A stretch of 64,000 nucleotides of DNA from Escherichia coli (GTDB taxonomy: Bacteria; Pseudomonadota; Gammaproteobacteria; Enterobacterales; Enterobacteriaceae). Below are positions 1-64,000 of the stretch, one piece after another (positions within the stretch are counted from its first letter, which is position 1; each line of letters starts with the position of its first letter). Under the pieces are notes generated by a model. The model did no database searches, was not told the origin of the DNA, and saw nothing but the letters and a program-made list of their open reading frames with translations. Position numbers and translations under genes: made by a program. The stretch is taken from the NCBI RefSeq assembly GCF_017348835.2, contig NZ_CP071375.1; one strand, written 5' to 3'.

Positions 1-427
1 TATTTAACAGTTGGCAATTATCACATAATAATGTGTGTAAATTGATGGTGGATTGATGCAAATTTGTTAATTGCAATGGTGTTAGCTGCGGTTGTGTGCT
101 CAAAAAATAATCTGCAATGGGCGTGGGTTGACGATATATAATATATTCTCCGTTAAGATGATTTTTGGTATCTCATTAAAAAACAAGTCATTTTTTCTTG
201 ATTGCATTTTGTTATCAGAAACAACTAGCTTTTTCTTTTATGACTATTCCCATCGCAGAAAACGATGTGTCATTTTAAATCGATGCGCGGAAATATTTAA
301 CTTGAACAAGCGGAAATAAATAGAGCAGCTATTCAGATTATTCTTTATGTTGGGGCTATTAAGGTTATGTTAATTGTAGCTTTGCTATGCTAGTAGTAGA
401 TTTTTGATAAATGTTTTATGGTCACAA

Positions 428-988
428 ATGAACGTGAGTAAATATGTCGCTATCTTTTCCTTTGTTTTTATTCAGTTAATCAGCGTTGGTAAAGTTTTTG
501 CTAACGCAGATGAGTGGATGACAACGTTTAGAGAAAATATTGCACAAACCTGGCAACAGCCTGAACATTATGATTTATATATTCCTGCCATCACCTGGCA
601 TGCACGTTTCGCTTACGACAAAGAAAAAACCGATCGCTATAACGAGCGACCGTGGGGTGGCGGTTTTGGCCTGTCGCGTTGGGATGAAAAAGGAAACTGG
701 CATGGCCTGTATGCCATGGCATTTAAGGACTCGTGGAACAAATGGGAACCGATTGCCGGATACGGATGGGAAAGTACCTGGCGACCGCTGGCGGATGAAA
801 ATTTTCATTTAGGTCTGGGATTCACCGCTGGCGTAACGGCACGCGATAACTGGAATTACATCCCTCTCCCGGTTCTACTGCCATTGGCCTCCGTGGGTTA
901 TGGTCCAGTGACTTTTCAGATGACCTACATTCCGGGTACCTACAACAATGGCAATGTGTACTTTGCCTGGATGCGCTTTCAGTTTTGA
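428..988 (+). CDS. pagP: Lipid A palmitoyltransferase PagP (outer-membrane beta-barrel)
   Basis: ORF 404..988 translation matches PagP; start moved to the internal ATG at 428 (MNVSKYV...), giving 186 aa with an N-terminal signal peptide. Confidence 0.9.
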
Positions 989-1162
989 GACAAATGAAGT
1001 TTTAGTAAATTCTTTAAAATCAATCACTAAAATAATTAACATCAAAAATAACGCGACTTTTATCACTTTTTAGTGAAGTTGCACTGGACAAAGCGTACCA
1101 CAATTGGTGTACTGGTAACCGACACAGCATTTGTGTCTATTTTTCATGTAAAGGTAATTTTG

Positions 1163-1372
1163 ATGTCTAAGATTAAAGGTAACGTTAAGTGGTTTAATGA
1201 GTCCAAAGGATTCGGTTTCATTACTCCGGAAGACGGCAGCAAAGACGTGTTCGTACACTTCTCTGCAATCCAGACTAATGGTTTTAAAACTCTTGCTGAA
1301 GGTCAGCGCGTAGAGTTCGAAATCACTAACGGTGCCAAAGGCCCTTCTGCTGCAAACGTAATCGCTCTGTAA
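1163..1372 (+). CDS. cspE: Cold-shock-domain protein CspE
   Basis: C-terminal 69 aa of ORF 1073..1372 ([20 protein letters not shown]...) is a CspA-family protein; ATG at 1163. Confidence 0.93.
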
Positions 1373-1392
1373 GATACGTCAGCAAGAATTCA

Positions 1393-1420
1393 AAACCCGC
1401 TTAATCAGCGGGTTTTTTTT
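1393..1420. terminator. Rho-independent terminator between convergent cspE and crcB
   Basis: GC stem aaacccgc/gcgggttt with loop, followed by an 8-T run on the + strand. Confidence 0.8.
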
Positions 1421-1425
1421 GGTCT

Positions 1426-1809
1426 TTAGTGTGCGGTTGAGGCCGAAAACAGCCAGAATGCCAGTGCGGTCATGGCAAAAGACCCCAGAAGGTTGACGAA
1501 AACGTTCAGTAACGCCCAGCCAAAGCGGCCCTCTTGTAACAAAAACACCACTTCTGCCGAAAATGTTGAGAAGGTTGTTAGACCGCCACAAAATCCGGTG
1601 GTGATTAATACTTTCCACACTGGATCAATGTTCGTCATCCTGCTGAACCAGGCGCATCCCATTCCTATGATGAATGCCCCAATCAGGTTTGCTGCCAGTG
1701 TCCCCAACGGAATCGCCTGATGCAGCGGGTTAAATCGCATACTTAACAGCCATCTCGCCACGCTTCCCGTACCACCGCCAATAAAAACTGCTAAAAGAAG
1801 TTGTAACAC
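1426..1809 (-). CDS. crcB: Fluoride ion channel CrcB/FluC
   Basis: 127-aa hydrophobic protein with the CrcB family signature (GGxTTFSTFS). Confidence 0.9.
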
Positions 1810-1895
1810 TGCAAAATCCTGCTATTTGATTTGTATGAGTGATAAGTGTAACGCCGAATAATCGTCGTTGGCGAATTTTACGACTCTGACAGGAG

Positions 1896-2690
1896 GTGGC
1901 AATGCTGGTTGCTGCAGGACAGTTTGCTGTTACATCTGTGTGGGAAAAGAACGCTGAGATTTGTGCCTCGTTGATGGCGCAGGCGGCGGAAAACGACGTA
2001 TCGCTGTTTGTCCTGCCGGAAGCATTGCTGGCGCGCGATGATCATGATGCGGATCTATCGGTTAAATCAGCACAGCTGCTGGAAGGCGAATTCCTCGGGC
2101 GTTTACGGCGAGAAAGTAAACGTAACATGATGACGACAATTCTGACGATTCATGTTCCTTCAACGCCGGGGCGCGCATGGAATATGCTGGTGGCGCTACA
2201 GGCAGGAAACATTGTCGCCCGTTATGCCAAACTGCATCTCTATGATGCATTTGCCATTCAGGAATCACGCCATGTTGATGCTGGTAATGAAATAGCTCCG
2301 TTACTGGAGGTGGAAGGGATGAAGGTCGGTCTGATGACCTGTTATGACTTACGCTTTCCAGAGCTGGCGCTGGCACAGGCATTACAGGGAGCTGAAATCC
2401 TGGTGCTTCCTGCCGCCTGGGTTCGCGGGCCGCTCAAAGAGCATCACTGGTCAACGTTGCTTGCCGCTCGTGCGCTGGATACCACCTGTTATATGGTGGC
2501 GGCGGGGGAGTGCGGGAACAAAAATATCGGGCAAAGCCGGATTATAGATCCCTTTGGCGTCACCATTGCGGCAGCGTCAGAAATGCCTGCACTCATTATG
2601 GCGGAAGTGACGCCCGAACGTGTGCGTCAGGTGCGCGCGCAACTGCCCGTCTTAAACAACCGTCGCTTTGCGCCGCCGCAATTATTATGA
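1896..2690 (+). CDS. ybeM: Carbon-nitrogen hydrolase (nitrilase superfamily) YbeM, intact reading frame
   Basis: 264-aa ORF with strong RBS (aggagg) upstream of ATG 1896; nitrilase-family features (E...K...C triad region, [10 protein letters not shown]). Confidence 0.8.
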
Positions 2691-2818
2691 TGTTTTGTTA
2701 CTCGGCGCTTGATTCACCTTGTTACAGATTGCTATTGTGTGCGCGCGTCGAATGACCGTTAATATTCTCTGGTTTTTAAGGCGTGTTCTGTTGCCGGTTA
2801 TATGTCAAGAAGGTATCT

Positions 2819-3022
2819 ATGGGTGAGATTAGTATTACCAAACTGCTGGTAGTTGCGGCGCTGGTCGTTCTGCTGTTTGGGACTAAGAAGTTACGTACGC
2901 TGGGCGGAGACCTTGGAGCGGCCATTAAAGGGTTCAAGAAGGCGATGAATGATGACGATGCTGCGGCGAAAAAAGGCGCAGACGTTGATCTTCAGGCTGA
3001 AAAGCTCTCTCATAAAGAGTGA
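2819..3022 (+). CDS. tatE: Twin-arginine translocase subunit TatE
   Basis: 67 aa from the internal ATG at 2819 ([25 protein letters not shown]...), TatA/E family; ORF-track start at 2783 is too far upstream. Confidence 0.9.
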
Positions 3023-3062
3023 CGTGGCGAGCAGGAGGCTCCCTCAATATCTTGTTCGATAC

Positions 3063-3094
3063 AAAAAACCCGCTTCAAAAAGCGGGTTTTTTAT
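3063..3094. terminator. Bidirectional rho-independent terminator (tatE / lipA convergent)
   Basis: aaaaaacccgctt..aagcgggtttttt: stem flanked by an A-run and a T-run. Confidence 0.8.
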
Positions 3095-3122
3095 CAGACA
3101 GATGTAAGTAATTATTACAGGA

Positions 3123-4088
3123 TTACTTAACTTCCATCCCTTTCGCCTGCAAATCGGCGTGGTAAGAAGAGCGGACAAACGGACCGCATGCAGCATGGGT
3201 AAAGCCCATCGCCAGCGCTTCGGCTTTCATTTCGTCGAACTCATCCGGGCTAACGTAACGTTGAACCGGCAGGTGATGGCGGCTTGGCTGCAAATATTGC
3301 CCCAGCGTTAACATCGTCACACCATGACGGCGCAGGTCGCGCATTACTTCAATAATCTCTTCATTGGTTTCACCCAGACCCACCATCAGACCAGACTTGG
3401 TCGGGATTTCCGGATGCGCTTCTTTAAAGCGTTCCAGCAGCTTCAGCGACCAGTTGTAATCTGCGCCAGGCCGTACCTGCCGGTAAATACGCGGTACGTT
3501 TTCCAGGTTATGGTTGAACACATCTGGGGGCGTTGCAGTCAGAATATCCAGAGCACGATCCATTCGACCGCGGAAATCCGGCACCAGAGTTTCAATTTTG
3601 ATTTGCGGGCTTTTTTCCCGAATGGCAGTAATACAATCCGCAAAGTGTTGGGCACCGCCATCGCGCAGGTCATCACGGTCAACGGAGGTGATAACCACAT
3701 AACGCAGCGCCATATCGGCAATGGTCTGCGCCAGTTTCACTGGCTCATTGGCATCAGGAGCTACCGGGCGACCGTGGGCAACGTCACAGAACGGACAACG
3801 GCGGGTACAAATAGCGCCGAGGATCATAAACGTTGCTGTGCCGTGGTTGAAGCATTCCGCCAGGTTAGGGCAGGAGGCTTCCTCGCAGACAGAATGCAGG
3901 CCATTTTTGCGCATTGCGGCTTTGATGCCCTGGATACGTGTAGAGTCCGCTGGAAGCTTGATTTTCATCCATTCCGGCTTGCGCAGCAGGGCTTCGCGCT
4001 CTGTTGCCACGTTTTTAACCGGGATAAGGGCCATCTTATCGGCATCGCGGTATTTAACACCGCGTTCCATCACAATGGGTTTACTCAT
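3123..4088 (-). CDS. lipA: Lipoyl synthase (radical SAM)
   Basis: 321 aa; two Cys clusters ([15 protein letters not shown]) typical of LipA. Confidence 0.97.
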
Positions 4089-4296
4089 AGCGTGCGTGTT
4101 CCAGTTGCGAATTACGAAGGAAAGCGTTTCAATTCAATAGATTGTTGTAATTATCAACTATTTTTGAATTAACGACTGGCAGTATATCATTGAAACGGAC
4201 CTGAAAGCAGCCAAAGCGGTCGCGAAAATGTAAAATTGTTGTTGGATTGTGCCATTTTATCGTTCTGCGCTGTGATCTGGCTGTAACAATACTTTT

Positions 4297-5250
4297 TCAA
4301 AATGCATTACGTATAACATCTATTACTCCGTGCAGGATGGGATCACGCAGGCTGAATTTGTTGTAGTGGATAGAGAAATCTATTTGCTCCTCATTTAAGG
4401 ACGGAAAAGGCAGTTTTTCCAGCGGCCAGCAGCGGCTAAACAGGTTATAAAAACGGCTGGGAATAATCGCTAACATGTCACTGTTGGCAACCAGTGCAGC
4501 GATTGTCAAAATGTTGTAGCTGGTGAAATTGATTTGCCGGTCCGGAAACATCTCTTGAACTCTCTGCCGCAGACCGCTGAAATTTTGCCCTTCCGGTAAC
4601 AGGAGTACATGCGCAGCGTTGTCGATAGTCTCTCTGTCATCTTCTAAAGAGAGTAGTGGATTTCCCTCGCGGCAAATTAACACCATATTGTCGGTGAACA
4701 GAACATGATGTTGCACCGTACGATTGGTGCAAAACATGTTATCGATGATGAGATCGGTTTGAAACTGACTGAGTTGGTTTTCCGCGTCGCTGATGGGCGG
4801 GTTGCGCAGTAAAAGCTGCGGATAGTGAGTTTTAATCGCCCGATAGATGACAGGAAGGACCAGGGCTCCGACCGAGGGAGTGGTCGCAATAGTTATCGTT
4901 CGTTGCTTATCATAGCTTCCTTCGATATCCAGCGCGCCAAGAATGGACTCAAGGCCCTGACTGATATACTCATGTAGATGCATCGCAAATGCGGTAGGAG
5001 TGACACCCTGGCCTTTGCGAATAAACAATGGGTCAGGGAATATAACGCGCAGTTTCTGAATAGACTGACTGATTGCCGAGGGGGTCAGATTAAGCACTTT
5101 CGCTGCATTAACGATCCCTTTATGTACATATACAGCTTCAAAAATAGTCAGAAGGTTAAGATCAATATTTCGTAAGGTTGTAAATATTTGTGGTTTACCT
5201 TCTGACGACTTTCTGCTTAAACAGGGTTCAATTTGATTATTACTATCCAC
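4297..5250 (-). CDS. ybeF: LysR-family transcriptional regulator YbeF
   Basis: 317 aa; N-terminal LysR-type HTH (DLNLLTIFEAVYVHKGIVNAAKVLNLTPSAISQSIQKLR). Confidence 0.88.
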   Translation of the reverse strand: MDSNNQIEPCLSRKSSEGKPQIFTTLRNIDLNLLTIFEAVYVHKGIVNAAKVLNLTPSAISQSIQKLRVIFPDPLFIRKGQGVTPTAFAMHLHEYISQGLESILGALDIEGSYDKQRTITIATTPSVGALVLPVIYRAIKTHYPQLLLRNPPISDAENQLSQFQTDLIIDNMFCTNRTVQHHVLFTDNMVLICREGNPLLSLEDDRETIDNAAHVLLLPEGQNFSGLRQRVQEMFPDRQINFTSYNILTIAALVANSDMLAIIPSRFYNLFSRCWPLEKLPFPSLNEEQIDFSIHYNKFSLRDPILHGVIDVIRNAF

Positions 5251-5508
5251 GCACTTACTCCAATTTTATTCATGGAAAAATAATATTTAAAAAATTACAA
5301 TAATCTTATGTCTAATTGGAACGGAACGCTTTTGCTCACCATAATCAACTATTTCAATAGGTTAATCAATGGGGTGAGTTACGGAGCAAGGCGTAGCACC
5401 GCATTTCTGCAAGTGATAAAGAAAATATACAAACACGAAGGAGATGTAAAGCATTAGCAGGTATTATGAGTAATGACCCAGTGTAAATTGGGCCATTGAT
5501 GTATGGAA

Positions 5509-6150
5509 TTAAGTGGTAATATATTCGAAGTCAGGATTGTTTAGTAGCGCTAAAATATTTTCCAGTAAACGTGGAGCAATATTATTAGTCGTCGCTTCGG
5601 GTTTCCATTGTGATATTTTAGCCATTTCCATTCCGGCATACCCACAAGGATTAATACGTAAAAATGGTGAAAGATCCATATTGACGTTTAATGCCAGACC
5701 GTGGAATGAACAACCGCGTCGAATACGTAAACCCAGTGAGCAAATTTTCTTTTCCCCGACATAGACACCTGGCGCGTCAGCCCGAGGATGCGCTTCTATA
5801 CCCAGTTCAGCCAGGGTATTCACCACTGTTTGCTCAAGCAAGGTCACCAGTTCACGCACACCGAGTTTACGGCGTTTCAGGTTAAGCAACACATACATCA
5901 CCTGTTGCCCCGGCCCGTGATAAGTCACCTGTCCACCGCGATCGCTCTGGATCACCGGAATATCACCCGGCATTAAAATGTGCTCCGCTTTTCCTGCCTG
6001 CCCTTGGGTGAATACCGGATAGTGCTCGACCAGCCAGATTTCATCAAGGGTACTATCATCGCGGGTATCGGTGAATTCATGCATAGCCTGGGAGATTGGC
6101 TCGTAAGGCTGAAGACCGAGCTGGCGGACAAGAATTTTATCCTGATACAA
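5509..6150 (-). CDS. lipB: Octanoyltransferase LipB
   Basis: 213-aa ORF matches LipB. Confidence 0.93.
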
Positions 6151-6250
6151 AACGGCATCTCCGTGGAGAATGAGTAAAAGTGGGGGAAAAGTATATCACA
6201 GCGAGGAGAGGGGAGTTACCCGACCAGGGGCCGGGTAACGGAGAAGCGAG

Positions 6251-6514
6251 TTACAGAACCATGCGGACAATATCGATTTTGCCCAGTTCTTCATACAGTG
6301 TTTCAACCTGCTCGATATGAGTGGCGTTGATAGTGATAGATACCGAGTGGTAGTTGCCTTTGCTGCTTGGTTTTACCGTTGGGGTGTAGTCACCTGGCGC
6401 ATGGCGCTGTACCACTTCAACCACCTGATCAACCAGCTCAGGTAACGCCTGCCCCATAACTTTGTAAGTAAAAGGAGTAGGGAATTCAAGCAGTTCGTTA
6501 AGTTTGGTTTTCAT
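6251..6514 (-). CDS. ybeD: UPF0250 protein YbeD
   Basis: 87-aa ORF matches YbeD. Confidence 0.9.
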
Positions 6515-6546
6515 GTCAGCTCCGGCGTAACGTAATTAAATAGCAA

Positions 6547-6573
6547 CTCCCGCCAGAAGGCGGGAGTTTTTTT
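6547..6573. terminator. Stem-loop terminator between dacA and ybeD
   Basis: ctcccgcc-agaa-ggcgggag followed by T7 on +; the minus-strand side is also U-rich. Confidence 0.6.
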
Positions 6574-6624
6574 ACTGATGCTTAGTATATGGGGACGGAA
6601 ATTACACTTTCAAGTGTTCAATTT

Positions 6625-7836
6625 TTAACCAAACCAGTGATGGAACATTAATTTAATGTAATCAATGATTTTGCCGAAGAAGTTACCTTCCGGGATTTCT
6701 TGCAACACAACCAGCGGGCGTTGCTCGATCGTTTTGCCATCAAGCTGGAAGTTGATAGTTCCGACGACCTGATTCTTTTGCAGCGGCGCATGCAATTCAC
6801 TGCTGTTCAGCACATAGCTGGCTTTCAGATCTTTCATGCGACCACGCGGAATGGTCAGGTACACGTCTTTATCAACCCCTAACGAAGCGCGATCAGAATC
6901 ACCAAACCAAACCGGTTCAGAGGCGAACTCTTTACCTACTTTCAGTGGGTTAACGGTTTCGAAGAAACGGAAGCCCCAGGTTAGCAGTTTTTTACTTTCG
7001 GCTTCACGGCCTTTAAAAGTACGTCCGCCCATCACCGCAGAAATCAAGCGCATCTGGCCTTCAGTCGCAGAAGCAACAAGGTTGTAACCTGCTTTGTCAG
7101 TGTGTCCGGTTTTGATGCCGTCGACATTCAGGCTGTTATCCCATAACAGGCCGTTACGGTTCAGCTGGCGAATACCGTTAAACGTAAATTCTTTTTCTTT
7201 ATAGATCGAGTATTCATTCGGTACGTCACGGATCAATGCCTGGCCGATCAGCGCCATATCTCGCGCGGAGCTGTACTGACCATCAGCATCCAGACCATGT
7301 ACCGTCTGGAAGTGGGTGTTTTTCAGGCCCAGGGCGTTAACGTAGCTGTTCATCAAGCCAACAAAAGCGTCCTGGCTACCAGCGGCAAAATCGGCCATGG
7401 CGACACAAGCATCGTTACCCGATTGCAGGTTTATACCGCGGATCAGCTGAGAAACCGGAACCTGCATGCCCGGTTTGAGAAACATCAGCGAAGAACCTTT
7501 AAACACCGGGTTACCGGTGGCCCATGCGTCGTTGCCGATAGTGACTAAATCAGTTTCTTTAAATTTACCGGCTTTCATTGCCTGGCCGATAACGTAACTG
7601 GTCATCATTTTGGTCAGGCTGGCAGGATCGCGGCGGACATCTGCGTTCTGTTCGGCGAGCACTTTGCCGGAGTTATAGTCAATCAGGATGTAGGACTCCG
7701 CATCGATCTGCGGTACACCCGGGATCATAGTTTTGATATTCAGGTCATCGGCATGTGCAGCAGAGATAAAGGCTGTGCAAAGAGCCGTGGTGAGCGCCAG
7801 GCGCTTCATGATACGAGCGGAAAAAATGGTATTCAT
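6625..7836 (-). CDS. dacA: D-alanyl-D-alanine carboxypeptidase PBP5
   Basis: 403 aa; signal peptide, SxxK motif, C-terminal amphipathic anchor. Confidence 0.96.
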
Positions 7837-7975
7837 GGTCTGAACTACGACATCCGTGATGGAATTAAAAAAAGTGCCCTACTATAGCAAATGCACTACC
7901 GGCAGGCATCTGACTTTCCGCGTGACTTTGTTAACGTCATTTACAGAAATTGACACATCAGATGCCTGCTTTACG

Positions 7976-9064
7976 CTACTGCGCGGTGGTAATAAATGAC
8001 TGTAATTGGGCTTCGGTTTGCAAACGTTGCTGCAAGGTACTGGCTTCGGCTTTGCTGGCGAATGGGCCAAGCTGGATCCGCCAGACCGCGCCATTTTGAG
8101 TTACGCGACCGGGGACGCCGAACTTCTGTCCCAGTTGCTGTTGGTACTGTTGCGCACGAGCCTGATCGCTAACGGCCCCGACTTGCACCATAAAGTTGCC
8201 GCTGGCGCTTTGCGAGGCGGCTTGCGGTGTCACCATTGCAGGCGAGGTTGCAGGCGTTGTCGACGGAGCTGTAACAACGGGCTGTGGAGCAGGCGTCGGT
8301 TCGCTGCCTTCCAGTACACCAGGCGCTAAGGTCGTTGGTGCGCCGAGGAAACCGCTGCTGGTTACCGGCGCGCCGGTCGGATCTTCGCTTTTTAGCGTCG
8401 AATTACTGACTGGAAGAATGTCACCCTGCGGGCCAGATACTGAACTTGTTCCCGCGCCACCGCTTAAATCGGGAGGTGCAGGCAGGGCGTAAGTCTGTTT
8501 GGCGACTGTGGTACAAGCCATACCAGGACCAGAAAGCGAACCATCCTGGGCGACAATAATCGGATCGATACGAACTTTGGTGTTGTTTGACGTGTTAAGA
8601 CGGTCAGCTGCCGCGCGAGAAAGTGAAATAACGCGGTCGTTGCCGTAAGGACCGCGATCATTAATGCGCACCACGATCATTCGCCCGTTAGCCAGGTTAG
8701 TGATTCTGGCGTAGCTGGGGATCGGAAGCGTTGGATGGGCCGCCGTCAGCTGTGTCGGATCGAAAGCTTCGCCAGAGGCCGTCAGGTTACTGCCTGGTTC
8801 GGCATCATAGATTGCCGCCAGTCCCGCTTGGCTAAATCGAGACGGATCCTGCACGATTTTGTAGCTTTTACCGTCGCGCTGGTAATCCTGATTTGCCGTC
8901 GCGTTCAGTGGTTCGAAACGCGGGTCCGCCCCGCTAATTTCAACTATGGGGCCGTTACATACCGCAGGCTGCGGTACACTTACCGTCTGTTGCTGACCAT
9001 CATCGCTTGTACATGCCGCGAGCATTCCTGCCGCGATGCAGATCCCGAGCCACTGCTTACGCAT
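7976..9064 (-). CDS. rlpA: Septal-ring lytic transglycosylase / rare lipoprotein A
   Basis: 362 aa; lipoprotein signal (LAAC), DPBB region, Pro/Thr-rich linker, C-terminal SPOR-like region. Confidence 0.94.
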   Translation of the reverse strand: MRKQWLGICIAAGMLAACTSDDGQQQTVSVPQPAVCNGPIVEISGADPRFEPLNATANQDYQRDGKSYKIVQDPSRFSQAGLAAIYDAEPGSNLTASGEAFDPTQLTAAHPTLPIPSYARITNLANGRMIVVRINDRGPYGNDRVISLSRAAADRLNTSNNTKVRIDPIIVAQDGSLSGPGMACTTVAKQTYALPAPPDLSGGAGTSSVSGPQGDILPVSNSTLKSEDPTGAPVTSSGFLGAPTTLAPGVLEGSEPTPAPQPVVTAPSTTPATSPAMVTPQAASQSASGNFMVQVGAVSDQARAQQYQQQLGQKFGVPGRVTQNGAVWRIQLGPFASKAEASTLQQRLQTEAQLQSFITTAQ

Positions 9065-9074
9065 TGCGCACCTC

Positions 9075-10187
9075 TTACACGCTTTTCGACAACATTTTCC
9101 TGTGGGTGTGGATTGACATTACAATCCCGAACCCAGCCATCAGCACAATTAGCGCCGATCCTCCATAACTGACCAGTGGGAGCGGAACCCCTACAACCGG
9201 CAGAATACCGCTTACCATACCAATATTTACGAAGACATAAACGAATAATATCAGCATTAAGCCACCAGCCATGACGCGACCAAAGGTGGTTTGCGCTCTG
9301 GCGGCTATCCACAGCCCGCGCATGATCAGCAGAATGTAGAGAGCGAGCAGAATCAGAATGCCCACTAATCCCAGCTCTTCCGCCAGTACCGCGAAGATAA
9401 AGTCAGTATGGCGTTCGGGGAGAAATTCAAGCTGTGACTGAGTGCCGTGCAGCCAGCCTTTGCCGCGTAATCCGCCGGAGCCAATAGCAATTTTAGACTG
9501 AATAATGTGATAGCCCGCGCCGAGTGGGTCTGATTCCGGGTCCAGGAGCATCATTACGCGCTGGCGCTGGTAATCATGCATCAGGAAGAACCACAGAATC
9601 GGAATGAACGCCGCTACCAGCACTACTGCGACGCCAATCAGACGCCAGCTAAGGCCAGAGAGGAACAGTACAAACAGACCGGAAAGCGCAACGAGGATTG
9701 ATGTTCCCAGGTCAGGCTGTGCAGCCACCAGCAGCGTGGGCATAAATATCAGCACCAGCGCGATGCCAGTGTTCTTCAACGATGGCGGGCAAACGTCGCG
9801 GTTGATAAAGCGCGCAACCATCAGTGGTACGGCTATTTTGGCAATTTCCGACGGCTGAAAACGAACAATACCGAGGTCCAGCCAGCGTTGAGCGCCTTTA
9901 GAGATGGCACCGAAAGCATCTACCGCCACCAGCAAAATAATACAGATGATATAGAGATAGGGGGCCCAGCCTTCATAAACGCGTGGAGGAATTTGCGCCA
10001 TCACCACCATGATGACCAGACCCATCGCGATTTGGCCTATTTTACGCTCCATCATGCCAATATCCTGACCGCTGGCGCTCCAGATAACCAGGGCGCTGTA
10101 AACCAGCAATGCCAGTAAGATCAGCAGCATTGTGGGATCGAGATGGACTTTATCCCAGAATGTTTTTTTATTCGGATTATCCGTCAT
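9075..10187 (-). CDS. mrdB: Peptidoglycan glycosyltransferase RodA (SEDS family)
   Basis: 370-aa polytopic membrane protein matching RodA. Confidence 0.96.
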
Positions 10188-10189
10188 GA

Positions 10190-12091
10190 TTAATGGTCCT
10201 CCGCTGCGGCAACCGCTGGATTTTCCGCAGGCAGATCGGTGTTGTTATCACCCAGCATAATGTGGTCGAGGATCTGGCGCATCAGCGTACCAACCGCCGG
10301 ACCCGCGCCGCCGTTCTCCAGAATCATGGCGACAGCCACTTGCGGATTGTTGTATGGCGCAAAGGCGGTCATCAGTTTGTGGTCACGTAAACGCTCGGCA
10401 ATCTTGTGCGCATTATAGGTTTCGTTCGCTTTCAGACCGAAGACCTGAGCGGTACCAGATTTCGCCGCAATTTTGTACGGTGCGCTGGCAAAGTATTTAT
10501 GCGCCGTACCGTTAGGGCGGTTAGCAACACCGTACATACCGTCTTTCGCCAGCTCCCAGTAACCGGAATGAATATCGCCGACGGGCGGTTCATGCGGTTG
10601 TACCCATGGCACCTGTTTGCCGTCTTCGGCGGTGCTCATCAGCAAATGCGGAACCTTCACGATACCGTCATTAATCAGGATCATTAGTGCCTTACTCATC
10701 TGGATTGGGGTCGCTGTCCAGTAACCCTGACCGATACCAACCGGAATGGTGTCACCCTGATACCACGGTTTTTTAAAGCGTTTCTGTTTCCATTCGCGGG
10801 TAGGCATGTTGCCGGAACGTTCTTCCGCCAGGTCGATACCGGTGTAATGACCATAACCGAATTTACCCATCCATTCGGAGAGGCGATCGATCCCCATATC
10901 GTAGGCCACCTGATAGAAGAAGGTATCCGCAGATTCTTCCAGCGATCTTGTGACATTCAGACGCCCGTGGCCCCATTTTTTCCAGTCACGATAACGTTTT
11001 TCCGAACCTGGCAGTTGCCACCAGCCTGGGTCAAACAGCGTCGTATTGCGCGTGATCACCCCGGCGCTCAATGCCGAAACCGCTACATAGGGTTTAACTG
11101 TAGACGCGGGAGGATAAACCCCCTGTGTGGCGCGGTTCACCAGCGGTGTATTCGGGTCGTTCAACAAGGCGGAATAATCTTTGCTGGAGATACCGTCAAC
11201 AAACAAGTTTGGGTCATAACTAGGCGTGGAAACCAGCGCCAGCACCCCACCTGTACGCGGATCGGTGACTACCACAGCTGCGCGGCTACCCGCCAGCAGC
11301 GTTTCAATATATTGCTGGAGTTTGAGATCCAGCGTCAGGTAAATATCGTGTCCGGCTTGCGGTGGTACTTCTTTTAACTGGCGAATAACACGCCCACGGT
11401 TGTTAACTTCAACCTCTTCATAACCGGTCTGACCGTGCAGCACATCTTCATAGTAACGCTCAATGCCCAGCTTACCGATATCATGCGTTGCCGCATAGTT
11501 GGCCAGTTTGCCGTCATTATTCAGGCGTTCGACGTCTTTATCGTTGATTTTCGACACATAGCCGATGACGTGGGTCAACGCCGAGCCGTAAGGATAGTAA
11601 CGACGTTTATAGCCTTTAACTTCAACACCCGGAAAACGGTACTGATTGACGGCAAAGCGAGCTACTTGTACTTCGGTCAGGTTAGTTTTCACCGGAATAG
11701 AGGTGAAACGGTGTGAACGTGCGCGCTCTTTTCGGAATGCAGCAATATCGTCATCGGTCAGATCTACCACGCTGCGCAAAGCGTCCAGCGTTTGCTGCAC
11801 GTTATCGACTTTCTCCGGCATCATTTCTATCTGGTAGATAGTGCGGTTGAGTGCCAGAGGGATACCGTTACGGTCGTAGATAATGCCGCGGCTGGGCGCG
11901 ATAGGCACCAGCTTAATGCGGTTTTCATTAGAGCGGGTCTGGTAGTCGGTAAAGCGAACAATTTGCAGATTATACAGGTTGGCGATAAGCACGCCGGTCA
12001 GCAGCAAAATCCCCAAAAAGGCGACCAGCGCCCGGCGCACAAACAGCGCGGACTCTGCCGTATAGTCGCGAAAAGAGTTCTGTAGTTTCAT
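10190..12091 (-). CDS. mrdA: Penicillin-binding protein 2 (elongasome transpeptidase)
   Basis: 633 aa; N-terminal TM segment and transpeptidase domain. Confidence 0.96.
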
Positions 12092-12121
12092 CCGCTGCGT
12101 TTTCTACTCAAAGCTCCCTTA

Positions 12122-12589
12122 TCACTCACGGTGATAAGGATGGTTGGTGGTGATGCTCCACGCCCGGTACAGACTCTCTGCGACCAGCACGCGAACCAGC
12201 GGATGGGGGAGGGTAAGCGCCGACAGCGACCAGCTCTGCTCCGCCGCCGCTTTACAGGCAGGCGACAACCCTTCAGGCCCGCCAATCAGTAGACTGACGT
12301 CGCGACCATCCAGCTTCCAGCGTTCCAGCTCAGCGGCTAACTGCGGCGTATCCCAGGGCTTGCCTGGAATATCGAGGGTGACAATGCGGTTTTTGCCTGC
12401 GGCCGCCAACATCTGCTCACCCTCTTTGTCGAGTATGCGCTTGATGTCCGCATTCTTGCCGCGTTTTCCGGCCGGAATTTCAATCAGCTCGAAGGGCATA
12501 TCTTTCGGAAAACGACGCAGGTACTCGGTAAAACCGGTTTGTACCCAGTCCGGCATTTTCGTTCCCACGGCGACAAGTTGCAGCTTCAC
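12122..12589 (-). CDS. rlmH: 23S rRNA (pseudouridine1915-N3)-methyltransferase RlmH
   Basis: 155-aa SPOUT-family protein. Confidence 0.94.
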
Positions 12590-12592
12590 GCA

Positions 12593-12928
<336 letters not shown>

Positions 12929-13169
12929 TCAAATAGATAAAAATGGTCTGTCAGTATACCTGAACCAGAGGCGATTTCGGGACAATTGTCGCCGAATCGG
13001 CTTTCGAAAGTGGGCTATCATCCCACCCCGCGCCGCAGATTGCATCGCCATTTTTGTAAAACAATTTCTACAAAGTCGTGTCTGGCGGAAAAAGTCTGGC
13101 TGCGGAGAATATCAGCCTGCCCGGGGCTGTCAATGGTCGTTGCGGCTTACCCGTAAAAAAACAGAAAAG

Positions 13170-13781
13170 TCATGCATTCTCGACCCCGATGGCACGGCTA
13201 TTGAGGACGCGTAGCGTCGCGAATTTTTGGTTGATATCAATGGCGCTCCAACACCCCTGGTCAACGCGAAAATGCCACATAGACTCGGCAGGCATGCCAA
13301 TTAGACGAGCAATTAACAGACTCAGTACGCCCTGATGGCTGACGACTAAAATATTCTGATAGTGCTGATATTCACTAAGCCTTGCGATAAAGCGTTCCAC
13401 TCGTTGCGAAAATGCCTGAAATCCTTCACCGTTCGTGGGGATAGCATGCTGCCAGTCATTGCACCACGCGCTATAGTTTTCGGCATCTTCTTGCATGAGG
13501 TCGCGATGATGTCGCATCTCCCAGTCGCCAAAAAACATTTCGTTGAGTTCAGGGATGATATGAACGGGGAGCTGGCGGTCACTGAGAACCAGTCGCGCGG
13601 TATGCTGTGCCCGTTCCAGTTCACTGCATAAAACCAGGTCAAAGGAAACATCATCTAGCAGTGTATGCAGATTTTGCGCTTGCTCAATACCGCGTGCGGT
13701 CAGGGGTGTGGGCGCATGACCGCTGTACAGACCATCGACATTCGCTTGTGTTTCGCCATGACGAATTAACCACAGTCGCAT
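13170..13781 (-). CDS. cobC: Alpha-ribazole phosphatase / phosphoglycerate-mutase-family protein CobC
   Basis: RHGE histidine-phosphatase motif near the N-terminus; start taken at the second Met (MRLWLIRHGET). Confidence 0.9.
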   Translation of the reverse strand: MRLWLIRHGETQANVDGLYSGHAPTPLTARGIEQAQNLHTLLDDVSFDLVLCSELERAQHTARLVLSDRQLPVHIIPELNEMFFGDWEMRHHRDLMQEDAENYSAWCNDWQHAIPTNGEGFQAFSQRVERFIARLSEYQHYQNILVVSHQGVLSLLIARLIGMPAESMWHFRVDQGCWSAIDINQKFATLRVLNSRAIGVENA

Positions 13782-13804
13782 CATGCCCTCCGTAACGACA
13801 GGTA

Positions 13805-14446
13805 TCAGCGATACAAGCCTTGTTGGTTAATGTAAGTCAATACCGGTTCCGGCAATAAATCCTCACACGATTCACCGTTTTGCAAACGTTCGCGGATGAT
13901 GGTCGCCGAGATGTTAAACCACGGCGTTTCAGCCAGATAAATTTTACCGGCAGGCTGAAGGTGAAGGTCTTCCGGGTTATGTGTCAAATGATCTTCCAGC
14001 CATTGCTGGTATTGCGGTTGCGCCATTTCAAGTGGGTAACCTGGACGCCGACAGACGATCAAATGTGCATTGTCGAGTATCGTTTCGTATTCGTACCAGG
14101 TCGGAAAGGTCAGCAATGAATCCTGACCAATAATAAACGCCAGCGGCACGTCCGGTCCTTGTTCCTGCCGCCACTCTTTCAGTGTTTGCGCAGTGTAAGA
14201 GGGGGCATTGCGCTTTAGCTCGCGTTCATCAAGAGTAAATAATGGCTTGTCGGCAATCGCCAGTTCAAGCATGTGTTTACGCTGCACGCTGTTCGCTTCC
14301 GGCTGGGGACGATGCGGAGGAACATTATTAGGGATTATTGTGACCCGCGTCAGACCAATCAAATTCGCCAGCGTTTCCACGGGTTTTAGATGACCATAGT
14401 GCACCGGATCAAAGGTGCCGCCAAACAGAGCCTGTAAAGATTTCAT
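13805..14446 (-). CDS. nadD: Nicotinate-nucleotide adenylyltransferase
   Basis: 213 aa; [11 protein letters not shown] nucleotidyltransferase motif. Confidence 0.95.
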
Positions 14447-14447
14447 A

Positions 14448-15479
14448 TCAACCGTCGATAAATACGTCCGCCAGGGGTTTATGGCACAACAGAAGAGATA
14501 ACCCTTCCAGCTCTGCCCACACTGACTGACCGTAATCTTGTTTGAGGGTGAGTTCCGTTCGTGTCAGGAGTTGCACGGCCTGACGTAACTGCGGCTGACT
14601 TAAGCGATTTAACGCCTCGCCCATCATGCCCCGGCGGTTCTGCCATACCCGATGCTTATCAAACAACGCACGCAGTGGCGTATGGGCAGACTGGCGTTTC
14701 AGGTTAACCAGTAACAACAGTTCACGTTGTAATGTGCGCAACAAAATAACCGGTTCGCTGCCTTCCAGACGCAGTTGCTGAAGAATATGCAACGCGCGCT
14801 TACTTTTTCCCATCAACAAAGCATCAACCCAATGAAAAGGGGTGAAATGCGCGGCATCATTCACCGCCTGTTCGACGCGCGGTAATGTCAGTTTGCCGTC
14901 TGGCCAGAGCAGCGATAAACGCTCCAGTGCCTGAGCCAGCGCCAGCAGGTTACCTTCATAACAGTAGCAGAGCACCTGATTCGCCGCGTCATCCAGTTCT
15001 AAGTTGAGCTGTTTTGCGCGCGCAGCAACCCAGCGGGGAAGCTGAGCCTGCTCCGGTGTCTGACAGGTCACTTGCACGCTTCGATTCGCAAGAGCAGTAA
15101 ACCAGGCGGCATTTTCTTGTGCTTTGCTTAATTTATTACCGCGGACGATCAACAGCAGGTCGTCATGCAGAAGTCCGGTGAGTGTGAGAAGTTGTTCATT
15201 GATCGCCGCATTCGGTCCGTTTTCTGGTAACAGCAGCAATAGCGTTTGTCGACTGGCAAACAGACTCATGGCCTGGCATAACGAAAATATCGCATTCCAG
15301 TCAGTGTTGGGATCAATGGAAAAAGTGTGGTGTTCTTCGAATCCTTGTGCCGCAGCTACCTGACGAACAGCGTCCTGGCTTTCCTGCAATAACAGAGGAT
15401 CGTTACCAAGTAAAAGATACGCCGCGCGCAGCCCTTCATTGAGCTGCGCGCGGAGTTGTTCCGGGTACAACCGAATCAT
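14448..15479 (-). CDS. holA: DNA polymerase III delta subunit
   Basis: 343-aa ORF matches HolA. Confidence 0.94.
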
Positions 15480-16060
15480 CAGTTACCCAGCGTGGTGGAG
15501 ATGCGTGCAGGCGTTGCCGGAGTATCCGTTGTGGTCGACGTCTGTTCTTCGTCGGAACGAATATCCGCAGCACGGATGCTTGGCAGTTTACGAATCAGCT
15601 GTTCGGCAGCACGGTCGTACATCTCTTTTACGATCATGTCTTGTTCGTTATCTTTCGCTAACGCCATTTGCGGGTTATCAAAGAACGAACGGAAGACTTT
15701 GGCGCTAATCGGGTAGATATCACGGCCGGGGATCAACACGGTCGCATTCACCGTCATGATCATCTGATACTCTGCTGTTTGACCGTTACGGAATACCGAT
15801 GCGGTATCTTTCGCGATGCTCACTTTACCCAAACGCAGGGATGGAACGTCCTTACGCGTGGTTTCTTTATCAAGCAACTCGACACCATTCAGACGTAACT
15901 GGTTACGCACCGCACGGCTTAATGGCCCGTTCGGATCACCTGAGTCCAGGATCATGACCTTCATAGTGGAAGGAACCTGCGTGGTATCACGCAGATGCCA
16001 GCCACACCCGGCGGTGATTAACACCGCCAGAGATAACAACAATGTTGCCAGATATCGCAC
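15479..16060 (-). CDS. lptE: LPS assembly lipoprotein LptE
   Basis: 193 aa; lipobox (ITAGC); stop overlaps the holA start. Confidence 0.94.
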
Positions 16061-16074
16061 GCTTCCTCCCGCGC

Positions 16075-18657
16075 TTAGCCAACGACCAGATTGAGGAGTT
16101 TACCTGGTACGTAAATCACTTTACGTACAGTAACGCCATCAAGATATTTTGCTACCAGATGTTCCTGGCCAGCACGTTCGCGAACCTGTTCTTCCGTTGC
16201 GTCCACCGGAACGGTGATTTTGGCACGGACTTTACCGTTAACCTGCACCACGACCAGCGTGGAGTCTTCCACCATCGCTTTTTCGTCAGCAACCGGCCAC
16301 GGCGCGTTGTCGATATCGCCTTCGCCTTTCAGTTCCTGCCACAGCGTGAAGCAGATGTGCGGGGTGAACGGGTTAAGCATACGGACAACGGCCAGCAGCG
16401 CTTCCTGCATCAGAGCGCGATCCTGCTCGCCATCGGTTGGTGCTTTCGCCAGTTTGTTCATCAGCTCCATAATCGCCGCAATTGCGGTGTTGAAGGTCTG
16501 ACGACGGCCGATATCATCGGTCACTTTAGCGATCGTTTTATGCACATCGCGACGCAGCGCTTTCTGATCTTCAGTCAGCGCATCAACGTTCAGTGCCGCA
16601 ACATCACCTTTTGCTGTGTGCTCGTAAACCAGTTTCCAGACACGTTTCAGGAAGCGGTTAGCCCCTTCCACACCGGATTCCTGCCATTCGAGAGTCATAT
16701 CAGCCGGAGAAGCAAACATCATAAACAGACGAACGGTGTCCGCGCCGTAACGTTCAACCATCACCTGCGGGTCGATACCGTTGTTCTTCGACTTGGACAT
16801 TTTGCTCATGCCGGTATAAACCAGTTCATGGCCTGCCGCATCTTTCGCTTTCACGATACGGCCTTTCTCGTCACGTTCAACGATAGCATCAACCGGGGAA
16901 ACCCAGTTACGTTCGCCGTTTTCGCCAACATAGTAGAAGGCATCTGCCAGCACCATACCCTGACACAGCAACTGTTTCGCTGGTTCGTCAGAGTTCACCA
17001 TGCCTGCATCACGCATCAGTTTGTGGAAGAAGCGGAAGTAGAGCAGGTGCATAATGGCGTGTTCAATACCACCAATGTAGATATCCACCGGCAGCCAGTA
17101 GTTAGCCGCTTCGGAATCCAGCATCCCTTCTTTGTACTCTGGGCAAGTGTAGCGCGCATAGTACCAGGAGGACTCCATAAAGGTGTCGAAAGTGTCGGTT
17201 TCACGCAGCGCTGGCATACCGTTAACGGTAGTTTTTGCCCACTCCGGATCTGCTTTAATCGGGCTGGTAATGCCGTCCATCACCACATCTTCCGGCAGGA
17301 TCACCGGCAGCTGGTCGTCCGGGGTCGGCATTACGGTACCGTCTTCCAGCGTCACCATCGGAATCGGCGCGCCCCAGTAACGCTGACGAGAAACACCCCA
17401 GTCGCGCAGGCGGTAGTTCACTTTACGCTCGCCAACGCCCATCGCAGTCAGTTTATCTGCGATGGCGTTGAAGGCCGCTTCATGGTCAAGACCGTTGAAC
17501 TCGCCAGAGTTGAACAGCACGCCTTTTTCAGTCAGGGCTTGCTGAGAAAGATCTGGCTCAGAGCCGTCAGCCGCCAGGATAACCGGTTTGATGTTCAGGC
17601 CGTATTTAGAGGCAAACTCGTAGTCGCGTTGGTCGTGCCCCGGAACCGCCATTACTGCGCCCGTGCCGTACTCCATCAATACGAAGTTTGCTGCCCAAAC
17701 GGGAATTTCTTCGCCCGTTAATGGGTGAACCGCTTTAAAGCCAGTATCGACGCCTTTTTTCTCCATCGTCGCCATTTCAGCTTCGGCAACTTTGGTGTTA
17801 CGGCATTCGTCAATAAAGGCCGCCAGTTCAGGATTATTTTCCGCCGCTTTCTGCGCCAGCGGATGACCCGCAGCTACCGCCAGGTAGGTACAACCCATAA
17901 AGGTGTCCGGGCGGGTAGTGTAAACGGTCAGCGTGTTGTCATAGTCGTTAACGTTGAAGGTGATTTCCACGCCTTCGGAACGACCGATCCAGTTACGCTG
18001 CATGGTTTTAACGGTGTCTGGCCAGTGATCCAGTTTATCCAGATCGTTGAGCAGCTCGTCAGCGTAAGCGGTGATTTTGATAAACCACTGCGGGATCTCT
18101 TTACGTTCAACTTTGGTATCGCAGCGCCAGCAGCAGCCGTCGATAACTTGTTCGTTCGCTAGTACGGTCTGGTCGTTCGGGCACCAGTTGACCGCAGAAG
18201 TCTTCTTATATACCAGGCCTTTTTTATACAGCTCGGTGAAGAATTTCTGTTCCCAACGGTAGTATTCCGGCGTACAGGTTGCCAGCTCGCGGCTCCAGTC
18301 ATAACCAAAGCCCAGCATTTTGAGCTGGTTTTTCATATACGCGATGTTGTCGTACGTCCACGGTGCCGGTGCGGTGTTGTTTTTCACCGCCGCGCCTTCC
18401 GCAGGCAGACCAAAGGCGTCCCAGCCGATCGGCTGCAGGACGTTTTTGCCCAGCATACGCTGGTAGCGGGCGATCACGTCACCGATGGTGTAGTTACGTA
18501 CGTGGCCCATGTGTAGTCGACCAGAAGGATAGGGAAGCATAGACAGGCAGTAATACTTCTCTTTGCTCTCGTCTTCGGTTACTTCAAATGTGCGCTTCTC
18601 ATCCCAATGAAGCTGTACTTTGGATTCTATCTCTTCCGGGCGGTATTGCTCTTGCAT
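16075..18657 (-). CDS. leuS: Leucyl-tRNA synthetase
   Basis: Class I aaRS with HMGH and KMSKS motifs; start set to the internal ATG at 18657 ([11 protein letters not shown]..., 860 aa) rather than the ORF-track extension to 18798. Confidence 0.96.
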
Positions 18658-18891
18658 GGCAGCCAGTGGTCCTGTTTTCAATACGGCTACAAATGTAGCG
18701 TTGAGGTGGTTTTTCAGATCCGCATAGCATAGCCCAAACGTCCGCGTCAAAACAGCCTTTCGCGCACTCGACGTTGAAATGATGCCCGGATTATTCATAC
18801 ATTAATTTACAGAGTTTGTGGGCGTATTAGCAAAGCAAGGAACAAAGAACGTCTATTATTATAGTCAGTTAACGACCCGGGAGATGAAACG

Positions 18892-19374
18892 ATGAACAAG
18901 GTTGCTCAATATTACCGTGAACTGGTCGCGTCACTGAGCGAACGCCTGCGCAATGGCGAACGTGATATCGACGCACTGGTGGAACAGGCGCGCGAGCGCG
19001 TAATAAAAACAGGGGAGTTAACGCGAACCGAGGTCGATGAGCTGACGCGAGCTGTCAGACGTGACCTGGAAGAGTTCGCCATGAGCTATGAAGAGAGCCT
19101 GAAAGAAGAATCTGACAGCGTCTTTATGCGGGTGATTAAAGAAAGCTTGTGGCGGGAGCTGGCAGACATCACTGATAAAACGCAGCTTGAATGGCGCGAA
19201 GTTTTCCAGGACCTCAATCATCATGGGGTTTATCACAGCGGAGAAGTGGTCGGGCTGGGAAATCTGGTCTGCGAGAAATGTCACTTCCATCTCCCGATCT
19301 ACACACCGGAAGTGCTGACGCTATGCCCGAAATGTGGTCATGACCAGTTCCAGAGACGCCCGTTTGAGCCGTAA
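18892..19374 (+). CDS. ybeL: Uncharacterised protein YbeL (DUF1451, C-terminal Cys4 zinc ribbon)
   Basis: 160 aa; CxxC...CxxC at the C-terminus. Confidence 0.9.
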   Translation: MNKVAQYYRELVASLSERLRNGERDIDALVEQARERVIKTGELTRTEVDELTRAVRRDLEEFAMSYEESLKEESDSVFMRVIKESLWRELADITDKTQLEWREVFQDLNHHGVYHSGEVVGLGNLVCEKCHFHLPIYTPEVLTLCPKCGHDQFQRRPFEP

Positions 19375-19407
19375 TAGTCTGATTTCGCACAGCAATAAAG
19401 AGAATAT

Positions 19408-19439
19408 GGGCCGAATGAAATTCCCCGGCCCTTGTTTTT
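19408..19439. terminator. Rho-independent terminator between ybeL and ybeQ
   Basis: gggccg...cggccc stem followed by a T-run. Confidence 0.7.
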
Positions 19440-19443
19440 ATCT

Positions 19444-20427
19444 CTACAGTAAATCTTCAGTCTCACGAATTTCCTGACTGACATCTCTGGTTCCGGATGA
19501 CTGAACTTTACGATACAGGTCGAGAGCCTGTCGGAGATCGACAGGTCTTCCTTCTCCGTAGTGATACATAATGGCCAGGTTATACCAGGCAGTGGCGTCA
19601 TTGCATTCAGCGGCTTTTGTAAACCATTCAAAGGCAGCCTGATAATCTTTCTCAACGCCTTGTCCGTGTTTATACATATAACCGATGTTGACGTAAGCGC
19701 CGACGCTTTCCTGAGCGGCAGCCTTCAGATACCAGTACATCGCTTGCTTATAGTCCTGGTCCACCCCTTCGCCAGCGTTATAATCCCATGCAATTTGAAA
19801 CTGGACGTGCCGATTACCCTGCTGTGCGCTTTTCAAATACCAGAATGCGGCGAGTGTCTCGTTTTGAGCAACGCCTTTTCCGTCTTCATAAAGATCGGCC
19901 AGATTGTTTTGCGCGTCACTATGGCCTTGTAATGCAGCTTGTTTGTACCAGAAAAATGCCAGCGTATAGTCTTGTGCGACTCCGTTGCCATTTCTGTACA
20001 TCCACCCAAGATTATTTTGCGCATAAGACATTCCGCTCTCCGCGGCTATCTGATACCAGGCAACCGCTTCTTTATAGTTGGGGTCTTCTCCACGATCCAG
20101 TATCCAGCCAAGGGCGTTGGAAGCGAAAGTATGGCCTTGTAGGGCAGCTTTTTTCAGCCAGAAGATGGCTTGCTCATTATCTTTATGACGGCTTTTATCC
20201 TCGGTATACTTTTGCCCTAAGGAGTATTGTGCTTCACAATGACCTTGCTCAGCGGCCAGCTTCAGCCAGTAAAAGGCCTTTTCGTCGTCCGGAGAGTCAA
20301 TTGCGCTATCGCGATTATAATAAAACCCAACAATATATTGAGCCTCGCAATCGCTTTTTTCAGCACGTTCGATAATCTTATCTATTGATAAATTATCGCA
20401 GCAACTTGACGTAAAAATCATTATCAT
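19444..20427 (-). CDS. ybeQ: Sel1-repeat (TPR-like) protein YbeQ
   Basis: 327 aa with about seven tandem Sel1-like repeats (AQxxLGxxY...G); no obvious signal peptide. Confidence 0.88.
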   Translation of the reverse strand: MIMIFTSSCCDNLSIDKIIERAEKSDCEAQYIVGFYYNRDSAIDSPDDEKAFYWLKLAAEQGHCEAQYSLGQKYTEDKSRHKDNEQAIFWLKKAALQGHTFASNALGWILDRGEDPNYKEAVAWYQIAAESGMSYAQNNLGWMYRNGNGVAQDYTLAFFWYKQAALQGHSDAQNNLADLYEDGKGVAQNETLAAFWYLKSAQQGNRHVQFQIAWDYNAGEGVDQDYKQAMYWYLKAAAQESVGAYVNIGYMYKHGQGVEKDYQAAFEWFTKAAECNDATAWYNLAIMYHYGEGRPVDLRQALDLYRKVQSSGTRDVSQEIRETEDLL

Positions 20428-20550
20428 TTCCTTATGGTTGCAGATAAAACATATTATATTTTTATGTGTTCCGTTTTTGCGTAAGTCTTATTTTATGCGT
20501 ATTATGTTGTGTCAGAAAAGTATAAATAAATGAGCCTCGTAATGTAGTTT

Positions 20551-20569
20551 ACATTCACTAAATGAATGT
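20551..20569. promoter_or_regulatory. Inverted repeat acattca-N5-tgaatgt just upstream of the ybeR RBS
   Basis: Perfect 7-bp inverted repeat read directly from the sequence in the AT-rich ybeQ/ybeR divergent region. Confidence 0.35.
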
Positions 20570-20584
20570 TTAAGGATAAATTAT

Positions 20585-21292
20585 ATGGACATGGAGTCGC
20601 AAAAAATATTGTTTGCACTTTCCACTCCGATGGAAATACGCAATGAATGCTGTTTACCTTCGCATTCATCCCCCAAAATGTATTTAGGTACATGCTTTTT
20701 TGACCTTTCTTCCTCCTGGGGAATTGATGACCGTGATGACCTGCTGCGCACAATTCACCGAATGATCGATAACGGTCATGCCGCTCGGTTGGCAGGGTTT
20801 TATCACCGCTGGTTTCGTTATTCTCCATGTGAATGGCGTGACTATCTTGCTGAATTAAATGAGCAAGGTCAGGCTTATGCGCAATTTGTCGCCAGCACAG
20901 CCGAATGCTGTGGTGAGGGGGGAATCAAAGCCTGGGATTATGTCCGGATGGGTTTTTTAAGCCGAATGGGCGTACTTAATAACTGGTTGAGTGAAGAAGA
21001 AAGTCTATGGATCCAGTCGCGCATTCATCTACGGGCTCTACGTTATTATAGTAACTGGCGGCAATACTTTGCCGGTTATACCTTTGGTCGGCAATATTGG
21101 CAGTCTCCCGAAGATGATCATCTGCAGTTATTACGCGAAATCTTAGCGCGTAAAGAATACGACGATTCCGGCAATGATATGTTTTATCAATTATTTGCCA
21201 GTGATGATGCGTATTACCCTACCTTGTCCTGGCAACCATTGGCTTACTATTCTGCATGCCCGGAAACGCTTAAGGATATGAGCGACCTATGA
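20585..21292 (+). CDS. ybeR: DUF1266-family protein YbeR
   Basis: 235 aa; paralogue of YbeU (23382..24089) with shared blocks ([18 protein letters not shown]); stop overlaps the djlB start (ATGA). Confidence 0.88.
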
Positions 21293-22716
21293 AAAATTGC
21301 TGGAAGATTCTCGAAATAGAGGAAACGACTGACGTCGATATTATCCGCCGCGCTTATCTGGCGCTGTTACCGTCCTTTCATCCAGAAACCGATCCGCAGG
21401 GTTTTAAACAACTTCGTCAGGCGTATGAGGAGGCGCTACGGATTGCGCAGTCGCCTGCTAAATCTGTTTGGCAACCAGAAGAATATGAGGTAGCAGAACA
21501 TGAAATTCTGCTCGCCTTTCGTGCGTTACTTGCCTCTGATAGCGAACGTTTTCTGCCCTCCGCCTGGCAGCGATTCATTCAGCAATTAAATTATTGCTCG
21601 ATGGAAGAGATTGATGAATTACGCTGGTCGCTGTGCACAATCGCCATGAACACTGCCCATTTATCCTTCGAGTGCGTGGTGTTATTAGCAGAAAGATTGC
21701 GGTGGTTGCAGGAGGAAAACGTCGGGGAAATAGACGAAGAAGAACTGGAATCCTTTTTATATGCCATTGCGAAGGGGAATGTTTTTAACTTCCAGACCAT
21801 TCTGCATCTGCCCGTTGCCGTGCAAAATGACACCATCGATTTTTACCAAATGTTCGCTCGGATTTGGTCATCGTATCCAGAATGGCTGACATTGTATTTA
21901 GCGCAACATCGCGCAGTGATTATCCCCGATGATGCAAAACTGCACAGAAATTTACTCCGCTGGTATAGCGCAGGTCGCCTGGGAATTCCCGAACTCCTGG
22001 ATTACGCCCGGTCGTGGCGGGAAGCTGAATCTGATAATGAAGATGCGCGTTATTATGAATACGCACAACGCGTCTATTGTGGAGAAGGCGAAAGCTTGCT
22101 GGCAGAACTTTGTGACTACTGGCGCGAGTATCCCTCCACCCAGGCGGATGCTTTAATATTGCAATGGTGCCGTCAGCATCGGGTCGATTATTACCCGTTA
22201 GTGGTGATGATGATTGAAGCTCGTGAACTGGTTAACGATCAGGGAAAACCGCTACTTTATATCCCCGGCGACAGCGCCCGTACGCGTTTTCATTTATACG
22301 AAATACTCAGCGATGAAAAACTCTCTGCGCTGGGGCGTTCTCTGGTCGAGATGGTTTTGCACAAAGGACGTAAGCCGCGGATCTCACTCACGCGTGATAC
22401 AGAACATCCCTTATGGCCATTATATTTAGTTGCCAAACAATTAGTGCAGGCCAGCCAACCGACAGAAGAATCATTAATGCCGATTGTGAGCCGCCTTGAT
22501 GCGGAAGATCGTTGTCCACTGGAAGCATTAATTATTCGTCGATTATTAATTCAGGCGGCGAATTTTACCGAGAAGCAAACTGTTGAACCGGAGCCGCAAC
22601 CGCAGCCAATGCCCGTTGACGATGGTGGGCCAGGCTGTCTGGGCATCATTAAAATTATTTTCTATATTTTTATCTTTGCTGGTTTGATAGGGAAAATACT
22701 CCATCTGTTCGGGTGA
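21289..22716 (+). CDS. djlB: J-domain co-chaperone DjlB (HPE variant, C-terminal membrane anchor)
   Basis: 475 aa; N-terminal J-like domain ([33 protein letters not shown]); C-terminal hydrophobic tail ([21 protein letters not shown]). Confidence 0.88.
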
Positions 22717-22725
22717 CAGTCGACG

Positions 22726-23280
22726 TTAATGTGCGGGAAGCCCGGCAAGTAATCTTTCCGCATTTTTGTAATGTTGTTTGGCGGCCAGTTTTAACCATTT
22801 TTGAGATTCATAATGGTTAACATTAATACCTGAGCCATTTCTGTAGATCAAACCTAAAGTATATTGAGCATGAGCATACCCTTGTTCAGCTGCTTCCTTA
22901 TACCAGAGAATTGCTTTACGGGTGTCGGGTTTGACCCCCAGACCTTTGAGGTAGATCCACCCCAGTTTACTTTGCGCGCGTGGATTTTCCTGTTCCGCTG
23001 ATTGCTCATACCAGTATCTCGCCTGTATATAATCCAGTGGTTTACCGTCGCTACCATGAAGATAAAATTCTCCAAGGCGATATTGCGATGTTGAGTGACC
23101 ATGAATCGCGGAAAGCTCCGTGGCTGCCGTGGTGAATGGAAGACTGCCCGGTGAGCTTAAATAATCAAAGGCATAATTCACCATGGCTTTATCACGCAAC
23201 GTTGTTTTCTTGGGTTGGCTAATACAGGTAATTGCTGCAACTATAAAAATTGCGAATATATACATTAATTTTTTATTCAT
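22726..23280 (-). CDS. ybeT: Sel1-repeat protein YbeT with N-terminal signal/anchor sequence
   Basis: 184 aa; hydrophobic N-terminus ([19 protein letters not shown]) followed by Sel1 repeats. Confidence 0.88.
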
Positions 23281-23381
23281 ATGTGAATACTTCGATTTTC
23301 TTTTTATTTTGAAAGCGTCAAGTTTATACTCATCAATAATAAAAAAGTAGTCAGTTAATGCACTTAAGGGATTATTAACAA

Positions 23382-24089
23382 ATGAATAAGGAAGAACAAT
23401 ATCTTCTTTTTGCGCTTTCTGCGCCGATGGAAATACTTAATCAGGGTTGCAAACCCGCGCATGACTCGCCAAAAATGTATACTGGGATAAAAGAATTCGA
23501 TCTCTCATCATCCTGGGGAATAAATAATCGTGATGATTTAATTCAGACTATTTATCAGATGACTGATGATGGTCATGCCAATGATTTAGCTGGCTTATAT
23601 CTGACATGGCATCGCTCTTCCCCTGAAGAGTGGAAAGCATTAATTGCTGGCGGCTCGGAGAGAGGATTGATTTATACCCAATTCGTTGCGCAAACCGCTA
23701 TATGCTGTGGGGAAGGGGGAATCAAAGCCTGGGATTATGTGCGGATGGGGTTTTTGTCGCGGGTTGGTGTACTCAACAAGTGGCTGACGGAAGAAGAGAG
23801 TTTATGGCTGCAATCGCGCGTTTATGTACGAGCTCACCATTACTATCACAGCTGGATGCACTATTTTTCCGCCTATTCGTTAGGGCGTCTCTACTGGCAA
23901 TCTTCTCAGTGCGAAGACAACGCTTCGCTACGCGAGGCGCTAACCCTGTACAAATACGATAGCGCCGGGAGTCGGATGTTCGAAGAGCTGGCAGCGGGAA
24001 GCGACCGTTTCTATGCCACGCTTCCCTGGCAGCCATTAACTGTCCAGCCTGAATGCCCGGTAACGCTTAAGGATGTGAGCAACCTATGA
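23382..24089 (+). CDS. ybeU: DUF1266-family protein YbeU
   Basis: 235 aa; paralogue of YbeR; stop overlaps the djlC start (ATGA). Confidence 0.88.
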
Positions 24090-25537
24090 AAACATGTTGG
24101 CAAATCCTCGAAATTGAAAGCACGACGCAAATAGACATTATCCGCCAGGCTTATCTTGCTCGCTTACCGTTATGTCATCCCGAAACCGATCCGCAAGGGT
24201 TTAAAGCATTACGCCAGGCCTATGAAGAGGCCCTGCGACTGGCGGTAAATCCTGTCGAGGAAGCAGATGATGAAGAAAAAGATGATGCCACTGAGCATGA
24301 AATACTACGTGTATTCAGGGCATTACTGGATTCAGAAAGTGATCGTTTTCAGCCCTCCGCCTGGCAGAAATTTATTCAGCAATTAAATACCTGGAACATG
24401 GAGGATGTCGATCAATTACGCTGGCCGCTGTGTGCAATCGCTATAGAAGCGCGATATCTTTCATTAAATTGTGCTTCTTTGCTGGCAGAGCGTTTGAACT
24501 GGCATTCGTTTAATGACAGCGAAGGAATAGATGAGGAAGAAAGGGAGGCTTTTCTTGAGGCCATTCAGGCTGGTGATTGTTTCGATTTCCTTGGCCTTCT
24601 GGAATATCCCGTTGCGTTGCAGAACCAGACTGTTGAATATTACTTCGCGCTGGAACGTTGCTGCCATTACCATCCTGACTATGTCACTGCGTTTTTGGCG
24701 ATGGAAGGTCCGTGGTTCATTCCTGATGATGCAAAGTTACATCGCAAACTGTTGCGCTGGTACAGCTCGGTGCAAACAGGTATGGCGGAACTCATTCCTG
24801 TTGCCCAACAGTGGCAAACGGAAGAACCAGAAAGCGAAGATGCCCAGTATTACCAGTGTACACAACGTTTGTACTGCGGCGAGGGGGAAAGCCTGCTTGC
24901 CGATCTCTGCGCGTACTGGGGAAGTTACCCATCTACACAAGCCGATAATTTGTTGTTGCAGTGGAGCGCACAACATTGCCCGGATTATTTCGCGTTATTA
25001 GTGATGGTTATCGAAGCGCGGAGCATGGTAGATGCGCAAGGTAAACCGTTGAAATATGTTCCTGGTGAGAGCGCCCGGACGCGTCTGTTATGGGCGGAAA
25101 TTTTACATAGCGGAAAACTATCGCCGTTAGGTCAATCGTTTATTGAGTCGTTATTCTTCAAACGCAAAGCATGGGCGTGGTGGAAATCGAGAGTCGGTAG
25201 CGAGACAGAGCAAGATTCACCGTTACTGGATTTGTATCGGGTAGCGGAACAGGTAGTACTTGAAGCGTTTCCGAAACAAGAGATGCTGGCCCGTCTTAAT
25301 ACAAGGCTGGAAGGTGGAGATGCTCATCCATTAGAGGCCATTATCACCCGGATGCTGTTGACGAAAGTGAAACTCGAGCCGGAGGATGAAGATGTCGATG
25401 AGCCAACACCTGAAAACCATGAAGAAAAAAATGATGAGGATGAAAAACCACAGAGCATTACCAGCATTATCAAAATCAGCTTAACGGTGCTGGTGATAGG
25501 TTATGCTCTCGGCAAAATCGCGATGTTGTTTAGTTGA
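24086..25537 (+). CDS. djlC: J-domain co-chaperone DjlC (HPE variant, C-terminal membrane anchor)
   Basis: 483 aa; N-terminal J-like domain (...[13 protein letters not shown]), acidic linker and C-terminal hydrophobic tail ([22 protein letters not shown]). Confidence 0.88.
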
Positions 25538-25554
25538 CGATGTGTTTTTTGCGC

Positions 25555-25590
25555 CGATGCCGGATGCAGCATTTACGCCGCATCCGGCAG
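25555..25590. repeat. REP palindromic unit between convergent djlC and hscC
   Basis: gccggatgc...gcatccggc palindrome. Confidence 0.65.
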
Positions 25591-25596
25591 CCGTGA

Positions 25597-27267
25597 TTAT
25601 GGGATCTCAATGGCTAAATAAACGCTCGCCCGCCGCCTGACCTCATCGACGCGGGCCATATCGTTTGACTGCAACGCCGCATCAAAATCGGTGATCACCC
25701 GGCCAATCTCTTCTCGCTCGTCACCCAGCGCCCGCGCCCACAACTCTTCCAGTTTGGCTTTAAAGGTACGATTGATGAGCATATCGCGCGGATAAATTTT
25801 CAATGCGGATAACCGCGTCCGACTCTCTTCAATCTGCTGCGCGCTCAATGTTACCGGGCTGTGGTTAATCACTCTGGACTTAATGCTGCCGTCTTCCAGA
25901 AGCACGTCAACTTCAAGCAAACCGTTGATATCATAACTAAAGCGAATATCAATCGACTGATAAGCCCCGGTTTTCTTCAACGGCACATCGAAGGATTCCA
26001 CCAGAATGTTGTTTTTAACTTTGTGGTTTTCTCCCTGATAGACGTTAACCGTAATTGAATCCTGTTCCGGGTGCATGGTTGAATAAGTTTCTACACGCGA
26101 CACGGGCACAGTGGTGTTTCGTTCAATAATCGGCGAGAAAATGCCGGAAACGCCCTGACGGTTAACCTCAACGCCCAACGAGTAAGGGCAAATATCAGTG
26201 AGGATCACTTCTTCAATATCTTCACTGCGTAAGCGGCAGGCAGCCTGGATTGCTGCGCCCAGCGCTACAATGGTGCTCGGATCGTAACTTTGATACGGTA
26301 ATTTGCCAAACAGACGCACGGCGATTCGCTGCACCAGCGGCATTTGTGACGCGCCGCCAACCAGCACCAGACTGTCGATTTGACTCGGCTTCAGACGCGC
26401 ATCGCGCAACGCCTGTTCAATCGGCACTCGCAAGCGATTGAGCAGCGGCAACCACAAATCTTCCAGTTCGTTCTCGTAAAATTCGCATTCCCGCGTTTCA
26501 TCCTGGTACTGCCAGCGAATGTGCATTGGCGATTGATTGCTACATTTTGCCGCTTCCACACAGGCGTACAAGGCTGCCAGTTCACTCTCGTTAAGCGTGG
26601 TCCTGGCGACATCCGCGCGCTTTAAAACGTCATCGACCAACATATGGGTAAAATCTTCGCCACCGAGGAAGTTATCGCCAGCGGAGGCGTGAACTTCAAT
26701 CACCGGCGTGGCGTACTCAAGCACCGTGACGTCAAACGTGCCGCCACCGAGATCAAACACTAGCGAACGGGTATTTTGTTGGGTATGCAGGCCATACGCC
26801 ATCGCAGCTGCTGTGGGTTCATTAATTAAGCGTACCGCATTTAACCCGGCTAACTCCGCTGCTAAACGGGTATGCTTGCGTTGTTCATCGCTGAAATAAG
26901 CCGGAACAGAGATCACCACATCTTTAATCGGACGTTGCAGAAATTCTTCGGCATCTTCTTTTAATGAGCGCAATACCAAAGAGGACAGTTCTGGCGCGTT
27001 AAATGTGTCGCTGCCTAACCGCCAGTTGGTATTACTGCCCATTGCACGTTTAAATAACGCTGCCGTTTTATCCGGATGCGAAGTACGCCGTGATACAGCC
27101 GGTTTTCCGACTAAAATATGATTATTTTCATCCATGCTAATTATGGATGGTGTTAAATATTCACCGAACTTATTTGGAATTAATTGCGCGGCACCGTCTT
27201 TCCAGACGGCAATTAAACTATTGGTAGTACCGAGATCGATACCAATGGCGAGTTCTGCATTATCCAT
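25597..27267 (-). CDS. hscC: Specialised Hsp70-family chaperone HscC
   Basis: 556 aa; Hsp70 ATPase signatures (IGIDLGTTNS, DLGGGTFD); shorter than DnaK. Confidence 0.95.
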   Translation of the reverse strand: MDNAELAIGIDLGTTNSLIAVWKDGAAQLIPNKFGEYLTPSIISMDENNHILVGKPAVSRRTSHPDKTAALFKRAMGSNTNWRLGSDTFNAPELSSLVLRSLKEDAEEFLQRPIKDVVISVPAYFSDEQRKHTRLAAELAGLNAVRLINEPTAAAMAYGLHTQQNTRSLVFDLGGGTFDVTVLEYATPVIEVHASAGDNFLGGEDFTHMLVDDVLKRADVARTTLNESELAALYACVEAAKCSNQSPMHIRWQYQDETRECEFYENELEDLWLPLLNRLRVPIEQALRDARLKPSQIDSLVLVGGASQMPLVQRIAVRLFGKLPYQSYDPSTIVALGAAIQAACRLRSEDIEEVILTDICPYSLGVEVNRQGVSGIFSPIIERNTTVPVSRVETYSTMHPEQDSITVNVYQGENHKVKNNILVESFDVPLKKTGAYQSIDIRFSYDINGLLEVDVLLEDGSIKSRVINHSPVTLSAQQIEESRTRLSALKIYPRDMLINRTFKAKLEELWARALGDEREEIGRVITDFDAALQSNDMARVDEVRRRASVYLAIEIP

Positions 27268-27350
27268 TGCATTTATATCTTGAAAGAAAAAGAGATAAAC
27301 AGATTAAGACCACCCAGGTAACGCGTGGTGATCTTAATCAATGACGTGTG

Positions 27351-28286
27351 TTAAGCGTAAAATTTCAGACGATCGGCCAGTAAATCAACAAAGCCCTGAC
27401 GATCAACATCGACCATTACAGTGGCATTCGGTTTATTGCCAGTCAGATAATAATAATCAACAACCGTCATCCCCTGGGTATATTTCCCCTGTGTTTCCAC
27501 GCCAACCCAGCGCTCAACAGTGGTAAACAACTCGGGTTTCAACAGCCAGGCGATGGTGCATGGGTCATGCAGCGGTGCGCCGACAAAGCCCCATTTTTCG
27601 TCTTTATGATATTCGAGGAAGAAATCCAGCAGTTCGGCAACAATGGTTGAAACAGGGTTGCCAATCGCGCGGAAACGCTCAGTGTCTTCAACGTGGATTT
27701 GTGCTTTGTGAGTAACATCCAGACCTGCCATCACCACCGGGATCCCTGACTGGAAGACAATTTCTGCCGCTTCCGGGTCAACGTAAATATTAAATTCAGC
27801 CGCAGGCGTCCAGTTACCAAGCCCCATTGCGCCGCCCATAATCACGATACGGGCAATTTTGCTATGCAGTTCCGGATGGCTATTGAGCAGCAAGGCAACG
27901 TTAGTTTGCGGTCCGGTAGAAACAATGGTGACAGGTTCCGCACTTTCACGCAGCGTTTTCGCCATTAGCTCTACCGCCGTACAGTTTTGCGGTGCGAACG
28001 CCGGTTCCGGTAATGCCGGGCCGTCGAGACCGCTTTCGCCGTGCACATTGTCCGCGATAATCAACTCACGCATTAACGGTTTTACCGCGCCGCCTGCTAC
28101 CGGAATATCGGTGCGATTAAGCAAGGTCAGCATACGCAGAACATTGCGTAAGGTTTTTTCTGGTGTCTGGTTTCCGGCGGAAGACGTAATTGCTTTGACA
28201 TCAAGCTCTGGTGAGGCGAGGGCGAGAACTATTGCGATAGCGTCGTCATGACCTGGGTCGCAATCTAACAGAATTGGCAGTGCCAT
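27351..28286 (-). CDS. rihA: Pyrimidine-specific ribonucleoside hydrolase RihA
   Basis: DCDPGHDD nucleoside-hydrolase motif; start set at the internal ATG ([15 protein letters not shown], 311 aa). Confidence 0.92.
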
Positions 28287-28403
28287 TGTTGCTCCTTGTT
28301 GTGTGCTTCTTTGCGACAAGGGTAACGCCAGGATGTAACAGATACGAGGGGCGAAACGATAAAGCGTGAGATGGCGCGCAATTGGGTATGCGCGCCAGAG
28401 TGA

Positions 28404-29129
28404 TTAATGCAGGATTTTCGCGAGGAAGTCTTTTGCGCGGTCCGATTTCGGATCATCGAAGAAAGCGTCTTTCGGCGAGTCTTCGACAATTTTACCCTCG
28501 TCCATAAAGATCACCCGATTCGCCACTTTACGGGCAAAGCCCATTTCGTGGGTCACCACCATCATGGTCATTCCTTCGTTCGCCAGTTCGACCATTACGT
28601 CCAGCACTTCGTTGATCATCTCCGGATCCAGCGCCGATGTCGGTTCGTCGAACAGCATGGCAATAGGATCCATACACAATGCGCGAGCGATCGCCACACG
28701 CTGCTGCTGACCGCCGGAAAGCTGCGCCGGAAATTTATTGGCATGTGCGGAAAGTCCCACGCGCTCCAGCAATTTCAATGCTTTTTCACGAGCCGGCGCT
28801 TTATCGCGTTTAAGCACTTTCACCTGCGCCAGGGTCAGGTTTTCGATAATCGACAGATGAGGGAACAGCTCGAAATGTTGGAATACCATCCCGACGCGAG
28901 AACGCAGCTTTGCCAGATCGGTTTTCTTGTCGTTAACCACGATACCATCGACGGTGATTTCACCTTGCTGCACTGGTTCGAGGCCGTTGACGGTTTTAAT
29001 CAGCGTTGATTTGCCGGAACCAGACGGGCCGCAAACCACCACTACTTCGCCTTTTTTCACTTCGGTTGAGCAGTCGGTCAGCACCTGAAAGTGACCATAC
29101 CATTTTGAAACATTTTTCAGGGTAATCAT
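28404..29129 (-). CDS. gltL: Glutamate/aspartate ABC transporter ATP-binding protein
   Basis: 241 aa; Walker A (GPSGSGKST), ABC signature (LSGGQQQR). Confidence 0.95.
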
Positions 29130-29803
29130 TATGCTGTCCTTCTTTTCAAGTAGCTGACCAACAACGACGCGCTAAGGCTAATAACGAAATAAACAAATCC
29201 GGCAAACAGGATCATCTCAACCTGCGTACCATCACGCTCACCAATGGTTGAGGCGGTACGGAAGAAATCGGCCAGAGATAACACATACACCAGTGAGGTA
29301 TCCTGGAACAGTACGATGCCCTGAGTGAGCAGCAGCGGCACCATCGCGCGGAACGCCTGCGGCAGAATAATCAGTTTCATCGACTGCCAGTGAGTCATTC
29401 CCAACGCCAGCGCGGCGCTCGACTGACCACGAGAAATACTTTGGATACCAGCACGGATAATCTCTGAATAGTAGGCCGCTTCAAACATCGAAAACGCCAC
29501 CATCGCCGAAATTAAACGGATATCATTTTTTGGCGATAATCCCAGCACGTTTTGCAGAAAACCCGGCACGATCAGGTAAAACCACAGCAAAACCATAACT
29601 AAAGGAATCGAGCGGAATACGTTAACGTAGGCTTTGGCAAACCACGCTACGGGCGCAAAGCTGGACAAGCGCATCACCGCCAGCATGGTGCCCCACAAAA
29701 TACCAATCACGACTGCCGTGACGGTGATTTTCAGCGTGATCACCAGCCCGTCGAGCAGATATGGCAGGGAAGGGACAATGGAACTCCAGTCAAACTCGTA
29801 CAT
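29129..29803 (-). CDS. gltK: Glutamate/aspartate ABC transporter permease
   Basis: 224-aa polytopic permease; overlaps gltL and gltJ ends. Confidence 0.93.
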
Positions 29804-30543
29804 TATTTGCCCCCCATGTTGCCAGGCAGGCGAACTTTACGTTCAACCAGCGTCATCACCAGCATGATAAAAGCGTTAATCAACACATACGCTAGCGTAA
29901 TGGCGGTAAACGACTCCCAGGCATGGGCCGAGTAATCGAGTAATTTACCCGCCTGCGCCGCCATATCCACCAGGCCGATAGTCGAGGCGATGGCGGAGTT
30001 TTTCACCAGGTTCATCATCTCTGAGGTCATCGGCGGGACGATAACGCGATAAGCATTAGGCAGCAGTACGTAGCGGTAAGCTTGCGGTAGCGTCAGACCC
30101 ATCGCCAGCGCGGCATTTTTTTGCCCGCGCGGCAGCGACTGAATCGCGGCGCGTACCTGTTCGCAAACACGGGCGGCGGTAAACAGCCCCAGGCAGAGCA
30201 TGGATGAAAGGAAAAACTGAATATTGGGATCCAGCTCGGCCTTAAACCACATGCCGATTTTCTCCGGCAGCAGCTCCGGGATCACCAGATACCAGGTAAA
30301 GAATTGCACAATCAACGGCACGTTGCGGAACAGTTCGACATACAACGTACCCAGACCGGAGAGAAAACGGTTTGGAACGGTACGTAAAATGCCGAAAAAT
30401 GAACCGACGAGGAAAGCGATAATCCAGGCGCAGATCGACAAAGCGATCGTCACCTGAAAACCACTCCAGATCCAACCAAGATAGGTGGTGTTGCCGAACG
30501 GGGCTTGTTGTAAAAAAATACCCCAGTTCCAGTCTATAGACAT
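29803..30543 (-). CDS. gltJ: Glutamate/aspartate ABC transporter permease
   Basis: 246-aa permease. Confidence 0.93.
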
Positions 30544-30554
30544 AAATCTACTCC

Positions 30555-30717
30555 AGAAAAAAGAGGGTAGCAGCGTTAACTGCTACCCTCGAAGATTGTT
30601 ACCCAGCGTATTGCGGTTTTCAGGCCCGATGGGGAACGACCATCAGGCGTATAGTCTGTCCGTGCTACGTAACAATCGAGAGGGCTAGAATTTCCGCCCC
30701 TGGTTCTTGTAATTAGT
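30555..30717 (-). ncRNA. sroC: SroC sRNA, processed from the gltI-gltJ spacer (GcvB sponge)
   Basis: Position between gltI and gltJ with an intrinsic terminator at its 3' end; boundaries placed from remembered K-12 layout, not computed. Confidence 0.55.
30556..30592 (-). terminator. Rho-independent terminator/attenuator after gltI (3' end of sroC)
   Basis: Minus-strand hairpin gagggtagcag..ctgctaccctc followed by a U6 run (A6 on + at 30556-30561). Confidence 0.8.
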
Positions 30718-31621
30718 TCAGTGCCTTGTCATTCGGTTCTTTGAACAGTGCTTTCATTTCGTCTGACAGTTCGAAATTCATGTTCAGGTTTTTCGGCGGA
30801 ATGGGATTTTTGAACCATTTATCAAACCATTTTTCCGCTTCACCGGAGGTCTGCACCTGAGCGATGGTGTCATCCATCAGCTTTTTGAACTGCGGATCGT
30901 CTTTACGCAACATGCAACCGTAGGCTTCCTGAGACTGTGGCTTGCCGACGATATCCCAGTTGTCTGGTTTCTTCGCTTTCGCACGTTCACCGGCCAGCAG
31001 AGCATCATCCATCATAAAGGCAACGGCACGACCGCTTTCCAGGGTACGGAAAGAGTCACCGTGATCTTTGGCGCTGATGATGCGCATATTCATTTTTTGC
31101 TCTTCATTCAGTTTGTTGAGCAAAACTTCAGAGGTAGTGCCGGAAGTGACGACTACGGCTTTGCCTTTCAGGTCGGCAAAATCTTTGATATCGCCGCCCT
31201 TTTTGGTCAACAGGCGCGTACCGACCACGAAAATAGTGTCAGAGAAAGCCGCCTGTTTTTGGCGTTCGACGTTGTTGGTGGTAGAACCACATTCAAAATC
31301 GAAAGTGCCGTTTTGCAGAAGAGGAATACGGTTTTGTGAGGTGATCGGAATCAGTTTCACCTGCAAGTCCGGTTTGTTGAGTTTCTTTTTCACTGCTTCA
31401 ACAATGGCGTTGGAGTAATCCTGCGAGTAACCCACCACTTTTTGCTGATTGTCGTAATAAGAGAAAGGTACTGAAGATTCACGGTGACCGACGACAATCA
31501 CACCGTTTTTGGCGATTTTGTCCAGCGTACTACCTGCTGCCGGGGCGGCGTCATCTGCCTGTGCCAGGCCTGCGGAAAGCGCCAGGGCCAGGATTGCTGT
31601 GGCAGGTTTACGTAATTGCAT
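30713..31621 (-). CDS. gltI: Glutamate/aspartate periplasmic binding protein
   Basis: Start at the internal ATG 31621 (MQLRKPATAILALALSAGLAQA signal peptide, 302 aa); ORF-track start 31696 is too far upstream. Confidence 0.93.
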   Translation of the reverse strand: MQLRKPATAILALALSAGLAQADDAAPAAGSTLDKIAKNGVIVVGHRESSVPFSYYDNQQKVVGYSQDYSNAIVEAVKKKLNKPDLQVKLIPITSQNRIPLLQNGTFDFECGSTTNNVERQKQAAFSDTIFVVGTRLLTKKGGDIKDFADLKGKAVVVTSGTTSEVLLNKLNEEQKMNMRIISAKDHGDSFRTLESGRAVAFMMDDALLAGERAKAKKPDNWDIVGKPQSQEAYGCMLRKDDPQFKKLMDDTIAQVQTSGEAEKWFDKWFKNPIPPKNLNMNFELSDEMKALFKEPNDKALN

Positions 31622-32017
31622 ATCCAACTCCTTTATCTTCTGCGTTAAAAACGCATGGATACTCGTTGTGAGTGTTTGTGTTGTTATCATCTGCAACTTT
31701 ATTGTGCAGTGTTGTGCTTGTTAGGTAACATTTAGTTTGGCTAAATGTAAAGATAATGCTGTTTTATTGTTTGTTTTTGCGAGATGCGCCGCACCATTCC
31801 GAAGCAAAATTCTTAAAATGCACTCTTTTGGTGCTACCGATGGATTGCTGTGGTGCAACCGGGTTGTACTGATGCTGGTTCAAGCTTTGCCTTGTATAAC
31901 AAAGCAATAGATGTGCCAAAGTTGGATAGGAGAATATTGTTATCCGGATAATGCACTGATGCCGCATCCGGTGAGCGTGCCGAAATATGGGATGTATTCC
32001 GGCACGATAAGAAGGGA

Positions 32018-33556
32018 TTATTTACGTCGCTGACGCAGACTCATCAACACAGCAGCAAAACCAAACAGTGCCGTCAGCACCCACAGCGGCCAGTTGCCGG
32101 TACGTGCATACGGTGTGAGTCCGGTGGTCGGCGTCACATTAGTGGTTAACACCTCGCGGGTGAACTGCGGGATCATCGCCTGAATCTCACCCTGCGGGCC
32201 AATCACCGCCGTAATGCCGTTGTTGGTGCTGCGCAACAGTGGGCGCGCCAGCTCCAGCGCACGCATTCGCGCCATCTGGAAGTGTTGCCATGGACCAATA
32301 GATTTACCAAACCACGCATCGTTGGAGATAGTCAGCAGATAGTCGGTATCCGGGCGGAAGTTATCGCGCACTTGCTCGCCGAGAATGATCTCGTAGCAAA
32401 TAGCCGCAGTAAGCTCAATACCATTTGCCGACAGCGGCGGCTGGATATATGGCCCACGGCTGAACGACGACATCGGCAGATCAAAGAACGGTGCTAACGG
32501 ACGCAGAATCGACTCCAGCGGGACAAACTCGCCAAACGGCACCAGATGGTTTTTGTTATAGCGATCGGCTGATTCGTAGCTGTACGGTGCACCTTTACCC
32601 AGCGTGATGATGGTGTTGTAGGTATCGTAACGGTTCTGCTTATTAAGACGCGCGTCAACAATCCCGGTCACCAGCGTACTCCCTTTATCACGCAACTCAC
32701 CGTCCAGTGCTTTGAGGAACGGTTGCTGATTAATTTCCAGATCGGTTATCGCCGACTCCGGCCAGATAATCAACGATGATTTGCCCATCAGTGGTGCCGT
32801 TGCGTTGTAGTAAATCTTCAGCGTATTAAGAAGCTGGCCTTCGTCCCATTTCAGCGATTGCGGAATATCGCCCTGAACCATCGAAACCTGAATGGTTTTC
32901 TCCGGTTGTGGGGTAAACCACTGGATGTAACGCAGCGGGAAGGGAAGGGCAAACAGCACGACGGCCACCACCAGCGGACGCCAGTTGCGTTTGACTAACG
33001 CCAGTGCCAGCAGGCCGCTAACCATCATCAGCAGGAAGTTAATGGCTTCCACGCCCATTAGCGGTGCCAGCCCTTTTAACGGGCCATCAATCTGGCTATA
33101 GCCGAACTGTAACCACGGGAAGCCTGTCAGTACCCAACCGCGCAGAAACTCGGTCACTTGCCAGAGAGCAGGGGCGGCAATCGCCACGCGCAGCCAGGTG
33201 GTTTTCGGCCACAGGCGCGACAGCACGCCAGCAAACAGTCCGGTATACAGCGACAAATACGCTGCCAGTAGCACCACCAGGAAGATGTTAACCGGGCCAG
33301 GCATTCCGCCAAAGGTCGCGATGCTGACATAGACCCAGTTAATACCGCTGCCAAAGAGGCCAAATCCCCAGCAAAAGCCAATAGCGGCAGACTGGAGTGG
33401 ACGGCGGTTAAAGGTCAACGCCTGAAGCCCCATCAGCGAAATAATCGCCGCAGGCCAGACGTCGTAAGGAGAGAAGGCCAGCGTTCCGCAGGCACCGAAT
33501 AATAACGCCAGCAGCAGGCGAATGCGCTGGCGTTCAATTAATGAGGCAAAAGCCAT
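32018..33556 (-). CDS. lnt: Apolipoprotein N-acyltransferase
   Basis: 512 aa; N-terminal TM helices plus C-terminal CN-hydrolase domain. Confidence 0.95.
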
Positions 33557-33580
33557 GTAGTTATCTATCCAGTTTCGGTT

Positions 33581-34459
33581 TTATTCATCCAGCTTTGGCT
33601 GGGGTGAGTCATCCGGGATTTTGACATGAACCTGAATAATACGCCGACTATCGGCCATCGCCACTTTGAACTGGTAACCGTCGATGTCGATGGTTTCGCC
33701 ACGCGCCGGAAGATGCCCAAATGCCTGCATCACCAGACCACCGATAGTGTCGACTTCTTCATCGCTAAAGTGGGTGCCGAACGCTTCGTTGAAGTCTTCA
33801 ATGGAAGCCAGTGCGCGTACGGTCCAAGTATGACGACTCAGCTGACGGAAGTCGATATCATCTTCTTCGTCATACTCGTCTTCAATCTCACCAACAATCA
33901 GTTCCAGGATGTCTTCAATGGTCACCAGACCGGAAACCCCACCGAATTCGTCAATGACGATCGCCATGTGGTAACGCTGAGAGCGAAACTCTTTCAGCAT
34001 CCGGTCTACGCGCTTACTTTCAGGAACGACAACCGCCTGACGTAACACTTTGTCCATGCTGAAGGCTTCAGCATCGCTGCGCATAAACGGCAGCAAGTCT
34101 TTCGCCATCAGAATCCCTTCAATGTGATCTTTGTCTTCGCTAATCACCGGGAAACGTGAGTGGGCGGACTCGATGATGACATCAAGGCATTCGTCCAGCG
34201 TCTGGTTGCGTTTCAGGGTAATCATCTGGGAGCGGGGGATCATGATGTCGCGGACGCGTTGGTCTGCGATGTCCATCACCCCTTCGAGCATATCGCGCGT
34301 ATCTTCGTCGATAAGGTCGTTCTGCCCGGAATCACGGATCAGCGCCAGCAGTTCGTCACGGTTTTTCGGTTCACCGTGGAAAAGTTGGCTGAGTAACAGG
34401 GAGAAAAATCCCTTCTTGTTGCTTATCGTGTCACTACTGTGTGAATTGTCGTCGCTCAT
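33581..34459 (-). CDS. corC: Mg/Co efflux-associated protein CorC (CBS + CorC_HlyC domains)
   Basis: 292-aa ORF matches CorC/YbeX. Confidence 0.93.
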
Positions 34460-34548
34460 GGCGTCGTATGGGTTCTCAGGTTAGTTAATCAAAACGCCGT
34501 CGTTAATCACCAACGGCGGGGACGTCTGCCAGCCAAATGCCTGGCAAA

Positions 34549-35016
34549 TTATTCTTTCTCGGCAATGTACGGATCCTCATAGCCCAGAGCAAGCATAATC
34601 TCTGTTTCGAGGGCTTCCATTTCTTCTGCTTCGTCATCTTCGATGTGATCGTAACCTAACAAATGCAGACTGCCGTGCACCACCATATGCGCCCAGTGCG
34701 CCTCCAGTGGTTTGCCTTGCTCCTGAGCTTCCTTCTCAACCACCTGACGGCAGATAACCAGATCGCCCAGTAGCGACATCTCCATGCCAGGCGGCACTTC
34801 AAACGGGAAGGAGAGCACGTTGGTCGGCTTATCCTTACCGCGATAGGTCAGATTCAGACTGTGGCTTTCGGCGGTATCGACCACGCGAATAGTTACTTCC
34901 GATTCTTCCTGAAACTGCGGGATCACCGCATTCAGCCATGTTTGAAACTGGCTCTCTTCCGGCAATCCGGAGTTATCTTCACATGCCAGTTGTAAATCGA
35001 GGATCACCTGACTCAT
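34549..35016 (-). CDS. ybeY: Endoribonuclease YbeY (rRNA maturation)
   Basis: 155 aa; HxxxHxxGxxH metal motif ([11 protein letters not shown]). Confidence 0.95.
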
Positions 35017-36053
35017 TTTTGTTCCTGTTCTTCGCGCTTGCGTTCTGCTGCCAGCGCCGCTTTACGTTTTTGTTCTGCTTCTTCCCAGGCTTCATAAGCG
35101 TTAACGATACGCGCCACCACCGGGTGACGAACCACGTCTTCGCTGTGGAAGAAGTTAAAGCTGATCTCTTCGACATCGGCCAGCACTTCAATGGCATGAC
35201 GTAAGCCTGATTTAGTATTACGCGGCAGGTCGATCTGTGTGACGTCGCCGGTGATAACCGCTTTTGAGTTAAAACCGATACGGGTCAGGAACATCTTCAT
35301 CTGTTCGATGGTGGTGTTCTGGCTCTCATCGAGAATGATAAAGGCGTCATTCAGCGTACGACCACGCATATAGGCCAGCGGTGCGACTTCAATAACGTTG
35401 CGCTCAATCAGTTTCTCGACTTTCTCAAAGCCCAGCATTTCAAACAGCGCGTCGTACAGTGGGCGCAGATACGGGTCTACTTTCTGGCTTAAATCGCCAG
35501 GCAGGAAGCCCAGTTTCTCACCGGCTTCTACTGCCGGACGAGTCAGCAGAATACGGCGAATTTCCTGACGCTCCAGGGCATCAACTGCTGCAGCCACTGC
35601 CAGGTAGGTTTTACCCGTACCCGCCGGGCCAACGCCGAAGGTAATGTCATGGTCGAGAATATTGGCGATGTACTGCGCCTGGTTTGGCGTGCGCGGCTTA
35701 ATTACGCCGCGTTTGGTTTTGATATTGACCGCTTTGCCGTACTCCGGCACGCTCTCCGCGCTTTGCTCCAGTACCCGTGCTTCTTTAATCGCAAGGTGGA
35801 TCTGTTCCGGTTCGATATCCTGAATCTGACCGCGCATCGGGGCAGTATCGACATACAGGCTACGCAGAATGTCTGCCGCAGCGGTGACGCAAATCGGACG
35901 GCCGGTCAGTTTAAAGTGGTTATCGCGGCGATTGATCTCGATGCCGAGACGGCGTTCGAGCTGCTTGATGTTGTCATCAAACGGGCCGCACAGGCTCAAC
36001 AGACGCGCATTGTCTGCTGGCTCCAGGGTGATTTCGCGAGTGTCTATGTTCAA
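35013..36053 (-). CDS. ybeZ: PhoH-like ATPase YbeZ
   Basis: Walker A (GPAGTGKT). TTG start at 36053 with a strong RBS (aagagga) gives 346 aa; the ATG at 36092 (359 aa) has no good RBS. Confidence 0.88.
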
Positions 36054-36205
36054 ACCGTTCCTCTTATCTGTATGCCGCCGGAAGCTGAACATTCACCGGC
36101 CTATAAGGAAATTATTCACGCCACAGGAAAAAGGCGCAAGCATTGCGATAAAGATGGGGATAAAGAGAGAAAAAACAAGGCCCACCGGAACGGCAGGCCT
36201 GAGAA

Positions 36206-37630
36206 TTACGGCTGATAATAACCCACGCCAAGGTCGTTTTCTTTGCGGGTACGGGCAATCACCGATTCCGGTGTTTCTGCCACGCGCAGACCCATTTCAT
36301 CTTCAGTTCGCACCACTTTACCGCGCAGAGAGTTCGGGTAGACGTCGGTAATTTCTACATCGACGAATTTACCGATCATATCCGGCGTGCCTTCGAAGTT
36401 GACCACGCGGTTATTTTCCGTACGCCCGGAAAGCTCCATGATGCTCTTACGCGATGTACCTTCTACCAGAATACGCTGGGTGGTGCCGAGCATCCGACGG
36501 CTCCATGCCATCGCTTGCTGATTAATGCGCTCTTGCAGAATATACAGACGCTGCTTCTTCTCTTCTTCCGGAACATCATCAACCATATCGGCGGCTGGTG
36601 TACCCGGACGTGCAGAGAAGATAAAGCTGTAGCTCATGTCGAAATTGACGTCGGCAATCAGCTTCATCGTTTTCTCGAAGTCTTCGGTGGTTTCGCCAGG
36701 GAAGCCAACGATGAAGTCAGAACTGATCTGAATATCCGGACGCGCCGCACGCAGTTTACGGATGATCGCTTTGTACTCCAGCGCCGTATGGGTACGTCCC
36801 ATCAGGTTCAGAATACGATCGGAACCGCTCTGTACCGGCAGATGCAGGAAGCTCACCAGCTCCGGCGTGTCGCGATACACTTCGATGATATCGTCGGTGA
36901 ATTCGATCGGATGGCTGGTGGTAAAGCGAATACGATCGATCCCGTCGATCGCAGCAACCAGACGCAACAGATCGGCAAACGATCCTGTGGTGCCGTCGTA
37001 GTTTTCACCACGCCAGGCGTTCACGTTCTGACCGAGCAGGTTGACTTCACGCACGCCCTGAGCCGCAAGCTGGGCAATTTCAAACAGAATATCGTCGGAG
37101 GGACGGCTTACCTCTTCACCACGGGTGTAAGGCACCACGCAGTAGGTGCAATATTTATTGCAGCCTTCCATGATGGAGACAAACGCGGTCGGTCCTTCGG
37201 CGCGCGGTTCCGGTAGACGGTCAAACTTCTCGATTTCCGGGAAGCTGATATCTACAACCGGGCTGCGGTCGCCGCGCACGGAGTTGATCATCTCCGGCAG
37301 ACGGTGCAGCGTTTGCGGCCCAAAAATAATATCGACATAGTGGGCGCGCTGGCGAATGTGCTCGCCTTCTTGCGATGCCACGCAGCCACCGACGCCGATA
37401 ATCAGGTCTGGATTCTTCTCTTTTAACAGTTTCCAGCGACCCAACTGATGGAAGACTTTTTCCTGAGCCTTCTCGCGGATTGAGCAGGTGTTCAGCAGCA
37501 GCACATCCGCTTCTTCCGCCACGTCGGTCAGTTGATAGCCGTGGGTGGCATCCAGCAGATCGGCCATCTTCGATGAATCGTACTCGTTCATCTGACAGCC
37601 CCAGGTTTTAATATGGAGTTTTTTGGTCAT
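36206..37630 (-). CDS. miaB: tRNA-i6A37 methylthiotransferase MiaB
   Basis: 474 aa; radical-SAM CxxxCxxC (CNKYCTYC) plus N-terminal MTTase Cys. Confidence 0.95.
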
Positions 37631-37775
37631 CGACTTGCTCTTGCGAAATAGTAGCCAGGAATGCAGGGCGCATAGTGTAATGCTTTGCTGCCGTTGTGAC
37701 CAGTATGAGCGTTATCAGCCCTTAGGGGTAAAAATCCTGTAAACTTAAAGCATATTGCTAACAGGATGATTGACC

Positions 37776-38951
37776 ATGACAAATCAACCAACGGAAATTG
37801 CCATTGTCGGCGGAGGAATGGTCGGCGGCGCACTGGCGCTGGGGCTGGCACAGCACGGATTTTCGGTAACGGTGATCGAGCACGCAGAACCTGCACCGTT
37901 TATCGCTGACAGCCAGCCGGATGTGCGGATCTCGGCGATCAGCGCGGCTTCGGTATCATTGCTTAAAGGGTTAGGGGTCTGGGATGCAGTACAGGCTATG
38001 CGTTGCCATCCTTACCGCAGACTGGAAACGTGGGAGTGGGAAACGGCGCATGTGGTGTTTGATGCTGCTGAACTAAAGCTGCCGCTGCTTGGCTACATGG
38101 TGGAAAACACTGTCCTGCAACAGGCGCTGTGGCAGGCGCTGGAAGCGCATCCGAAAGTAACGTTACGTGTGCCAGGCTCGCTGATTGCATTACATCGAGA
38201 TAATGATCTTCAGGAGCTGGAACTGAAGGGCGGTGAAACGATCCGCGCGAAGCTGGTGATTGGTGCCGACGGCGCAAATTCGCAGGTGCGGCAGATGGCG
38301 GGAATTGGCGTTCATGCCTGGCAGTATGCGCAGTCGTGCATGTTGATTAGCGTCCAGTGCGAGAACGATCCCGGCGATAGCACCTGGCAGCAATTTACTC
38401 CGGACGGACCGCGTGCGTTTCTGCCGTTGTTTGATAACTGGGCATCGCTGGTGTGGTATGACTCTCCGGCGCGTATTCGCCAGTTGCAGAATATGAATAT
38501 GGCACAGCTCCAGGCGGAAATCGCGAAGCATTTCCCGTCGCGTCTGGGGTACGTTACACCGCTTGCCACTGGTGCGTTTCCGCTGACGCGTCGCCATGCG
38601 TTGCAGTATGTGCAGCCAGGGCTTGCGCTGGTGGGCGATGCCGCGCATACCATCCATCCGCTGGCGGGGCAGGGGGTGAATCTTGGTTATCGTGATGTCG
38701 ATGCCCTGATTGATGTTCTGGTGAATGCCCGCAGCTACGGCGAAGCGTGGGCCAGTTATCCTGTCCTCAAGCGTTACCAGATGCGGCGCATGGCGGATAA
38801 CTTCATTATGCAGAGCGGTATGGATCTGTTTTATGCCGGATTCAGTAATAATCTGCCGCCGCTGCGTTTTGTGCGTAATCTTGGTTTGATGGCGGCGGAG
38901 CGTGCTGGCGTGTTGAAACGTCAGGCGCTGAAATATGCGTTAGGGTTGTAG
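37776..38951 (+). CDS. ubiF: 2-octaprenyl-3-methyl-6-methoxy-1,4-benzoquinol hydroxylase (FAD monooxygenase)
   Basis: FAD-binding GGGMVGG motif; start at MTNQPTEIAIVGGG (391 aa). Confidence 0.93.
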   Translation: MTNQPTEIAIVGGGMVGGALALGLAQHGFSVTVIEHAEPAPFIADSQPDVRISAISAASVSLLKGLGVWDAVQAMRCHPYRRLETWEWETAHVVFDAAELKLPLLGYMVENTVLQQALWQALEAHPKVTLRVPGSLIALHRDNDLQELELKGGETIRAKLVIGADGANSQVRQMAGIGVHAWQYAQSCMLISVQCENDPGDSTWQQFTPDGPRAFLPLFDNWASLVWYDSPARIRQLQNMNMAQLQAEIAKHFPSRLGYVTPLATGAFPLTRRHALQYVQPGLALVGDAAHTIHPLAGQGVNLGYRDVDALIDVLVNARSYGEAWASYPVLKRYQMRRMADNFIMQSGMDLFYAGFSNNLPPLRFVRNLGLMAAERAGVLKRQALKYALGL

Positions 38952-38961
38952 CCTTACAACA

Positions 38962-39050
38962 TTGCCGGATGCGTGCCAACCGTAGGTCGGATAAGACGCG
39001 GCAGCGTCGCATCCGACATTGAAGGATAAGACGTGTCAACATCGCATTCG
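38962..39050. repeat. REP/BIME cluster downstream of ubiF
   Basis: Tandem imperfect palindromes of the gccggatgcg / cgcatccgac type. Confidence 0.6.
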
Positions 39051-39071
39051 ACATTGAATGAACGCAGAAAA

Positions 39072-39100
39072 GCAAAAAGCTCGCCGAAGCGAGCTTTTTT
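39072..39100 (-). terminator. Rho-independent terminator of the tRNA operon
   Basis: Minus-strand hairpin aagctcgc..gcgagctt followed by a U-rich tract, directly downstream of glnX. Confidence 0.8.
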
Positions 39101-39104
39101 AATG

Positions 39105-39179
39105 TGGCTGGGGTACGAGGATTCGAACCTCGGAATGCCGGAATCAGAATCCGGTGCCTTACCGCTTGGCGATACCCCA
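39105..39179 (-). tRNA. glnX: tRNA-Gln (anticodon CUG)
   Basis: 75 nt; reverse complement reads UGGGGUAUCGCCAAGCGG...CCAGCCA; anticodon loop read by eye. Confidence 0.9.
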
Positions 39180-39216
39180 ACTGGGTGCACTTACAAGGTA
39201 AGCGTCTTGAATAAAT

Positions 39217-39291
39217 TGGCTGGGGTACGAGGATTCGAACCTCGGAATGCCGGAATCAGAATCCGGTGCCTTACCGCTTGGCGATACCCCA
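39217..39291 (-). tRNA. glnV: tRNA-Gln (anticodon CUG)
   Basis: Identical copy of the 39105..39179 gene. Confidence 0.9.
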
Positions 39292-39339
39292 ACAAATTGG
39301 TTTTTGAATTTGCCGAACATATTCGACACATTCAGAATT

Positions 39340-39416
39340 TGGTGGCTACGACGGGATTCGAACCTGTGACCCCATCATTATGAGTGATGTGCTCTAACCA
39401 ACTGAGCTACGTAGCC
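39340..39416 (-). tRNA. metU: Elongator tRNA-Met (anticodon CAU)
   Basis: 77 nt; GGCUACGUAGCUCAGUUGG...CCACCA; anticodon CAU. Confidence 0.9.
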
Positions 39417-39431
39417 AGATTGTTTCTTCGA

Positions 39432-39506
39432 TGGCTGGGGTACCTGGATTCGAACCAGGGAATGCCGGTATCAAAAACCGGTGCCTTACCGCTTGGCGAT
39501 ACCCCA
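39432..39506 (-). tRNA. glnW: tRNA-Gln (anticodon UUG)
   Basis: 75 nt; same scaffold as glnX but anticodon loop UUUUGAU. Confidence 0.9.
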
Positions 39507-39540
39507 ATAACCGGGCGGTGAACCGCTTACTCGAAGAAGA

Positions 39541-39615
39541 TGGCTGGGGTACCTGGATTCGAACCAGGGAATGCCGGTATCAAAAACCGGTGCCTTACCG
39601 CTTGGCGATACCCCA
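39541..39615 (-). tRNA. glnU: tRNA-Gln (anticodon UUG)
   Basis: Identical copy of the 39432..39506 gene. Confidence 0.9.
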
Positions 39616-39638
39616 TCCGTACAACGCTTTCTGGTGAA

Positions 39639-39723
39639 TGGTGCGGGAGGCGAGACTTGAACTCGCACACCTTGCGGCGCCAGAACCTAAATCTGGTGCG
39701 TCTACCAATTTCGCCACTCCCGC
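39639..39723 (-). tRNA. leuW: tRNA-Leu (anticodon UAG), long variable arm
   Basis: 85 nt; GCGGGAGUGGCGAAAUUGG...CCCGCACCA. Confidence 0.9.
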
Positions 39724-39731
39724 AAAAAAGA

Positions 39732-39808
39732 TGGTGGCTACGACGGGATTCGAACCTGTGACCCCATCATTATGAGTGATGTGCTCTAACCAACTGAGCT
39801 ACGTAGCC
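39732..39808 (-). tRNA. metT: Elongator tRNA-Met (anticodon CAU)
   Basis: 77 nt; identical copy of the 39340..39416 gene; first gene of the operon. Confidence 0.9.
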
Positions 39809-40150
39809 ATCTTTTTTTTCGCGATACCTTATCGGCGTTGCGGGGCGCATTATGCGTATAGAGCCTTGCAGCGTCAACCTCTTTTTCAAGGAAAATTGCT
39901 CGAAAGTGACTGTTTGGTTAGGTTGCGAACAGCGTGGCGCTATATTCGTCAATTATTGTTTACTTTGTGTTTTTTCCCACCCTACAGCCATTCTTTTGTC
40001 ATACAGGATGAAATTCGGAATTTAACAATAGTGGTGGGAAATTAATCTATGAAATACTGGCCTACAGTGATGAGTTGTCAAACAGTGATGTGGCAAACCC
40101 GGAACATTTCCTTACTGCATATCAGAATCAACAAGCACCTCAATAACTGA

Positions 40151-40178
40151 AACAGCCCCGGATTTCACCGGGGCTGTT
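40151..40178 (-). terminator. Hairpin terminator downstream of asnB
   Basis: aacagccccgg-atttca-ccggggctgtt perfect stem. Confidence 0.6.
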
Positions 40179-40187
40179 TCGCATTTC

Positions 40188-41852
40188 TTACTTATACGCC
40201 GACTGGTGAACACCAACCGCGCGACCAGACGGATCGTCCATTTTCTTGAACGCTTCATCCCATTCGATCGCTTTAGCGGAAGAACACGCGACGGAAGGAC
40301 CGCCCGGCACGCACTCAGCGGCACTCGGAAGCGGGAATAGTTCTTCAAAGATCTCCCGGTACAGATACGCTTCTTTTGAGGTCGGTGTGTTGTACGGGAA
40401 GCGGAAGCGGGCAGTTTCCAGCTGTTGATCAGAAACCTGCTGCGCCGCCACTTCTTTCAGGGTGTCGATCCAACTGTAACCGACGCCATCGGAGAACTGC
40501 TCTTTCTGCCGCCAGGCCACGCTTGCGGGCAGGTATGACTCAAAACATTCACGCAGGATGTGTTTTTCCATCTTGCCGTTACCGCACATTTTATCCTGCG
40601 GGTTAATGCGCATCGCCACGTCGAGGAATTTCTTGTCGAGGAACGGAACGCGTGCTTCCACGCCCCAGGCTGACATCGCTTTGTTGGCACGGGCGCAGTC
40701 ATACATATGCAGGGCCAGCAGTTTACGCACCGTCTCTTCATGCAGTTCTTTGGCATTCGGTGCTTTGTGGAAGTAAAGATAACCGCCAAACACTTCATCA
40801 GAACCTTCACCGGACAGCACCATTTTAATGCCCATCGCTTTGATCTTACGCGACATTAAATACATCGGTGTTGAAGCGCGAATAGTGGTCACATCATAGG
40901 TTTCGATGTGGTAAATCACGTCGCGGATGGCGTCCAGACCTTCCTGTACAGTGAAGTGAATTTCATGATGCACAGTGCCCAGATGGTTTGCCACTTCCTG
41001 GGCTGCTTTCAGATCCGGTGAACCCGGCAGACCTACAGCAAAGGAGTGTAACTGCGGCCACCAGGCTTCAGAGCGTTCCTGATCTTCCACGCGACGGGCT
41101 GCGTATTTCTTGGTGATAGCGGAAATAATTGAGGAATCCAGACCACCAGAAAGCAGCACACCGTAAGGCACATCAGACATCAGATGGCTTTTAACGGAAT
41201 CTTCCAGAGCCTGACGCAGCTCGTTTTTGTCGGTGACATTATCTTTCACCGCATCGTAGTCGAACCAGTCGCGATGATAATAAGAACGGATTTCGCCGTC
41301 CTGACTCCACAAATAGCTCCCCGCCGGGAACTCTTTAATCGTGCGGCATACCGGCACGAGGGCTTTCATTTCTGAGGCCACATACAGCTGACCATGTTCG
41401 TCATAGCCCATATACAGTGGGATGATCCCCAGATGGTCGCGACCAATCAGGTAGGCATCTTTTTCGCTGTCGTACAGGGCAAAGGCAAACATGCCCTGCA
41501 AGTCGTCGAGAAATTCCGGCCCTTTTTCCTGATACAGCGCGAGGATCACTTCACAGTCAGACCCTGTCTGGAACTGATAACGATCGCCGTATTCAGCGCG
41601 CAATGCCTGGTGATTGTAGATTTCACCGTTTACCGCCAGTACGTGGGTTTTTTGTTGGTTGTAGAGAGGTTGCGCCCCCGCGTTAACGTCAACAATTGAC
41701 AGACGTTCGTGGGCGAGAATGGCGTTATCACTGGCATAAATACCGGACCAGTCCGGGCCACGATGACGCATCAGGCGTGACAGCTCGAGTGCTTTCTTAC
41801 GCAGCTCAACTGCGTCTGTTTTGATATCGAATACGCCAAAAATTGAACACAT
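40188..41852 (-). CDS. asnB: Asparagine synthetase B (glutamine-hydrolysing)
   Basis: Start at the internal ATG 41852 (MCSIFGV..., Cys2 nucleophile, 554 aa); the ORF-track extension to 41933 is not used. Confidence 0.95.
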   Translation of the reverse strand: MCSIFGVFDIKTDAVELRKKALELSRLMRHRGPDWSGIYASDNAILAHERLSIVDVNAGAQPLYNQQKTHVLAVNGEIYNHQALRAEYGDRYQFQTGSDCEVILALYQEKGPEFLDDLQGMFAFALYDSEKDAYLIGRDHLGIIPLYMGYDEHGQLYVASEMKALVPVCRTIKEFPAGSYLWSQDGEIRSYYHRDWFDYDAVKDNVTDKNELRQALEDSVKSHLMSDVPYGVLLSGGLDSSIISAITKKYAARRVEDQERSEAWWPQLHSFAVGLPGSPDLKAAQEVANHLGTVHHEIHFTVQEGLDAIRDVIYHIETYDVTTIRASTPMYLMSRKIKAMGIKMVLSGEGSDEVFGGYLYFHKAPNAKELHEETVRKLLALHMYDCARANKAMSAWGVEARVPFLDKKFLDVAMRINPQDKMCGNGKMEKHILRECFESYLPASVAWRQKEQFSDGVGYSWIDTLKEVAAQQVSDQQLETARFRFPYNTPTSKEAYLYREIFEELFPLPSAAECVPGGPSVACSSAKAIEWDEAFKKMDDPSGRAVGVHQSAYK

Positions 41853-42098
41853 AACCTTCTCCGTTAACCTGGTATTTGTTGCTTGTTGTGTTTGCTTGTT
41901 TAAAAAAATGCCGCAAAGCAGCACTGTGCGCAAGCGATTTGGCGGTGAAAAAATAAAAAACGTAATGGTGATTGCTGATTTGTGAAAAAGGGGAGGGTGC
42001 GGTGATGTATTTATTAATGGATCGATAATTTTTGGCGGGTTTTATTGAATGTTTATATTTTACGGGGGCCAAATTGCTGACAAAGTGCGATTTGTTCA

Positions 42099-42198
42099 TG
42101 CCGGATGCGGCGTGAACGCCTTATTCGGCCTACAAAAGCATGAAAATTCAATAAATTGCAGGAGCTGCGTAGGCCTGATAAGCGTAGCGCATCAGGCA
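42099..42198. repeat. REP/BIME cluster between asnB and umpH
   Basis: tgccggatgcggcgtgaacgccttattcggcctac and gtaggcctgataagcgtagcgcatcaggca palindromic units. Confidence 0.7.
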
Positions 42199-42248
42199 GT
42201 TTGGCGTTTGTCATCAGAGCCAACCACGTCCGCAGACGTGGTTGCTAT

Positions 42249-43001
42249 TCAGATAACGTCGATTTCAGCGACCGATGGGTAAATCCAGCTGGGGCGGAAC
42301 GGCATACTGTCGATATCGTCGAGCGATGAAACACCAGAGAGCACCAGAATCGTCTCCAGACCTGCCTGGAAGCCGGCCAGAATATCGGTACGCAGGTTAT
42401 CGCCGACAATCACCGTTTCTTCCGAATGTGCCTGCATTTTGTTTAATGCCGCGCGGATAATCCACGGACTCGGCTTACCAACATAGAACGGTTTACGCCC
42501 GGAGATTTTTTCGATCCCTGCACACAACGCGCCACAGGCGGGATAAAAACCGCGCCCGTGGGTGTCCGGGTTGGTGGCGATAAAACGTGCACCGTTAGCG
42601 ACGAAATAGGCCGCTTTATGCATCATGTCCCAGTTGTAGGAACGCGTTTCGCCAACAATCACAAAATCAGGGTTCACATCGGTAATAGTGAAACCGGCTT
42701 TGTACAGTTCATGAATCAGTGCGCCTTCGCCCACCACATACGCTTTCTTGCCTTCCTGGCGACGCAGGAAATCGGCGGTCGCCATCGCAGAGGTATAAAA
42801 CACGCTGTCAGGTACATCGACACCGGCAGTGGCAAAGCGGTTCGCCAGATCCTGCCCGGTCTGCGAAGGATAGTTGGTCAGCAACACCAGCGGCAGGCCT
42901 TTATCCATAATCCCGTGCAAAAATTCCGCTGCACCCGGTACGGCGACGTTATCGTGCATCAGCACGCCGTCGATATCGCAAATTACATTTTTAATGGTCA
43001 T
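42249..43001 (-). CDS. umpH: UMP phosphatase (HAD superfamily)
   Basis: 250 aa; HAD motif I DIDGVL. Confidence 0.94.
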   Translation of the reverse strand: MTIKNVICDIDGVLMHDNVAVPGAAEFLHGIMDKGLPLVLLTNYPSQTGQDLANRFATAGVDVPDSVFYTSAMATADFLRRQEGKKAYVVGEGALIHELYKAGFTITDVNPDFVIVGETRSYNWDMMHKAAYFVANGARFIATNPDTHGRGFYPACGALCAGIEKISGRKPFYVGKPSPWIIRAALNKMQAHSEETVIVGDNLRTDILAGFQAGLETILVLSGVSSLDDIDSMPFRPSWIYPSVAEIDVI

Positions 43002-43048
43002 GGACTACCCAGAATATTGACAACAATAAGCGCCACTATAAAAGCACA

Positions 43049-44269
43049 TTAATTTTCCAGCAAATGCTGGAGCAAAATACCGTTGAGCATGGCGCGTTTT
43101 ACCAGCGCAAAAGCGCCGATTGCCGAGCGGTGATCCAGCTCAGAACGTACCACCGGCAGATTAGTACGAAACGCCTTCAGCGCCTGGGTATTAATGCAGC
43201 TTTCAATAGCAGGGAGCAGCACTTTATCGGCTTCGGTGATTTCACCGGCAATAACAATTTTTTGCGGATTAAATAAGTTGATAGCAATGGCGATGGTTTT
43301 GCCCAGATGACGACCGACATACTCAATCACTTCCGAGGCCAGGCTATCGCCTTTGTTCGCGGCTTTGCAGATAGTTTTGATGGTGCAGTCGTCCAGCGGC
43401 ACGCGGCTCTGGTAGCCCTGCTTTAACAGATTCAACACCCGTTGTTCAATGGCAGCGTTGGCGGCGATAGTTTCCAGGCAGCCAAAGTTGCCGCAGTGGC
43501 AGCGTTCACCCAGCGGTTCGACCTGAATATGGCCAATTTCACCGACGTTGCCGTTGCGGCCAATAAAAATGCGCCCGTTAGAGATAATCCCGGCCCCGGT
43601 TCCGCGATGGACACGCACCAGAATGGAGTCTTCGCAATCCTGACTTGCACCGAAGTAGTGCTCTGCCAGCGCCAGACTACGGATATCGTGGCCGACAAAA
43701 CAGGTCACTTTAAAACGCTCTTCCAGTGCTTCTACCAGCCCCCAGTTTTCCACCTGAATATGCGGCATGTAATGAATTTTGCCGCTGTCCGGGTCAACAA
43801 GTCCAGGCAGGATCACGGAAATGGCGATCAGCTCGCGCAGCTTGCGTTGGTAGCTATCAATAAACTGAGCAATGGCATTCAGCAGGGCATGTTCCAGCGT
43901 CTGCTGGGTACGTTCCGGCAGCGGGTAATGTTCTTCTGCCAGCACTTTGCTGCTGAGATCAAACAGAGTGATGGTGGCGTCATGACGACCAAGCCGTACG
44001 CCGATTGCGTGGAAATTGCGGGTTTCGGTGACGATAGAGATAGCGCGGCGGCCCCCGGTGGAGGCCTGCTGATCAACTTCTTTGATCAGCCCGCGTTCGA
44101 TAAGCTGACGCGTAATTTTGGTTACGCTGGCGGGGGCAAGCTGGCTTTGCTCGGCAATCTGAATCCGCGAGATTGGCCCGTACTGGTCAATCAGGCGATA
44201 AACCGCCGCGCTGTTAAGCTGTTTTACGAGATCAACATTACCTATCTGAGCTTGTCCGCCTGGTGTCAT
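43049..44269 (-). CDS. nagC: N-acetylglucosamine repressor NagC (ROK family)
   Basis: 406 aa; N-terminal HTH and ROK signature with Cys/His zinc site (HCHCGNFGCLE). Confidence 0.95.
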   Translation of the reverse strand: MTPGGQAQIGNVDLVKQLNSAAVYRLIDQYGPISRIQIAEQSQLAPASVTKITRQLIERGLIKEVDQQASTGGRRAISIVTETRNFHAIGVRLGRHDATITLFDLSSKVLAEEHYPLPERTQQTLEHALLNAIAQFIDSYQRKLRELIAISVILPGLVDPDSGKIHYMPHIQVENWGLVEALEERFKVTCFVGHDIRSLALAEHYFGASQDCEDSILVRVHRGTGAGIISNGRIFIGRNGNVGEIGHIQVEPLGERCHCGNFGCLETIAANAAIEQRVLNLLKQGYQSRVPLDDCTIKTICKAANKGDSLASEVIEYVGRHLGKTIAIAINLFNPQKIVIAGEITEADKVLLPAIESCINTQALKAFRTNLPVVRSELDHRSAIGAFALVKRAMLNGILLQHLLEN

Positions 44270-44277
44270 ACTTTCTC

Positions 44278-46286
<2,009 letters not shown>

Positions 46287-46618
46287 TATTCACCTCAATA
46301 AGTAAAATGTAAGCCGTTGGCGGATTAGGCATCTTTAAGCGTAACCTGGATTTGCGCAGACAGGCGTCAATCCGACCTGATTTTTTGAATGATAAAATAA
46401 GTTTTCTGGTTTAGCCAGTAAAAGGGAGTGATGATAACGATATTTGGTGACAAAACTCACAAAAGACACGCATTTAATTTGCGATACGAATTAAATTTTC
46501 ACACACTCTGTAGCAGATGATCTAACAATCTGATTACAGAACATCGGCAGTAAAATTTGCAGCAAAATAAAAATACGGCTTTAAACGAGCCAAATAGGGT
46601 TCTCGTAGGGGGAATAAG
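46287..46618. promoter_or_regulatory. Divergent nagB / nagE promoter-operator region
   Basis: 332-bp AT-rich spacer between divergent nagBACD and nagE; NagC/CRP control inferred from architecture, individual sites not mapped here. Confidence 0.5.
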
Positions 46619-48565
46619 ATGAATATTTTAGGTTTTTTCCAGCGACTCGGTAGGGCGTTACAGCTCCCTATCGCGGTGCTGCCGGTGGCGGCACTGTTGC
46701 TGCGATTCGGTCAGCCAGATTTACTTAACGTTGCGTTTATTGCCCAGGCGGGCGGTGCGATTTTTGATAACCTCGCATTAATCTTCGCCATCGGTGTGGC
46801 ATCCAGCTGGTCGAAAGACAGCGCAGGTGCGGCGGCGCTGGCGGGTGCGGTAGGTTACTTTGTGTTAACCAAAGCGATGGTGACCATCAACCCAGAAATT
46901 AACATGGGTGTACTGGCGGGTATCATTACCGGTCTGGTTGGTGGCGCAGCCTATAACCGTTGGTCCGATATTAAACTGCCGGACTTCCTGAGCTTCTTCG
47001 GCGGCAAACGCTTTGTGCCGATCGCCACCGGCTTCTTCTGCCTGGTGCTGGCGGCCATTTTTGGTTACGTCTGGCCGCCGGTACAGCACGCTATCCATGC
47101 AGGCGGCGAGTGGATCGTTTCTGCAGGCGCGCTGGGTTCCGGTATCTTTGGTTTCATCAACCGTCTGCTGATCCCAACCGGTCTGCATCAGGTACTGAAC
47201 ACCATCGCCTGGTTCCAGATTGGTGAATTCACCAACGCGGCGGGTACGGTTTTCCACGGTGACATCAACCGCTTCTATGCCGGTGACGGCACCGCGGGGA
47301 TGTTCATGTCCGGCTTCTTCCCGATCATGATGTTCGGTCTGCCGGGTGCGGCGCTGGCGATGTACTTCGCAGCACCGAAAGAGCGTCGTCCGATGGTTGG
47401 CGGGATGCTGCTTTCTGTTGCTGTTACTGCGTTCCTGACCGGTGTGACTGAGCCGCTGGAATTCCTGTTCATGTTCCTTGCTCCGCTGCTGTACCTCCTG
47501 CACGCACTGCTGACCGGTATCAGCCTGTTTGTGGCAACGCTGCTGGGTATCCATGCCGGCTTCTCTTTCTCTGCGGGGGCTATCGACTACGCGTTGATGT
47601 ATAACCTGCCGGCCGCCAGCCAGAACGTCTGGATGCTGCTGGTGATGGGCGTTATCTTCTTCGCTATCTACTTCGTGGTGTTCAGTTTGGTTATCCGCAT
47701 GTTCAACCTGAAAACGCCGGGTCGTGAAGATAAAGAAGACGAGATCGTTACTGAAGAAGCCAACAGCAACACTGAAGAAGGTCTCAATCAACTGGCGACC
47801 AACTATATTGCTGCGGTTGGCGGCACTGACAACCTGAAAGCAATTGACGCCTGTATCACCCGTCTGCGCCTTACAGTGGCTGACTCTGCCCGCGTTAACG
47901 ATACGATGTGTAAACGTCTGGGTGCTTCTGGTGTAGTAAAACTGAACAAACAGACTATTCAGGTGATTGTTGGCGCGAAAGCAGAATCCATCGGCGATGC
48001 GATGAAGAAAGTCGTTGCCCGTGGCCCGGTAGCAGCTGCCTCTGCTGAAGCAACTCCGGCAACTGCCGCTCCTGTAGCAAAACCGCAGGCTGTACCAAAC
48101 GCGGTATCTATCGCGGAGCTGGTATCGCCGATTACCGGTGATGTCGTGGCACTGGATCAGGTTCCTGACGAAGCATTCGCCAGCAAAGCGGTGGGTGACG
48201 GTGTGGCGGTGAAACCGACAGATAAAATCGTCGTATCACCAGCCGCAGGGACAATCGTGAAAATCTTCAACACCAACCACGCGTTCTGTCTGGAAACCGA
48301 AAAAGGCGCGGAGATTGTCGTTCACATGGGTATCGACACCGTAGCGCTGGAAGGTAAAGGCTTTAAACGTCTGGTGGAAGAGGGCGCGCAGGTAAGCGCA
48401 GGGCAACCGATTCTGGAAATGGATCTGGATTACCTGAACGCTAACGCCCGTTCGATGATTAGCCCGGTGGTTTGCAGCAATATCGACGATTTCAGTGGCT
48501 TGATCATTAAAGCTCAGGGCCATGTTGTGGCGGGTCAAACACCGCTGTATGAAATCAAAAAGTAA
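46619..48565 (+). CDS. nagE: PTS N-acetylglucosamine-specific EIICBA
   Basis: 648 aa; membrane EIIC, EIIB (CITRLR) and C-terminal EIIA domains. Confidence 0.95.
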   Translation: MNILGFFQRLGRALQLPIAVLPVAALLLRFGQPDLLNVAFIAQAGGAIFDNLALIFAIGVASSWSKDSAGAAALAGAVGYFVLTKAMVTINPEINMGVLAGIITGLVGGAAYNRWSDIKLPDFLSFFGGKRFVPIATGFFCLVLAAIFGYVWPPVQHAIHAGGEWIVSAGALGSGIFGFINRLLIPTGLHQVLNTIAWFQIGEFTNAAGTVFHGDINRFYAGDGTAGMFMSGFFPIMMFGLPGAALAMYFAAPKERRPMVGGMLLSVAVTAFLTGVTEPLEFLFMFLAPLLYLLHALLTGISLFVATLLGIHAGFSFSAGAIDYALMYNLPAASQNVWMLLVMGVIFFAIYFVVFSLVIRMFNLKTPGREDKEDEIVTEEANSNTEEGLNQLATNYIAAVGGTDNLKAIDACITRLRLTVADSARVNDTMCKRLGASGVVKLNKQTIQVIVGAKAESIGDAMKKVVARGPVAAASAEATPATAAPVAKPQAVPNAVSIAELVSPITGDVVALDQVPDEAFASKAVGDGVAVKPTDKIVVSPAAGTIVKIFNTNHAFCLETEKGAEIVVHMGIDTVALEGKGFKRLVEEGAQVSAGQPILEMDLDYLNANARSMISPVVCSNIDDFSGLIIKAQGHVVAGQTPLYEIKK

Positions 48566-48574
48566 TCTGCTTTA

Positions 48575-48604
48575 TGCCTGATGCGACGCTTGAGCGTCGC
48601 ATCC
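48575..48604. repeat. REP-like palindrome downstream of nagE
   Basis: tgcctgatgcgacgcttgagcgtcgcatcc. Confidence 0.55.
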
Positions 48605-48613
48605 AACAATGAC

Positions 48614-48647
48614 AAGCGGTGGAGATCTTCTCTGCCGCTTTTTTTTT
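48614..48647 (+). terminator. Rho-independent terminator of nagE
   Basis: Stem-loop followed by a T9 run. Confidence 0.7.
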
Positions 48648-48767
48648 CATCAATCATCCCCATAATCTCAGTGAGATTTTCGATTTTCACTAACTAACAG
48701 TTGTCAGCCTGTCCCGCTTATAAGATCATACGCCGTTATACGTTGTTTACGCTTTGAGGAATCCACG

Positions 48768-50432
48768 ATGAGTGAGGCAGAAGCCCGCCCGACTAACTTT
48801 ATCCGTCAGATCATCGATGAAGATCTGGCCAGTGGTAAGCACACCACAGTACACACCCGTTTCCCGCCGGAGCCGAATGGCTATCTGCATATTGGCCATG
48901 CGAAATCTATCTGCCTGAACTTCGGGATCGCCCAGGACTATAAAGGCCAGTGCAACCTGCGTTTCGACGACACTAACCCGGTAAAAGAAGATATCGAGTA
49001 TGTTGAGTCGATCAAAAACGACGTAGAGTGGTTAGGTTTTCACTGGTCTGGTAACGTCCGTTACTCCTCCGATTATTTTGATCAGCTTCACGCATATGCG
49101 ATCGAACTGATCAATAAAGGCCTGGCGTACGTTGATGAACTGACGCCGGAACAGATCCGCGAATACCGCGGCACCCTGACACAGCCGGGTAAAAACAGCC
49201 CGTACCGCGACCGCAGCGTTGAAGAGAACCTGGCGCTGTTCGAGAAAATGCGTACCGGCGGTTTTGAAGAAGGTAAAGCCTGCCTGCGTGCGAAAATCGA
49301 CATGGCGTCGCCATTTATCGTAATGCGCGATCCGGTGCTGTACCGCATTAAATTTGCTGAACACCACCAGACTGGCAACAAGTGGTGCATCTACCCGATG
49401 TACGACTTCACCCATTGCATCAGCGATGCGCTGGAAGGTATTACGCACTCTCTGTGTACGCTTGAGTTCCAGGACAACCGTCGCCTGTACGACTGGGTAC
49501 TGGACAACATCACCATTCCTGTTCACCCGCGCCAATACGAATTCTCGCGCCTGAATCTGGAATACACTGTGATGTCCAAGCGTAAGCTGAACCTGCTGGT
49601 GACCGACAAGCACGTTGAAGGCTGGGATGACCCGCGTATGCCGACCATTTCCGGTCTGCGTCGTCGTGGTTACACTGCGGCTTCTATTCGTGAGTTCTGC
49701 AAACGCATCGGCGTGACCAAGCAGGACAACACCATTGAGATGGCGTCGCTGGAATCCTGCATCCGTGAAGATCTCAACGAAAATGCGCCGCGCGCAATGG
49801 CGGTTATCGATCCGGTGAAACTGGTTATCGAAAACTATCAGGGCGAAGGCGAAATGGTCACCATGCCGAACCATCCGAACAAACCGGAAATGGGGAGCCG
49901 TCAGGTGCCGTTTAGCGGTGAGATTTGGATCGATCGCGCCGATTTCCGCGAAGAAGCTAACAAGCAGTACAAACGTCTGGTGCTGGGTAAAGAAGTGCGT
50001 CTGCGTAATGCTTACGTCATTAAGGCTGAACGCGTGGAGAAAGATGCCGAAGGTAATATCACCACCATCTTCTGTACTTATGACGCCGACACCTTAAGCA
50101 AGGATCCGGCAGATGGTCGTAAAGTGAAAGGCGTTATTCACTGGGTAAGCGCGGCACATGCGCTGCCGGTTGAAATCCGCCTGTACGATCGTCTGTTCAG
50201 TGTGCCGAATCCAGGCGCTGCGGATGATTTCCTGTCGGTGATTAACCAGGATTCTCTGGTCATTAAACAGGGCTTTGCTGAACCGTCTCTGAAAGATGCG
50301 GTGGCAGGTAAAGCATTCCAGTTTGAGCGTGAAGGTTACTTCTGCCTCGATAGCCGCCATTCTACGGCGGAAAAACCGGTATTTAACCGCACCGTTGGGC
50401 TGCGTGATACCTGGGCGAAAGTAGGCGAGTAA
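48768..50432 (+). CDS. glnS: Glutaminyl-tRNA synthetase
   Basis: 554 aa; class I HIGH (HIGH at [12 protein letters not shown]) and KMSKS-type (VMSKR) motifs. Confidence 0.96.
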
Positions 50433-50448
50433 TTTTAAGTTTCGCTAT

Positions 50449-50611
50449 GCCGGATGGGGCGTTTACGTCGCATCCGGCAAGGAACAGACAAACAGTTTCA
50501 AACGCTAAATTGCCTGATGCGCTACGCTTATCAGGCCTACATGATCTCTGCAATATATTGAGTTTGCGTGCTTTTGTAGGCCGGATAAGGCGTTCACGCC
50601 GCATCCGGCAA
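50449..50611. repeat. BIME: three REP palindromic units downstream of glnS
   Basis: Units at about 50449-50480, 50512-50541 and 50577-50611 in alternating orientation. Confidence 0.7.
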
Positions 50612-50629
50612 GAAATATGCAAACAATCC

Positions 50630-50656
50630 AAAACGCCGCGTTCAGCGGCGTTTTTT
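50630..50656 (+). terminator. Rho-independent terminator after glnS
   Basis: aacgccgc-gttca-gcggcgtt followed by a T-run. Confidence 0.75.
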
Positions 50657-51010
50657 CTGCTTTTCTTCGCGAATTAATTCCGCTTCGCAATTTATCCATA
50701 AAATAAATTTAAAATCACGAAACATAATTAAATAAAATGTAACCGCTTTCATCTTGCTGGAATTTCACGCTTTTATTCTTCTGCAAGCCTTTCAACGGCA
50801 AACTTAAGCCTTGTAACAAAAATCATCAAAATATGTGCGGTTGCTCATGTTCTTACATTCTGGTTACAGAAAGAGATTGATAATTCGCGTCGCGAAAAAT
50901 AGTCTGTTCCTGTAGTCAGCGAGACTTTTCTCAACGCTACTTTTTTAATTTTTATTTTTTTCGCTGTTCACCTTTGGTGCAGCAATTTATACGTCAAAGA
51001 GGATTAACCC

Positions 51011-52417
51011 ATGCGTACGTTTAGTGGCAAACGTAGTACGCTGGCGCTGGCTATCGCCGGTGTTACAGCAATGTCGGGCTTTATGGCAATGCCGGAGGCT
51101 CGCGCCGAAGGATTCATCGACGATTCAACCTTAACCGGCGGTATCTATTACTGGCAGCGTGAACGCGACCGTAAAGATGTTACCGACGGCGACAAATACA
51201 AAACCAACCTTTCTCACTCCACCTGGAATGCCAACCTCGATTTTCAGTCTGGTTATGCTGCTGATATTTTCGGCCTTGATATTGCCGCGTTTACGGCGAT
51301 TGAAATGGCGGAAAACGGCGACAGCTCTCACCCGAACGAAATCGCGTTTTCAAAAAGTAATAAAGCCTATGACGAAGACTGGTCCGGCGACAAAAGCGGT
51401 ATAAGCCTGTATAAAGCAGCGGCCAAATTTAAATACGGTCCGGTTTGGGCGAGGGCAGGTTATATTCAGCCAACCGGTCAGACGCTGTTAGCGCCGCACT
51501 GGAGCTTTATGCCAGGTACTTATCAGGGGGCGGAAGCCGGAGCGAATTTTGATTACGGCGATGCCGGTGCGTTGAGTTTCTCCTACATGTGGACCAATGA
51601 ATACAAAGCGCCGTGGCATCTGGAAATGGATGAGTTTTATCAGAACGATAAAACCACCAAAGTTGATTATCTGCACTCCCTTGGGGCGAAATACGACTTC
51701 AAAAATAACTTCGTACTGGAAGCGGCATTTGGTCAGGCGGAAGGGTATATCGATCAATATTTTGCCAAAGCCAGCTACAAATTTGATATCGCCGGTAGCC
51801 CGTTAACCACCAGCTACCAGTTCTACGGTACCCGCGATAAAGTTGACGATCGCAGCGTCAACGACCTTTATGACGGCACCGCCTGGCTGCAAGCGTTGAC
51901 CTTTGGTTACCGGGCGGCTGACGTAGTGGATTTGCGCCTCGAAGGCACCTGGGTTAAGGCTGACGGTCAGCAGGGATACTTCCTGCAACGTATGACTCCA
52001 ACCTACGCTTCCTCGAACGGTCGCCTGGATATCTGGTGGGACAACCGTTCCGACTTTAACGCTAACGGCGAAAAAGCGGTTTTCTTCGGTGCGATGTATG
52101 ACCTGAAAAACTGGAATCTTCCAGGCTTCGCCATCGGCGCTTCCTACGTTTACGCATGGGATGCTAAACCTGCGACCTGGCAGAGCAATCCGGATGCGTA
52201 CTACGACAAAAACCGGACTATTGAAGAGTCTGCCTACAGCCTGGATGCGGTCTATACCATTCAGGACGGTCGCGCCAAAGGCACGATGTTCAAACTGCAC
52301 TTCACCGAATACGACAACCACTCCGACATCCCAAGCTGGGGCGGTGGTTACGGCAACATCTTCCAGGATGAGCGTGACGTGAAATTTATGGTAATCGCAC
52401 CATTCACCATCTTCTGA
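51011..52417 (+). CDS. chiP: Chitoporin (OprD-family outer-membrane porin)
   Basis: 468 aa; signal peptide, C-terminal aromatic residue (...FTIF). Confidence 0.93.
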
Positions 52418-52466
52418 TGCCCGACGCGGCAGGTTTTGTGCCTGCCGCACGTTTGAGGAATTTGCT

Positions 52467-52793
52467 ATGAAAAAACTGATTCTCATCGCCATAATGGCAT
52501 CGGGGCTGGTGGCTTGTGCGCAATCAACCGCGCCACAGGAAGACAGCCGTCTGAAAGAGGCATACAGCGCCTGTATCAACACCGCACAAGGTTCGCCAGA
52601 AAAAATTGAAGCCTGCCAGAGCGTGTTAAACGTGCTGAAGAAAGAGAAACAACATCAGCAGTTTGCCGACCAGGAAAGTGTACGCGTACTGGATTATCAG
52701 CAGTGTCTGCGTGCAACGCAAACCGGAAATGATCAGGCGGTGAAAGCCGATTGTGATAAGGTCTGGCAGGAAATACGCAGTAATAACAAATAA
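52467..52793 (+). CDS. chiQ: Lipoprotein ChiQ
   Basis: 108 aa; lipobox LVAC. Confidence 0.9.
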   Translation: MKKLILIAIMASGLVACAQSTAPQEDSRLKEAYSACINTAQGSPEKIEACQSVLNVLKKEKQHQQFADQESVRVLDYQQCLRATQTGNDQAVKADCDKVWQEIRSNNK

Positions 52794-52832
52794 GTGAGAG
52801 CTGTAACTCTCGCTTTTCTTATTTCCCTTGCA

Positions 52833-52863
52833 TAAAAAAGCCAACCCGCAGGTTGGCTTTTCT
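52833..52863. terminator. Bidirectional terminator between chiQ and fur
   Basis: aaaaaagccaacc-cgca-ggttggctttt; A-run and T-run on either side. Confidence 0.75.
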
Positions 52864-52876
52864 CGTTCAGGCTGGC

Positions 52877-53323
52877 TTATTTGCCTTCGTGCGCATGCTC
52901 ATCTTCGCGGCAATCGCCTTCGGCACAGTGACCGTAAAGATAGAGACTGTGGTTAGTCAGGCGAATGCCATGTTTTGCGGCAATTTCACGCTGACGCGCT
53001 TCGATGGAGTCATCACTAAATTCGATTACCTTGCCGCAGTCGAGGCAGATCAGGTGATCGTGGTGATGTTGCTGTGTCAGTTCAAATACGGATTTACCGC
53101 CTTCAAAATTGTGGCGGGTGACGATACCAGCATCGTCAAACTGGTTCAGTACGCGATATACCGTAGCCAGACCAATTTCTTCACCCATATCGATCAGACG
53201 TTTGTATAAATCTTCCGCACTGACGTGATGGTTGTCCGGCTCCTGAAGAACTTCCAGGATTTTTAAACGAGGAAGCGTTACTTTCAGGCCAGCTTTCTTT
53301 AGGGCGGTATTGTTATCAGTCAT
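52877..53323 (-). CDS. fur: Ferric uptake regulator
   Basis: 148 aa; HHDH...CxxC metal-site motifs. Confidence 0.97.
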   Translation of the reverse strand: MTDNNTALKKAGLKVTLPRLKILEVLQEPDNHHVSAEDLYKRLIDMGEEIGLATVYRVLNQFDDAGIVTRHNFEGGKSVFELTQQHHHDHLICLDCGKVIEFSDDSIEARQREIAAKHGIRLTNHSLYLYGHCAEGDCREDEHAHEGK

Positions 53324-53402
53324 GCGGAATCTGTCCTGTTACTAAGCGGTTCACTTCATTAGAAGAAGTGACAGAATTTGCTCTTGAGATAATGCGTATC
53401 AT
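53316..53402 (-). CDS. uof: uof, 28-codon upstream ORF translationally coupled to fur
   Basis: Translation MIRIISRANSVTSSNEVNRLVTGQIPHD; its stop overlaps the fur start; present as the C-terminal part of track ORF 53316..53552. Confidence 0.75.
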   Translation of the reverse strand: MIRIISRANSVTSSNEVNRLVTGQIPHD

Positions 53403-53406
53403 TATA
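53388..53406 (-). promoter_or_regulatory. Fur box at the fur promoter, overlapping the uof start codon
   Basis: Minus-strand tataATGATACGCATTATC matches the Fur-box consensus; the ATG is the uof start. Confidence 0.7.
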
Positions 53407-53611
53407 GAATTGCCACGCCTAAATGAAAACCACAAGTCCCTGGCAAATATTGTTAATAAAAACGTGGCACAGCTTACATTTACAACAGCAAGGCCACTTG
53501 AACACCGGGACATTGTACAGGTACAACAGCAAAAGTTACAAATTTGTAGCAATTATTTTGATTGGCATTATCTATTAATACGGCGTAGACATGAGTCTAC
53601 GCCGCATCACA

Positions 53612-54142
53612 TCAGGCATTGAGAATTTCGTCGAGATGCAACTCTTCAGAAATCTGTTTAACCCATTTTTCTACACGTTCAGCGGTCAGTTCCGGCTGAC
53701 GGTCTTCGTCGATAGCCAGACCGACAAAGTGGTCGTCATCTGCCAGACCTTTTGATGCTTCGAAATGATAGCCCGCAGTTGGCCAGTGACCAACGATGGT
53801 TGCACCGCGCGGTTCAATGATGTCGCGGATGGTGCCCAATGCGTCGCAGAAATATTCGGCGTAATCTTCCTGGTCACCACAACCAAACAGCGCAACCAGT
53901 TTGCCATTGAAATCAATCTCTTCGAGAGTCGGGAAGAAGTCATCCCAGTCACACTGCGCTTCGCCGTAATACCAGGTTGGGATGCCCAGCAGCAGAATGT
54001 CATAAGCTTCCAGATCTTCTTTGCTGCTTTTTGCAATGTCATGGACATCGGCAACGTCTTTACCAAGCTGTTTTTGAATCATTTTTGCGATATTTTCGGT
54101 ATTACCGGTGTCGCTGCCGAAAAAGATGCCAGTGATAGCCAT
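53612..54142 (-). CDS. fldA: Flavodoxin 1
   Basis: Start at the internal ATG 54142 ([16 protein letters not shown]..., 176 aa); ORF-track start at 54259 is too far upstream. Confidence 0.95.
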
Positions 54143-54281
54143 GAGTGAAATAACCTCTTGAAACTTATTGAAATGGGGGTGGAAAATTGCCCACGGATAA
54201 AGGCAATCATAGCAGAACAGGCAGTCTTGCGGAATCAGCAAACGAGCAGGACTGCACACTGTGCTACATGAAAGTGGAAAT

Positions 54282-54575
54282 TTAAACGATGCCCTGACTA
54301 CGCAGCGCCGCCAGTTGCTGCATTAACATCTCTTCGATCAGTTCGCTACGGCTCATATTGCGCGACTCCGCCAGCTCGTTCAGCGCCTCGACAGCTTCCG
54401 CGTTCAGCTTCAGTTCGACACGCTTAAGGCCTCGTACTTTGTCGCGTTTTAGCTGGTTGCGTTTATTAATACGCAGCTGTTCATCGCGCGAAAGCGGATT
54501 AGTTTTCGGTCGTCCCGGTCGACGCTCGTGCGCGAACAGATCTAATGTCGTACGGTCCGTTTGTTCTTTGGCCAT
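54282..54575 (-). CDS. ybfE: Small ribbon-helix-helix-like protein YbfE
   Basis: Start taken at [10 protein letters not shown] (97 aa); basic N-terminus, C-terminal RHH-like segment. Confidence 0.8.
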
Positions 54576-54714
54576 GATCTTGGTGACTTCGGGGGAAACA
54601 ATCAGCCAGGCCTCTGCCCGGATGGATAGCGCGCCATAATACATCAGCGCGATGAGTCACGCCAACGCCCACGCGCGGAAAGCGACGCGGACGCTGGGTT
54701 TTTAATCAGTTGCG

Positions 54715-55479
54715 TTAATCATTGAGATAGCGACGGATAGCGCGTAATACCGCATCCGGTTTTTCAGCATGGACCCAGTGACCCGCGCCTGCAATCACAT
54801 GCGCCCGTGCCTGTGGAAATTGTGCCAGTAAATCATCACGGTACTGCTCGCTAACATAAGGAGAATTGCCGCCAGGGATAAACAGGGCAGGGTGATCCCA
54901 TGCCGGGATTTTCTCCCAACCCACAATATGCGGATACTGATCCCACAATACCGGCACGTTAAAGCGCCACTCCCCGTCAACAAAAGATTTCAACAGAAAC
55001 TGAATCACCCCTTCTTCATTAAGATGCTGGCGCATTATTGCTGCTGCTTGCTGGCGAGTTTGTGCGTCCGATTCACTGACCGCGTTGATAGCCGCGAAAA
55101 TCTCATCATGACGGCGTACGTGATAGTCGACCGGTGCGATATCGATCGCCACCAGTTTATCGATGCGATCGGGGGCCAGTGCAGTAAGTGCCATTACCGC
55201 TTTACCGCCCATGGAGTGACCGATAAATGTTGCTTTGTCGATCTGCTGTGCATCCAGAGTATCAACAAGATCCTGGGCCATCGCCGGGTAATTCATTACC
55301 GGATCTCTCGGTGAAAGACCGTGGTTACGCATATCAACCTGGATGATATTGTGATCGTTTACCAGATCGCGAGCCAGTACGCCAAGGTTGTCGAGGCTGC
55401 CAAATAGACCATGGACAAGAACGATGGGAGAATTATTGTGCTGGTTTTGTGCAGTTTGCGCGCGGATATTCAATTTCAT
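54715..55479 (-). CDS. ybfF: Alpha/beta-hydrolase esterase YbfF
   Basis: 254 aa; GHSMGG nucleophile elbow. Confidence 0.93.
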   Translation of the reverse strand: MKLNIRAQTAQNQHNNSPIVLVHGLFGSLDNLGVLARDLVNDHNIIQVDMRNHGLSPRDPVMNYPAMAQDLVDTLDAQQIDKATFIGHSMGGKAVMALTALAPDRIDKLVAIDIAPVDYHVRRHDEIFAAINAVSESDAQTRQQAAAIMRQHLNEEGVIQFLLKSFVDGEWRFNVPVLWDQYPHIVGWEKIPAWDHPALFIPGGNSPYVSEQYRDDLLAQFPQARAHVIAGAGHWVHAEKPDAVLRAIRRYLND

Positions 55480-55663
55480 GGCAAAGTTCTTTTTTTCGCG
55501 TTGTCGGGTTAGGGTATTATGTTGACCATTGTGCCACAGGGCTGCAACAAATAAGGTTTATTCCGAGTTTTTCTGCAAGCCAGGCTTGACGCTATCCGCT
55601 GCCGGGATTTATTCATATACTCCTGGCGACTTGTATTCAGCTAAGACACTGCACTGGATTAAG

Positions 55664-56209
55664 ATGAAAACGATTGAAGTTGATGATGAACTCTACAGCT
55701 ATATTGCCAGCCACACTAAGCATATCGGCGAGAGCGCATCCGACATTTTACGGCGTATGTTGAAATTTTCCGCCGCATCACAGCCTGCTGCTCCGGTGAC
55801 GAAAGAGGTTCGCGTTGCGTCACCTGCTATCGTCGAAGCGAAGCCGGTCAAAACGATTAAAGACAAGGTTCGCGCAATGCGTGAACTTCTGCTTTCGGAC
55901 GAATACGCAGAGCAAAAGCGAGCGGTCAATCGCTTTATGCTGCTGTTGTCTACACTATATTCTCTTGACGCCCAGGCGTTTGCCGAAGCAACGGAATCGT
56001 TGCACGGTCGTACACGCGTTTACTTTGCGGCAGATGAACAAACGCTGCTGAAAAATGGTAATCAGACCAAGCCGAAACATGTGCCAGGCACGCCGTATTG
56101 GGTGATCACCAACACCAACACCGGCCGTAAATGCAGCATGATCGAACACATCATGCAGTCGATGCAATTCCCGGCGGAATTGATTGAGAAGGTTTGCGGA
56201 ACTATCTAA
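55664..56209 (+). CDS. seqA: Replication-origin sequestration protein SeqA
   Basis: Start at the internal ATG 55664 ([11 protein letters not shown]..., 181 aa). Confidence 0.95.
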
Positions 56210-56234
56210 AACGTTGCAGACAAAGGACAAAGCA

Positions 56235-57875
56235 ATGGCAATCCACAATCGTGCAGGCCAACCTGCACAACAGAGTGATTTGATTAACGTCGCCCAACTG
56301 ACGGCGCAATATTATGTACTGAAACCAGAAGCAGGGAATGCGGAGCACGCGGTGAAATTCGGTACTTCCGGTCACCGTGGCAGTGCAGCGCGCCACAGCT
56401 TTAACGAGCCGCACATTCTGGCGATCGCTCAGGCAATTGCTGAAGAACGTGCGAAAAACGGCATCACTGGCCCTTGCTATGTGGGTAAAGATACTCACGC
56501 CCTGTCCGAGCCTGCGTTCATTTCCGTACTGGAAGTGCTGGCAGCGAACGGCGTTGATGTCATTGTGCAGGAAAACAATGGCTTCACTCCAACGCCTGCC
56601 GTTTCCAATGCCATCCTGGTTCACAATAAAAAAGGTGGCCCGCTGGCAGACGGTATCGTGATTACACCGTCCCATAACCCGCCGGAAGATGGTGGTATCA
56701 AGTACAATCCGCCAAATGGTGGCCCGGCTGATACCAACGTCACCAAAGTGGTGGAAGACAGGGCCAACGCACTGCTGGCCGATGGCCTGAAAGGCGTGAA
56801 GCGTATCTCCCTCGACGAAGCGATGGCATCCGGTCATGTGAAAGAGCAGGATCTGGTGCAGCCGTTTGTGGAAGGGCTGGCCGATATCGTTGATATGGCG
56901 GCGATTCAGAAAGCGGGCCTGACGCTTGGCGTTGATCCGCTGGGCGGTTCCGGTATCGAATACTGGAAGCGTATTGGCGAGTATTACAACCTCAACCTGA
57001 CTATCGTTAACGATCAGGTCGATCAAACCTTCCGCTTTATGCACCTTGATAAAGACGGCGCGATCCGTATGGACTGCTCCTCTGAGTGTGCAATGGCAGG
57101 CCTCCTGGCACTGCGTGATAAGTTCGATCTGGCGTTTGCTAACGACCCGGATTATGACCGTCACGGTATCGTCACTCCGGCAGGTTTGATGAATCCGAAC
57201 CACTACCTGGCGGTGGCGATCAATTACCTGTTCCAGCATCGTCCGCAGTGGGGCAAAGATGTTGCCGTCGGTAAAACGCTGGTTTCATCTGCGATGATCG
57301 ACCGTGTGGTCAATGACTTGGGTCGTAAACTGGTAGAAGTCCCGGTAGGTTTCAAATGGTTTGTTGATGGCCTGTTCGACGGCAGCTTCGGCTTTGGCGG
57401 CGAAGAGAGCGCAGGGGCTTCCTTCCTGCGTTTCGACGGTACGCCGTGGTCCACCGATAAAGACGGCATCATTATGTGTCTGCTGGCGGCGGAAATCACC
57501 GCTGTCACCGGTAAGAACCCGCAGGAACACTACAACGAACTGGCAAAACGCTTTGGTGCGCCGAGCTACAACCGTTTGCAGGCAGCTGCGACTTCCGCAC
57601 AAAAAGCGGCGCTGTCTAAGCTGTCTCCGGAAATGGTGAGCGCCAGCACCCTGGCAGGTGACCCGATCACCGCGCGCCTGACTGCTGCTCCGGGCAACGG
57701 TGCTTCTATTGGCGGTCTGAAAGTGATGACTGACAACGGCTGGTTCGCCGCGCGTCCGTCAGGCACGGAAGACGCATATAAGATCTACTGCGAAAGCTTC
57801 CTCGGTGAAGAACATCGTAAGCAGATTGAGAAAGAAGCGGTTGAGATTGTTAGCGAAGTTCTGAAAAACGCGTAA
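56235..57875 (+). CDS. pgm: Phosphoglucomutase
   Basis: Start at [10 protein letters not shown] (546 aa); phosphoserine loop TPSHNP. Confidence 0.95.
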
Positions 57876-57893
57876 ACACATTAAATAATAAAT

Positions 57894-57919
57894 ATCCTCC
57901 GGCATAGCCGGAGGTTTTT
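57894..57919 (+). terminator. Rho-independent terminator after pgm
   Basis: cctccgg-catag-ccggagg followed by T5. Confidence 0.7.
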
Positions 57920-58600
57920 CAAATGCGCCTATAAGGCTCTCTTACCAGCCGCGCCCTAACAGGCGCACACGATCTGACATTTGCATCCAACTTCGTTACT
58001 TACGGCCCGTAAACGGGCTGCCCGGATAGGGAATCGATAACTGCTCTACCATTTTATCCTCTTCAAGCTGGTGCTTTATGTAATCCTGTATCTTCGCCGT
58101 GTTCTTACCCACTGTATCGACGTAGTACCCTCTGCACCAGAACTCCCTGTTCCTGTATTTGAATTTCAAATCACCAAACTGCTCGTAAAGCATCAGACTG
58201 CTTTTCCCTTCCAGATATCCCATAAAGCCGGATACGCTCATTTTGGGCGGGATCTCCACAAGCATATGGATATGATCTGCACAGCATTCAGCTTCCAGAA
58301 TCCGTACACTTTTCCACTCACACAGCTTTCTCAAAATACTGCCTATTGCTCTACGCTTCTCTCTGTAGAACACCTGTCTTCGATATTTTGGCGCAAAAAC
58401 TATGTGATATTTACAGTTCCATCGGGTGTGCGCTAAGCTCTTTTCGTTCCCCATTGGGACCCCCTTTTGATTTCTTGTTTGACACTTGCAGTTGCCAGAC
58501 CGCAAGGTGTTTTAACAAATCAAAAGGGGTTTTAATAACTGGCTCAAAGCTGAAAGCTTTCCGGAACCCCCAGCCTAGCTGGGGGTTTTCTGTGCACAAG
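57900..58600 (-). mobile_element. IS200-family insertion sequence (IS200/IS605 family), boundaries approximate
   Basis: Contains an IS200-type Y1 transposase gene; the 5' side has a perfect hairpin (58566-58588) and a long-range inverted repeat (58461-58471 / 58527-58537) around the tnpA RBS; size is about 0.7 kb. Confidence 0.6.
57996..58454 (-). CDS. tnpA: IS200-type Y1 (HUH) transposase TnpA
   Basis: 152 aa from MGNEKSLAHTRWNCKYHIVFAPKYRR...; HUH motif HIHMLV and catalytic Tyr region; closely resembles Salmonella IS200 TnpA by recall. Confidence 0.85.
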   Translation of the reverse strand: MGNEKSLAHTRWNCKYHIVFAPKYRRQVFYREKRRAIGSILRKLCEWKSVRILEAECCADHIHMLVEIPPKMSVSGFMGYLEGKSSLMLYEQFGDLKFKYRNREFWCRGYYVDTVGKNTAKIQDYIKHQLEEDKMVEQLSIPYPGSPFTGRK

Positions 58601-58631
58601 AAAAAGGGCGGTCGCAAGATCGCCCTTTTTT
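58601..58631 (-). terminator. Rho-independent terminator of speF-potE
   Basis: Minus-strand hairpin gggcgatcttgcgaccgccc flanked by A6/T5, immediately after the potE stop. Confidence 0.75.
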
Positions 58632-58642
58632 ACTTTGCTTTT

Positions 58643-59962
58643 TTAACCGTGTTTATTTTTCAGTTCAAAGCGTGGTGATACCAGACCATACAGTGTCCAA
58701 CCGAGGAAGGTCACGATAGAACCGTACAGCATGGCTTCTTCCCCGGATGAGTACAGCGCATAGAAACTGTACATCGCGCCAACAAAAGCAACAAAGTTTG
58801 CAACTTTCGCTTTTGAGGGGGGCACATTAGCGACCTTTTGAATAATGACTAATGCCGCCATTGACAGAATATACGGAATGATATTGGTCACCACGGCCAG
58901 GTTAACCAGCACGTTGAACTGACTGTTTAGCGACGGGCTAATCGTCATCAGCGCCAACCCGCTCTGGATAATCACAATGGTCAACATTCCCTGCACCGGT
59001 GCATCCACTTTGGTTACACGGGAGAAAATTTTAGGGAAGTAGCCTTCATCAGATGAAGATTTAAACACCTGGGCAATGGTGAACTGCCAGCCAAGTAGCG
59101 AACCGCAGCAGGACATCACCATCAGCGCCATAATGACTTTACCCACTTCCGGCGTGAACATCTGCGCGAAGGCCAGACCAAATGGTGCCGTTGAATTTGC
59201 CAGCTCCATATTTGGCACAATCCCGGCAATCACGTTGGTGGAGACGATATAAATCACCGCCGCACCTAACGTACCGCCGAGTACCGCGATTGGCACATTA
59301 CGTTCCGGGTTTTCCACTATATCAGTATTTGCACACGCAGACTCCAGACCAAGAAAAGCCCACAGCGTCATAGCGATGGAAGAACCTACCGCACTGAAGA
59401 ACGGTGCATGATGCGGATTCCAGGAATCAACGTACAGCGTCGGGCTAAACCAGAACCAGCCAATAATGCACAGACCGACGACCGGAATAATGACCCCCCA
59501 CACGGTAATGCTACTGATTTGCCCGGTAATGCGCGCACCACCAAAGTTAGCCACGGTACAAATCCACAGCACCCCGATGGTCGCAAGACCAATCTGCACT
59601 GGCGACAAACTCGCGCCGAGCAGTTCGGTGCCGTAACCAACCGCCGAAATAGCAATCGCGACGTTAGCAATCAGCAGTGAGACGCCGTAGGTATAGTTCG
59701 CCATAAAGTTACCGGATTTACCGAAAGCATACTCGGCATAACCGCCCATACCGCCTGATTTACGGCTGAACATACCGCATTTTGCGAATGCCCATGCCAG
59801 TGCCATTGAGCCTACGGCTGTCACCAGCCAGGAGATAATTGAGATTGTCCCGACTTCGGCAAGCTTTGTCGGCAGCATGATGATACCGGAGCCCATCATG
59901 TTGACCATCGTCAGTATGGTTAACTGAACGACGCCCATTTTGTTCGATTTAGCCTGACTCAT
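58643..59962 (-). CDS. potE: Putrescine/ornithine antiporter (APC family)
   Basis: 439-aa 12-TM transporter matching PotE. Confidence 0.95.
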   Translation of the reverse strand: MSQAKSNKMGVVQLTILTMVNMMGSGIIMLPTKLAEVGTISIISWLVTAVGSMALAWAFAKCGMFSRKSGGMGGYAEYAFGKSGNFMANYTYGVSLLIANVAIAISAVGYGTELLGASLSPVQIGLATIGVLWICTVANFGGARITGQISSITVWGVIIPVVGLCIIGWFWFSPTLYVDSWNPHHAPFFSAVGSSIAMTLWAFLGLESACANTDIVENPERNVPIAVLGGTLGAAVIYIVSTNVIAGIVPNMELANSTAPFGLAFAQMFTPEVGKVIMALMVMSCCGSLLGWQFTIAQVFKSSSDEGYFPKIFSRVTKVDAPVQGMLTIVIIQSGLALMTISPSLNSQFNVLVNLAVVTNIIPYILSMAALVIIQKVANVPPSKAKVANFVAFVGAMYSFYALYSSGEEAMLYGSIVTFLGWTLYGLVSPRFELKNKHG

Positions 59963-62157
59963 AATTTTTCCCCTTTCAACAGGGTGCTTTGCGCATCACG
60001 AGGCTTGATGACATAGCACCAAACTTGCTTACGACCATCATGTTCTTCGATATAGACACCCTGCAGCTCCGGTGCAAAACCTGGCAGCAGGTTGATCCCT
60101 TCTTCCAGAGCGCTGAAGTAACGCAGAACAGCACCACCCCAGATTTCACCCGGAACAACACACAGCACACCCGGAGGATAAGGAAGCGCACCTTCGGCAG
60201 CGATACGGCCTTCTGCATCCGGCAGACGAACCAGTTCCACTTCACCGCGTAAATAGGCGTAGTTGGCTTCTTGCGGATTCATGCTGACGCGTGGGAAGTG
60301 CTCCTTACGGAACATCTCTTTTTGCAGTTGTTTCACGTTGTGGCGGGCATACAAATCATGCATTTCCTGACACAACTGACGCAGGGTATAACCGGCGTAG
60401 CGCTCTTCATGCTGTTTGTAGATGGAAGGTAGCACTTCTGCTAATGGCGCGTCGGACTCAAGCAGTTTTTCGAAGCGTACCAGCAGGGCAACAAGTTGCT
60501 GAAGTTTGGCCATATCTTCTGCCGGAGTCAGCAGGAAGAGGATGGAGTTAAGATCGCATTTTTCCGGCACTACGCCATTTTCGCGCAGGAAGTTAGCAAG
60601 AATCGTCGCGGGTACACCGAACGCTTCATATTCGCCGTTACGTGCATCAATACCTGGGGTTGTCAGCAACAGTTTGCATGGATCGACAAAGTATTGATTC
60701 TCTGCATAGCCTTCAAAAGAATGCCAGTGTTCCCCTGGTACAAACTGGAAGAAGCGCAGATCAACCGCAATTTGCGCTGTTTCATACGACTGCCAGGGTT
60801 TACCATCCACCAGTTCAGGTACGAACGGACGAATATGCTGACAGTTATCGAGGATCAGTTTGCGGGCATTAATGCCATTTACCACACAATCCATCCACAT
60901 ATTACGACCGCTGACACCTTCATGCATTTTGGCGTTGATATCCAGTGCGGCAAACAGCGGATAGAACGGGCTGGTGGAGGCGTGCATCATAAAGGCGTTG
61001 TTCATGCGTTTGTGCGGTACATAACGCTGTTGCCCTTTGATGTGGCTGTCTTTTTTATGAATTTGTGAAGTCTGAGAAAAACCAGCCTGTTGTTTATGCA
61101 CAGATTGCGTAACCAGAATACCCGGATCGTTCTCATTAAGTTCCAGTAGCAGCGGCGAACAGTCCGCCATCATCGGAATAAACTGTTCATAGCCGACCCA
61201 TGCTGAGTCAAACAGGATGTAGTCACACAGATGACCAATTTTATCCACCACCTGGCGGGCGTTATAAATCGTACCGTCGTAGGTGCCTAACTGAATCACA
61301 GCGAGGCGGAAAGGACGAGCCTCTTTTGCCCGCTGCGGTGCGACTTCCGCGATCAGCTCACGCAGGTAACTTTCTTCAAAACAGTGCGCATCAATGCCAC
61401 CGATAAAGCCATACGGGTTACGTGCCGTTTCCAGATAAACCGGTGTTGCACCAGCCTGTAGCAACGCTCCGTGGTGGTTAGATTTGTGGTTATTGCGATC
61501 AAACAGCACCAGATCACCCGGTGTTAGCAGGGCGTTTAAAACCACTTTGTTAGAAGATGAAGTGCCATTTAGAACGAAGTATGTTTTATCTGCATTAAAC
61601 ACTTTTGCCGCATGTTGCTGTGCAATGCATGGCGCGCCTTCGTGAATCAGCAGATCGCCCATTGCCACATCCGCGTTGCATAAGTCGGAACGGAACAGCG
61701 TTTCTCCGAAGTACTCCACGAACTGATTCCCTGCCGGATGACGACGGAAAAACTCACCTCCCTGATGACCCGGGCAGTCAAAAGCGCTATTGCCCTGATT
61801 GACATAATCGACCAGTGCGCGGAAGAAGGGCGGGCGCAGTTGCGTTTCATAATGGCTGGCAGCGGTTTCTAACTGACGTCCATAAAACTCTTTCCGTGAT
61901 TCGCAATGCTCGAAGACACCAGAAATACGTGGCAGATATTCTGCTGGTACACGTTCTTCATTTTCCGTTGCAATAAAAACAGGAATACCATAGCCAGTAG
62001 CGTCTATTTCATCGAGTTTTCCACGTTCAACATCACTGACTGATAAAATAATGGCGGCAACGTCAATATAATTACTTTCGTCTATATTCACGCATGCACG
62101 ATGAGTGGAAAAACAATCCGGGCAAGAACGACTAACGGCAATTTTTAATTCTGACAT
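59959..62157 (-). CDS. speF: Inducible ornithine decarboxylase
   Basis: PLP fold-III decarboxylase; start taken at MSELKIAV (732 aa). Confidence 0.93.
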   Translation of the reverse strand: MSELKIAVSRSCPDCFSTHRACVNIDESNYIDVAAIILSVSDVERGKLDEIDATGYGIPVFIATENEERVPAEYLPRISGVFEHCESRKEFYGRQLETAASHYETQLRPPFFRALVDYVNQGNSAFDCPGHQGGEFFRRHPAGNQFVEYFGETLFRSDLCNADVAMGDLLIHEGAPCIAQQHAAKVFNADKTYFVLNGTSSSNKVVLNALLTPGDLVLFDRNNHKSNHHGALLQAGATPVYLETARNPYGFIGGIDAHCFEESYLRELIAEVAPQRAKEARPFRLAVIQLGTYDGTIYNARQVVDKIGHLCDYILFDSAWVGYEQFIPMMADCSPLLLELNENDPGILVTQSVHKQQAGFSQTSQIHKKDSHIKGQQRYVPHKRMNNAFMMHASTSPFYPLFAALDINAKMHEGVSGRNMWMDCVVNGINARKLILDNCQHIRPFVPELVDGKPWQSYETAQIAVDLRFFQFVPGEHWHSFEGYAENQYFVDPCKLLLTTPGIDARNGEYEAFGVPATILANFLRENGVVPEKCDLNSILFLLTPAEDMAKLQQLVALLVRFEKLLESDAPLAEVLPSIYKQHEERYAGYTLRQLCQEMHDLYARHNVKQLQKEMFRKEHFPRVSMNPQEANYAYLRGEVELVRLPDAEGRIAAEGALPYPPGVLCVVPGEIWGGAVLRYFSALEEGINLLPGFAPELQGVYIEEHDGRKQVWCYVIKPRDAQSTLLKGEKL

Positions 62158-62309
62158 TTTGTTCATCTCTTTATTTCAGGTAATAGCAGGTCCTCAATTT
62201 CTCAAAGGAGAAATCGATCACGCCGGAAAAAAAGCAAAGCTCCACCGCTGATAAATAAATCAGTAGTTTGCTTTTTGCAGATGCAATAACCCAGACCAGC
62301 CCGGTAACT

Positions 62310-62490
62310 GGCTATACTCGTCATACTTCAAGTTGCATGTGCTGCGTCTGCGTTCGCTCACCCCAGTCACTTACTCATGTAAGCTCCTGGGGATTCACTC
62401 GCTTGTCGCCTTCCTGCAACTCGAATTATTTAGAGTATATACTCGTCATACTTCAAGTTGCATATGCTGCGACTCGAATTATGTAGAGTT
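62310..62490. repeat. ERIC (enterobacterial repetitive intergenic consensus / IRU) element with an adjacent core-deleted partial copy
   Basis: atgtaagctcctggggattcac (62377-62398) and cgctcaccccagtcacttac (62355-62374) match the ERIC core by recall; end segments 62314-62346 and 62419-62435 are repeated directly at 62439-62488. Confidence 0.6.
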
Positions 62491-62592
62491 TAAAAGGGTT
62501 AGCAGTATATGAGCACCGAGGGATACAGGTATTAACCTGTAATGCTTAAAGTCAGGGAGACCTGTACGCTGGGGTGCCCTTTAGTCAGAAGA

Positions 62593-62697
62593 CTAGCGGG
62601 CATTAAAGAAATGAAAGTCAAAACTATTACGATGGGCAAACTTCATGATATGGGTTGTCCGCCTTATATGAGGCATTAAGCGGTTATTATTTTCCAT
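62593..62697 (-). CDS. speFL: speFL leader peptide (ornithine-sensing arrest peptide), 34 codons
   Basis: Reverse-strand ATG at 62697 to TAG at 62593 translates to MENNNRLMPHIRRTTHIMKFAHRNSFDFHFFNAR; too short for the ORF track. Confidence 0.75.
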   Translation of the reverse strand: MENNNRLMPHIRRTTHIMKFAHRNSFDFHFFNAR

Positions 62698-62893
62698 TTA
62701 CCTTTACCTCTTGCTGTGTCAGTTGAAGGTAGAGTTATTCTATCCATGAAATGGCTATAATCTGTGAAGAAGATCAACAAAAAACGATCATACCCCAGAT
62801 AATAAATCATTAATTATGAATAGCGCCATATTAGACGCTGTTTTGTTATTTAAATGTTGTAATTTTGTGTTTTATATTTGCGTTAAGAAATTA

Positions 62894-62926
62894 AACCTGC
62901 CAAATAATAATATTTGGTGCAGGTTT
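62894..62926 (-). terminator. Possible terminator hairpin downstream of kdpE
   Basis: aaacctgc...gcaggttt imperfect stem in an AT-rich region. Confidence 0.35.
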
Positions 62927-62971
62927 AATAATAAATTAATCACTATTTAAGCGAATTTATTGAATAACAAT

Positions 62972-63649
62972 TCAAAGCATAAACCGATACCCAATACCGG
63001 TTTCAGTAATGAAATGGCGGGGGCGAGCGGGATCCTGTTCCAGTTTTTGTCGCAGATGTCCCATATAAATACGCAAATAATGACTGTGTTCGACCGCGTT
63101 TGGCCCCCACACCTGGTTAAGGAGTTGGCGCTGGGGGAGTACTTTTCCGGCGTTGTTGAGCAGCACTGCCAGCAGGCGAAACTCAATCGGGGTGAGGTGC
63201 ACCTCTTCCTCACCCCGGTGAATCACGCGGGCGGCTAAATCGACGGTAACATCGGAAAATTTCACTACCGGATCGGGCGCGGCAGTGGCTGAATGGCGGC
63301 GTAATGCGACGCGCAGACGGGCCTGCAATTCGCCAATGCCAAACGGCTTACTCAGATAATCATCCGCTCCGGCATCCAGCGCGGCGATTTTGTCGCTCTC
63401 TTCGCTGCGTGCGGAAAGCACTATCACCGGCACCGCGCTCCACTGGCGCAGGTCGCGGATAAACTCAATCCCATCACCATCGGGCAGGCCGAGATCGAGA
63501 ATAATCAAATCTGGCTTACGGGTTGCCGCTTCCAGCAAGCCGCGTTGCAGCGTTTCGGCCTCAAAGACGCGCATACCGTCGCCCTCCAGCGCCGTGCGCA
63601 GAAAGCGACGAATAGCCTGTTCATCTTCAACAATCAGAACGTTTGTCAC
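62972..63649 (-). CDS. kdpE: Response regulator KdpE (OmpR family)
   Basis: 225 aa; receiver domain (phospho-accepting Asp in LIILDLGLPD) and winged-helix output domain. Confidence 0.95.
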   Translation of the reverse strand: MTNVLIVEDEQAIRRFLRTALEGDGMRVFEAETLQRGLLEAATRKPDLIILDLGLPDGDGIEFIRDLRQWSAVPVIVLSARSEESDKIAALDAGADDYLSKPFGIGELQARLRVALRRHSATAAPDPVVKFSDVTVDLAARVIHRGEEEVHLTPIEFRLLAVLLNNAGKVLPQRQLLNQVWGPNAVEHSHYLRIYMGHLRQKLEQDPARPRHFITETGIGYRFML

Positions 63650-64000
63650 ATATCCTCATGAAATTCTTCAAGTTCAGGGGCAGTTTGCTGGGGAAGTGTA
63701 ACACGAAAACAGGCACCACCTTCCGGTCGGTTGAACGCGGTAATAGTGCCCCCGTGTACATCCACTATCTCCCGACAAATTGCCAGTCCAAGCCCTACCC
63801 CCGGTACTGCCGACTCTTTATTCCCGCGAGCAAACTTATCAAATATCGTCTGCTCCTGGCCTGGCGGAAGACCGGGGCCGTTATCCCAGACATCCAGTTG
63901 TAGATTTTCGCCCTCAACGTGGGCATCGATACCAATTTCGGCCTGCGCACCCGCATATTTCACCGCGTTCTCCAGCAGATTAATCAGCACCCGTTCAAAG
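63646..64000 (-). CDS. kdpD: Sensor histidine kinase KdpD, C-terminal HATPase fragment (gene continues past the window end)
   Basis: N-box and G-box motifs (LLENAVKY, DNGPGLP, GLGLAI); overlaps the kdpE start. Confidence 0.9.
   Translation of the reverse strand, partial: FERVLINLLENAVKYAGAQAEIGIDAHVEGENLQLDVWDNGPGLPPGQEQTIFDKFARGNKESAVPGVGLGLAICREIVDVHGGTITAFNRPEGGACFRVTLPQQTAPELEEFHEDM

Follow-up and report, generated by a model that had tools for sequence, protein, structure and literature searches.

Deaminated glutathione (dGSH) is a side-product of transaminases that is hydrolyzed to 2-oxoglutarate and cysteinylglycine, a reaction belonging to metabolite repair (PMC7041631, PMC10452834). 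Among the described proteins, the closest to the one studied here is YbeM of BL21(DE3) and O157:H7 (WP_000959109.1), which likewise comprises 262 aa, is encoded at the same locus (crcB-ybeM-tatE) and has the same NCBIfam assignment. It contains Arg124, whereas the protein of our strain contains His124, as is the case in ST131 and many other strains. At the DNA level, b4581 of K-12 MG1655 is orthologous to the gene (98.5% identity) and resides in the same neighbourhood, but it is frameshifted while the frame is open here. The Nit domain of NitFhit (1EMS) and yeast 'Nit2' (4H5U/4HGD) share the carbon-nitrogen hydrolase fold with YbeM and possess a Glu-Lys-Cys triad that can be aligned with it. 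Their similarity to YbeM is only moderate, though, and YbeM is shorter, without the Fhit fusion or the eukaryotic insertions. YafV, the omega-amidase of E. coli, and mammalian Nit2, also an omega-amidase, have the superfamily and the catalytic chemistry in common with YbeM, but they represent another branch with another expected substrate. Peracchi et al. (2017, PNAS 114:E3233) reportedly showed dGSH amidase activity for the E. coli Nit1 homologue YbeM. Judging from the UniRef and NCBIfam names, the BL21 protein is probably tied to this biochemical assay.

The gene ybeM, what it does and its frameshift in K-12 have all been described before. In this study we compared the gene of a further E. 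coli strain with these systems. With a probability of about 90%, the region from 1902 to 2690 represents a functional ybeM allele, whose product is predicted from the sequence to be a Nit1-type amidase of 262 aa hydrolyzing dGSH.

Reading frame and neighbourhood of ybeM

The window, i.e., the whole 64-kb stretch of DNA that was analyzed, is collinear with positions 656,130-722,084 of the K-12 MG1655 genome, at an identity of ~98.5%. Around ybeM the genes are arranged in the conserved order pagP, cspE, crcB (minus strand), ybeM, tatE, lipA (minus strand) and ybeF (minus strand). The 1-kb region around ybeM, searched for with a 1001-bp query, occurs in 5424 out of 5426 complete genomes of E. coli. 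The pig isolate PE164 proved to be 100% identical to the window across 24 kb.

According to the ORF listing, the plus strand contains one ORF between 1896 and 2690, which codes for 264 aa when counted from a GTG at 1896 and is devoid of internal stop codons. Reading the sequence directly, we identified the Shine-Dalgarno sequence AGGAGG on the plus strand (1891-1896), followed by a spacer of 5 nt and an ATG at 1902. Since the GTG at 1896 overlaps with the Shine-Dalgarno sequence, the ATG is preferred as start codon. The true start of ybeM is thus almost certainly ATG 1902, resulting in a CDS from 1902 to 2690 (plus strand) composed of 262 codons and a stop codon. In the RefSeq annotation of PE164, the identical DNA is given as a 789-nt CDS encoding a protein of 262 aa (WP_001305561.1). 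A chance ORF can be dismissed because the Pfam domain CN_hydrolase (PF00795) matches residues 3-245 of the translation product (E=4.2e-41). The ORF, the PF00795 match, the NCBIfam model NF033621 (see below) and the PE164 annotation together led to the designation of this CDS as ybeM, predicted to encode a Nit1-type deaminated glutathione amidase. In the preliminary description of the locus, an intact ybeM carbon-nitrogen hydrolase frame had been proposed, uninterrupted over 264 codons and equipped with a strong ribosome binding site. Our data affirm the intact frame, its affiliation and the AGGAGG sequence, while the count has to be corrected to 262 codons starting from ATG 1902.

The spacer between crcB and ybeM (1810-1901) has a length of 92 bp. 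A fluoride riboswitch was not detected in it by Rfam at the gathering threshold. Scanning the spacer for a simple sigma-70 consensus yielded no promoter on the plus strand, an outcome that is uninformative and not truly negative, and one oriented towards crcB. Many strains (e.g., NY1601 and AR_0372) match the 1001-bp query across 1004 bp at this place. In NY1601 there are 3 extra bp upstream of the ybeM start, by which the gene begins at position 406 of the locus instead of 403; the protein is unchanged. Further upstream, the Rfam cspA thermoregulator was found at 972-1420 (plus strand), where it spans the leader and the coding region of cspE (134 bits vs. a gathering threshold of 78), as expected for a paralogue of cspA.

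Within ybeM, a synonymous G at position 2099 (Gly66 encoded by GGG, not GGA) is common to only four of the 5426 complete genomes, namely PE164, XJ34, XJ6-3 and F2_81, whose hosts are pigs and cattle. This nucleotide assigns the window to a lineage that is rarely encountered. Genomes ranking next revealed only ~98.2-98.4% identity over 24 kb.

Family assignment, catalytic residues and predicted reaction

YbeM matched PF00795 with 141.4 bits (cut-off 23.2), and the match to residues 3-245 of 262 covers positions 2-255 of the 256 profile positions. Against the NCBIfam model NF033621 (de_GSH_amidase), the protein scored 451.5 bits at a curated cut-off of 355, the alignment extending from position 2 to 260 of a profile of 260 positions. 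YbeM of the window and WP_000959109.1 of BL21(DE3)/O157:H7, which bears the UniRef name YBEM_ECO57, 'Deaminated glutathione amidase', are identical at 261 of 262 residues, the sole difference being H124R. The exact protein of the window is present on at least 1000 public contigs; His124 also occurs in ST131 and on at least 1000 contigs.

When YbeM was compared with solved structures, the Nit domain of C. elegans NitFhit (1EMS) gave the best match (106 bits, 1.7e-29), followed by yeast 'Nit2' (4H5U; 97 bits, 1.1e-26). Mouse Nit2 (2W1V; 82 bits, 4e-22) and yeast Nit3 (1F89; 75 bits, 6e-20) ranked lower. Glu40, Lys110 and Cys147 of YbeM align with Glu54, Lys127 and Cys169 of NitFhit, the numbers of the latter being computed from alignment offsets; these three NitFhit residues are the catalytic ones. 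Glu40, the general base of the nitrilase-superfamily triad, is encoded by GAA at 2019-2021 and belongs to the motif 'LPE', the catalytic lysine Lys110 by AAA at 2229-2231 (motif 'KLHL'), and the nucleophile Cys147 by TGT at 2340-2342, all on the plus strand. Cys147 corresponds to the cysteine of the 'CYD' motif in both NitFhit and yeast Nit2; for the latter protein, this column contains Cys in the wild-type structure 4H5U and Ser in 4HGD. The triad, whose presence the preliminary description had left to be checked, is thus complete by alignment. Between the catalytic lysine and cysteine, a further glutamate of the motif 'ES' (Glu121, GAA, 2262-2264, plus strand) is conserved in the same structure alignments with NitFhit and yeast Nit2. 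In the superfamily a conserved second glutamate contributes to catalysis, a role that Glu121 may well fulfil.

An omega-amidase of the Nit2/YafV type, acting mainly on 2-oxoglutaramate or 2-oxosuccinamate and not on dGSH, would show the same fold and the same triad, and the triad cannot tell substrate specificity. The matches to mouse Nit2 and yeast Nit3 are significant too. On the other hand, YbeM passed the dGSH amidase model, but stayed far below the cut-off of the YafV-type amidohydrolase model NF007757 (61.5 vs. 249 bits). Moreover, the Nit1-type structures outscored those of the Nit2 type, and the virtually identical UniRef protein is named a deaminated glutathione amidase. An omega-amidase is therefore very unlikely.

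The activity of a dGSH amidase and the individual chemical steps can be sketched for YbeM from what is typical of the family. The useless side-product dGSH arises by the action of transaminases on glutathione. The thiolate of Cys147, activated by Glu40, would then attack the amide carbonyl of dGSH, whereupon cysteinylglycine would leave and a thioester acyl-enzyme stabilized by Lys110 would form. Finally, 2-oxoglutarate would be freed from the acyl-enzyme by water.

The K-12 lesion and the distribution of ybeM alleles

In the genome of MG1655 (NC_000913.3), ybeM (b4581, 658031..658818) is annotated as a pseudogene, and PGAP labels the K-12 allele 'frameshifted'. By global pairwise alignment, the 789 nt of the window and the 788 nt of K-12 were found to differ in 12 substitutions and one 1-bp deletion. 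The nucleotide deleted in K-12 is G2101 of the window (plus strand), which lies within codon 67 (CGT); its presence or absence was also followed by junction-specific megablast (see below). Because this single base is missing, K-12 translation reads LYGEKVNVT past the deletion and stops at codon 76. The truncated product, ending at residue 75, retains Glu40 but has neither Lys110 nor Cys147. The tentative remark in the preliminary description that ybeM is annotated as disrupted in K-12 was therefore correct, and the alignment with K-12 suggested there has located the cause.

The deleted G resides in the sequence GGACGTTT, which contains no homopolymer run. For this reason the deletion is regarded as a one-off lesion, and a slippage-prone site leading to phase variation is unlikely. 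A sequencing error in K-12 was ruled out, as the identical junction exists in 860 independent complete genomes. K-12 additionally carries the private substitutions V33A and V37A, which are absent from EC2, a strain in which the site of the deletion has also lost 1 bp. These substitutions are consistent with decay or relaxed constraint after inactivation of the gene.

The frequency of both alleles was determined by megablast with junction-specific queries, the length of which forces a 28-base word across the deletion site, in the set of 5426 complete E. coli genomes. The undeleted junction, represented by a 55-mer centred on the G, was present in 4487 genomes (~83%), and the K-12 deletion junction (54-mer, 100% identical) in 860 (~16%). 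Carriers of the deletion comprise laboratory derivatives of K-12 and NCTC86, in addition to many isolates of human, poultry, pig, river water, seawater or soil origin. Intact ybeM is hence the majority state and presumably also the ancestral one. The deletion allele, which K-12 shares with a related natural lineage, is a natural marker of lineage. The statement that ybeM is intact in this strain is true, but it describes no peculiarity of the strain; K-12 is the exception. As the gene is ordinary and its intact state normal, the discovery value of the locus is small.

At this locus, the frameshift allele of EcN_Sk (NZ_CP172017.1) simply reflects a K-12-like background, since its flanking ~20 kb are ~99.4-99.95% identical to K-12. 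In addition, the ybeQ-hscC cluster and the greater part of ybeF are missing from EcN_Sk. The O166:H15 strain JNE21-003 (NZ_AP041809.1, 3831-5925) displays an independent lesion, in which ISEc62 (istA/istB), an element of the IS21 family, interrupts ybeM close to the 3′-end of the gene.

One may ask whether the open frame of this strain is without function as well, the gene being silent or decaying in this lineage too. The gene is clearly dispensable, considering the frameshift in 860 genomes and the IS21-family insertion in another strain, and the consensus scan disclosed no promoter on the plus strand. The intact 789-nt gene, however, occurs in ST131, O157:H7 and BL21(DE3), and the open frame with its strong ribosome binding site is thus maintained across phylogroups. 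The intact alleles compared (ST131, O157:H7, BL21 and this strain) differ from each other by 6-15 nucleotides but only by 0-2 amino acids, which indicates purifying selection on intact ybeM. In addition, all catalytic residues are kept, and changes in the ybeM transcript have been reported for CFT073, in which the gene is differentially expressed (PMC5320621). A gene without function is consequently very improbable, and we adhere to the interpretation of 1902-2690 as a functional dGSH amidase gene.

K-12 is not representative at ybeM, as it is devoid of a glutathione-damage repair enzyme kept by ~83% of the sequenced E. coli. Metabolic models and metabolomics based on K-12 therefore miss the dGSH reaction. 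Furthermore, K-12 ybeM counts as a pseudogene in the literature and serves there as a neutral site for insertions (PMC7242477); in most natural strains this site would not be neutral. In UTI89, overexpression of short out-of-frame ybeM fragments (112, 87 and 29 bp) causes filamentation, but full-length ybeM does not have this effect (PMC6206680). One of the fragments encodes MFLQRRGAH (PMC6206680). Frame-0 translation revealed that this peptide belongs to the frame entered by the K-12 frameshift, but is located past its first stop codon.

A putative NsrR half-site in ybeM and further features of the window

A motif scan identified the 11-bp sequence ATGATGCATTT on the plus strand at 2242-2252, corresponding to +341..351 of ybeM. 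It agrees in 10 of 11 bases with AAGATGCATTT, the half-site of NsrR as it occurs in the ytfE site. No other sequence of the window comes within one mismatch of this half-site, but 1.86 such matches are expected by chance, so that the count alone is not significant. In CFT073, an NsrR ChIP-seq peak was reported 345 bp into ybeM, which is also bound in K-12 (PMC5320621). The position of ATGATGCATTT coincides with this published peak.

These data touch on the question of whether selection favoured losing ybeM in the lineage of K-12 instead of the gene decaying neutrally, or whether the intragenic NsrR site at 2242-2252 could lend the locus a regulatory function under nitrosative stress which outlasts the enzyme. 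In the former case, ~16% of the complete genomes would share the 1-bp deletion as a natural polymorphism of an entire lineage, and the independent IS21-family insertion would point to recurrent loss. Both possibilities appear very unlikely.

Apart from ybeM, several other parts of the window deviate from K-12. In the interval between pgm and potE, the K-12 segment ybfP-ybfG-ybfI (~1.7 kb) is replaced by ~0.7 kb (57,892-58,619). This insert contains a tnpA gene of the IS200/IS605 family at ~57,996-58,454 (minus strand) and, just upstream of it, a match to Rfam STnc490 (58,464-58,587, minus strand). Between gltI and lnt (~31,721-31,725), IS5D of K-12 (687,851-689,045) is missing and the flanks join seamlessly; BL21(DE3) harbors a gene for a rhomboid-family protease at this spot. 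The region from the speF leader to kdpE (62,299-62,970) shows no alignment with K-12, whose counterpart is ~220 bp shorter. In the PE164 annotation of this region, speFL (~62,593-62,697, minus strand) is overlapped by a 'hypothetical protein' of 44 aa (~62,676-62,810, minus strand). The window also contains short dispersed repeats at 42,074-42,214 and 50,499-50,615, each showing 84-91% identity to the K-12 counterpart of the other, in both orientations. They are probably intergenic repeats of the REP/BIME type, and one of them overlaps with a match to the Rfam sRNA ES036 (CssrF) at 42,134-42,176.

Follow-up and report, generated by a model that had tools for sequence, protein, structure and literature searches.

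The third Hsp70 of Escherichia coli, HscC, was recognised in the late 1990s. With its J-protein partners DjlC and DjlB (HscC–DjlC/DjlB, or Hsc62–Hsc56) it constitutes the third E. coli Hsp70 system, and it was pointed out in 1999 that the J gene lies next to the Hsp70 gene at this locus. Proteins of the HscC subfamily are 550–580 aa long and, according to a review, carry characteristic deletions and insertions in the nucleotide-binding and substrate-binding domains; GrpE-interaction features are absent from HscC, and it is thought not to use GrpE. According to the literature, DjlC specifically stimulates the HscC ATPase, which has been inferred for DjlB as well, DjlC inserts into the plasma membrane, and DjlB is likewise described as tail-anchored. 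In the literature, HPE is treated as the only replacement of the HPD tripeptide that J-domains tolerate. Deletion of hscC, or of both djlB and djlC, causes sensitivity to Cd2+, and UV phenotypes have also been published. HscC and its J-proteins are below proteomic detection in growing cells. The HscC–DjlB/C pairing, the HPE motif, and the tail anchoring are therefore already published.

Two other bacterial systems are close to this one. HscA–HscB–IscU also combines a specialised bacterial Hsp70 with an exclusive, co-encoded class C J-protein and a narrow client set; however, HscB is soluble and delivers IscU, whereas the Djl J-protein is membrane-anchored, carries a TPR-like solenoid, and has a DUF1266 partner. 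CbpA–CbpM shares with it a small J-protein-specific protein encoded in the same operon, but the CbpM gene follows cbpA and the Hsp70 partner of CbpA is DnaK, whereas the DUF1266 gene lies upstream of the J gene with a 4-nt overlap. Eukaryotic TPR J-proteins and docking receptors (DNAJC7/TPR2, DNAJC3/p58IPK, TOM70, Sti1/Hop) resemble the Djl proteins at the fold level only, with 9–14% identity.

The locus described here encodes the same system as in K-12 (97.8% identity). Compared with the published HscC–DjlC/DjlB system, we find that the DUF1266 protein is as conserved a neighbour of HscC as the J-protein itself. Full-text literature on DUF1266 yielded unrelated transcriptome work only, and HscC has been described as part of a two-component Hsp70/J system; the link between DUF1266 and HscC thus appears to be undescribed in the searchable literature.

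Organization of the locus

The window, i.e., the entire analysed stretch of 64,000 nucleotides of an E. coli genome (NZ_CP071375.1), has a GC content of 50.3%. Over the locus, the identity to E. coli PE164 is 100%, and the RefSeq gene names match; this is the ybeQ–hscC chaperone locus already known from E. coli. The open reading frames confirm the gene order given by the first-pass annotation:

19375–27350: entire variable block, from the ybeL stop to the rihA stop
19444–20427, minus strand: ybeQ, 327 aa, Sel1-repeat protein; Salmonella and Citrobacter have orthologues in this place
20428–20584: ybeQ/ybeR divergent spacer, 157 bp, AT-rich (26.8% GC)
20585–21292, plus strand: ybeR, 235 aa, DUF1266 protein of module 1
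21289–22716, plus strand: djlB, 475 aa, tail-anchored HPE-type J-protein of module 1
22726–23280, minus strand: ybeT, 184 aa, small Sel1-repeat protein with an N-terminal hydrophobic segment
23281–23381: ybeT/ybeU divergent spacer, 101 bp, AT-rich (25.7% GC)
23382–24089, plus strand: ybeU, 235 aa, DUF1266 protein of module 2
24086–25537, plus strand: djlC, 483 aa, tail-anchored HPE-type J-protein with a TPR-like cytosolic solenoid, module 2
25538–25596: djlC/hscC convergent spacer (59.3% GC) containing a GC-rich palindrome (sequence read directly)
25597–27267, minus strand: hscC, 556 aa, specialised Hsp70

The block, which occupies the complete ybeL–rihA intergenic space, has a GC content of 46.6%, compared with about 52% in the flanks. 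Its two modules are clearly paralogous, as had been noted: YbeR and YbeU share 59% identity over 235 aa (E 7e-104), and DjlB and DjlC, 50% over 483 aa (E 2e-161). In both modules, the DUF1266 stop overlaps the J start within an ATGA, and each pair indeed faces a Sel1 gene across a spacer much poorer in GC than the window. A simple sigma-70 promoter/terminator scan detected no strong promoter in the divergent spacers, the sites being fewer than in shuffled sequence. The palindrome between djlC and hscC is REP-like and likely serves as a terminator.

Conservation of the DUF1266–J–HscC triad

YbeU matches a single Pfam family, DUF1266 (PF06889; E 1.4e-44, residues 41–216), which comprises 1443 cluster representatives at E ≤ 1e-3; the fold has no relative among solved structures. 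The search for loci was based on an alignment of eight DUF1266 sequences and on one-genome-per-species data. In our analysis the conserved unit is a DUF1266 gene followed by a J-protein gene and an adjacent hscC, and not a module containing a Sel1 gene. Besides Escherichia, we identified the triad in Salmonella, Citrobacter, Klebsiella, 44 Pseudomonas species, and more distant genome and metagenome contigs, with varied flanks and in two gene orders. A DUF1266 gene followed by a J-protein gene on the same strand was found in 50 loci, and the next gene was a convergent hscC in 47 of them. For Pseudomonas this holds in 43 of 44 species, the remaining locus stopping inside the J gene. In the fluorescens group the locus is flanked by dusC and GGDEF–EAL/LysR genes, and in the putida group, by nitrate reductase and rdgC; since the flanks differ among groups, the triad is a self-contained cassette. 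DUF1266 proteins of much greater divergence (profile E 1e-22 to 1e-28) likewise adjoin a J-protein and an Hsp70 of 555–559 aa; one type of these loci is rearranged to Hsp70, J, DUF1266 on a single strand, and the order J, DUF1266 is seen again in L064. The 4-nt overlap of the DUF1266 stop with the J start is present in 52 out of 52 pairs, and independent public gene calls agree with it.

In Leminorella, DUF1266 and J genes are present with no adjoining hscC, and one Escherichia lineage has a third J gene without a DUF1266 partner. DUF1266 is also found in long proteins alongside TPR, Cu-amine-oxidase-N, SLH, or LRR domains, and hence the domain is not confined to Hsp70 systems. A Rosetta-stone fusion of DUF1266 with the Djl solenoid was considered and rejected, as none was found among 42 long multi-domain DUF1266 proteins; in the 264 collected proteins that include them, HMMs of the Djl solenoid had a single match, an E. 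coli chimera. Divergent open reading frames upstream of DUF1266 in Pseudomonas (F5, F8) look like high-GC shadow frames, the real neighbour being a dusC-like gene.

HscC and the membrane-anchored J-proteins

HscC, which has the Hsp70 architecture of nucleotide-binding and substrate-binding parts, matches the DnaK and HscA models with E of about 1e-113 to 1e-115 over residues 7–482, but its scores (377–385 bits) are under the curated DnaK/HscA cut-offs (620–822), and RefSeq names it HscC. As the first-pass annotation had observed, it is shorter than DnaK (556 aa vs. about 640 aa for DnaK-type Hsp70s); orthologues across the loci have 555–563 aa. Of all genes in the block, hscC is the best conserved, with 83% identity to Salmonella and dN/dS of 0.03. 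An EEVD-like C-terminal motif was rejected, since the tails are conserved only within clades and are not EEVD-like.

The suggestion that the Hsp70 system is tethered to the membrane is supported by hydropathy, with a C-terminal transmembrane segment and none elsewhere in both DjlB (residues 446–464 of 475) and DjlC (457–475 of 483). Among 11 representative J-proteins scanned for such segments, all but the soluble type L058 have this anchor. The J-domains are divergent: 57 out of 59 family members carry HPE in place of the canonical HPD, and the Pfam DnaJ match of DjlC is weak (E 0.036, residues 4–47). The helical-hairpin solenoid of DjlC resembles the TPR scaffolds TOM70, SRP72, PEX5, and Sti1, while Pfam TPR models remain below significance on E. 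coli DjlC.

Predicted complex and proposed mechanism

A model of YbeU fused to DjlC through a covalent linker, with no PAE and no negative control, had pLDDT of 87 and pTM of 0.79 over 748 residues, whereas an undocked DUF1266 domain would, by our estimate, cap the pTM of the fusion near 0.6. The model suggests that YbeU and DjlC may form a defined complex.

Taking these data into account, we consider it fairly probable (roughly 0.6) that DUF1266, the J-protein, and HscC together make up a membrane-localised Hsp70 machine of three components. [quoted passage not shown] The most likely binding site of each DUF1266 protein is the solenoid of the J-protein encoded with it. The two would form an adaptor complex on the cytoplasmic side of the membrane, which would recruit HscC–ATP and trigger hydrolysis, whereupon HscC clamps its client. 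We infer both this binding and the role of DUF1266, which may be a client-selecting subunit or a gate on the J-domain, as well as the nature of the clients. In enterobacteria the DUF1266–J pair was duplicated, so that two fast-evolving adaptors share one conserved HscC. H-NS keeps the block silent, SlyA counter-silences it, and under laboratory conditions it is dispensable. Any relation of the system to stress, proposed by the first-pass annotation, rests on the published Cd2+ and UV phenotypes.

A possible, though unlikely, alternative is that DUF1266 regulates the chaperone cycle, inhibiting the J-domain as CbpM does for CbpA or acting as a nucleotide-exchange factor of HscC. CbpA–CbpM provides a precedent for the former, the lack of GrpE-interaction features in HscC agrees with the latter, and the compact predicted arrangement of YbeU and DjlC is also compatible with such regulation; comparison of the DUF1266 fold with Hsp70 nucleotide-exchange factors (GrpE, BAG, HspBP1, Hsp110) found no similarity.

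From Enterobacteria to Pseudomonas and beyond, translation of DUF1266 appears to be coupled to that of its J-protein partner, which changes the experimental question: the unit to purify, reconstitute, and delete is the triad, and specificity likely resides in the DUF1266–J pair. The long-unexplained HscC system thereby gains a testable third component, and the DUF1266 family, with its approximately 1,400 cluster representatives, a first functional context.

Population distribution, regulation, and selection

Within E. coli, the three parts share their pattern of presence and absence, with any match in 4409, 4407, and 4402 of 5426 complete genomes. The block is missing from about 19% of complete genomes; the empty site is clean, the ybeL–rihA gap in some E. 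coli consisting only of a 44-bp palindrome-containing spacer. In a further 13% or so, module 1 is lost or chimeric, and truncated or chimeric copies of the block occur in many strains. Both module-2 units, ybeT and ybeU–djlC, are listed in the H-NS regulon and are raised by SlyA overexpression, and an unassigned DUF1266 gene of EAEC 042 is 308-fold de-repressed in an hns mutant; the block is silenced by H-NS. Among plasmids, only those of Erwinia persicina have a copy, in which decay is under way and the triad is broken.

These losses, the de-repression in the hns mutant, the broken plasmid copy, and protein levels under detection in growing cells could all be read as signs that in E. coli the block no longer has a role and is a silenced remnant in decay. 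We find this rather improbable, given that dN/dS between E. coli and E. whittamii is 0.03–0.14 for all seven genes, so that the intact block is under purifying selection, that the triad is kept across Gammaproteobacteria, and that deletion phenotypes have been published.

The Sel1 genes

Pfam Sel1 repeats number eight in YbeQ and three in YbeT, and the 31% identity between the two proteins is at the level of the repeats only. Residues 2–20 of YbeT are hydrophobic, pointing to export or a membrane anchor. YbeQ, with neither a transmembrane nor an N-terminal hydrophobic segment, is probably cytoplasmic; judging by these sequence features, the locations of the two proteins probably differ. Escherichia, Salmonella, and Citrobacter have ybeQ; ybeT is confined to Escherichia loci. 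Salmonella and Citrobacter have both DUF1266–J pairs in tandem with ybeQ as the sole Sel1 gene, and no Sel1 gene was found beside the triad in Klebsiella spallanzanii, the 44 Pseudomonas species, and the more distant loci.

The first-pass annotation had proposed a duplicated three-gene module of Sel1, DUF1266, and J-protein genes, with the partners as dedicated adaptors. This stands for DUF1266 and the J-protein, co-conserved with HscC far beyond E. coli, but not for the lineage-specific Sel1 genes, absent from many loci. The E. coli arrangement, the retained position of ybeQ in Salmonella and Citrobacter, and the joint response of ybeT and ybeU–djlC to SlyA and H-NS are what such a module would predict; as an evolutionary statement, however, it is largely refuted by the two pairs accompanied by one Sel1 gene, by the loci without any, and by the repeat-level similarity of YbeQ and YbeT with a hydrophobic N-terminus in YbeT alone. 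The reading as a whole, with Sel1 proteins as dedicated HscC adaptors, is quite improbable. By their distribution, the Sel1 genes are later lineage-specific additions rather than core parts, and can be set aside as core components.

Possible role in defence

The suggested phage-related role found nothing in its support. PADLOC has no match for DUF1266, the J-proteins, or HscC, and PHROGs has no DUF1266 or J family. Knockout of ybeT leaves infection by phage Arnold unchanged, although ybeT is a significant TraDIS hit under phage challenge.

More generally, variable presence within E. coli, low GC with strong H-NS silencing, this TraDIS result, and diversified adaptor paralogues evolving rapidly (48–64% identity between E. 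coli and Salmonella vs. 91–95% for the flanks) might indicate an anti-phage, anti-plasmid, or toxin-related conflict system with fast-evolving DUF1266–J sensors and an Hsp70 output, but this is the least probable of the readings, as the locus keeps its place between housekeeping genes throughout Enterobacteriaceae, encodes no nuclease, pore, or NADase-type effector, has no real phage or mobile-plasmid copies, and shows dN/dS of about 0.1 rather than above 1. It is also doubtful, about as much as the remnant, that DUF1266 opens a new class of subunits in Hsp70 systems, its fold being new to solved structures and its complex with TPR-like HPE membrane J-proteins obligate, and that the HscC triad serves surveillance or conflict, sensing foreign or damaged membrane-proximal proteins, instead of being a housekeeping chaperone. 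Such surveillance would account for the rapid divergence, duplication, H-NS silencing, and presence/absence pattern.

Two "phage" records with genes of the locus are fragments of 1.5–2.6 kb with no annotation and were not accepted as real phage copies. E. coli "plasmid" matches, also set aside, fall mostly in records of 0.28 to 4.9 Mb, with two of 113 and 174 kb. The Sel1 proteins have marginal repeat-level matches to PADLOC PtuA (E about 4e-3), with no domain passing.

Organization of the locus

The block under study (19444–27267) reads ybeQ(−), ybeR–djlB(+) (module 1), ybeT(−), ybeU–djlC(+) (module 2), hscC(−), where YbeR and YbeU are DUF1266 proteins, DjlB and DjlC are J-proteins, HscC is an Hsp70, and YbeQ and YbeT carry eight and three Sel1 repeats by Pfam, respectively. 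The window is E. coli DNA. Over 8.1 kb (19300–27400, the block included), identity is 100% with strain PE164 and 97.8% with K-12, and these seven gene names are the ones in RefSeq. YbeR and YbeU share 59% identity across the full 235 residues, DjlB and DjlC share 50% over 483 columns, and YbeQ and YbeT align at the Sel1 repeats only (31%). The divergent spacers are 157 bp (26.8% GC) and 101 bp (25.7% GC) long, the GC content is 46.6% in the block and about 52% in the flanks, and the stop codon of each DUF1266 gene overlaps the start codon of its J gene in ATGA. Since ORF positions, paralogue identities and spacer GC all check out, the observed layout is confirmed: the ORF coordinates of the first-pass annotation were exact, and its gene order, paralogue pairs and AT-rich spacers agree with ORF calls, alignments and GC content. 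The convergent djlC/hscC gap contains a GC-rich palindrome (25545–25590).

The locus itself and the HscC–DjlB/C pairing are already known; adjacency of the J and Hsp70 genes was recorded in 1999, and HPE in place of HPD in DjlB/DjlC has been published. [quoted passage not shown] SlyA overexpression raises ybeT and ybeU–djlC, both listed in the H-NS regulon, and one DUF1266 gene is de-repressed 308-fold in an EAEC 042 hns mutant at 25 °C, this being the sole paper found in a literature search for "DUF1266."

Conservation across species

A DUF1266 alignment was scanned against one genome per species, yielding 50 loci, whose ORFs were all translated and searched with the seven E. coli proteins. 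The complete E. coli arrangement was found in three Escherichia species. Klebsiella spallanzanii has ybeL, DUF1266–J, and hscC without a Sel1 gene. In 44 out of 44 Pseudomonas species, DUF1266(+) is followed by a J-protein gene(+) of about 900 codons, with a convergent hscC(−) next in 43 (the remaining locus, L050, stops inside the J gene) and a Sel1 gene in none. The only complete locus with a non-contiguous triad is that of Leminorella grimontii (L008:10001–13422), encoding DUF1266 and a 903-aa J-protein, with no Hsp70/HscC gene within 7 kb after the J gene. The Pseudomonas triads lie in at least two unrelated contexts, one with dusC, GGDEF–EAL and LysR genes, the other with assimilatory nitrate/nitrite reductase and rdgC, and therefore the triad is a self-contained cassette. 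Far more distant DUF1266 proteins (profile E-values 1e-22 to 1e-28) adjoin a J-protein and an Hsp70 of 555–559 aa, in one type as Hsp70, J, DUF1266 on a single strand; the J–DUF1266 order recurs on another contig. Salmonella and Citrobacter have ybeL, ybeQ(−), two tandem DUF1266–J pairs and hscC(−), with a single Sel1 gene and no ybeT.

Thus, this survey shows that the conserved unit is DUF1266 + J + HscC: the co-conservation with hscC expected from the first-pass annotation holds for DUF1266 and J-protein genes, but not for the Sel1 genes. In all 52 DUF1266–J pairs of the scan, an in-frame J start lies exactly 4 nt before the DUF1266 gene end; J N-termini align when this start is used, and independent public gene calls give the same overlap.

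Several loci are irregular. On Erwinia persicina megaplasmids (L061:7974–13066) the triad is decaying, with DUF1266 intact, the long J gene in four ORFs (DUF805 being the annotation of the last), and hscC fragmented. In Escherichia sp. MOD1-EC7003 (L003:3648–5986), additional DNA is inserted between ybeL and ybeQ. It contains a third J gene, also tail-anchored and of the HPE type, which is broken into ORFs of 93 and 344 aa and lacks a preceding DUF1266 gene; after it comes the gene for a 321-aa protein whose N-terminus resembles a signal peptide. The end stretch of a contig labelled Paenibacillus sp. USDA918EY (L007:8093–10388) shares 98% identity with E. coli ybeU; it appears to stem from contamination or a chimeric assembly, and not from a Firmicute.

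Protein anatomy and proposed mechanism

HPE is present in 57 out of 59 J-protein sequences, and 10 out of 11 representative J-proteins scanned have C-terminal TM segments, the exception being of a soluble type. The first 400–430 residues of the long Pseudomonas/Leminorella J-proteins are collinear with nearly all of cytosolic DjlB/DjlC, and hence the E. coli proteins are shortened versions; beyond this shared part, the long proteins have roughly 400 more residues plus a multi-pass anchor (labelled DUF805 by RefSeq on the broken Erwinia copy). YbeT has an N-terminal hydrophobic segment (residues 2–20), and YbeQ has none.

A YbeU–(GGGGS)6–DjlC fusion of 748 residues, modelled with a 39-row alignment (17 paired and 22 DUF1266-only rows), yielded pLDDT 87.3 and pTM 0.79; residues below pLDDT 50 were almost confined to the linker and two acidic loops. 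By our own estimate, pTM would be at most about 0.6 if the 235-residue DUF1266 had no fixed position against the solenoid, and about 0.8 if it had one; because the observed value fits the latter, this covalently linked model, read by pTM alone without PAE or a control, suggests that YbeU and DjlC form a defined complex. Two AlphaFold Database entries contain a 95–97% identical YbeU part, namely, A0A2X3M2D5 (627 aa, E. coli, named "Hsc56 co-chaperone") and A0A077ZGN2 (932 aa, named "DnaJ-like" and listed for the nematode Trichuris trichiura); they are probably ybeU–djlC frameshift fusions and bacterial contamination, and not natural fusions.

With a probability of roughly 0.6, DUF1266, J-protein, and HscC act together as an Hsp70 machine of three components, located on the cytoplasmic side of the inner membrane. 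Its triad and anatomy are observed here; the evidence on ATPase stimulation and on membrane insertion is that of published work. Each tail-anchored, HPE-type J-protein bears a TPR-like solenoid, the predicted binding site of its translationally coupled DUF1266 partner; the pair would recruit HscC and trigger ATP hydrolysis on a client, one conserved HscC being common to two fast-evolving pairs in Enterobacteria. We infer both DUF1266–J binding and the role of DUF1266. As a variant, DUF1266 could gate the J-domain in a CbpM-like manner or serve as an exchange factor, but its fold resembles no known Hsp70 exchange factor. DUF1266 as a conserved third component, having a fold with no solved relative, appears to be new, as do the TPR-like character found for the Djl solenoid, the reclassification of the Sel1 genes as accessory, and the picture of the block at population level.

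Population distribution and selection

Presence of the block and its parts in 5426 E. coli genomes (at least 80% coverage; any match)
hscC: 4376; 4409
ybeU–djlC: 4268; 4402
ybeR–djlB: 3707; 4407
Whole block: 3691; not comparable, as the query includes flanks

The any-match counts are nearly equal (4409, 4407, 4402), so the parts occur together or are missing together, and the block is absent from about 19% of genomes. In one block-free genome the ybeL–rihA gap is 44 bp (L002:6076–6119) with a REP-like palindrome similar to that of the djlC/hscC gap; in other genomes module 1 has been lost or the paralogues form chimeras, and many truncated DUF1266 variants circulate. Such losses and pseudogenes would suit a decaying remnant, a reading at odds with the purifying selection on the intact genes: dN/dS, computed for E. 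coli against E. whittamii, is 0.03 in hscC and 0.07–0.14 in the other six genes. Between E. coli and Salmonella, identity is 83% for HscC, 62–64% for the DUF1266 proteins, 48–56% for the J-proteins, and 50% for YbeQ, compared with 91–95% for flanking genes; judged by these values, the DUF1266–J adaptors are fast-evolving. According to identity matrices, both pairs are older than the Escherichia–Salmonella split.

Variable presence, H-NS silencing, and rapid divergence could also indicate a defence or conflict system, and ybeT (22726–23280) is among the top five TraDIS hits in a published screen with phage Arnold. However, the Keio ybeT knockout behaved like wild type with this phage (published), DUF1266 and J-protein have no family in PADLOC or PHROGs, no real phage copies were found, the flanks are housekeeping genes, and there is no effector domain; a literature search found no paper tying HscC to phage defence. 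The phage relation suggested earlier thus finds no positive support. The duplicated Sel1 + DUF1266 + J module of the first-pass annotation fails on co-conservation, with one Sel1 gene in Salmonella/Citrobacter and none in K. spallanzanii or Pseudomonas; the Sel1 genes joined later, ybeQ in Escherichia/Salmonella/Citrobacter and ybeT in Escherichia alone.

Other features of the window

Rfam matches were as follows:
972–1420, cspA-type thermoregulator leader
30555–30717, sroC sRNA, downstream of gltI/gltJ
39108–39808, cluster of seven tRNA genes
42134–42176, ES036
58464–58587, STnc490

A 559-aa ORF at 16042–17721, antisense within leuS, can almost certainly be dismissed as a shadow of that highly expressed gene.

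What the first reader, a model, noticed from the sequence alone, without database searches (positions are those of the whole stretch)
20428..20584. AT-rich divergent control region with a perfect inverted repeat next to the ybeR RBS
The ybeQ/ybeR spacer is strongly AT-rich compared with flanking genes. It contains acattca-N5-tgaatgt at 20551-20569, about 15 nt upstream of the ybeR start: a candidate operator or an RBS-occluding RNA structure. The ybeT/ybeU spacer (23281-23381) is similarly AT-rich with a gttaat-N12-attaac repeat.
Basis: seen in the sequence. Interest (0 to 1): 0.4.

Follow-up and report, generated by a model that had tools for sequence, protein, structure and literature searches.

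The report
Small palindrome before E. coli ybeR
The repeat is real: it is this strain's slightly damaged copy of a 21-base palindrome sitting just before the ribosome-binding site of the uncharacterised E. coli gene ybeR, inside an AT-rich region already reported to bind the silencer H-NS. Evidence that the palindrome does anything is only suggestive.

Summary
The window is E. coli, 100% identical to strain PE164 across the 801 bases compared. Positions 20422-20584 are the ybeQ/ybeR divergent spacer, with 26% GC.

**The repeat.** On its own it is not unusual: 14% of shuffles of the spacer contain an equal repeat.

**Orthologues show more.**
- The repeat is part of a 21-bp palindrome, AATATTCATT-N-AATGAATATT.
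- K-12's exact 35-mer around it, carrying a perfect palindrome, is present in at least 2911 of about 3825 locus-bearing E. coli genomes.
- All four bases occur at the centre position.
- The palindrome is kept in five other Escherichia lineages. It is absent in Salmonella, Klebsiella and two unidentified enterobacterial contigs.
- The window allele is a rare variant, found in 2 genomes. It carries one compensated pair (T-A to C-G) and one new mismatch.

**Evidence for function is weak.**
- Substitutions lean towards preserving pairing in the ybeR-sense RNA: 94% of cells pair on that strand against 87% on the other.
- The hairpin is weak (-3 to -6 kcal/mol) and its z-scores are not significant.
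- The Shine-Dalgarno sequence lies outside the stem.
- No Rfam family or known operator matches.

**Literature.** H-NS and RNA polymerase binding in this spacer is already published.

**Verdict.** This is an ordinary H-NS-type control region containing a possibly functional leader hairpin or operator. Low interest.

The parts
20422..20584 (.). ybeQ/ybeR divergent intergenic spacer: 163 nt, 26% GC.
   Evidence: RefSeq annotation of the identical strain PE164. Composition. H-NS and RpoD-holoenzyme SELEX sites are reported in the K-12 orthologue (PMC3946193).
20550..20570 (+). Footprint of the 21-nt palindrome: left arm 20550-59, centre 20560, right arm 20561-70. The window copy is TACATTCACT-A-AATGAATGTT, with 8 of 10 arm pairs complementary. 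K-12 has the perfect AATATTCATT-T-AATGAATATT.
   Evidence: Alignments. Population counts. RNAalifold picks it as the consensus hairpin.
20551..20557 (+). C at 20552 is one half of the compensated pair.
20563..20569 (+). Right arm of the perfect 7-bp inverted repeat (TGAATGT). G at 20568 is the other half of the compensated pair.
20558..20558 (+). Derived T-to-C change seen in only 2 of about 3825 genomes. It breaks one arm pair (C.A). The parent allele, in at least 56 genomes, has T here and is a perfect 9-1-9 palindrome.
20560..20560 (+). Centre base of the palindrome. All four bases occur among alleles: A in the window and E. fergusonii, T in K-12, G in B strains, C in O157.
   Evidence: pi 0.79.
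20533..20549 (+). Hypervariable stretch just upstream of the palindrome. 14 of 17 columns vary, with pi 0.275 against 0.05-0.08 in the flanks.
20572..20576 (+). ybeR Shine-Dalgarno AAGGA, 8 nt before the ATG at 20585. It starts 2 nt after the palindrome's last base (one base between them) and is unpaired in the consensus structure.
20477..20505 (+). Best conserved sigma-70-like promoter candidate for ybeR: TTGCGT-17-TATTAT, predicted start near 20512. This is a prediction only.
   Evidence: My own position-weight scan; conserved in all Escherichia alleles. The tool's stricter scan found none.
20486..20514 (-). ybeQ promoter predicted by Shimada et al. (CTGACG-17-AATAAG in K-12). The window has CTGACA at 20514-20509 and AATAAG at 20491-20486.
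   Evidence: PMC3946193, mapped onto the sequence.
20385..20394 (+). TTGATAAATT, a 9/10 match to the H-NS high-affinity motif TCGATAAATT. It belongs to a cluster of five matches with at most 2 mismatches at 20332-20399.
   Evidence: The motif itself is recalled from the literature, not tested here.
20573..20582 (+). AGGATAAATT, an 8/10 match to the same H-NS motif, lying between the Shine-Dalgarno sequence and the ATG.
20219..20219 (+). Only experimentally mapped rightward start assigned to ybeR in K-12: 14 reads, giving a 366-nt leader, located inside ybeQ. The whole spacer, palindrome included, would be transcribed from it.
   Evidence: PMC3415461 supplement, mapped through the indel-free alignment and the sequence.
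23281..23381 (.). ybeT/ybeU spacer, AT-rich.
   Evidence: SlyA and H-NS responsiveness from PMC5797941.
23354..23379 (+). GTTAAT-N14-ATTAAC repeat enclosing the ybeU Shine-Dalgarno-like AAGGGA. In the other Escherichia lineages the right arm is GTTAAT, or GTGAAT in E. fergusonii.

Best explanation
**The interval.** It is the AT-rich, H-NS-targeted divergent control region between ybeQ and the ybeR-djlB operon. These genes belong to an accessory, slightly low-GC gene block (ybeQ-ybeR-djlB-ybeT-ybeU-djlC-hscC) whose ybeQ/ybeR end is present in about 71% of complete E. coli genomes.

**The repeat.** It is this strain's slightly decayed copy of a 21-bp palindrome, AATATTCATT-N-AATGAATATT, specific to the genus Escherichia. 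The palindrome lies in the transcribed leader of ybeR, with one base between it and the Shine-Dalgarno sequence.

**Most likely mechanism (inferred, not shown).** In the ybeR mRNA it forms a small AU-rich 9-bp hairpin butting against the Shine-Dalgarno sequence. This would mildly tune ribosome docking (standby-site hindrance) or leader stability. It would not sequester the RBS. The main on/off control of both genes comes from H-NS silencing of the AT-rich spacer.
For: **Shown**
- Locus identity and gene order.
- AT-richness.
- Published in vitro H-NS and RpoD-holoenzyme binding in this spacer (PMC3946193).
- A cluster of H-NS-motif-like sites.
- The palindrome is perfect in K-12, B and O157.
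- K-12's exact 35-mer around it occurs in 2911 genomes.
- It is kept in E. fergusonii, E. whittamii, two unnamed Escherichia species and a divergent metagenomic allele.

**Pairing evidence**
- Two pairs show full compensation: T-A to C-G in the window lineage, with the U.G intermediate in Escherichia sp. E1V33; and U.G to C-G in MOD1-EC7003.
- There are 9 G.U cells on the ybeR-sense strand against 1 on the other. 94.4% of cells pair on the sense strand and 87.0% on the antisense strand.
- The covariation score is 0.236 against 0.184 +/- 0.021 in shuffles, reached by 9 of 500 shuffles.
- RNAalifold independently returns this hairpin as the only conserved leader structure, both in a 67-nt and a 105-nt alignment.
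- The left arm sits in a hypervariable zone (pi 0.275 just upstream) yet is about half as diverged (0.152).

**Transcription.** The only mapped ybeR start in K-12 lies 366 nt upstream, so the palindrome is transcribed (PMC3415461).
Against: - The hairpin is weak: -3.0 to -6.2 kcal/mol alone.
- Leader folds are no more stable than shuffles (z from -1.4 to +1.2), and the minimum-energy structures differ among alleles.
- The first covariation test, on 12 alleles, was not significant (74-110 of 500 shuffles). The second rests on two events and on related sequences.
- My event count (about 8 pair-preserving against 3 pair-breaking changes, p roughly 0.01-0.06) is post hoc.
- Complementarity runs right up to a single centre base. 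An RNA hairpin does not need this, and it fits a DNA-level constraint better.
- The palindrome is lost in contig L022, where ybeR is a pseudogene, and in all non-Escherichia orthologues. Only the right arm plus Shine-Dalgarno sequence (GTGAATAT..) is kept there.
- No transcription start has been mapped inside the spacer, and no expression data exist for arm mutants.
Confidence: 0.38

Rival explanations
1. The palindrome is a DNA operator for a dimeric transcription factor, not yet identified. It would repress ybeR-djlB by binding just upstream of the RBS, as a roadblock or by promoter overlap.
For: - It is a perfect 10-1-10, 21-bp palindrome in most E. coli, a typical operator size.
- Symmetry extends to the bases flanking a single free centre position, where all four bases occur. 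That is what twofold protein-DNA symmetry predicts and an RNA loop does not.
- The compensated change keeps both half-sites identical.
- A second repeat with the same TATTCA/TGAATA half-sites overlaps the ybeT start (23274-23289).
- Half-sites resemble the AcrR operator half-site TACATACATT: 7/10 in K-12, 8/10 in the window, 9/10 in the parent allele.
Against: - No regulator gene lies in the locus.
- There is no second copy of the palindrome in 64 kb.
- Non-coli Escherichia carry one to three asymmetric arm positions, all of the G.T type.
- The ybeT-proximal repeat has different spacing (N4 against N5) and is absent from the other Escherichia clades.
- Spacing is 1 bp against 4 bp in the AcrR site, and as a contiguous 24-mer there are at least 12 mismatches, which is background level.
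- No SlyA TTA-N6-TAA site is present.
Confidence: 0.25
2. The palindrome has no function. It is a chance palindrome in AT-rich DNA that persists through shared ancestry. Replication template-switching within quasi-palindromes (as described at the thyA hotspot, recalled from my own knowledge) may copy a change from one arm to the other and so mimic compensation.
For: - The window repeat is unremarkable: 14% of shuffles match it. Even the K-12 form has P of about 0.009 per spacer of this composition, so some are expected genome-wide.
- The right arm diverges only slightly more than the background (pi 0.095 against 0.05-0.08), and the left arm diverges more than background.
- Thermodynamic and covariation statistics are weak.
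- The element is absent outside Escherichia.
- The genes are poorly expressed, often pseudogenised, and absent from 29% of genomes, so fine-tuning selection should be weak.
Against: - The palindrome is retained across six Escherichia lineages although it sits next to the most variable 17 nt of the region.
- The excess of G.U-compatible changes on one strand (9 cells against 1) is not predicted by template switching.
- Two independent compensations occurred, at different pairs.
Confidence: 0.3
3. One reading: an RBS-occluding hairpin, in the style of a thermometer or riboswitch, that hides the ybeR Shine-Dalgarno sequence or start codon.
For: In the window allele only, the minimum-energy fold extends the hairpin by pairing 20542-20550 with 20578-20586. 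This encloses the Shine-Dalgarno sequence in an internal loop and pairs the start of the AUG.
Against: - That extension uses the hypervariable segment and is not conserved. The consensus structure leaves the Shine-Dalgarno sequence free.
- z = -0.77.
- No Rfam match even at E <= 10.
Confidence: 0.05

Closest known systems
H-NS-silenced, SlyA/LeuO-countersilenced AT-rich divergent promoter regions of E. coli (for example hlyE, the cas operon, and the neighbouring ybeT / ybeU-djlC pair)
   Same: - AT-rich spacer (26% GC) between divergent, poorly expressed accessory genes.
- An H-NS SELEX site and a holoenzyme site are reported in this very spacer (PMC3946193).
- The paralogous spacer responds to SlyA over-expression and is on H-NS regulon lists (PMC5797941).
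   Different: - No SlyA consensus (TTA-N6-TAA) occurs in either spacer.
- H-NS binding in vivo at ybeQ/ybeR, and its effect on expression, were not checked here.
- H-NS silencing does not explain a sequence-specific palindrome.
Leader hairpins placed directly upstream of a Shine-Dalgarno sequence (standby-site hindrance or 5'-leader stabilisers; general mechanism recalled from the translation-initiation literature)
   Same: - A hairpin with a 9-bp stem and 3-nt loop, with one base between it and the Shine-Dalgarno sequence, which stays single-stranded.
- Compensatory and G.U-type substitutions occur on the mRNA strand.
   Different: - Very weak stem, all A-U pairs but one.
- Not more stable than shuffled sequence.
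- The transcript 5' end is unknown.
- No experimental link to translation.
AcrR (TetR-family) operator of acrAB: TACATACATT-TGTG-AATGTATGTA
   Same: - 10-bp AT-rich inverted half-sites.
- Half-site identity is 9/10 in the parent of the window allele, 8/10 in the window and 7/10 in K-12.
   Different: - The centre spacer is 1 bp, not 4 bp.
- As a contiguous 24-mer there are at least 12 mismatches, no better than background in this window.
- 7/10 half-site matches occur about 300 times in the 64 kb counted on both strands.
Quasi-palindrome template-switch mutation hotspots (E. coli thyA; recalled from my own knowledge)
   Same: A short, nearly perfect palindrome in which a change in one arm is matched in the other.
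   Different: The G.T-type intermediates persist in whole lineages and are biased to one strand. No mutation-rate data exist for this site.

Membership tests
H-NS-bound AT-rich silenced region | AT-rich tract markedly below the GC content of the flanking genes | tested here: met
   The spacer is 26% GC against 43-49% in the flanks.
H-NS-bound AT-rich silenced region | Matches to the high-affinity nucleation motif TCGATAAATT | tested here: inconclusive
   Six matches with at most 2 mismatches fall within 20332-20582, including TTGATAAATT (9/10) and AGGATAAATT (8/10). Such matches are expected to be enriched in any AT-rich tract.
H-NS-bound AT-rich silenced region | Demonstrated H-NS occupancy and derepression in an hns mutant | not testable with these tools
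   An in vitro genomic SELEX site in the K-12 spacer is reported in PMC3946193. In vivo occupancy and derepression for ybeQ/ybeR were not found in the searchable literature.
Curated cis-regulatory RNA (Rfam) | Covariance-model match at or near the gathering score | tested here: not met
   Only three chance-level hits (E 0.8-7.3, 15-21 bits against gathering scores of 56-70), none over the palindrome. The same holds for the ybeT/ybeU spacer.
RBS-sequestering hairpin / RNA thermometer | Shine-Dalgarno sequence or start codon base-paired within the conserved stem | tested here: not met
   The consensus stem covers 20550-20570. The Shine-Dalgarno sequence at 20572-76 is unpaired in RNAalifold consensus structures.
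Structured RNA element (general) | Fold more stable than shuffled sequence | tested here: not met
   z-scores run from -1.41 to +1.15 for 11 orthologous leaders. The hairpin alone is -3.0 to -6.2 kcal/mol.
Structured RNA element (general) | Covariation supporting the helix | tested here: inconclusive
   Two compensated pairs and 9 G.U cells. Shuffles reach the observed score in 74-110 of 500 or 9 of 500. The sense strand pairs in 94.4% of cells and the antisense strand in 87.0%. The sequences are few and related.
Intrinsic terminator | GC-rich stem followed by a T-run | tested here: not met
   No terminator-like sites in 20300-20700. The stem has a single G-C pair.
Dimeric transcription-factor operator (generic) | Twofold-symmetric site of about 16-24 bp near the promoter or RBS | tested here: met
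   Perfect 10-1-10 palindrome in K-12, B and O157.
Dimeric transcription-factor operator (generic) | Identified cognate factor, or recurrence of the site at other promoters | tested here: not met
   No second copy with at most 3 mismatches in the 64-kb window, and no regulator gene in the locus. A genome-wide motif scan was not possible with these tools.
AcrR operator | Two 10-bp inverted repeats TACATACATT separated by 4 bp | tested here: not met
   Half-sites match 7-9/10, but the spacer is 1 bp. The best contiguous 24-mer alignment over the palindrome has at least 12 mismatches.
SlyA binding site | TTA-N6-TAA | tested here: not met
   None of the 12 matches in the window lies in either spacer, and the total is at chance level.
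Sigma-70 promoter in the spacer | -35 and -10 hexamers with 16-18 bp spacing, plus a mapped start | tested here: inconclusive
   The tool scan found 0. My relaxed scan gives a conserved TTGCGT-17-TATTAT. Holoenzyme SELEX binding is reported (PMC3946193). The one searchable TSS data set has no start inside the spacer.

The most novel reading that the evidence does not exclude
The 21-bp palindrome, perhaps together with the TATTCA-N4-TGAATA repeat over the ybeT start, is the recognition site of an unidentified regulator, either protein or RNA-level. That regulator would switch on the otherwise cryptic HscC chaperone island (ybeQ-ybeR-djlB-ybeT-ybeU-djlC-hscC). The hypervariable centre and upstream flank would then reflect lineage-specific retuning.
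Probability: 0.12. Interest if true: 0.45.

Novelty: new member of a known kind. Interest (0 to 1): 0.22.

Why it matters
**If the palindrome is functional.** It would give the first cis-regulatory handle on ybeR-djlB. This operon is part of the poorly understood third Hsp70 system of E. coli (HscC with the J-proteins DjlB and DjlC), whose inducing conditions are unknown.

**If it is not functional.** The result is still useful. The region is an ordinary H-NS-type AT-rich spacer already catalogued by genomic SELEX. It also shows that a 'perfect inverted repeat next to an RBS' read from a single strain can be a decayed copy of a larger element.

Tried and rejected
- **Rfam:** scans of both spacers at E <= 10 gave only chance hits.
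- **Promoter and terminator scan:** nothing at the tool's thresholds.
- **Second copy of the palindrome:** none in the window.
- **Known binding sites:**
  - SlyA consensus: absent from both spacers.
  - AcrR operator: half-sites are similar but the spacing is wrong and the contiguous match is at background level.
  - ArgR, NsrR, Fur, KdgR, RcsAB and LysR-type T-N11-A motifs were compared from memory only. Each fails on half-site order, spacing or core bases, and none is claimed.
- **Shared operator in both spacers (TATTCA/TGAATA at 23274-89):** rejected as evidence. The spacing differs and it is absent from E. whittamii, E1V33 and MOD1.
- **Cross-species sampling:** the genome-contig scan with a YbeR/YbeU profile returned only 5 loci. 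The metagenome DNA-pattern scan returned 3, of which one was useful.
- **TSS data:** one paper was not held. One had no text supplements. The Cappable-seq GTF is cut before 676 kb. One had no entry for these genes. Only Kim et al. 2012 gave starts.
- **Genome-wide motif search for a regulon:** not feasible, because BLAST against 28 Gb cannot detect matches of about 20 nt.

Full report
**1. Where we are**

An 801-bp probe around the finding is 100% identical to E. coli strain PE164 and 96.7% identical to K-12. 3866 of 5426 complete E. coli genomes carry the locus. RefSeq annotation of the identical strain gives, in window coordinates:

| Gene | Coordinates | Strand | Product |
|---|---|---|---|
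| ybeQ | 19444-20421 | - | Sel1-repeat protein |
| ybeR | 20585-21292 | + | DUF1266 |
| djlB | 21289-22716 | + | J-domain protein |
| ybeT | 22726-23280 | - | Sel1/TPR |
| ybeU | 23382-24089 | + | DUF1266 |
| djlC | 24086-25537 | + | co-chaperone |
| hscC | 25597-27267 | - | Hsp70 |

The annotated ybeQ start is 20421, which has the better Shine-Dalgarno spacing, and not the upstream in-frame ATG at 20427. The spacer is thus 20422-20584.

**2. The observation**

- ACATTCA (20551-57) and TGAATGT (20563-69) are perfectly complementary with a 5-nt gap.
- The Shine-Dalgarno AAGGA is at 20572-76 and the ATG at 20585.
- The spacer is 26% GC, against 43-49% in the flanking genes.
- The ybeU-proximal repeat exists but is GTTAAT-N14-ATTAAC, not N12.
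- As a single-sequence statistic the ybeR repeat is unremarkable. 14% of dinucleotide-preserving shuffles of the spacer contain an equal or better perfect repeat, and 3% have one within the last 45 nt.

**3. What the orthologues show**

I aligned K-12, B, O157, O145 and other E. coli. I then added E. fergusonii, E. whittamii, Escherichia sp. E1V33 and MOD1-EC7003, and a divergent metagenomic allele.

*A larger palindrome.* The 7-bp repeat is the intact core of a 21-nt palindrome, AATATTCATT-N-AATGAATATT (window 20550-20570). It is perfect (10-1-10) in K-12, B and O157.

*Population frequency.*
- K-12's exact 35-mer around it occurs in 2911 genomes.
- 330 more genomes differ by one base. The sampled O157-type differs only at the centre.
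- 497 fall in the 90-95% identity band. The sampled B-type alleles are also perfect.

*The centre base.* It is A in the window and E. fergusonii, T in K-12, G in B strains and C in O157.

*The window allele is rare.*
- Only 2 genomes carry it exactly.
- At least 56 genomes carry its parent, TACATTCATT-A-AATGAATGTT, a perfect 9-1-9 palindrome.
- Relative to K-12, the parent has T-A replaced by C-G at arm position 3, a compensated double change.
- The window strain then acquired a private T-to-C change at 20558 that breaks one pair.

*Outside Escherichia.* The left arm is gone in Salmonella, Klebsiella spallanzanii, and contigs L016 and L023. It is also gone in L022, an Escherichia-like contig where ybeR is a pseudogene. 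Only the right arm plus Shine-Dalgarno sequence (GTGAATAT...AAGGA) is recognisable there, and only in some of them.

**4. Is the palindrome under constraint?**

*Diversity.* The 17 nt just upstream (20533-49) are the most variable part of the region:

| Segment | pi |
|---|---|
| 17 nt upstream of the palindrome | 0.275 |
| Left arm | 0.152 |
| Centre base | 0.79 |
| Right arm | 0.095 |
| Background (rest of spacer and coding flanks) | 0.05-0.08 |

14 of the 17 upstream columns vary. The left arm is thus partly protected inside a hypervariable zone, while the right arm diverges only slightly more than everything else.

*Pair counts on 12 alleles.*
- 94.4% of cells pair on the ybeR-sense strand against 87.0% on the opposite strand.
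- There are 9 G.U cells on the sense strand against 1 on the other.
- Two pairs show full compensation.
- The covariation score is 0.236 against 0.184 +/- 0.021 in shuffles, reached by 9 of 500 shuffles.
- An earlier allele set gave a non-significant result, with 74-110 of 500 shuffles reaching the observed values.
- The tool itself warns that related sequences inflate such numbers.

*My own event count.* A parsimony tally gives about 8 pair-preserving against 3 pair-breaking changes. This corresponds to p of roughly 0.01-0.06 depending on the assumed transition share, and it is post hoc.

*Structure prediction.* RNAalifold independently predicts this hairpin as the only conserved leader structure in a 67-nt and a 105-nt alignment. 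The consensus energy of the hairpin is only -4.7 kcal/mol. Single-allele hairpins are -3.0 to -6.2 kcal/mol. Full-leader folds are no better than shuffles, with z from -1.4 to +1.2, and differ between alleles.

*Bottom line.* Constraint on pairing is suggested, not demonstrated.

**5. Transcription context**

- The tool's promoter scan finds nothing.
- A relaxed weight-matrix scan gives a well-conserved TTGCGT-17-TATTAT (20477-20505), with a predicted start near 20512.
- Shimada et al. predicted CTGACG-17-AATAAG for ybeQ. They reported an RpoD-holoenzyme SELEX peak and an H-NS SELEX site in this spacer (PMC3946193).
- The only searchable TSS data set (Kim et al. 2012, PMC3415461 supplement) has no start in the spacer.
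  - It lists a weak rightward start 366 nt upstream of ybeR, inside ybeQ (window about 20219; 14 reads).
  - It lists a weak leftward start inside ybeR (window about 21038; 6 reads).
- Whichever start is used, the palindrome is in the ybeR leader.
- Matches to the H-NS nucleation motif cluster at 20332-20399 and at 20573-82, as expected for an AT-rich tract.
- ybeT and ybeU-djlC rise 4.1- and 2.8-fold on SlyA over-expression and are on H-NS regulon lists (PMC5797941). Neither spacer contains TTA-N6-TAA.

**6. Mechanism**

The well-supported part is that this is an H-NS-type AT-rich divergent control region of a poorly expressed accessory locus. For the palindrome I weigh three readings.

*(a) A small AU-rich hairpin in the ybeR leader, with one base between it and the Shine-Dalgarno sequence. 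Confidence 0.38.*
- It would hinder ribosome docking at the standby site or stabilise the leader.
- In favour: strand-biased G.U changes, two compensations, and the RNAalifold consensus.
- Against: weak energy, weak statistics, and symmetry that runs to a single centre base.

*(b) An operator for an unknown dimeric factor. Confidence 0.25.*
- In favour: perfect 10-1-10 symmetry, a free centre base, and typical operator size.
- Against: no regulator, no second site, and asymmetric arms in other species.

*(c) A functionless palindrome. Confidence 0.30.*
- It would be kept by shared ancestry and perhaps by quasi-palindrome template switching.

An allele-specific extension in the window strain uses the hypervariable segment and is not conserved.

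**7. Comparison with known systems**

- No Rfam family matches, and the element is not a terminator.
- The half-sites resemble the AcrR operator (TACATACATT-TGTG-AATGTATGTA; PMC10597343) at 7-9 of 10 positions. The spacer is 1 bp instead of 4, and the contiguous match is at background level. It is not an AcrR site.
- It works like, at most, a leader hairpin or a generic palindromic operator. It is a member of no defined family.

**8. The ybeT/ybeU part of the finding**

- The spacer is almost invariant within E. coli.
- In E. whittamii, E1V33 and MOD1 the right arm is GTTAAT. This is a direct repeat at the DNA level, and G.U-compatible in RNA. Pairing is broken in MOD1 and in E. fergusonii, where the right arm reads GTGAAT.
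- A 6-bp stem with a 14-nt loop has no meaningful stability. I treat it as chance.

**9. Verdict**

The RBS-occlusion idea is unsupported. The palindrome itself is an undescribed, Escherichia-specific element with suggestive but weak evidence of constraint. Interest is low to moderate.

Noticed in passing
window 20533-20560: A 28-nt hypervariable patch covers the stretch before the palindrome, the left arm and the centre. Pi is 0.15-0.79 against 0.05-0.08 around it. The 71 nt around the repeat are only 87% identical to K-12, while the surrounding 801 nt are 96.7% identical. The window allele resembles E. fergusonii here, which suggests old polymorphism or introgression.
   Followed up: partly
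window 20562-20573: A mini-ORF, ATG AAT GTT TAA, overlaps the right arm, and its stop codon overlaps the ybeR Shine-Dalgarno sequence. In other Escherichia and in L016 it reads GTG AAT ATT TAA, so the a/g difference at arm position R2 keeps a start codon. It has no Shine-Dalgarno sequence of its own, and it may be accidental.
   Followed up: no
window 23358-23378: A six-codon upstream ORF (ATG CAC TTA AGG GAT TAT TAA) ends 3 nt before the ybeU ATG and contains its Shine-Dalgarno sequence. The frame and stop are kept in three of the four other Escherichia lineages aligned (E. whittamii, E1V33, MOD1), despite three amino-acid changes. E. fergusonii has a 1-nt deletion near the 3' end.
   Followed up: no
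window 23274-23289: TATTCA-N4-TGAATA overlaps the ybeT start codon and has the same half-sites as the ybeR palindrome. It is present in E. coli and E. fergusonii but not in E. whittamii, E1V33 or MOD1.
   Followed up: yes
L003 (E. coli C43(DE3), a B strain) 3556-5710: ybeR is followed directly by a frameshifted djlC. djlB, ybeT and ybeU are missing, apparently through recombination between the paralogous modules. ybeQ carries an internal stop in the B strain and in O157:H7, and djlC has an internal stop in O157:H7. The island is decaying in several lineages.
   Followed up: no
window ~20219 (+) and ~21038 (-): The only mapped K-12 starts for ybeR and ybeQ lie inside each other's coding regions, giving 366-nt and 617-nt leaders (PMC3415461). 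The two transcripts would overlap over about 800 nt as an antisense pair. TATAAT at 21050-21045 fits the leftward start.
   Followed up: partly
window 20474-20501: A direct repeat, TTTTTGCGTA / TTTATGCGTA, spaced 18 nt apart. It lies inside the conserved promoter-like TTGCGT-17-TATTAT.
   Followed up: no
L018 (metagenome contig OGXJ01000705.1): A mosaic allele. The ybeT/ybeU spacer is 98% identical to E. coli, but the start of the ybeR coding sequence resembles E. whittamii, and the region upstream of ybeR is a divergent allele unlike K-12.
   Followed up: no
L013 (Paenibacillus sp. USDA918EY contig end): A fragment 58% identical to YbeR sits at the end of a contig labelled Paenibacillus. This could be contamination or horizontal transfer.
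   Followed up: no
window 21577-21591 and 24374-24388: The identical 15-mer ATTCAGCAATTAAAT occurs in djlB and in djlC, reflecting the paralogy of the two ybeR-djlB / ybeU-djlC modules.
   Followed up: no
E. coli genome search: Two of the 3884 matching places are on plasmids, and about 29% of complete E. coli genomes lack the ybeQ/ybeR junction altogether.
   Followed up: no

What the first reader, a model, noticed from the sequence alone, without database searches (positions are those of the whole stretch)
21289..25537. Both J-proteins carry HPE instead of HPD and a C-terminal hydrophobic tail anchor
DjlB (...[13 protein letters not shown]...) and DjlC (...[13 protein letters not shown]...) have Glu where canonical J-domains have the Asp of HPD. 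Both end in a roughly 20-residue hydrophobic segment preceded by a Pro/acidic linker, the signature of tail-anchored inner-membrane proteins. Each J gene starts in the stop codon of its upstream DUF1266 gene (ATGA at 21289-21292 and 24086-24089), which implies coupled translation and 1:1 stoichiometry.
Basis: partly seen in the sequence, partly recalled or inferred. Interest (0 to 1): 0.55.

Follow-up and report, generated by a model that had tools for sequence, protein, structure and literature searches.

The report
Known E. coli DjlB/DjlC co-chaperones
These are the already described E. coli membrane-tethered helper proteins DjlB and DjlC of the specialised Hsp70 chaperone HscC; their HPE motif and tail anchor are published, and the only possibly new point is that a small unknown protein (DUF1266) is always encoded just upstream with an overlapping stop/start.

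Summary
Both J-proteins carry HPE (21379-21387 and 24176-24184). Both end in one hydrophobic helix after an acidic or Pro-rich linker. Both ATG starts overlap the TGA of the upstream DUF1266 gene (21289-21292, 24086-24089).

The window is the E. coli chromosome, with genes ybeQ-ybeR-djlB-ybeT-ybeU-djlC-hscC. The two headline features are already published:
- HPE in DjlB/DjlC: PMC10410713 and PMC13254874.
- Tail-anchored topology, with membrane insertion shown for DjlC: Peschke 2018, cited in PMC8215388.

What I add:
- The Glu is invariant. It is present in 113 of 113 close homologues and 117 of 117 cluster representatives, with no HPD, down to 15% identity.
- HscC keeps the DnaK residues that bind the Asp (R167, Q378) but always has D481N, D477S and a loop deletion.
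- C-terminal membrane anchoring holds across the family, and the single-span tail is the short enterobacterial variant.
- In every one of about 80 loci from Enterobacterales, Gilliamella and Pseudomonas the order is DUF1266, then J, then convergent hscC. The DUF1266 stop overlaps the J start by 4 nt in 77 cases and 1 nt in 7.

This makes DUF1266 a likely undescribed third component of the HscC system. The overlap supports translational coupling but does not establish 1:1 stoichiometry.

The parts
19444..20427 (-). ybeQ, a Sel1/TPR-like repeat gene divergent from ybeR-djlB. It belongs to the Escherichia-specific module and has no N-terminal hydrophobic segment.
20585..21292 (+). ybeR, a DUF1266 protein (235 aa) and first gene of the ybeR-djlB pair.
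   Evidence: 59% identical to YbeU
21289..21292 (+). ATGA junction: the djlB ATG overlaps the ybeR TGA.
   Evidence: conserved in related loci
21289..22716 (+). djlB, a class C J-domain protein (475 aa).
21379..21387 (+). DjlB HPE codons (CAT CCA GAA), residues 31-33.
22633..22713 (+). DjlB C-terminal hydrophobic tail anchor (residues about 449-475).
22726..23280 (-). ybeT, a Sel1/TPR repeat gene with an N-terminal hydrophobic segment. It is convergent with djlB and divergent from ybeU.
23382..24089 (+). ybeU, a DUF1266 protein (235 aa) and first gene of the ybeU-djlC operon.
   Evidence: PF06889, E 1.4e-44; all-alpha model, pLDDT 90; operon listing in PMC5797941
24086..24089 (+). ATGA junction: the djlC ATG overlaps the ybeU TGA.
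24086..25537 (+). djlC, the co-chaperone of HscC (483 aa). Layout: J-domain 1-57, disordered 58-69, alpha-solenoid 72-427, disordered acidic linker 431-457, helix 458-482.
24176..24184 (+). DjlC HPE codons (CAT CCC GAA), residues 31-33.
25457..25531 (+). DjlC C-terminal tail-anchor helix (residues 458-482).
25597..27267 (-). hscC, the specialised Hsp70 (556 aa), convergent with djlC. It is the partner of both J-proteins.

Best explanation
The interval holds two paralogous two-gene units, ybeR-djlB and ybeU-djlC, next to hscC in the E. coli chromosome.

DjlB and DjlC are class C J-domain co-chaperones dedicated to the specialised Hsp70 HscC. Each has four parts:
- a short N-terminal J-domain whose catalytic loop reads HPE instead of HPD;
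- a central all-helical, TPR-like solenoid (Pfam DjlB_C_2nd);
- a disordered acidic or Pro-rich linker;
- a single C-terminal transmembrane helix that tail-anchors the protein, leaving the J-domain on the cytoplasmic face of the inner membrane.

From that position the J-domain recruits HscC and stimulates its ATPase. This has been shown in vitro for DjlC only.

Inferred: Glu33 plays the role of DnaJ Asp35 towards the conserved Arg146 and Gln341 of HscC (DnaK R167 and Q378). The one-carbon-longer side chain is fixed because the HscC side of the interface is rewired (D481N, D477S, loop 208-211 deleted). This contributes to the exclusive DjlB/C-HscC pairing.

Inferred: the upstream DUF1266 protein (YbeR, YbeU) is made from the same mRNA. 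The J gene is translated by ribosomes terminating on the overlapping TGA, and the DUF1266 protein acts as a dedicated partner of its cognate J-protein, as a subunit, adaptor or regulator.
For: Identity:
- The interval is 100% identical to E. coli PE164 with RefSeq names ybeR, djlB, ybeU, djlC and hscC.

J-domain:
- A profile of the N-termini hits 29 PDB sequences, all but one of them named as DnaJ/Hsp40-family proteins, including DnaJ in 5NRO, with E aligned to the D of HPD.
- The AlphaFold model has helices at 16-29 and 36-54 flanking HPE.

Selection on the Glu:
- HPE is present in 113 of 113 N-terminally complete homologues.
- Among 117 representatives of 50%-identity clusters there are 107 HPE, 9 NPE, 1 HPPE and 0 HPD.
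- The Glu is invariant in an alignment that reaches 15% identity.
- The Glu codon alternates between GAA (56) and GAG (28) in 84 genes.

HscC side of the interface:
- In 73 neighbouring HscC orthologues R167, Q378, L391 and P419 are invariant.
- In the same set residues 208-211 are always deleted, and D477S and K414R are always present; D481N is present in 72 of 73.

Membrane anchor:
- Each J-protein has one hydrophobic window, at the C-terminus.
- The model shows helix 458-482 after a disordered linker.
- 84 of 85 family members in the fetched loci have C-terminal membrane helices.
- DjlC membrane insertion and DjlC stimulation of the HscC ATPase are reported in PMC8215388, citing Peschke 2018 and Kluck 2002.

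DUF1266 link:
- All 82 fetched gammaproteobacterial loci have DUF1266 followed by J, and in 80 of them a convergent Hsp70 gene was also found.
- The junction overlaps by 4 nt in 77 cases and by 1 nt in 7, out of 84.
- The YbeU subfamily has the same taxonomic range as the J-proteins.
- In a recombinant single-module E. coli strain the DUF1266-J pair is kept together.
- ybeU-djlC is listed as one operon (PMC5797941).

Shared partner:
- DjlB and DjlC are 75% identical in the J-domain but 51% in the solenoid. This fits one shared HscC and diverged partners or clients.
Against: - No experiment here or in the searched literature links DUF1266 physically or functionally to DjlB/C or HscC.
- Distant HPE J-proteins occur without a DUF1266 neighbour. 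One Salmonella-type paralogue also lacks it.
- The residues that bind the Asp in DnaK are unchanged in HscC, so the need for Glu is not explained by a simple compensating substitution.
- The loci were retrieved with an HPExDP pattern and are phylogenetically clustered, with many Pseudomonas. They are therefore not independent and cannot be used to count HPD variants.
- DjlB has not been tested biochemically.
- All of these proteins were below the proteomic detection limit in E. coli (PMC8215388).
Confidence: 0.8

Rival explanations
1. HPE is a functionally neutral, conservative variant of HPD that was frozen by descent. Glu and Asp are interchangeable at this position, and the specificity for HscC comes entirely from other J-domain and HscC residues.
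For: - HscC keeps R167 and Q378, the DnaK partners of Asp35.
- PMC13254874 calls HPE the only tolerated replacement.
- Other interface changes exist that could carry the specificity. DnaJ K26 and R27 are lost, the loop after HPE is 7 residues shorter, and the HscC 208-211 loop is deleted (PMC8215388).
Against: There are no Asp variants among 113 homologues and 117 cluster representatives spanning down to 15% identity. E to D needs only one third-position transversion, and the same codon shows GAA/GAG turnover. A neutral site would have drifted.
Confidence: 0.2
2. The DUF1266 protein is a CbpM-like specific inhibitor or modulator. It binds the J-domain of its cognate DjlB/C and blocks HscC access until a signal releases it.
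For: - There is a precedent in E. coli. [quoted passage not shown]
- DUF1266 is strictly co-encoded with the J gene.
Against: - CbpM lies downstream of cbpA, whereas DUF1266 lies upstream.
- No binding data exist.
Confidence: 0.12
3. The DUF1266 protein is the dedicated client of the system: a protein that needs HscC-DjlB/C for folding, assembly or membrane delivery.
For: - Specialised Hsp70 systems have few clients, as in HscA/HscB-IscU (PMC8215388).
- Synteny is conserved.
Against: - YbeU is predicted to be a compact, confidently folded all-alpha domain with pLDDT 90.
- It has no hydrophobic segment.
- Nothing else about the sequence or the model suggests a folding problem.
Confidence: 0.12
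4. The ATGA overlaps are ordinary operon compaction with no consequence for relative protein amounts. The J genes are translated mainly from their own ribosome-binding sites.
For: - Overlaps of 1-4 nt are frequent. Three other 1-nt overlaps occur within 15 kb of this window.
- GGAG or AAGGA-like motifs lie 11-13 nt upstream of the J starts.
Against: - The overlap is kept in 84 of 84 junctions across three bacterial orders, although the flanking proteins have diverged to 25-40% identity.
- The SD-like motifs are spaced further from the start than is optimal.
Confidence: 0.2

Closest known systems
E. coli K-12 DjlB (YbeS) and DjlC (YbeV, Hsc56), co-chaperones of HscC (Kluck et al. 2002; Peschke et al. 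2018)
   Same: These are the same genes. The locus shares order, lengths (475 and 483 aa) and RefSeq names, at about 98% DNA identity to K-12. HPE, HscC specificity and the tail anchor are all described for them (PMC8215388, PMC10410713, PMC13254874).
   Different: Nothing differs in the proteins. The literature searched does not mention the DUF1266 genes or the conserved overlap.
DnaJ J-domain bound to DnaK (PDB 5NRO)
   Same: Both have the helix II-loop-helix III arrangement, with His, Pro and an acidic residue in the loop. R22, K48 and K51 of DnaJ have equivalents. DnaK R167, Q378, L391 and P419 are conserved in HscC.
   Different: DjlB/C have Glu in place of Asp35, lack K26 and R27, and have a 7-residue shorter loop after the motif. 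HscC lacks loop 208-211 and has D477S and D481N. DnaJ does not stimulate HscC (PMC8215388).
HscB-HscA, the other specialised Hsp70 pair of E. coli
   Same: Both are a dedicated class C J-protein with an exclusive Hsp70 partner, encoded side by side and independent of GrpE (PMC8215388).
   Different: HscB is soluble, keeps HPD and delivers a known client (IscU). DjlB/C are membrane-anchored, use HPE and have no known client.
DjlA, the other membrane-bound J-protein of E. coli
   Same: Both place a J-domain on the cytoplasmic face of the inner membrane (established knowledge of DjlA; PMC8215388 lists it as class C).
   Different: DjlA is anchored by an N-terminal helix, has a C-terminal HPD J-domain and works with DnaK. 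DjlB/C have the opposite polarity (N-terminal J, C-terminal tail anchor) and work with HscC.
CbpA-CbpM operon pair
   Same: A small dedicated protein is co-encoded with a J-protein in one operon, conserved in gammaproteobacteria (PMC8215388).
   Different: The gene order is reversed and the folds are unrelated. The function of DUF1266 is unknown.

Membership tests
J-domain proteins (Pfam PF00226, class C) | Sequence and fold of helix II-loop-helix III recognisable as a J-domain | tested here: met
   A profile of 18 N-termini hits 29 PDB sequences, nearly all named DnaJ/Hsp40 J-domain proteins, with best E 1.1e-6 and DnaJ 5nro_B at 9.8e-6. The model has helices at 16-29 and 36-54. The single-sequence Pfam hit is weak, E 0.036.
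J-domain proteins (Pfam PF00226, class C) | Invariant His-Pro-Asp tripeptide in the loop | tested here: not met
   The tripeptide is HPE in both proteins and throughout the family, with 0 HPD in 230 sequences. The literature accepts HPE as the one functional variant (PMC13254874).
J-domain proteins (Pfam PF00226, class C) | Stimulates the ATPase of a partner Hsp70 | not testable with these tools
   Reported for DjlC with HscC (Kluck 2002, cited in PMC8215388). Never tested for DjlB.
DjlB/DjlC family (Pfam PF27158, DjlB_C_2nd) | Central helical domain matching PF27158 | tested here: met
   Precomputed PF27158 hits are recorded on nearly all homologues and on distant relatives. The model shows an alpha-solenoid at 72-427.
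Tail-anchored inner-membrane proteins | A single transmembrane segment within about 30 residues of the C-terminus, with no signal peptide and no other membrane segment | tested here: met
   The only Kyte-Doolittle windows >=1.6 are DjlB 446-475 and DjlC 457-483. Helix 458-482 follows a disordered linker.
Tail-anchored inner-membrane proteins | Demonstrated post-translational membrane insertion with the N-terminal domain in the cytoplasm | not testable with these tools
   Shown for DjlC (Peschke 2018, cited in PMC8215388). DjlB is only predicted (PMC5525287, PMC8215388).
Translationally coupled gene pairs (termination-reinitiation) | The stop codon of the upstream gene overlaps or abuts the start codon of the downstream gene on one mRNA | tested here: met
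   ATGA is present at 21289-21292 and 24086-24089. The overlap is 4 nt in 77 and 1 nt in 7 of 84 related junctions. ybeU-djlC is listed as an operon (PMC5797941).
Translationally coupled gene pairs (termination-reinitiation) | Downstream translation depends on upstream translation, and the stoichiometry is fixed | not testable with these tools
   No ribosome profiling or reporter data are available. The proteins are below the detection limit in proteomics (PMC8215388).
DUF1266 (Pfam PF06889) | Match to the family profile over its full length | tested here: met
   YbeU residues 41-216 match model positions 2-175 of 175, E 1.4e-44. YbeR is 59% identical to YbeU.
HscC-type Hsp70 | Length of 550-580 aa, with NBD deletions that include the loop carrying DnaK D211 | tested here: met
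   The protein is 556 aa. Residues 208-211 are deleted in it and in 73 orthologues. This matches the description in PMC8215388.

The most novel reading that the evidence does not exclude
The DUF1266 proteins (YbeR, YbeU) are an obligatory and so far unrecognised third component of the HscC chaperone system in gammaproteobacteria. Each is made by coupled translation with its cognate HPE J-protein and binds that J-protein's solenoid domain, defining what the membrane-tethered HscC machine acts on. The invariant Glu of HPE is a true specificity switch matched to the D481N rewiring of HscC.
Probability: 0.4. Interest if true: 0.55.

Novelty: already known. Interest (0 to 1): 0.3.

Why it matters
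HscC is the least understood of the three bacterial Hsp70s, and no client or physiological role is established beyond Cd2+ and UV sensitivity.

The strict co-encoding of a DUF1266 protein with every HPE J-protein next to hscC, across Enterobacterales, Gilliamella and Pseudomonas, gives a concrete and cheap lead. It points to a candidate partner, regulator or client that could make the function of the HscC system testable.

The absolute conservation of Glu also offers a clean natural case for asking how one methylene group in the J-domain loop contributes to Hsp70-partner specificity.

Tried and rejected
- Anti-phage defence: no meaningful PADLOC hit for any of the seven proteins. Rejected.
- NCBIfam: no curated family for the J or DUF1266 proteins.
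- Fold of the DjlC body: Foldseek against the PDB found only weak TPR-like matches, all with E > 0.05.
- DUF1266 or Sel1 fused to the long (about 890 aa) relatives: their C-terminal halves do not match YbeR, YbeU, YbeQ or YbeT. They carry a DUF805-like membrane domain instead.
- A simple compensating change in HscC for Asp to Glu: rejected, because R167 and Q378 are invariant.
- Promoter and terminator scans gave fewer sites than shuffled controls and were not used.
- The Kluck 2002 paper is not held, so its content is cited only through reviews.
- A fused YbeU-DjlC structure prediction was considered.
Full report
**Observation.** The window is E. coli chromosome. The 7.9-kb stretch around the finding is 100% identical to strain PE164 and 98-99% identical to thousands of other genomes. 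RefSeq annotates it as ybeQ(-), ybeR(+), djlB(+), ybeT(-), ybeU(+), djlC(+), hscC(-).

The ORF list gives ybeR 20585-21292, djlB 21289-22716, ybeU 23382-24089 and djlC 24086-25537. Both quoted peptides are present, with HPE at residues 31-33 of each J-protein (nt 21379-21387 and 24176-24184). ATGA is read at 21289-21292 and 24086-24089.

Each J-protein has exactly one strongly hydrophobic window, at the extreme C-terminus: DjlB 446-475 (Kyte-Doolittle peak 2.39) and DjlC 457-483 (peak 1.99). In both it follows a stretch rich in Pro and acidic residues. YbeU is a full-length DUF1266 domain, E 1.4e-44.

**What the J-proteins are.** Single-sequence Pfam barely detects the J-domain, E 0.036. A profile of 18 family N-termini does much better. 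It hits 29 PDB sequences, all but one named as DnaJ/Hsp40-family proteins, including E. coli DnaJ in the DnaK complex 5NRO and CbpA. The Glu aligns to the Asp of HPD.

An AlphaFold model of DjlC (mean pLDDT 83) shows:
- helices at 4-8, 16-29 and 36-54;
- a disordered acidic stretch at 58-69;
- an all-helical solenoid at 72-427;
- a disordered linker at 431-457;
- a terminal helix at 458-482.

The solenoid has only weak TPR-like neighbours in the PDB. It corresponds to the recent Pfam family PF27158, DjlB_C_2nd.

**What is already published.**
- PMC10410713 (PNAS 2023) counts 2,921 HPE J-domains, about 1% of all, and names DjlB and DjlC as examples.
- PMC13254874 (2026) states that HPE is the only tolerated replacement of HPD and is found in DjlB and DjlC, which work with HscC.
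- PMC8215388 (2021) states that only DjlC, and not DnaJ, CbpA or HscB, stimulates the HscC ATPase. [quoted passage not shown] It also states that hscC and djlB djlC deletions are Cd2+-sensitive, and that HscC lacks a loop containing the J-contact D211.
- PMC5525287 lists the DjlB tail among predicted E. coli tail anchors.
- PMC5797941 lists ybeU-djlC as one H-NS/SlyA-controlled operon.

The two headline features of the finding are therefore textbook-level for this system.

**How conserved is the Glu?**
- All 113 N-terminally complete homologues from a 5.8-billion-protein search have HPE at residues 31-33.
- A profile search of 1.84 billion cluster representatives found 6,727 relatives. Among the 117 listed representatives that include the N-terminus there are 107 HPE, 9 NPE, 1 HPPE and no HPD.
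- In an alignment reaching 15% identity, the invariant columns are W5, L8, I19, Y23, H31, P32, E33, P36, G38, F39, R43, A45 and W139.
- In 84 distinct genes the Glu codon is GAA 56 times and GAG 28 times.

The third position of the Glu codon therefore changes, but never to the T or C that would give Asp. This argues for selection on Glu rather than drift. The loci were retrieved with an HPExDP pattern, so they are used for codon turnover only and not for counting variants.

**The HscC side.** I aligned HscC, and 73 HscC orthologues that sit next to these J genes, with DnaK.
- The published DnaJ-HPD contacts are all invariant: R167 and Q378 for Asp35, L391 for His33, P419 for Pro34.
- Residues 208-211 are always deleted.
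- D477 is always Ser, K414 always Arg, and D481 is Asn in 72 of 73.

In DnaK, D481 contacts R167 and I168 (PMC8215388). On the J side, DnaJ K26 and R27 are lost and the loop after the motif is 7 residues shorter.

My inference is that the Arg which receives the acidic residue sits in a changed environment in HscC, with a neutral Asn in place of D481, and that the longer Glu is matched to it. This is inference and has not been shown.

**The membrane anchor in family context.** Most relatives are about 880-930 aa. They have 2-3 hydrophobic helices near the C-terminus, matching DUF805. Of 85 J-proteins in the fetched loci, 84 have C-terminal membrane helices. Twelve have just one, and these are the short Escherichia, Klebsiella and Salmonella-type forms. 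Membrane tethering is therefore ancestral, and the single tail anchor is the truncated enterobacterial version.

**The DUF1266 coupling.** This is the part not found in the literature. Only one unrelated paper contains the word DUF1266, and none links it with HscC.

A scan of one genome per species found 412 loci encoding relatives. The best 78 come from Escherichia, Klebsiella, Pragia, Limnobaculum, Brenneria, Pectobacterium, Yersinia, Rahnella, Budvicia, Leminorella, Gilliamella and Pseudomonas.

In every one of these loci, and in four metagenomic contigs, a DUF1266 gene is followed on the same strand by the J gene. A convergent Hsp70 gene of HscC type follows in all but three loci (L031, L079, L081). 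After fixing the J starts by the conserved N-terminus, the DUF1266 stop overlaps the J start by 4 nt in 77 junctions and by 1 nt in 7, out of 84. There are no exceptions.

Over the same set the proteins have diverged to 25-40% identity. The YbeU-type DUF1266 subfamily has the same taxonomic range as the J-proteins.

The Sel1 genes ybeQ and ybeT occur only in Escherichia.

Outside the gammaproteobacteria the picture is mixed:
- Two distant HPE J-proteins lie beside an HscC-sized Hsp70 without DUF1266.
- TPR-fused relatives have neither neighbour.
- One Salmonella-type locus has three J paralogues. Two carry the 4-nt-overlapping DUF1266 gene and one does not.

**Interpretation.** The conserved overlap, together with SD-like motifs spaced further from the start than is optimal, fits termination-reinitiation coupling.

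The most economical reading is that DUF1266 is a dedicated partner of the J-protein. DjlB and DjlC are 75% identical in the J-domain but only 51% in the solenoid. YbeR and YbeU are 59% identical. This is consistent with one shared HscC and two diverged cognate pairs produced by duplication of a module.

The alternatives remain open: a CbpM-like inhibitor, a client, or mere operon compaction. They are listed with the tests that would separate them.

**Population context.** The ybeQ-djlC stretch has a GC content of 0.41-0.48, against 0.51-0.54 in the flanks, and is H-NS-silenced (PMC5797941). Among 5,426 complete E. coli genomes, at least 80% of the query is present as follows:

| Query | Genomes |
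|---|---|
| hscC | 4,376 |
| ybeU-djlC | 4,268 |
| ybeR-djlB | 3,707 |

About 1,020 genomes lack all three. Strain LR-31 has a single hybrid ybeR-djlC module that is frameshifted. The cluster is therefore an accessory module that decays in some lineages.

**Verdict.** However, HPE and the tail anchor are already known for these well-annotated E. coli genes. The one element with some novelty is the universally conserved, overlapping DUF1266 gene, which nominates an uncharacterised third player in the HscC system.

- Interest: 0.3.
- Novelty: already known.
- Most novel reading: DUF1266 as an obligate HscC-system component, with Glu as a specificity switch. Probability about 0.4, interest if true about 0.55.

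Noticed in passing
proteins P0215, P0220, P0242, P0244, P0245, P0246, P0248, P0261, P0264; loci L084, L085: Distant relatives of the DjlB/C family carry NPE(D/E)DPEGF, so the His of the J-domain motif is Asn. They are 690-1,260 aa and fused to TPR repeats, with no membrane segment. The one NPE context examined (P0245, L085) has no DUF1266 or Hsp70 neighbour, and nor does a comparable TPR-fused HPE relative (P0204, L084). H-to-Q changes abolish J-domain function in other systems, so these may be J-like domains that no longer drive an Hsp70.
   Followed up: partly
loci L016, L018, L019, L026, L028 and many other Pseudomonas loci: In Pseudomonas the 3' end of the J gene overlaps the 3' end of the convergent hscC gene by 4 or 7 nt. 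In E. coli the gap is 59 nt.
   Followed up: no
window 19500-25000: The ybeQ-djlC stretch has a GC content of 0.41-0.48, against 0.51-0.54 in the flanking leuS and gltL regions. ybeT and ybeU-djlC are reported as H-NS-repressed and SlyA-activated (PMC5797941). About 19% of complete E. coli genomes lack the whole cluster.
   Followed up: partly
locus L089 (E. coli LR-31, NZ_AP027520.1): Some E. coli strains carry a single hybrid module, ybeQ(pseudo)-ybeR-djlC(frameshifted)-hscC. It apparently arose by recombination between the two paralogous modules. About 560-670 genomes have hscC and ybeU-djlC but not a complete ybeR-djlB.
   Followed up: partly
window 22726-23280 (-) and 19444-20427 (-): The Sel1-repeat protein YbeT has an N-terminal hydrophobic segment (residues 2-23, Kyte-Doolittle 2.0), suggesting export or a signal anchor. 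Its paralogue YbeQ has none. The two are only about 31% identical, and neither gene was found in the non-Escherichia loci fetched.
   Followed up: no
loci L002-L083; proteins P0129-P0152: The common form of the family is about 880-930 aa, with a DUF805-like C-terminal domain of 2-3 membrane helices. The 475-483 aa tail-anchored E. coli proteins are a truncated lineage-specific form.
   Followed up: partly
locus L090 (GCA_010723345.1, same holA-lptE-leuS-ybeL site): A Salmonella-type genome carries three J paralogues at the same chromosomal site. Two are tandem DUF1266-J pairs with 4-nt overlaps and no Sel1 genes between them. The third is a 458-aa HPE J gene without DUF1266.
   Followed up: no
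AFDB entries A0A2X3M2D5 and A0A077ZGN2: A 627-aa E. coli entry named 'Hsc56 co-chaperone of HscC' is 97% identical to YbeU over all 235 YbeU residues, which suggests a ybeU-djlC fusion from a frameshift at the overlapping junction. A 932-aa Trichuris trichiura 'DnaJ-like' entry is 95% identical to E. coli YbeU, most likely bacterial contamination of the worm assembly.
   Followed up: no
window 15479, 29129, 29803: Other same-strand gene pairs in the window overlap by 1 nt: holA/lptE, gltL/gltK and gltK/gltJ. Stop/start overlaps are therefore common here and not remarkable in a single genome.
   Followed up: no

Follow-up and report, generated by a model that had tools for sequence, protein, structure and literature searches.

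The interval between gltI and gltJ in the gltIJKL operon of Escherichia coli raises the question of whether it is an inert spacer, a regulatory element acting on the genes downstream, or a gene for a small RNA in its own right. We examined it in a 64,000-nt stretch of E. coli DNA (the window), for which a first-pass annotation made from the letters alone had described a 169-bp gltI-gltJ spacer encoding a terminator-ended RNA consistent with SroC. The spacer is present as described: on the minus strand, the gltI stop codon (TAA, 30713-30715) and the gltJ start (ATG, 30543-30541) enclose 169 nt at 30544-30712. The operon and its leader are laid out as follows.

31685-31665, minus strand: predicted CA-rich GcvB target in the gltI leader (from sequence; within the feature 31656-31699)
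30713-31621, minus strand: gltI, 909 nt, periplasmic glutamate/aspartate-binding protein and parental gene of SroC (open reading frame; NCBIfam NF008063)
29803-30554, minus strand: gltJ with its ribosome-binding site (open reading frame; annotation of E. coli PE164)
29129-29803, minus strand: gltK (open reading frame; NCBIfam NF011687)
28404-29129, minus strand: gltL (open reading frame; named gltL at the matching position in E. coli PE164)

GltI scores 668 bits against NF008063 (cut-off 375) and GltK 479 bits against NF011687 (cut-off 318), while the best NCBIfam matches of GltL are ABC-transporter ATP-binding proteins, none of them at the curated cut-off. The names gltI, gltJ, gltK and gltL all stand in the record of E. 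coli PE164, whose DNA identity to the window was established over a 501-nt query (30400-30900) that covers the spacer, the gltI 3' end and the gltJ start. Upstream of gltI, the segment 31656-31699 (minus strand) is predicted to form a duplex of -40.4 kcal/mol with the GU-rich region of GcvB (nucleotides 56-95), and gltI is a reported GcvB target (PMC4474525). K-12 carries an IS5D element between lnt and gltI (record L001, 4852-6046), which is absent from the window (31622-32017) and from PE164; the gltI promoter region of the window is thus uninterrupted.

The covariance-model search that the first-pass annotation had proposed, run over the whole window, returned a match to the Rfam sroC family (RF00369) at 30555-30717 on the minus strand, scoring 170.8 bits where the gathering score is 45 (E-value 7e-36). 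The match covers the model completely (positions 1-163 of 163), and the sroC gene annotated in K-12 (b4763) lies at the equivalent position, with 162 of 163 bases identical. The full-length match, the shared position with b4763 and the gltI-sroC-gltJKL synteny together identify the locus as sroC, which bears out the earlier proposal; the boundaries it had given after the K-12 layout, 30555-30717, proved exact. Its description of the RNA as intergenic holds in so far as SroC fills the gltI-gltJ spacer, but the first five nucleotides of the RNA (ACUAA) are the last five of the gltI reading frame, and in the K-12 annotation sroC likewise overlaps the final 5 nt of gltI. The sole difference from K-12 is at 30687, where U replaces C and one G-C pair of stem-loop 1 becomes G-U; the change weakens that one pair and falls outside both of the GcvB-pairing sites described below.

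We are close to certain that 30555-30717 on the minus strand is the sroC gene of E. coli, and that the published account of its processing and of its action as a sponge of GcvB explains the locus; none of the results speaks against this reading. The gene and its mechanism are already known, and nothing here is new; a known small RNA could nevertheless be located to the exact base from sequence. Of 5426 complete E. coli genomes, 5421 carry the gene, and the O157:H7 strain PV15-279 has an identical 163-nt SroC sequence; the window thus comes from an E. coli other than K-12. Of the records checked, the K-12 reference NC_000913.3 alone annotates sroC, and in the sampled non-K-12 RefSeq genomes of E. 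coli the automatic NCBI annotation gives only gltI and gltJ under the sroC region. Flagging sroC therefore closes an annotation gap, not a knowledge gap.

The 163-nt RNA has a minimum free energy (MFE) of -64.1 kcal/mol (z = -5.86 against 200 shuffles), and its predicted fold consists of three hairpins, namely stem-loop 1, a long stem-loop 2 and the terminator. We assign its parts as follows, with numbering along SroC in brackets.

30555-30717, minus strand: sroC, encoding the 163-nt SroC small RNA (Rfam RF00369; equivalence to K-12 b4763)
30701-30717, minus strand: A-rich 5' segment ACUAAUUACAAGAACCA, unpaired in the MFE structure
30681-30700, minus strand: stem-loop 1 (18-37), which holds the difference at 30687 (MFE fold)
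30594-30677, minus strand: stem-loop 2 (41-124), a long irregular hairpin with both GcvB-pairing sites (Rfam model and MFE)
30654-30661, minus strand: GcvB-pairing site BS1, GGACAGAC (57-64), complementary to GcvB 156-163 (GUCUGUCC)
30633-30639, minus strand: GcvB-pairing site BS2, UCGUUCC (79-85), in the apical loop of stem-loop 2, complementary to GcvB 13-19 (GGAACGA)
30557-30590, minus strand: Rho-independent terminator, the SroC 3' end and expected Hfq-binding module (hairpin and U6)

The 5' end at 30717 would be the RNase E site, as placed by homology to the K-12 annotation. No sigma-70-like promoter was found on the minus strand near 30717-30800, inside the gltI end, which would fit an RNA made by processing and not by transcription of its own, though absence in a simple consensus scan of this kind is weak evidence. 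Stem-loop 1 starts 12 nt after the gltI stop codon, which is about as far as a terminating ribosome usually reaches or slightly farther, and a ribosome halted at the stop codon might block this hairpin.

The strong minus-strand terminator that had been claimed right before gltJ is also present. Its hairpin, GAGGGUAGCAGU-UAAC-GCUGCUACCCUC (30590-30563), has 12 pairs (7 of them G-C) around a loop of 4, with a folding energy of -22.5 kcal/mol, and six uridines (UUUUUU, 30562-30557) follow directly after the stem. The terminator ends 13 nt short of the start codon of gltJ, whose ribosome-binding site (GGAG, 30554-30551) comes directly after it; gltJ is expressed only from read-through transcripts. 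Our terminator scan was lax, with 13 sites against 5.9 expected by chance in 5 kb, and the sroC terminator is by far the strongest among them.

As gcvB lies outside the window, pairing was computed against the K-12 GcvB; GcvB was found in 5425 of 5426 E. coli genomes and is at least 99% identical in 5389. BS1 forms an 8-nt Watson-Crick run with it (-15.3 kcal/mol) and BS2 a 7-nt run (-10.9 kcal/mol). The distance from BS1 to BS2 is 14 nt, as reported, BS1 matches the site validated by compensatory mutation, and the pairing of both sites agrees with the published probing data (PMC4474525). Complementarity of 7-8 nt is common by chance, since shuffled SroC sequences give a mean of 1.46 runs of at least 7 nt and 44% of the shuffles give two; the case for the GcvB sites therefore rests on their conservation and on the published mutational tests. 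The predicted duplex of the whole molecules does not discriminate either: it reaches -78.8 kcal/mol, the shuffles average -72.1, and 29 of the 200 shuffles do as well.

To follow the conservation of these parts we took one genome per species and located gltJ by a back-translated motif of the GltJ start, taking the sequence upstream with no SroC criterion; this yielded 120 gltJ loci. The alignment comprises 78 distinct spacer sequences from Enterobacteriaceae and Erwiniaceae, aligned throughout. BS1 (GGACAGAC) is invariant in all 78, and in BS2 the CGUUCC is invariant while the first U becomes C in a few species. The helices around them vary under compensation: changes on both sides were seen in 14 of 28 helix pairs over the 78 sequences, and compensatory changes affect 8 of 9 pairs in the apical stem of stem-loop 2, 3 of 5 in its basal stem and 3 of 7 in stem-loop 1. 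Paired cells make up 95.7% of the total, compared with 86.3% in column shuffles (none of 500 reaches the observed value) and 41-60% with slid partners; the covariation score is 0.280, against 0.109 in the shuffles and 0.048-0.081 with slid partners. This is the pattern of a structured RNA whose single-stranded parts are recognised by sequence, since BS1 and BS2 stay fixed while the adjoining helices drift compensatorily, which argues that selection acts on those unpaired sequences.

The terminator is kept in all 78 homologues, as far as sequence evidence goes. Beyond these two families the picture changes: the last hairpin of the Serratia, Rahnella and Ewingella spacers differs in sequence and is followed by no U-run, and the spacers of Serratia and Rahnella retain just one of the two GcvB sites. 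None of the Yersiniaceae and Erwiniaceae spacers tested by Rfam search reached the gathering threshold, and the Serratia and Rahnella spacers tested went undetected, which fits the report that the Yersinia SroC homologue is truncated and inactive (PMC4474525). Near-threshold RF00369 scores were obtained for Pantoea (41.8 bits; record L028, 1117-1265) and for the unclassified Enterobacterales bacterium CwR94 (41.5 bits; record L123, 3755-3919), against the required 45; despite these scores both can be aligned at BS1, BS2, the basal stem and the terminator. In some Erwinia spacers BS1 is followed by an additional hairpin of ~45 nt, and the Rfam model fails to detect these spacers altogether. The Rfam sroC model is narrower than the real range of the family.

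In several species the SroC region contains insertions of ~125 nt, giving spacers of 284-336 nt compared with ~160 nt. In sequence the insertions are similar to the enterobacterial repetitive intergenic consensus, as with GTGAATCCCCGGGAGC...AAGCGACTGGGGTGAAC in Yokenella. They lie between the gltI stop codon and stem-loop 1 (records L056, L064, L084 and L113), in the descending strand of stem-loop 2 (L012 and L112) or upstream in a Serratia spacer (L077), and these differing sites suggest independent events. Such insertions would lengthen or disrupt SroC in the species that carry them.

A stable, Hfq-bound SroC of ~160 nt is known in Salmonella and in E. coli K-12 (PMC4474525, PMC10250213, PMC11347164). 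The Salmonella RNA is a stable fragment that carries a 5'-monophosphate and lacks a separate transcription start; the conserved terminator in the gltI-gltJ spacer supplies its 3' end, and its 5' end is made by RNase E with Hfq in a 5'-monophosphate-dependent manner (PMC4474525). The terminator is leaky, and one promoter gives rise to both a short gltI mRNA and the full operon mRNA (PMC4474525). [quoted passage not shown] In E. coli, the half-life of GcvB drops through SroC from more than 16 min to 3.8 min, irrespective of the phosphorylation of the SroC 5' end (PMC10250213). Among the RNase E sites of the gltI 3' region the strongest coincides exactly with the SroC 5' end, transcripts either end at sroC or run on downstream, and GcvB itself promotes the production of SroC (PMC11347164). 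The first-pass terms 'terminator-ended' and 'processed product' agree with this leaky Rho-independent 3' end and RNase E-made 5' end (PMC4474525, PMC11347164). Further, minor roles reported for SroC are the sponging of MgrR and the repression of flagellar mRNA (PMC9438474). Our candidate MgrR seed, the best run found (SroC 98-105, AAAACCGC, with MgrR 87-94), is unconvincing, as it falls in the terminator stem of MgrR.

The sequence elements that this published mechanism requires are in place in the window, while the transcript ends, the dependence on RNase E and Hfq and the decay of GcvB are taken from the literature. On this basis, transcription would start from a single gltI promoter and stop in part at the spacer terminator, giving a gltI-sroC transcript, with the polymerases that read through producing the full gltIJKL messenger. 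An Hfq-guided, 5'-monophosphate-dependent cut by RNase E just before the gltI stop codon would then free a 5'-monophosphorylated RNA of ~160 nt that is very stable and bound by Hfq. Its two stem-loop 2 sites, BS1 and BS2, would pair with two distant parts of GcvB and expose GcvB to RNase E, with SroC surviving the encounter. Lower GcvB levels would in turn derepress many genes of amino-acid and peptide transport and metabolism, gltI among them, closing a positive loop. SroC is a textbook case of an mRNA end that doubles as a regulator, and it ties glutamate/aspartate uptake to the GcvB regulon of amino-acid transport and metabolism.

A reading with no function for the RNA has some attractions. 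The terminator could serve only to set the ratio of GltI to GltJKL, an excess of binding protein over membrane parts being usual for ABC transporters (PMC4474525), and SroC, a processing product with no apparent promoter of its own, would then be an inert leftover, a structured decay fragment resistant to nucleases. Such a fragment would hardly keep the single-stranded BS1 and the BS2 loop invariant or nearly so across Enterobacteriaceae and Erwiniaceae while the neighbouring helices drift, and the stabilisation of GcvB upon deletion or point mutation of sroC speaks against it directly. [quoted passage not shown] Conservation could in principle also stem from a protein-coding gene on the other strand, as a plus-strand reading frame of 67 codons with a GTG start does exist at 30485-30688, antisense to SroC and to the gltJ start. 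We attach practically no weight to it. The frame is a mechanical one that overlaps the gltJ start in antisense and is unannotated in both K-12 and PE164; across relatives, its span is broken by indels that are not multiples of three (10 nt in the terminator loop between Escherichia and Citrobacter, and others of 1-8 nt), and variation tracks base-pairing rather than codon position. We therefore rejected it as a gene on the strength of its frame-breaking indels and pairing-driven variation.

The first-pass annotation had further called the locus an attenuator. Taken loosely, as a leaky terminator within an operon (PMC4474525, PMC11347164), the term stands; taken strictly it is unlikely to, for there is no conserved antiterminator (26 of 78), no leader open reading frame and no Rfam cis-regulatory match. 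In a regulated attenuator, alternative structures or a bound factor would choose between termination, which yields SroC and gltI only, and read-through into gltJKL, with SroC as by-product or output. The published view is instead that constitutive partial termination sets the GltI:GltJKL ratio, although the same authors, noting that nucleotides outside BS1 and BS2 are conserved, raise a cis element or trans factor controlling termination (PMC4474525); beyond that speculation, our literature search for regulated read-through at the sroC terminator found nothing. The window itself offers a candidate switch, as an antiterminator-like helix forms in the MFE of the nascent RNA between GCCCUC (30685-30680), the 3' arm of stem-loop 1, and GAGGGU (30590-30585), the 5' arm of the terminator. 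However, the helix occurs with at least 4 pairs in just 26 of 78 species, and other Escherichia, one further E. coli among them, lack it in their nascent MFE; the stability it adds has a median of 2.5 kcal/mol, whereas the completed terminator is worth ~16 kcal/mol; and the partner segments of the helix do not vary, so that covariation cannot support it. We rejected a structural antiterminator as a feature of the family on this distribution, its appearance in the MFE of the window notwithstanding. No minus-strand open reading frame of at least 20 codons that could encode a leader peptide, and no match to Rfam cis-regulatory families, was found in the gltI-gltJ spacer. That GcvB raises SroC levels would fit regulated attenuation, but the effect has been ascribed to RNase E cleavage (PMC11347164). 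The invariance of the terminator stem in all 78 sequences remains in favour of regulated attenuation, which we consider unlikely, a minor and unproven possibility.

That invariance deserves attention for its own sake. The core stem GGGUAGC/GCUACCC is the same in every one of the 78 homologues, an unusual constancy for a terminator beside helices that drift freely. The stem sequence of the SroC terminator is also that of an internal hairpin stem of GcvB (GGUAGC-AAA-GCUACC and U6, GcvB 114-128); the sharing could be fortuitous, could reflect an Hfq-binding module common to both RNAs, or could mark an additional contact. There is a slim chance that the frozen stem constitutes a third SroC-GcvB contact, made by strand exchange between hairpins, or the site of a sequence-specific factor that sets the frequency of termination. 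Were such a factor to act, the site would be a true regulated attenuator that balances SroC release against gltJKL expression.

With SroC as a processed sponge of GcvB, the locus takes its place among known systems. The K-12 SroC (b4763) agrees with it in locus, length (163 nt), three-hairpin fold, spacing of BS1 and BS2 (14 nt) and terminator, differing by one base, and the Salmonella Typhimurium SroC is the same system with numbering offset by 3 nt. CpxQ, SdhX, RbsZ and 3'ETS-leuZ are also released by RNase E, end in the parental terminator, carry a 5'-monophosphate and are bound by Hfq (PMC9438474, PMC10250213), and RbsZ and 3'ETS-leuZ resemble SroC in sponging another small RNA (bioRxiv 10.1101/2025.09.11.675593). 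Unlike those 3'-end small RNAs, SroC arises at an internal, leaky terminator of a polycistronic operon and not at the last gene; it further differs from other 3'-end small RNAs in that its main target is itself a small RNA, which is destroyed catalytically while SroC escapes degradation. With the trp, his and pyrBI attenuators and with riboswitch platforms the locus shares an intrinsic terminator ahead of downstream genes that a fraction of polymerases passes. In contrast to these classical attenuators, sroC lies between cistrons and not in a leader, its terminated product is itself the regulator, and a conserved antiterminator, a leader peptide and a known aptamer were not found at sroC.

Other structured RNAs were detected elsewhere in the window. 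The minus strand at 58464-58587 gives a full-length match to Rfam STnc490, an Hfq-binding RNA (146.4 bits; gathering score 56); in K-12 this position corresponds to the pgm-ybfP spacer, which carries no annotation. A match to the Rfam cspA thermoregulator (134.3 bits against 78) at 972-1420 on the plus strand runs through the frame of a cold-shock protein, probably cspE with its leader, judged by the K-12 position relative to gltI. At 42134-42176 on the plus strand there is a match to the small RNA ES036 (CssrF), just above threshold (42.3 bits against 37.6). Seven tRNA genes are clustered within 700 nt at 39108-39808 on the minus strand, and Enterobacterales bacterium CwR94 has a similar tRNA cluster about as far from its glt operon (record L123, 12288-12966).

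Follow-up and report, generated by a model that had tools for sequence, protein, structure and literature searches.

Translation of Escherichia coli ybeZ starts at a conserved TTG codon, 13 codons downstream of the first in-frame ATG

The ybeZ gene of Escherichia coli raises the question of where its translation begins: at the first ATG of the reading frame, or at a TTG a short distance downstream. In the window, by which we mean the entire 64,000-nucleotide stretch of E. coli DNA analyzed here, the minus strand carries miaB followed by ybeZ-ybeY-corC-lnt, as in E. coli RefSeq feature tables. The open reading frame extends from ATG 36092 to a stop codon ending at 35013 and encodes 359 amino acids. 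A TTG at 36053–36051 (minus strand) lies in the same frame, 13 codons 3' of the ATG, and from there the frame encodes 346 amino acids (1038 nt plus the stop codon). A first-pass annotation of this DNA, made from the sequence alone, favored the TTG, and its coordinates and its description of the reading frame, the TTG, and the preceding AAGAGGA are exact in the sequence. The start that it proposed is backed independently by RefSeq, by published ribosome profiling, by cross-species DNA comparison, and by the pattern of substitutions in the would-be N-terminal extension. We conclude, with a probability of roughly 96%, that ybeZ starts at TTG 36053, giving a 346-residue PhoH-like ATPase, and that ATG 36092 is non-initiating. 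The TTG start is correct and was already known.

The coding sequence as we place it (35013–36053, minus strand; 346 codons plus TGA) has the RefSeq boundaries, encodes a Pfam PhoH domain, and shows periodic conservation from 36053 onward. The product scores 329.1 bits against Pfam PhoH (PF02562; cutoff 27) and covers profile positions 2–205 of 205. It exceeds the gathering score and is thus a member of the family, and together with the length of the frame this bears out the earlier description of a 346-residue PhoH-like protein. The closest structural counterpart is PDB 3b85, the PhoH ATPase domain of a phosphate starvation-inducible protein, whose whole 208-residue chain aligns (E = 6e-80) with YbeZ residues 129–334 in 359-residue numbering, including the Walker A motif GPAGTGKT. 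The chain is, however, without the N-terminal region of ~115 residues, and it is therefore uninformative on the start of ybeZ; the solved structures cover the C-terminal PhoH domain alone and show nothing of the YbeZ N-terminus.

In the curated record of K-12 MG1655, ybeZ (b0660, PHOL_ECOLI) occupies 692338..693378, a TTG-initiated coding sequence of 1041 nt encoding 346 residues (NP_415193.2). This is the same gene, with the same start and the same coding sequence length, as in the window, and the MG1655 leader and start region are identical to those of the window save for one SNP at the equivalent of window position 36147. The same start is called in three other strains annotated by PGAP. 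PGAP places ybeZ of strain PE164 (WP_001018040.1) at 1748–2788 of the locus, position 1748 corresponding to window position 36053, and gives the same WP_001018040.1 start in two divergent E. coli strains. Strain PE164 is 100% identical to the window across a 401-nt probe, which is found at 97–100% identity in 5424 of 5426 complete E. coli genomes. The 359-residue reading is a longest-ORF artefact, a pre-2014 call that was fixed in the K-12 reference in 2014: in 2006 coordinates, GenBank U00096.3 moved ybeZ from 691561..692640 to 691561..692601 (PMC4909307, Table S3).

Initiation in bacteria led by a Shine-Dalgarno (SD) sequence calls for a start codon with 16S-complementary purines 4–9 nt upstream, and this is what is found at TTG 36053. 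The SD sequence AAGAGGA (36059–36065, minus strand) is separated from the TTG by a 5-nt spacer, which becomes 6 nt when counted from its GAGG core. When the 9-nt 16S tail ACCUCCUUA was scanned with spacing restricted to 4–9 nt, the best duplex at TTG 36053 was −6.0 kcal/mol, a value equaled by 3.1% of random window positions; under the same constraint the best duplex at ATG 36092 was −2.4 kcal/mol, equaled by 33.7% of them. The AAGAGGA had been called well placed before TTG 36053, and its 5-nt spacer and its energy, in the top 3% of window positions, agree with this. It had also been held that ATG 36092 has no convincing SD sequence, which is fair, although a badly spaced 16S complement exists: AGGccGGUGA (36102–36093) is able to pair with an extended 16S tail (UCACC...CCU), but the GGUGA pairing has a spacer of 0 nt, and at 7 nt there is just the 3-nt AGG. 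Unconstrained duplex energies computed with a 13-nt 16S tail (−8.9 kcal/mol for the ATG versus −7.5 kcal/mol for the TTG) were discarded as misleading, because the pairing that favors the ATG abuts it with no spacer.

Ribosome-profiling data on initiation sites had been named beforehand as a check, with signal upstream of 36053 as the outcome that would speak against the TTG. Such data exist in the tetracycline-inhibited ribosome profiling (TetRP) of E. coli K-12 BW25113 by Nakahigashi et al. 2016 (PMC4909307), and they put initiation at the TTG. Row 7 of Table S2 lists ybeZ (ECK0652) with a new site at a TTG 39 nt 3' of the 2006 start, with depths of 78.98, 79.30, and 45.15 in the three samples, as against 0, 0, and 0 at the 2006 ATG (PMC4909307). 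No initiation signal upstream of 36053 is seen in the TetRP data, and no second candidate initiation site is listed for the gene (PMC4909307). The TetRP site is also identical to that of the 2014 re-annotation (New_2014_diff = 0; PMC4909307). A similar case in the same study is yigE (TTG +39), in which a longest-ORF ATG likewise gives way to a downstream SD-led UUG carrying the initiating-ribosome signal (PMC4909307). Unlike TetRP corrections of the yigE type, ybeZ had already been fixed in the 2014 GenBank record (PMC4909307).

The same tables bear on the N-terminus of the protein itself. Under "N'-peptide found", Table S2 gives '1. new annotation' for ybeZ, which according to the legend means a peptide from the new site (PMC4909307). 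Despite this flag, Table S4 of the same paper, in the version available, has no ybeZ row, and we take the peptide as flagged rather than observed. The two tables disagree in more than one place, as ybeZ and caiC are flagged without a row in Table S4, and mukE, ycgL, and hrpA have rows; among four other peptide-flagged genes that we checked, three have rows (PMC4909307). The supplements of the TRAINSPOTTER N-terminomics study contain no entry for ybeZ, P0A9K3, or b0660. The gene is marked '6. nt' with regard to lacZ fusions, that is, it is not among the genes tested in this way (PMC4909307).

The footprints bear directly on the reading in which ATG 36092 is the sole true start, as in the annotation before 2014, and TTG 36053 an internal leucine codon. 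This reading has in its favor that the frame is the longest available and opens with a canonical start codon, and the exact 359-residue sequence is found on at least 1000 public contigs. The exact 359-residue and the exact 346-residue sequences are each represented on at least 1000 public contigs. Against it stands all the evidence for the TTG, in particular the complete absence of initiation reads at the ATG (PMC4909307) and the upstream in-frame stops in 39 of the 80 species compared below; unless these data are in error, they refute this reading, and we give it practically no credence.

A comparison of the ybeZ loci of 80 Enterobacterales species (L003–L082, with the start at approximately position 1001) locates the start independently of any E. 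coli annotation. The codon homologous to window position 36053 is TTG in 73 of the 80 species and is never ATG or GTG, and in all 73 the TTG is preceded by a conserved A(G/A)AGGA. Anchored on the TTG, the alignment of these 73 species carries 1.8–1.9 bits at SD positions −9 to −6 and 1.35 and 1.14 bits at −11 and −10, and 5' of −12 conservation is mostly 0–0.6 bits with no 3-nt periodicity. On the 3' side of the TTG, in the same species, 3-nt periodicity is clean: the first two positions of each codon are conserved, and the third varies freely. The conserved SD sequence itself sits within the 39-nt segment between the ATG and the TTG (36054–36092, minus strand), whose 13-codon 'extension' would read MFSFRRHTDKRNG if it were translated from ATG 36092; we regard this segment as non-translated leader.

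The extension is moreover absent or interrupted in 73 of the 80 species; in 39 of the 80, an in-frame stop interrupts the 13 codons before the TTG. An open, ATG-initiated extension is found in seven species, belonging to Escherichia (including E. albertii), some Citrobacter, and Kluyvera. In these seven, substitutions relative to E. coli are distributed ~4/2/4 over the three codon positions of the 39-nt extension, compared to ~0/0/13 in the next 39 codons. By this pattern the extension evolves like non-coding DNA even where it is open. Given the stops and the unperiodic extension upstream and the codon periodicity downstream, the evolutionary boundary between non-coding and coding sequence in the alignment is exactly TTG 36053. 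Escherichia alone cannot separate the two starts, because the leader is nearly invariant in the genus; within E. coli it showed no variation among the most divergent alleles sampled, and E. albertii likewise. Over window positions 36030–36215, the leader between miaB and ybeZ differs from that of E. albertii (L004) at 2 of ~150 positions, and the adjoining 3' end of miaB differs at many. Within the genus, the leader therefore looks, by sequence, more constrained than the adjoining coding sequence.

These observations also weigh on a dual-initiation reading, in which ribosomes mostly use the TTG but produce a minor 359-residue proteoform from ATG 36092, perhaps under heat shock only. In E. coli, ATG 36092 shares the frame of the TTG with no stop between them, lies within the transcript that we infer below, and has some complementarity to 16S rRNA; in addition, other genes are reported to have dual sites in the TetRP data (PMC4909307). 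However, TetRP gives 0/0/0 at the ATG and no second candidate for ybeZ (PMC4909307), 73 of the 80 species lack the extension or have it interrupted, codon periodicity is missing from it even where it is open, and the 16S complementarity consists of a GGUGA with a 0-nt spacer and a 3-nt AGG at 7 nt. The ATG accordingly lacks the marks of an extended proteoform, with no upstream signal in TetRP and a frame that is neither conserved nor coding-constrained, and we consider such a minor product very unlikely. Initiation at TTG 36053 remains our preferred reading.

The structure of the transcript does not discriminate between the two codons. The ybeZYX operon is reported to be sigma32-induced (PMC6943124), and a sigma32-type motif, TTGTTT-N13-CCCCATCT, lies at 36152–36178 (minus strand), where it may serve as the heat-shock promoter of ybeZ. 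A motif of the form TTG-N15-18-CCC[C/A]ATNT is found in 26 of the 80 loci, and CCCCATNT in 16 of the 80, compared to 1.8% of shuffled upstream regions. A transcript from the sigma32-type motif would start near 36145 and place ATG 36092 within a leader of ~90 nt. Immediately upstream, following the miaB stop, is an intrinsic terminator-like hairpin of miaB (36178–36200, minus strand), with a 10-bp stem containing seven GC pairs and a T-tract tail TGTTTTTTCT. The T-tract of this terminator doubles as the −35 element (cTTGttt) of the sigma32-type ybeZ motif (36152–36200 for the combined region). The same overlap of terminator and promoter occurs in Pseudescherichia (L024 and L028), with a much shorter leader and the motif at −67 to −40.

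A second candidate promoter lies closer to the gene. The leader block GTGAATAAT (36111–36119, minus strand) includes a possible sigma70 −10 element, AATAAT, with TTGCGC at 36139–36134 at a distance of 17 nt; a transcript from this putative promoter would start at about 36104. Conservation of the block, as GGCGTGAATAATTTCC, extends to 24 of the 80 loci, almost exclusively from Enterobacteriaceae, and its distance from the start varies. The block may represent a sigma70 −10 element with a weak −35 element, or else a site for a regulator. A consensus sigma70 scan of 35900–36400 found no promoter; it would have missed one at this block because the −35 element matches at 3 of 6 positions. In the accessible literature we found no mapped transcription start site for ybeZ, and in the Reg-Seq paper the gene appears in the summary table only. 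Whichever of the two promoters is used, the sigma32-type one or the putative sigma70 one, its transcript would include ATG 36092, and transcript structure therefore does not exclude this codon as a start; it is the footprints and the comparative data that do so.

As the operon is sigma32-induced (PMC6943124), we also weighed a reading in which the leader controls translation as a switch or thermosensor, a hairpin between AUGUUCA at the upstream ATG and UGAACAU over the TTG sequestering the start. In E. coli the minimum free energy fold of the leader does pair both heptamers and thereby occludes the UUG together with part of the SD sequence. Its energy of −12.9 kcal/mol is, however, unexceptional (z = −0.57), being equaled by 62 of 200 shuffled sequences. 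The pairing is moreover restricted to Escherichia (L003 and L004): Citrobacter keeps the AUGUUCA but folds otherwise, and other genera also show different predicted folds. Being no better than shuffles and not conserved, the hairpin was rejected as a regulatory element, and we judge such a switch to be highly improbable.

TTG start codons are usually regarded as weak and as readily replaced in evolution. At ybeZ, the start (36051–36053, minus strand) is TTG in all 73 species that keep it at this position, while adjacent four-fold sites are saturated, and ATG is the ybeZ start in none of the 80. The spacer bases A, G, and T at −3 to −1 are also unusually conserved, being present in 57, 59, and 69 of the 73 species, respectively. 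At the start of ybeY, by contrast, both ATG and GTG occur. This codon overlaps the ybeZ stop in the window as ATGA (35013–35016, minus strand); of the 80 species, 70 have the ATGA overlap, with an ATG start, and 3 have GTGA, with a GTG start. The arrangement would fit a coupling of YbeY translation to that of YbeZ.

The seven species without the TTG (L070, L074, L076, L078, L079, L081, and L082) comprise Xenorhabdus, Photorhabdus, Proteus, Moellerella, and an unclassified MAG. In these, the homologous codon is TCA, CCA, TCG, or GCA, and the SD sequence is lost as well. All seven instead have a conserved (A)GAGAUAAUCA-GUG or AAGGAUAAUCA-GUG located 5–6 codons (about 15–18 nt) upstream, with a spacer of 6 nt between AGAGA or AAGGA and the GTG. 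The start of ybeZ thus appears, from the alignment, to have moved to the upstream GTG in these species. Yersinia (L059 and L067) carries both arrangements in tandem, as AGAGGA-5nt-GTG and AGAGAA-5nt-TTG. The invariance of the codon could mean that the weak TTG start, or its context, is under selection, with inefficient initiation setting YbeZ output, a suggestion that we make tentatively and hold to be on the unlikely side. If true, the weak TTG could fix the level of YbeZ relative to the translationally overlapped YbeY, for example, or make the translation of ybeZ responsive to the state of the initiation factors.

Taken together, we propose the following model for the start of this gene. ybeZ stands first in the sigma32-induced operon ybeZ-ybeY-corC-lnt, and the 5' end of its mRNA is placed here by promoter motifs. 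The 30S subunit would dock on AAGAGGA, 5 nt upstream of UUG 36053, and translation from there would yield the 346-residue PhoH-like ATPase. ATG 36092 is an accidental in-frame triplet, present in Escherichia, some Citrobacter, and Kluyvera and giving no initiation, and the 39 nt between it and the TTG are part of the 5' leader of the operon.

None of this changes the biology of E. coli, as the 346-residue, TTG-initiated form has been the reference since 2014 and has ribosome-profiling support. Restating the TTG start is nevertheless of practical use, because the 359-residue form persists in automated annotations. When YbeZ is cloned, tagged at the N-terminus, or modelled from such an annotation, use of the TTG start is advisable; an N-terminal tag placed at ATG 36092 would force the translation of 13 leader-encoded residues that are absent from native YbeZ.
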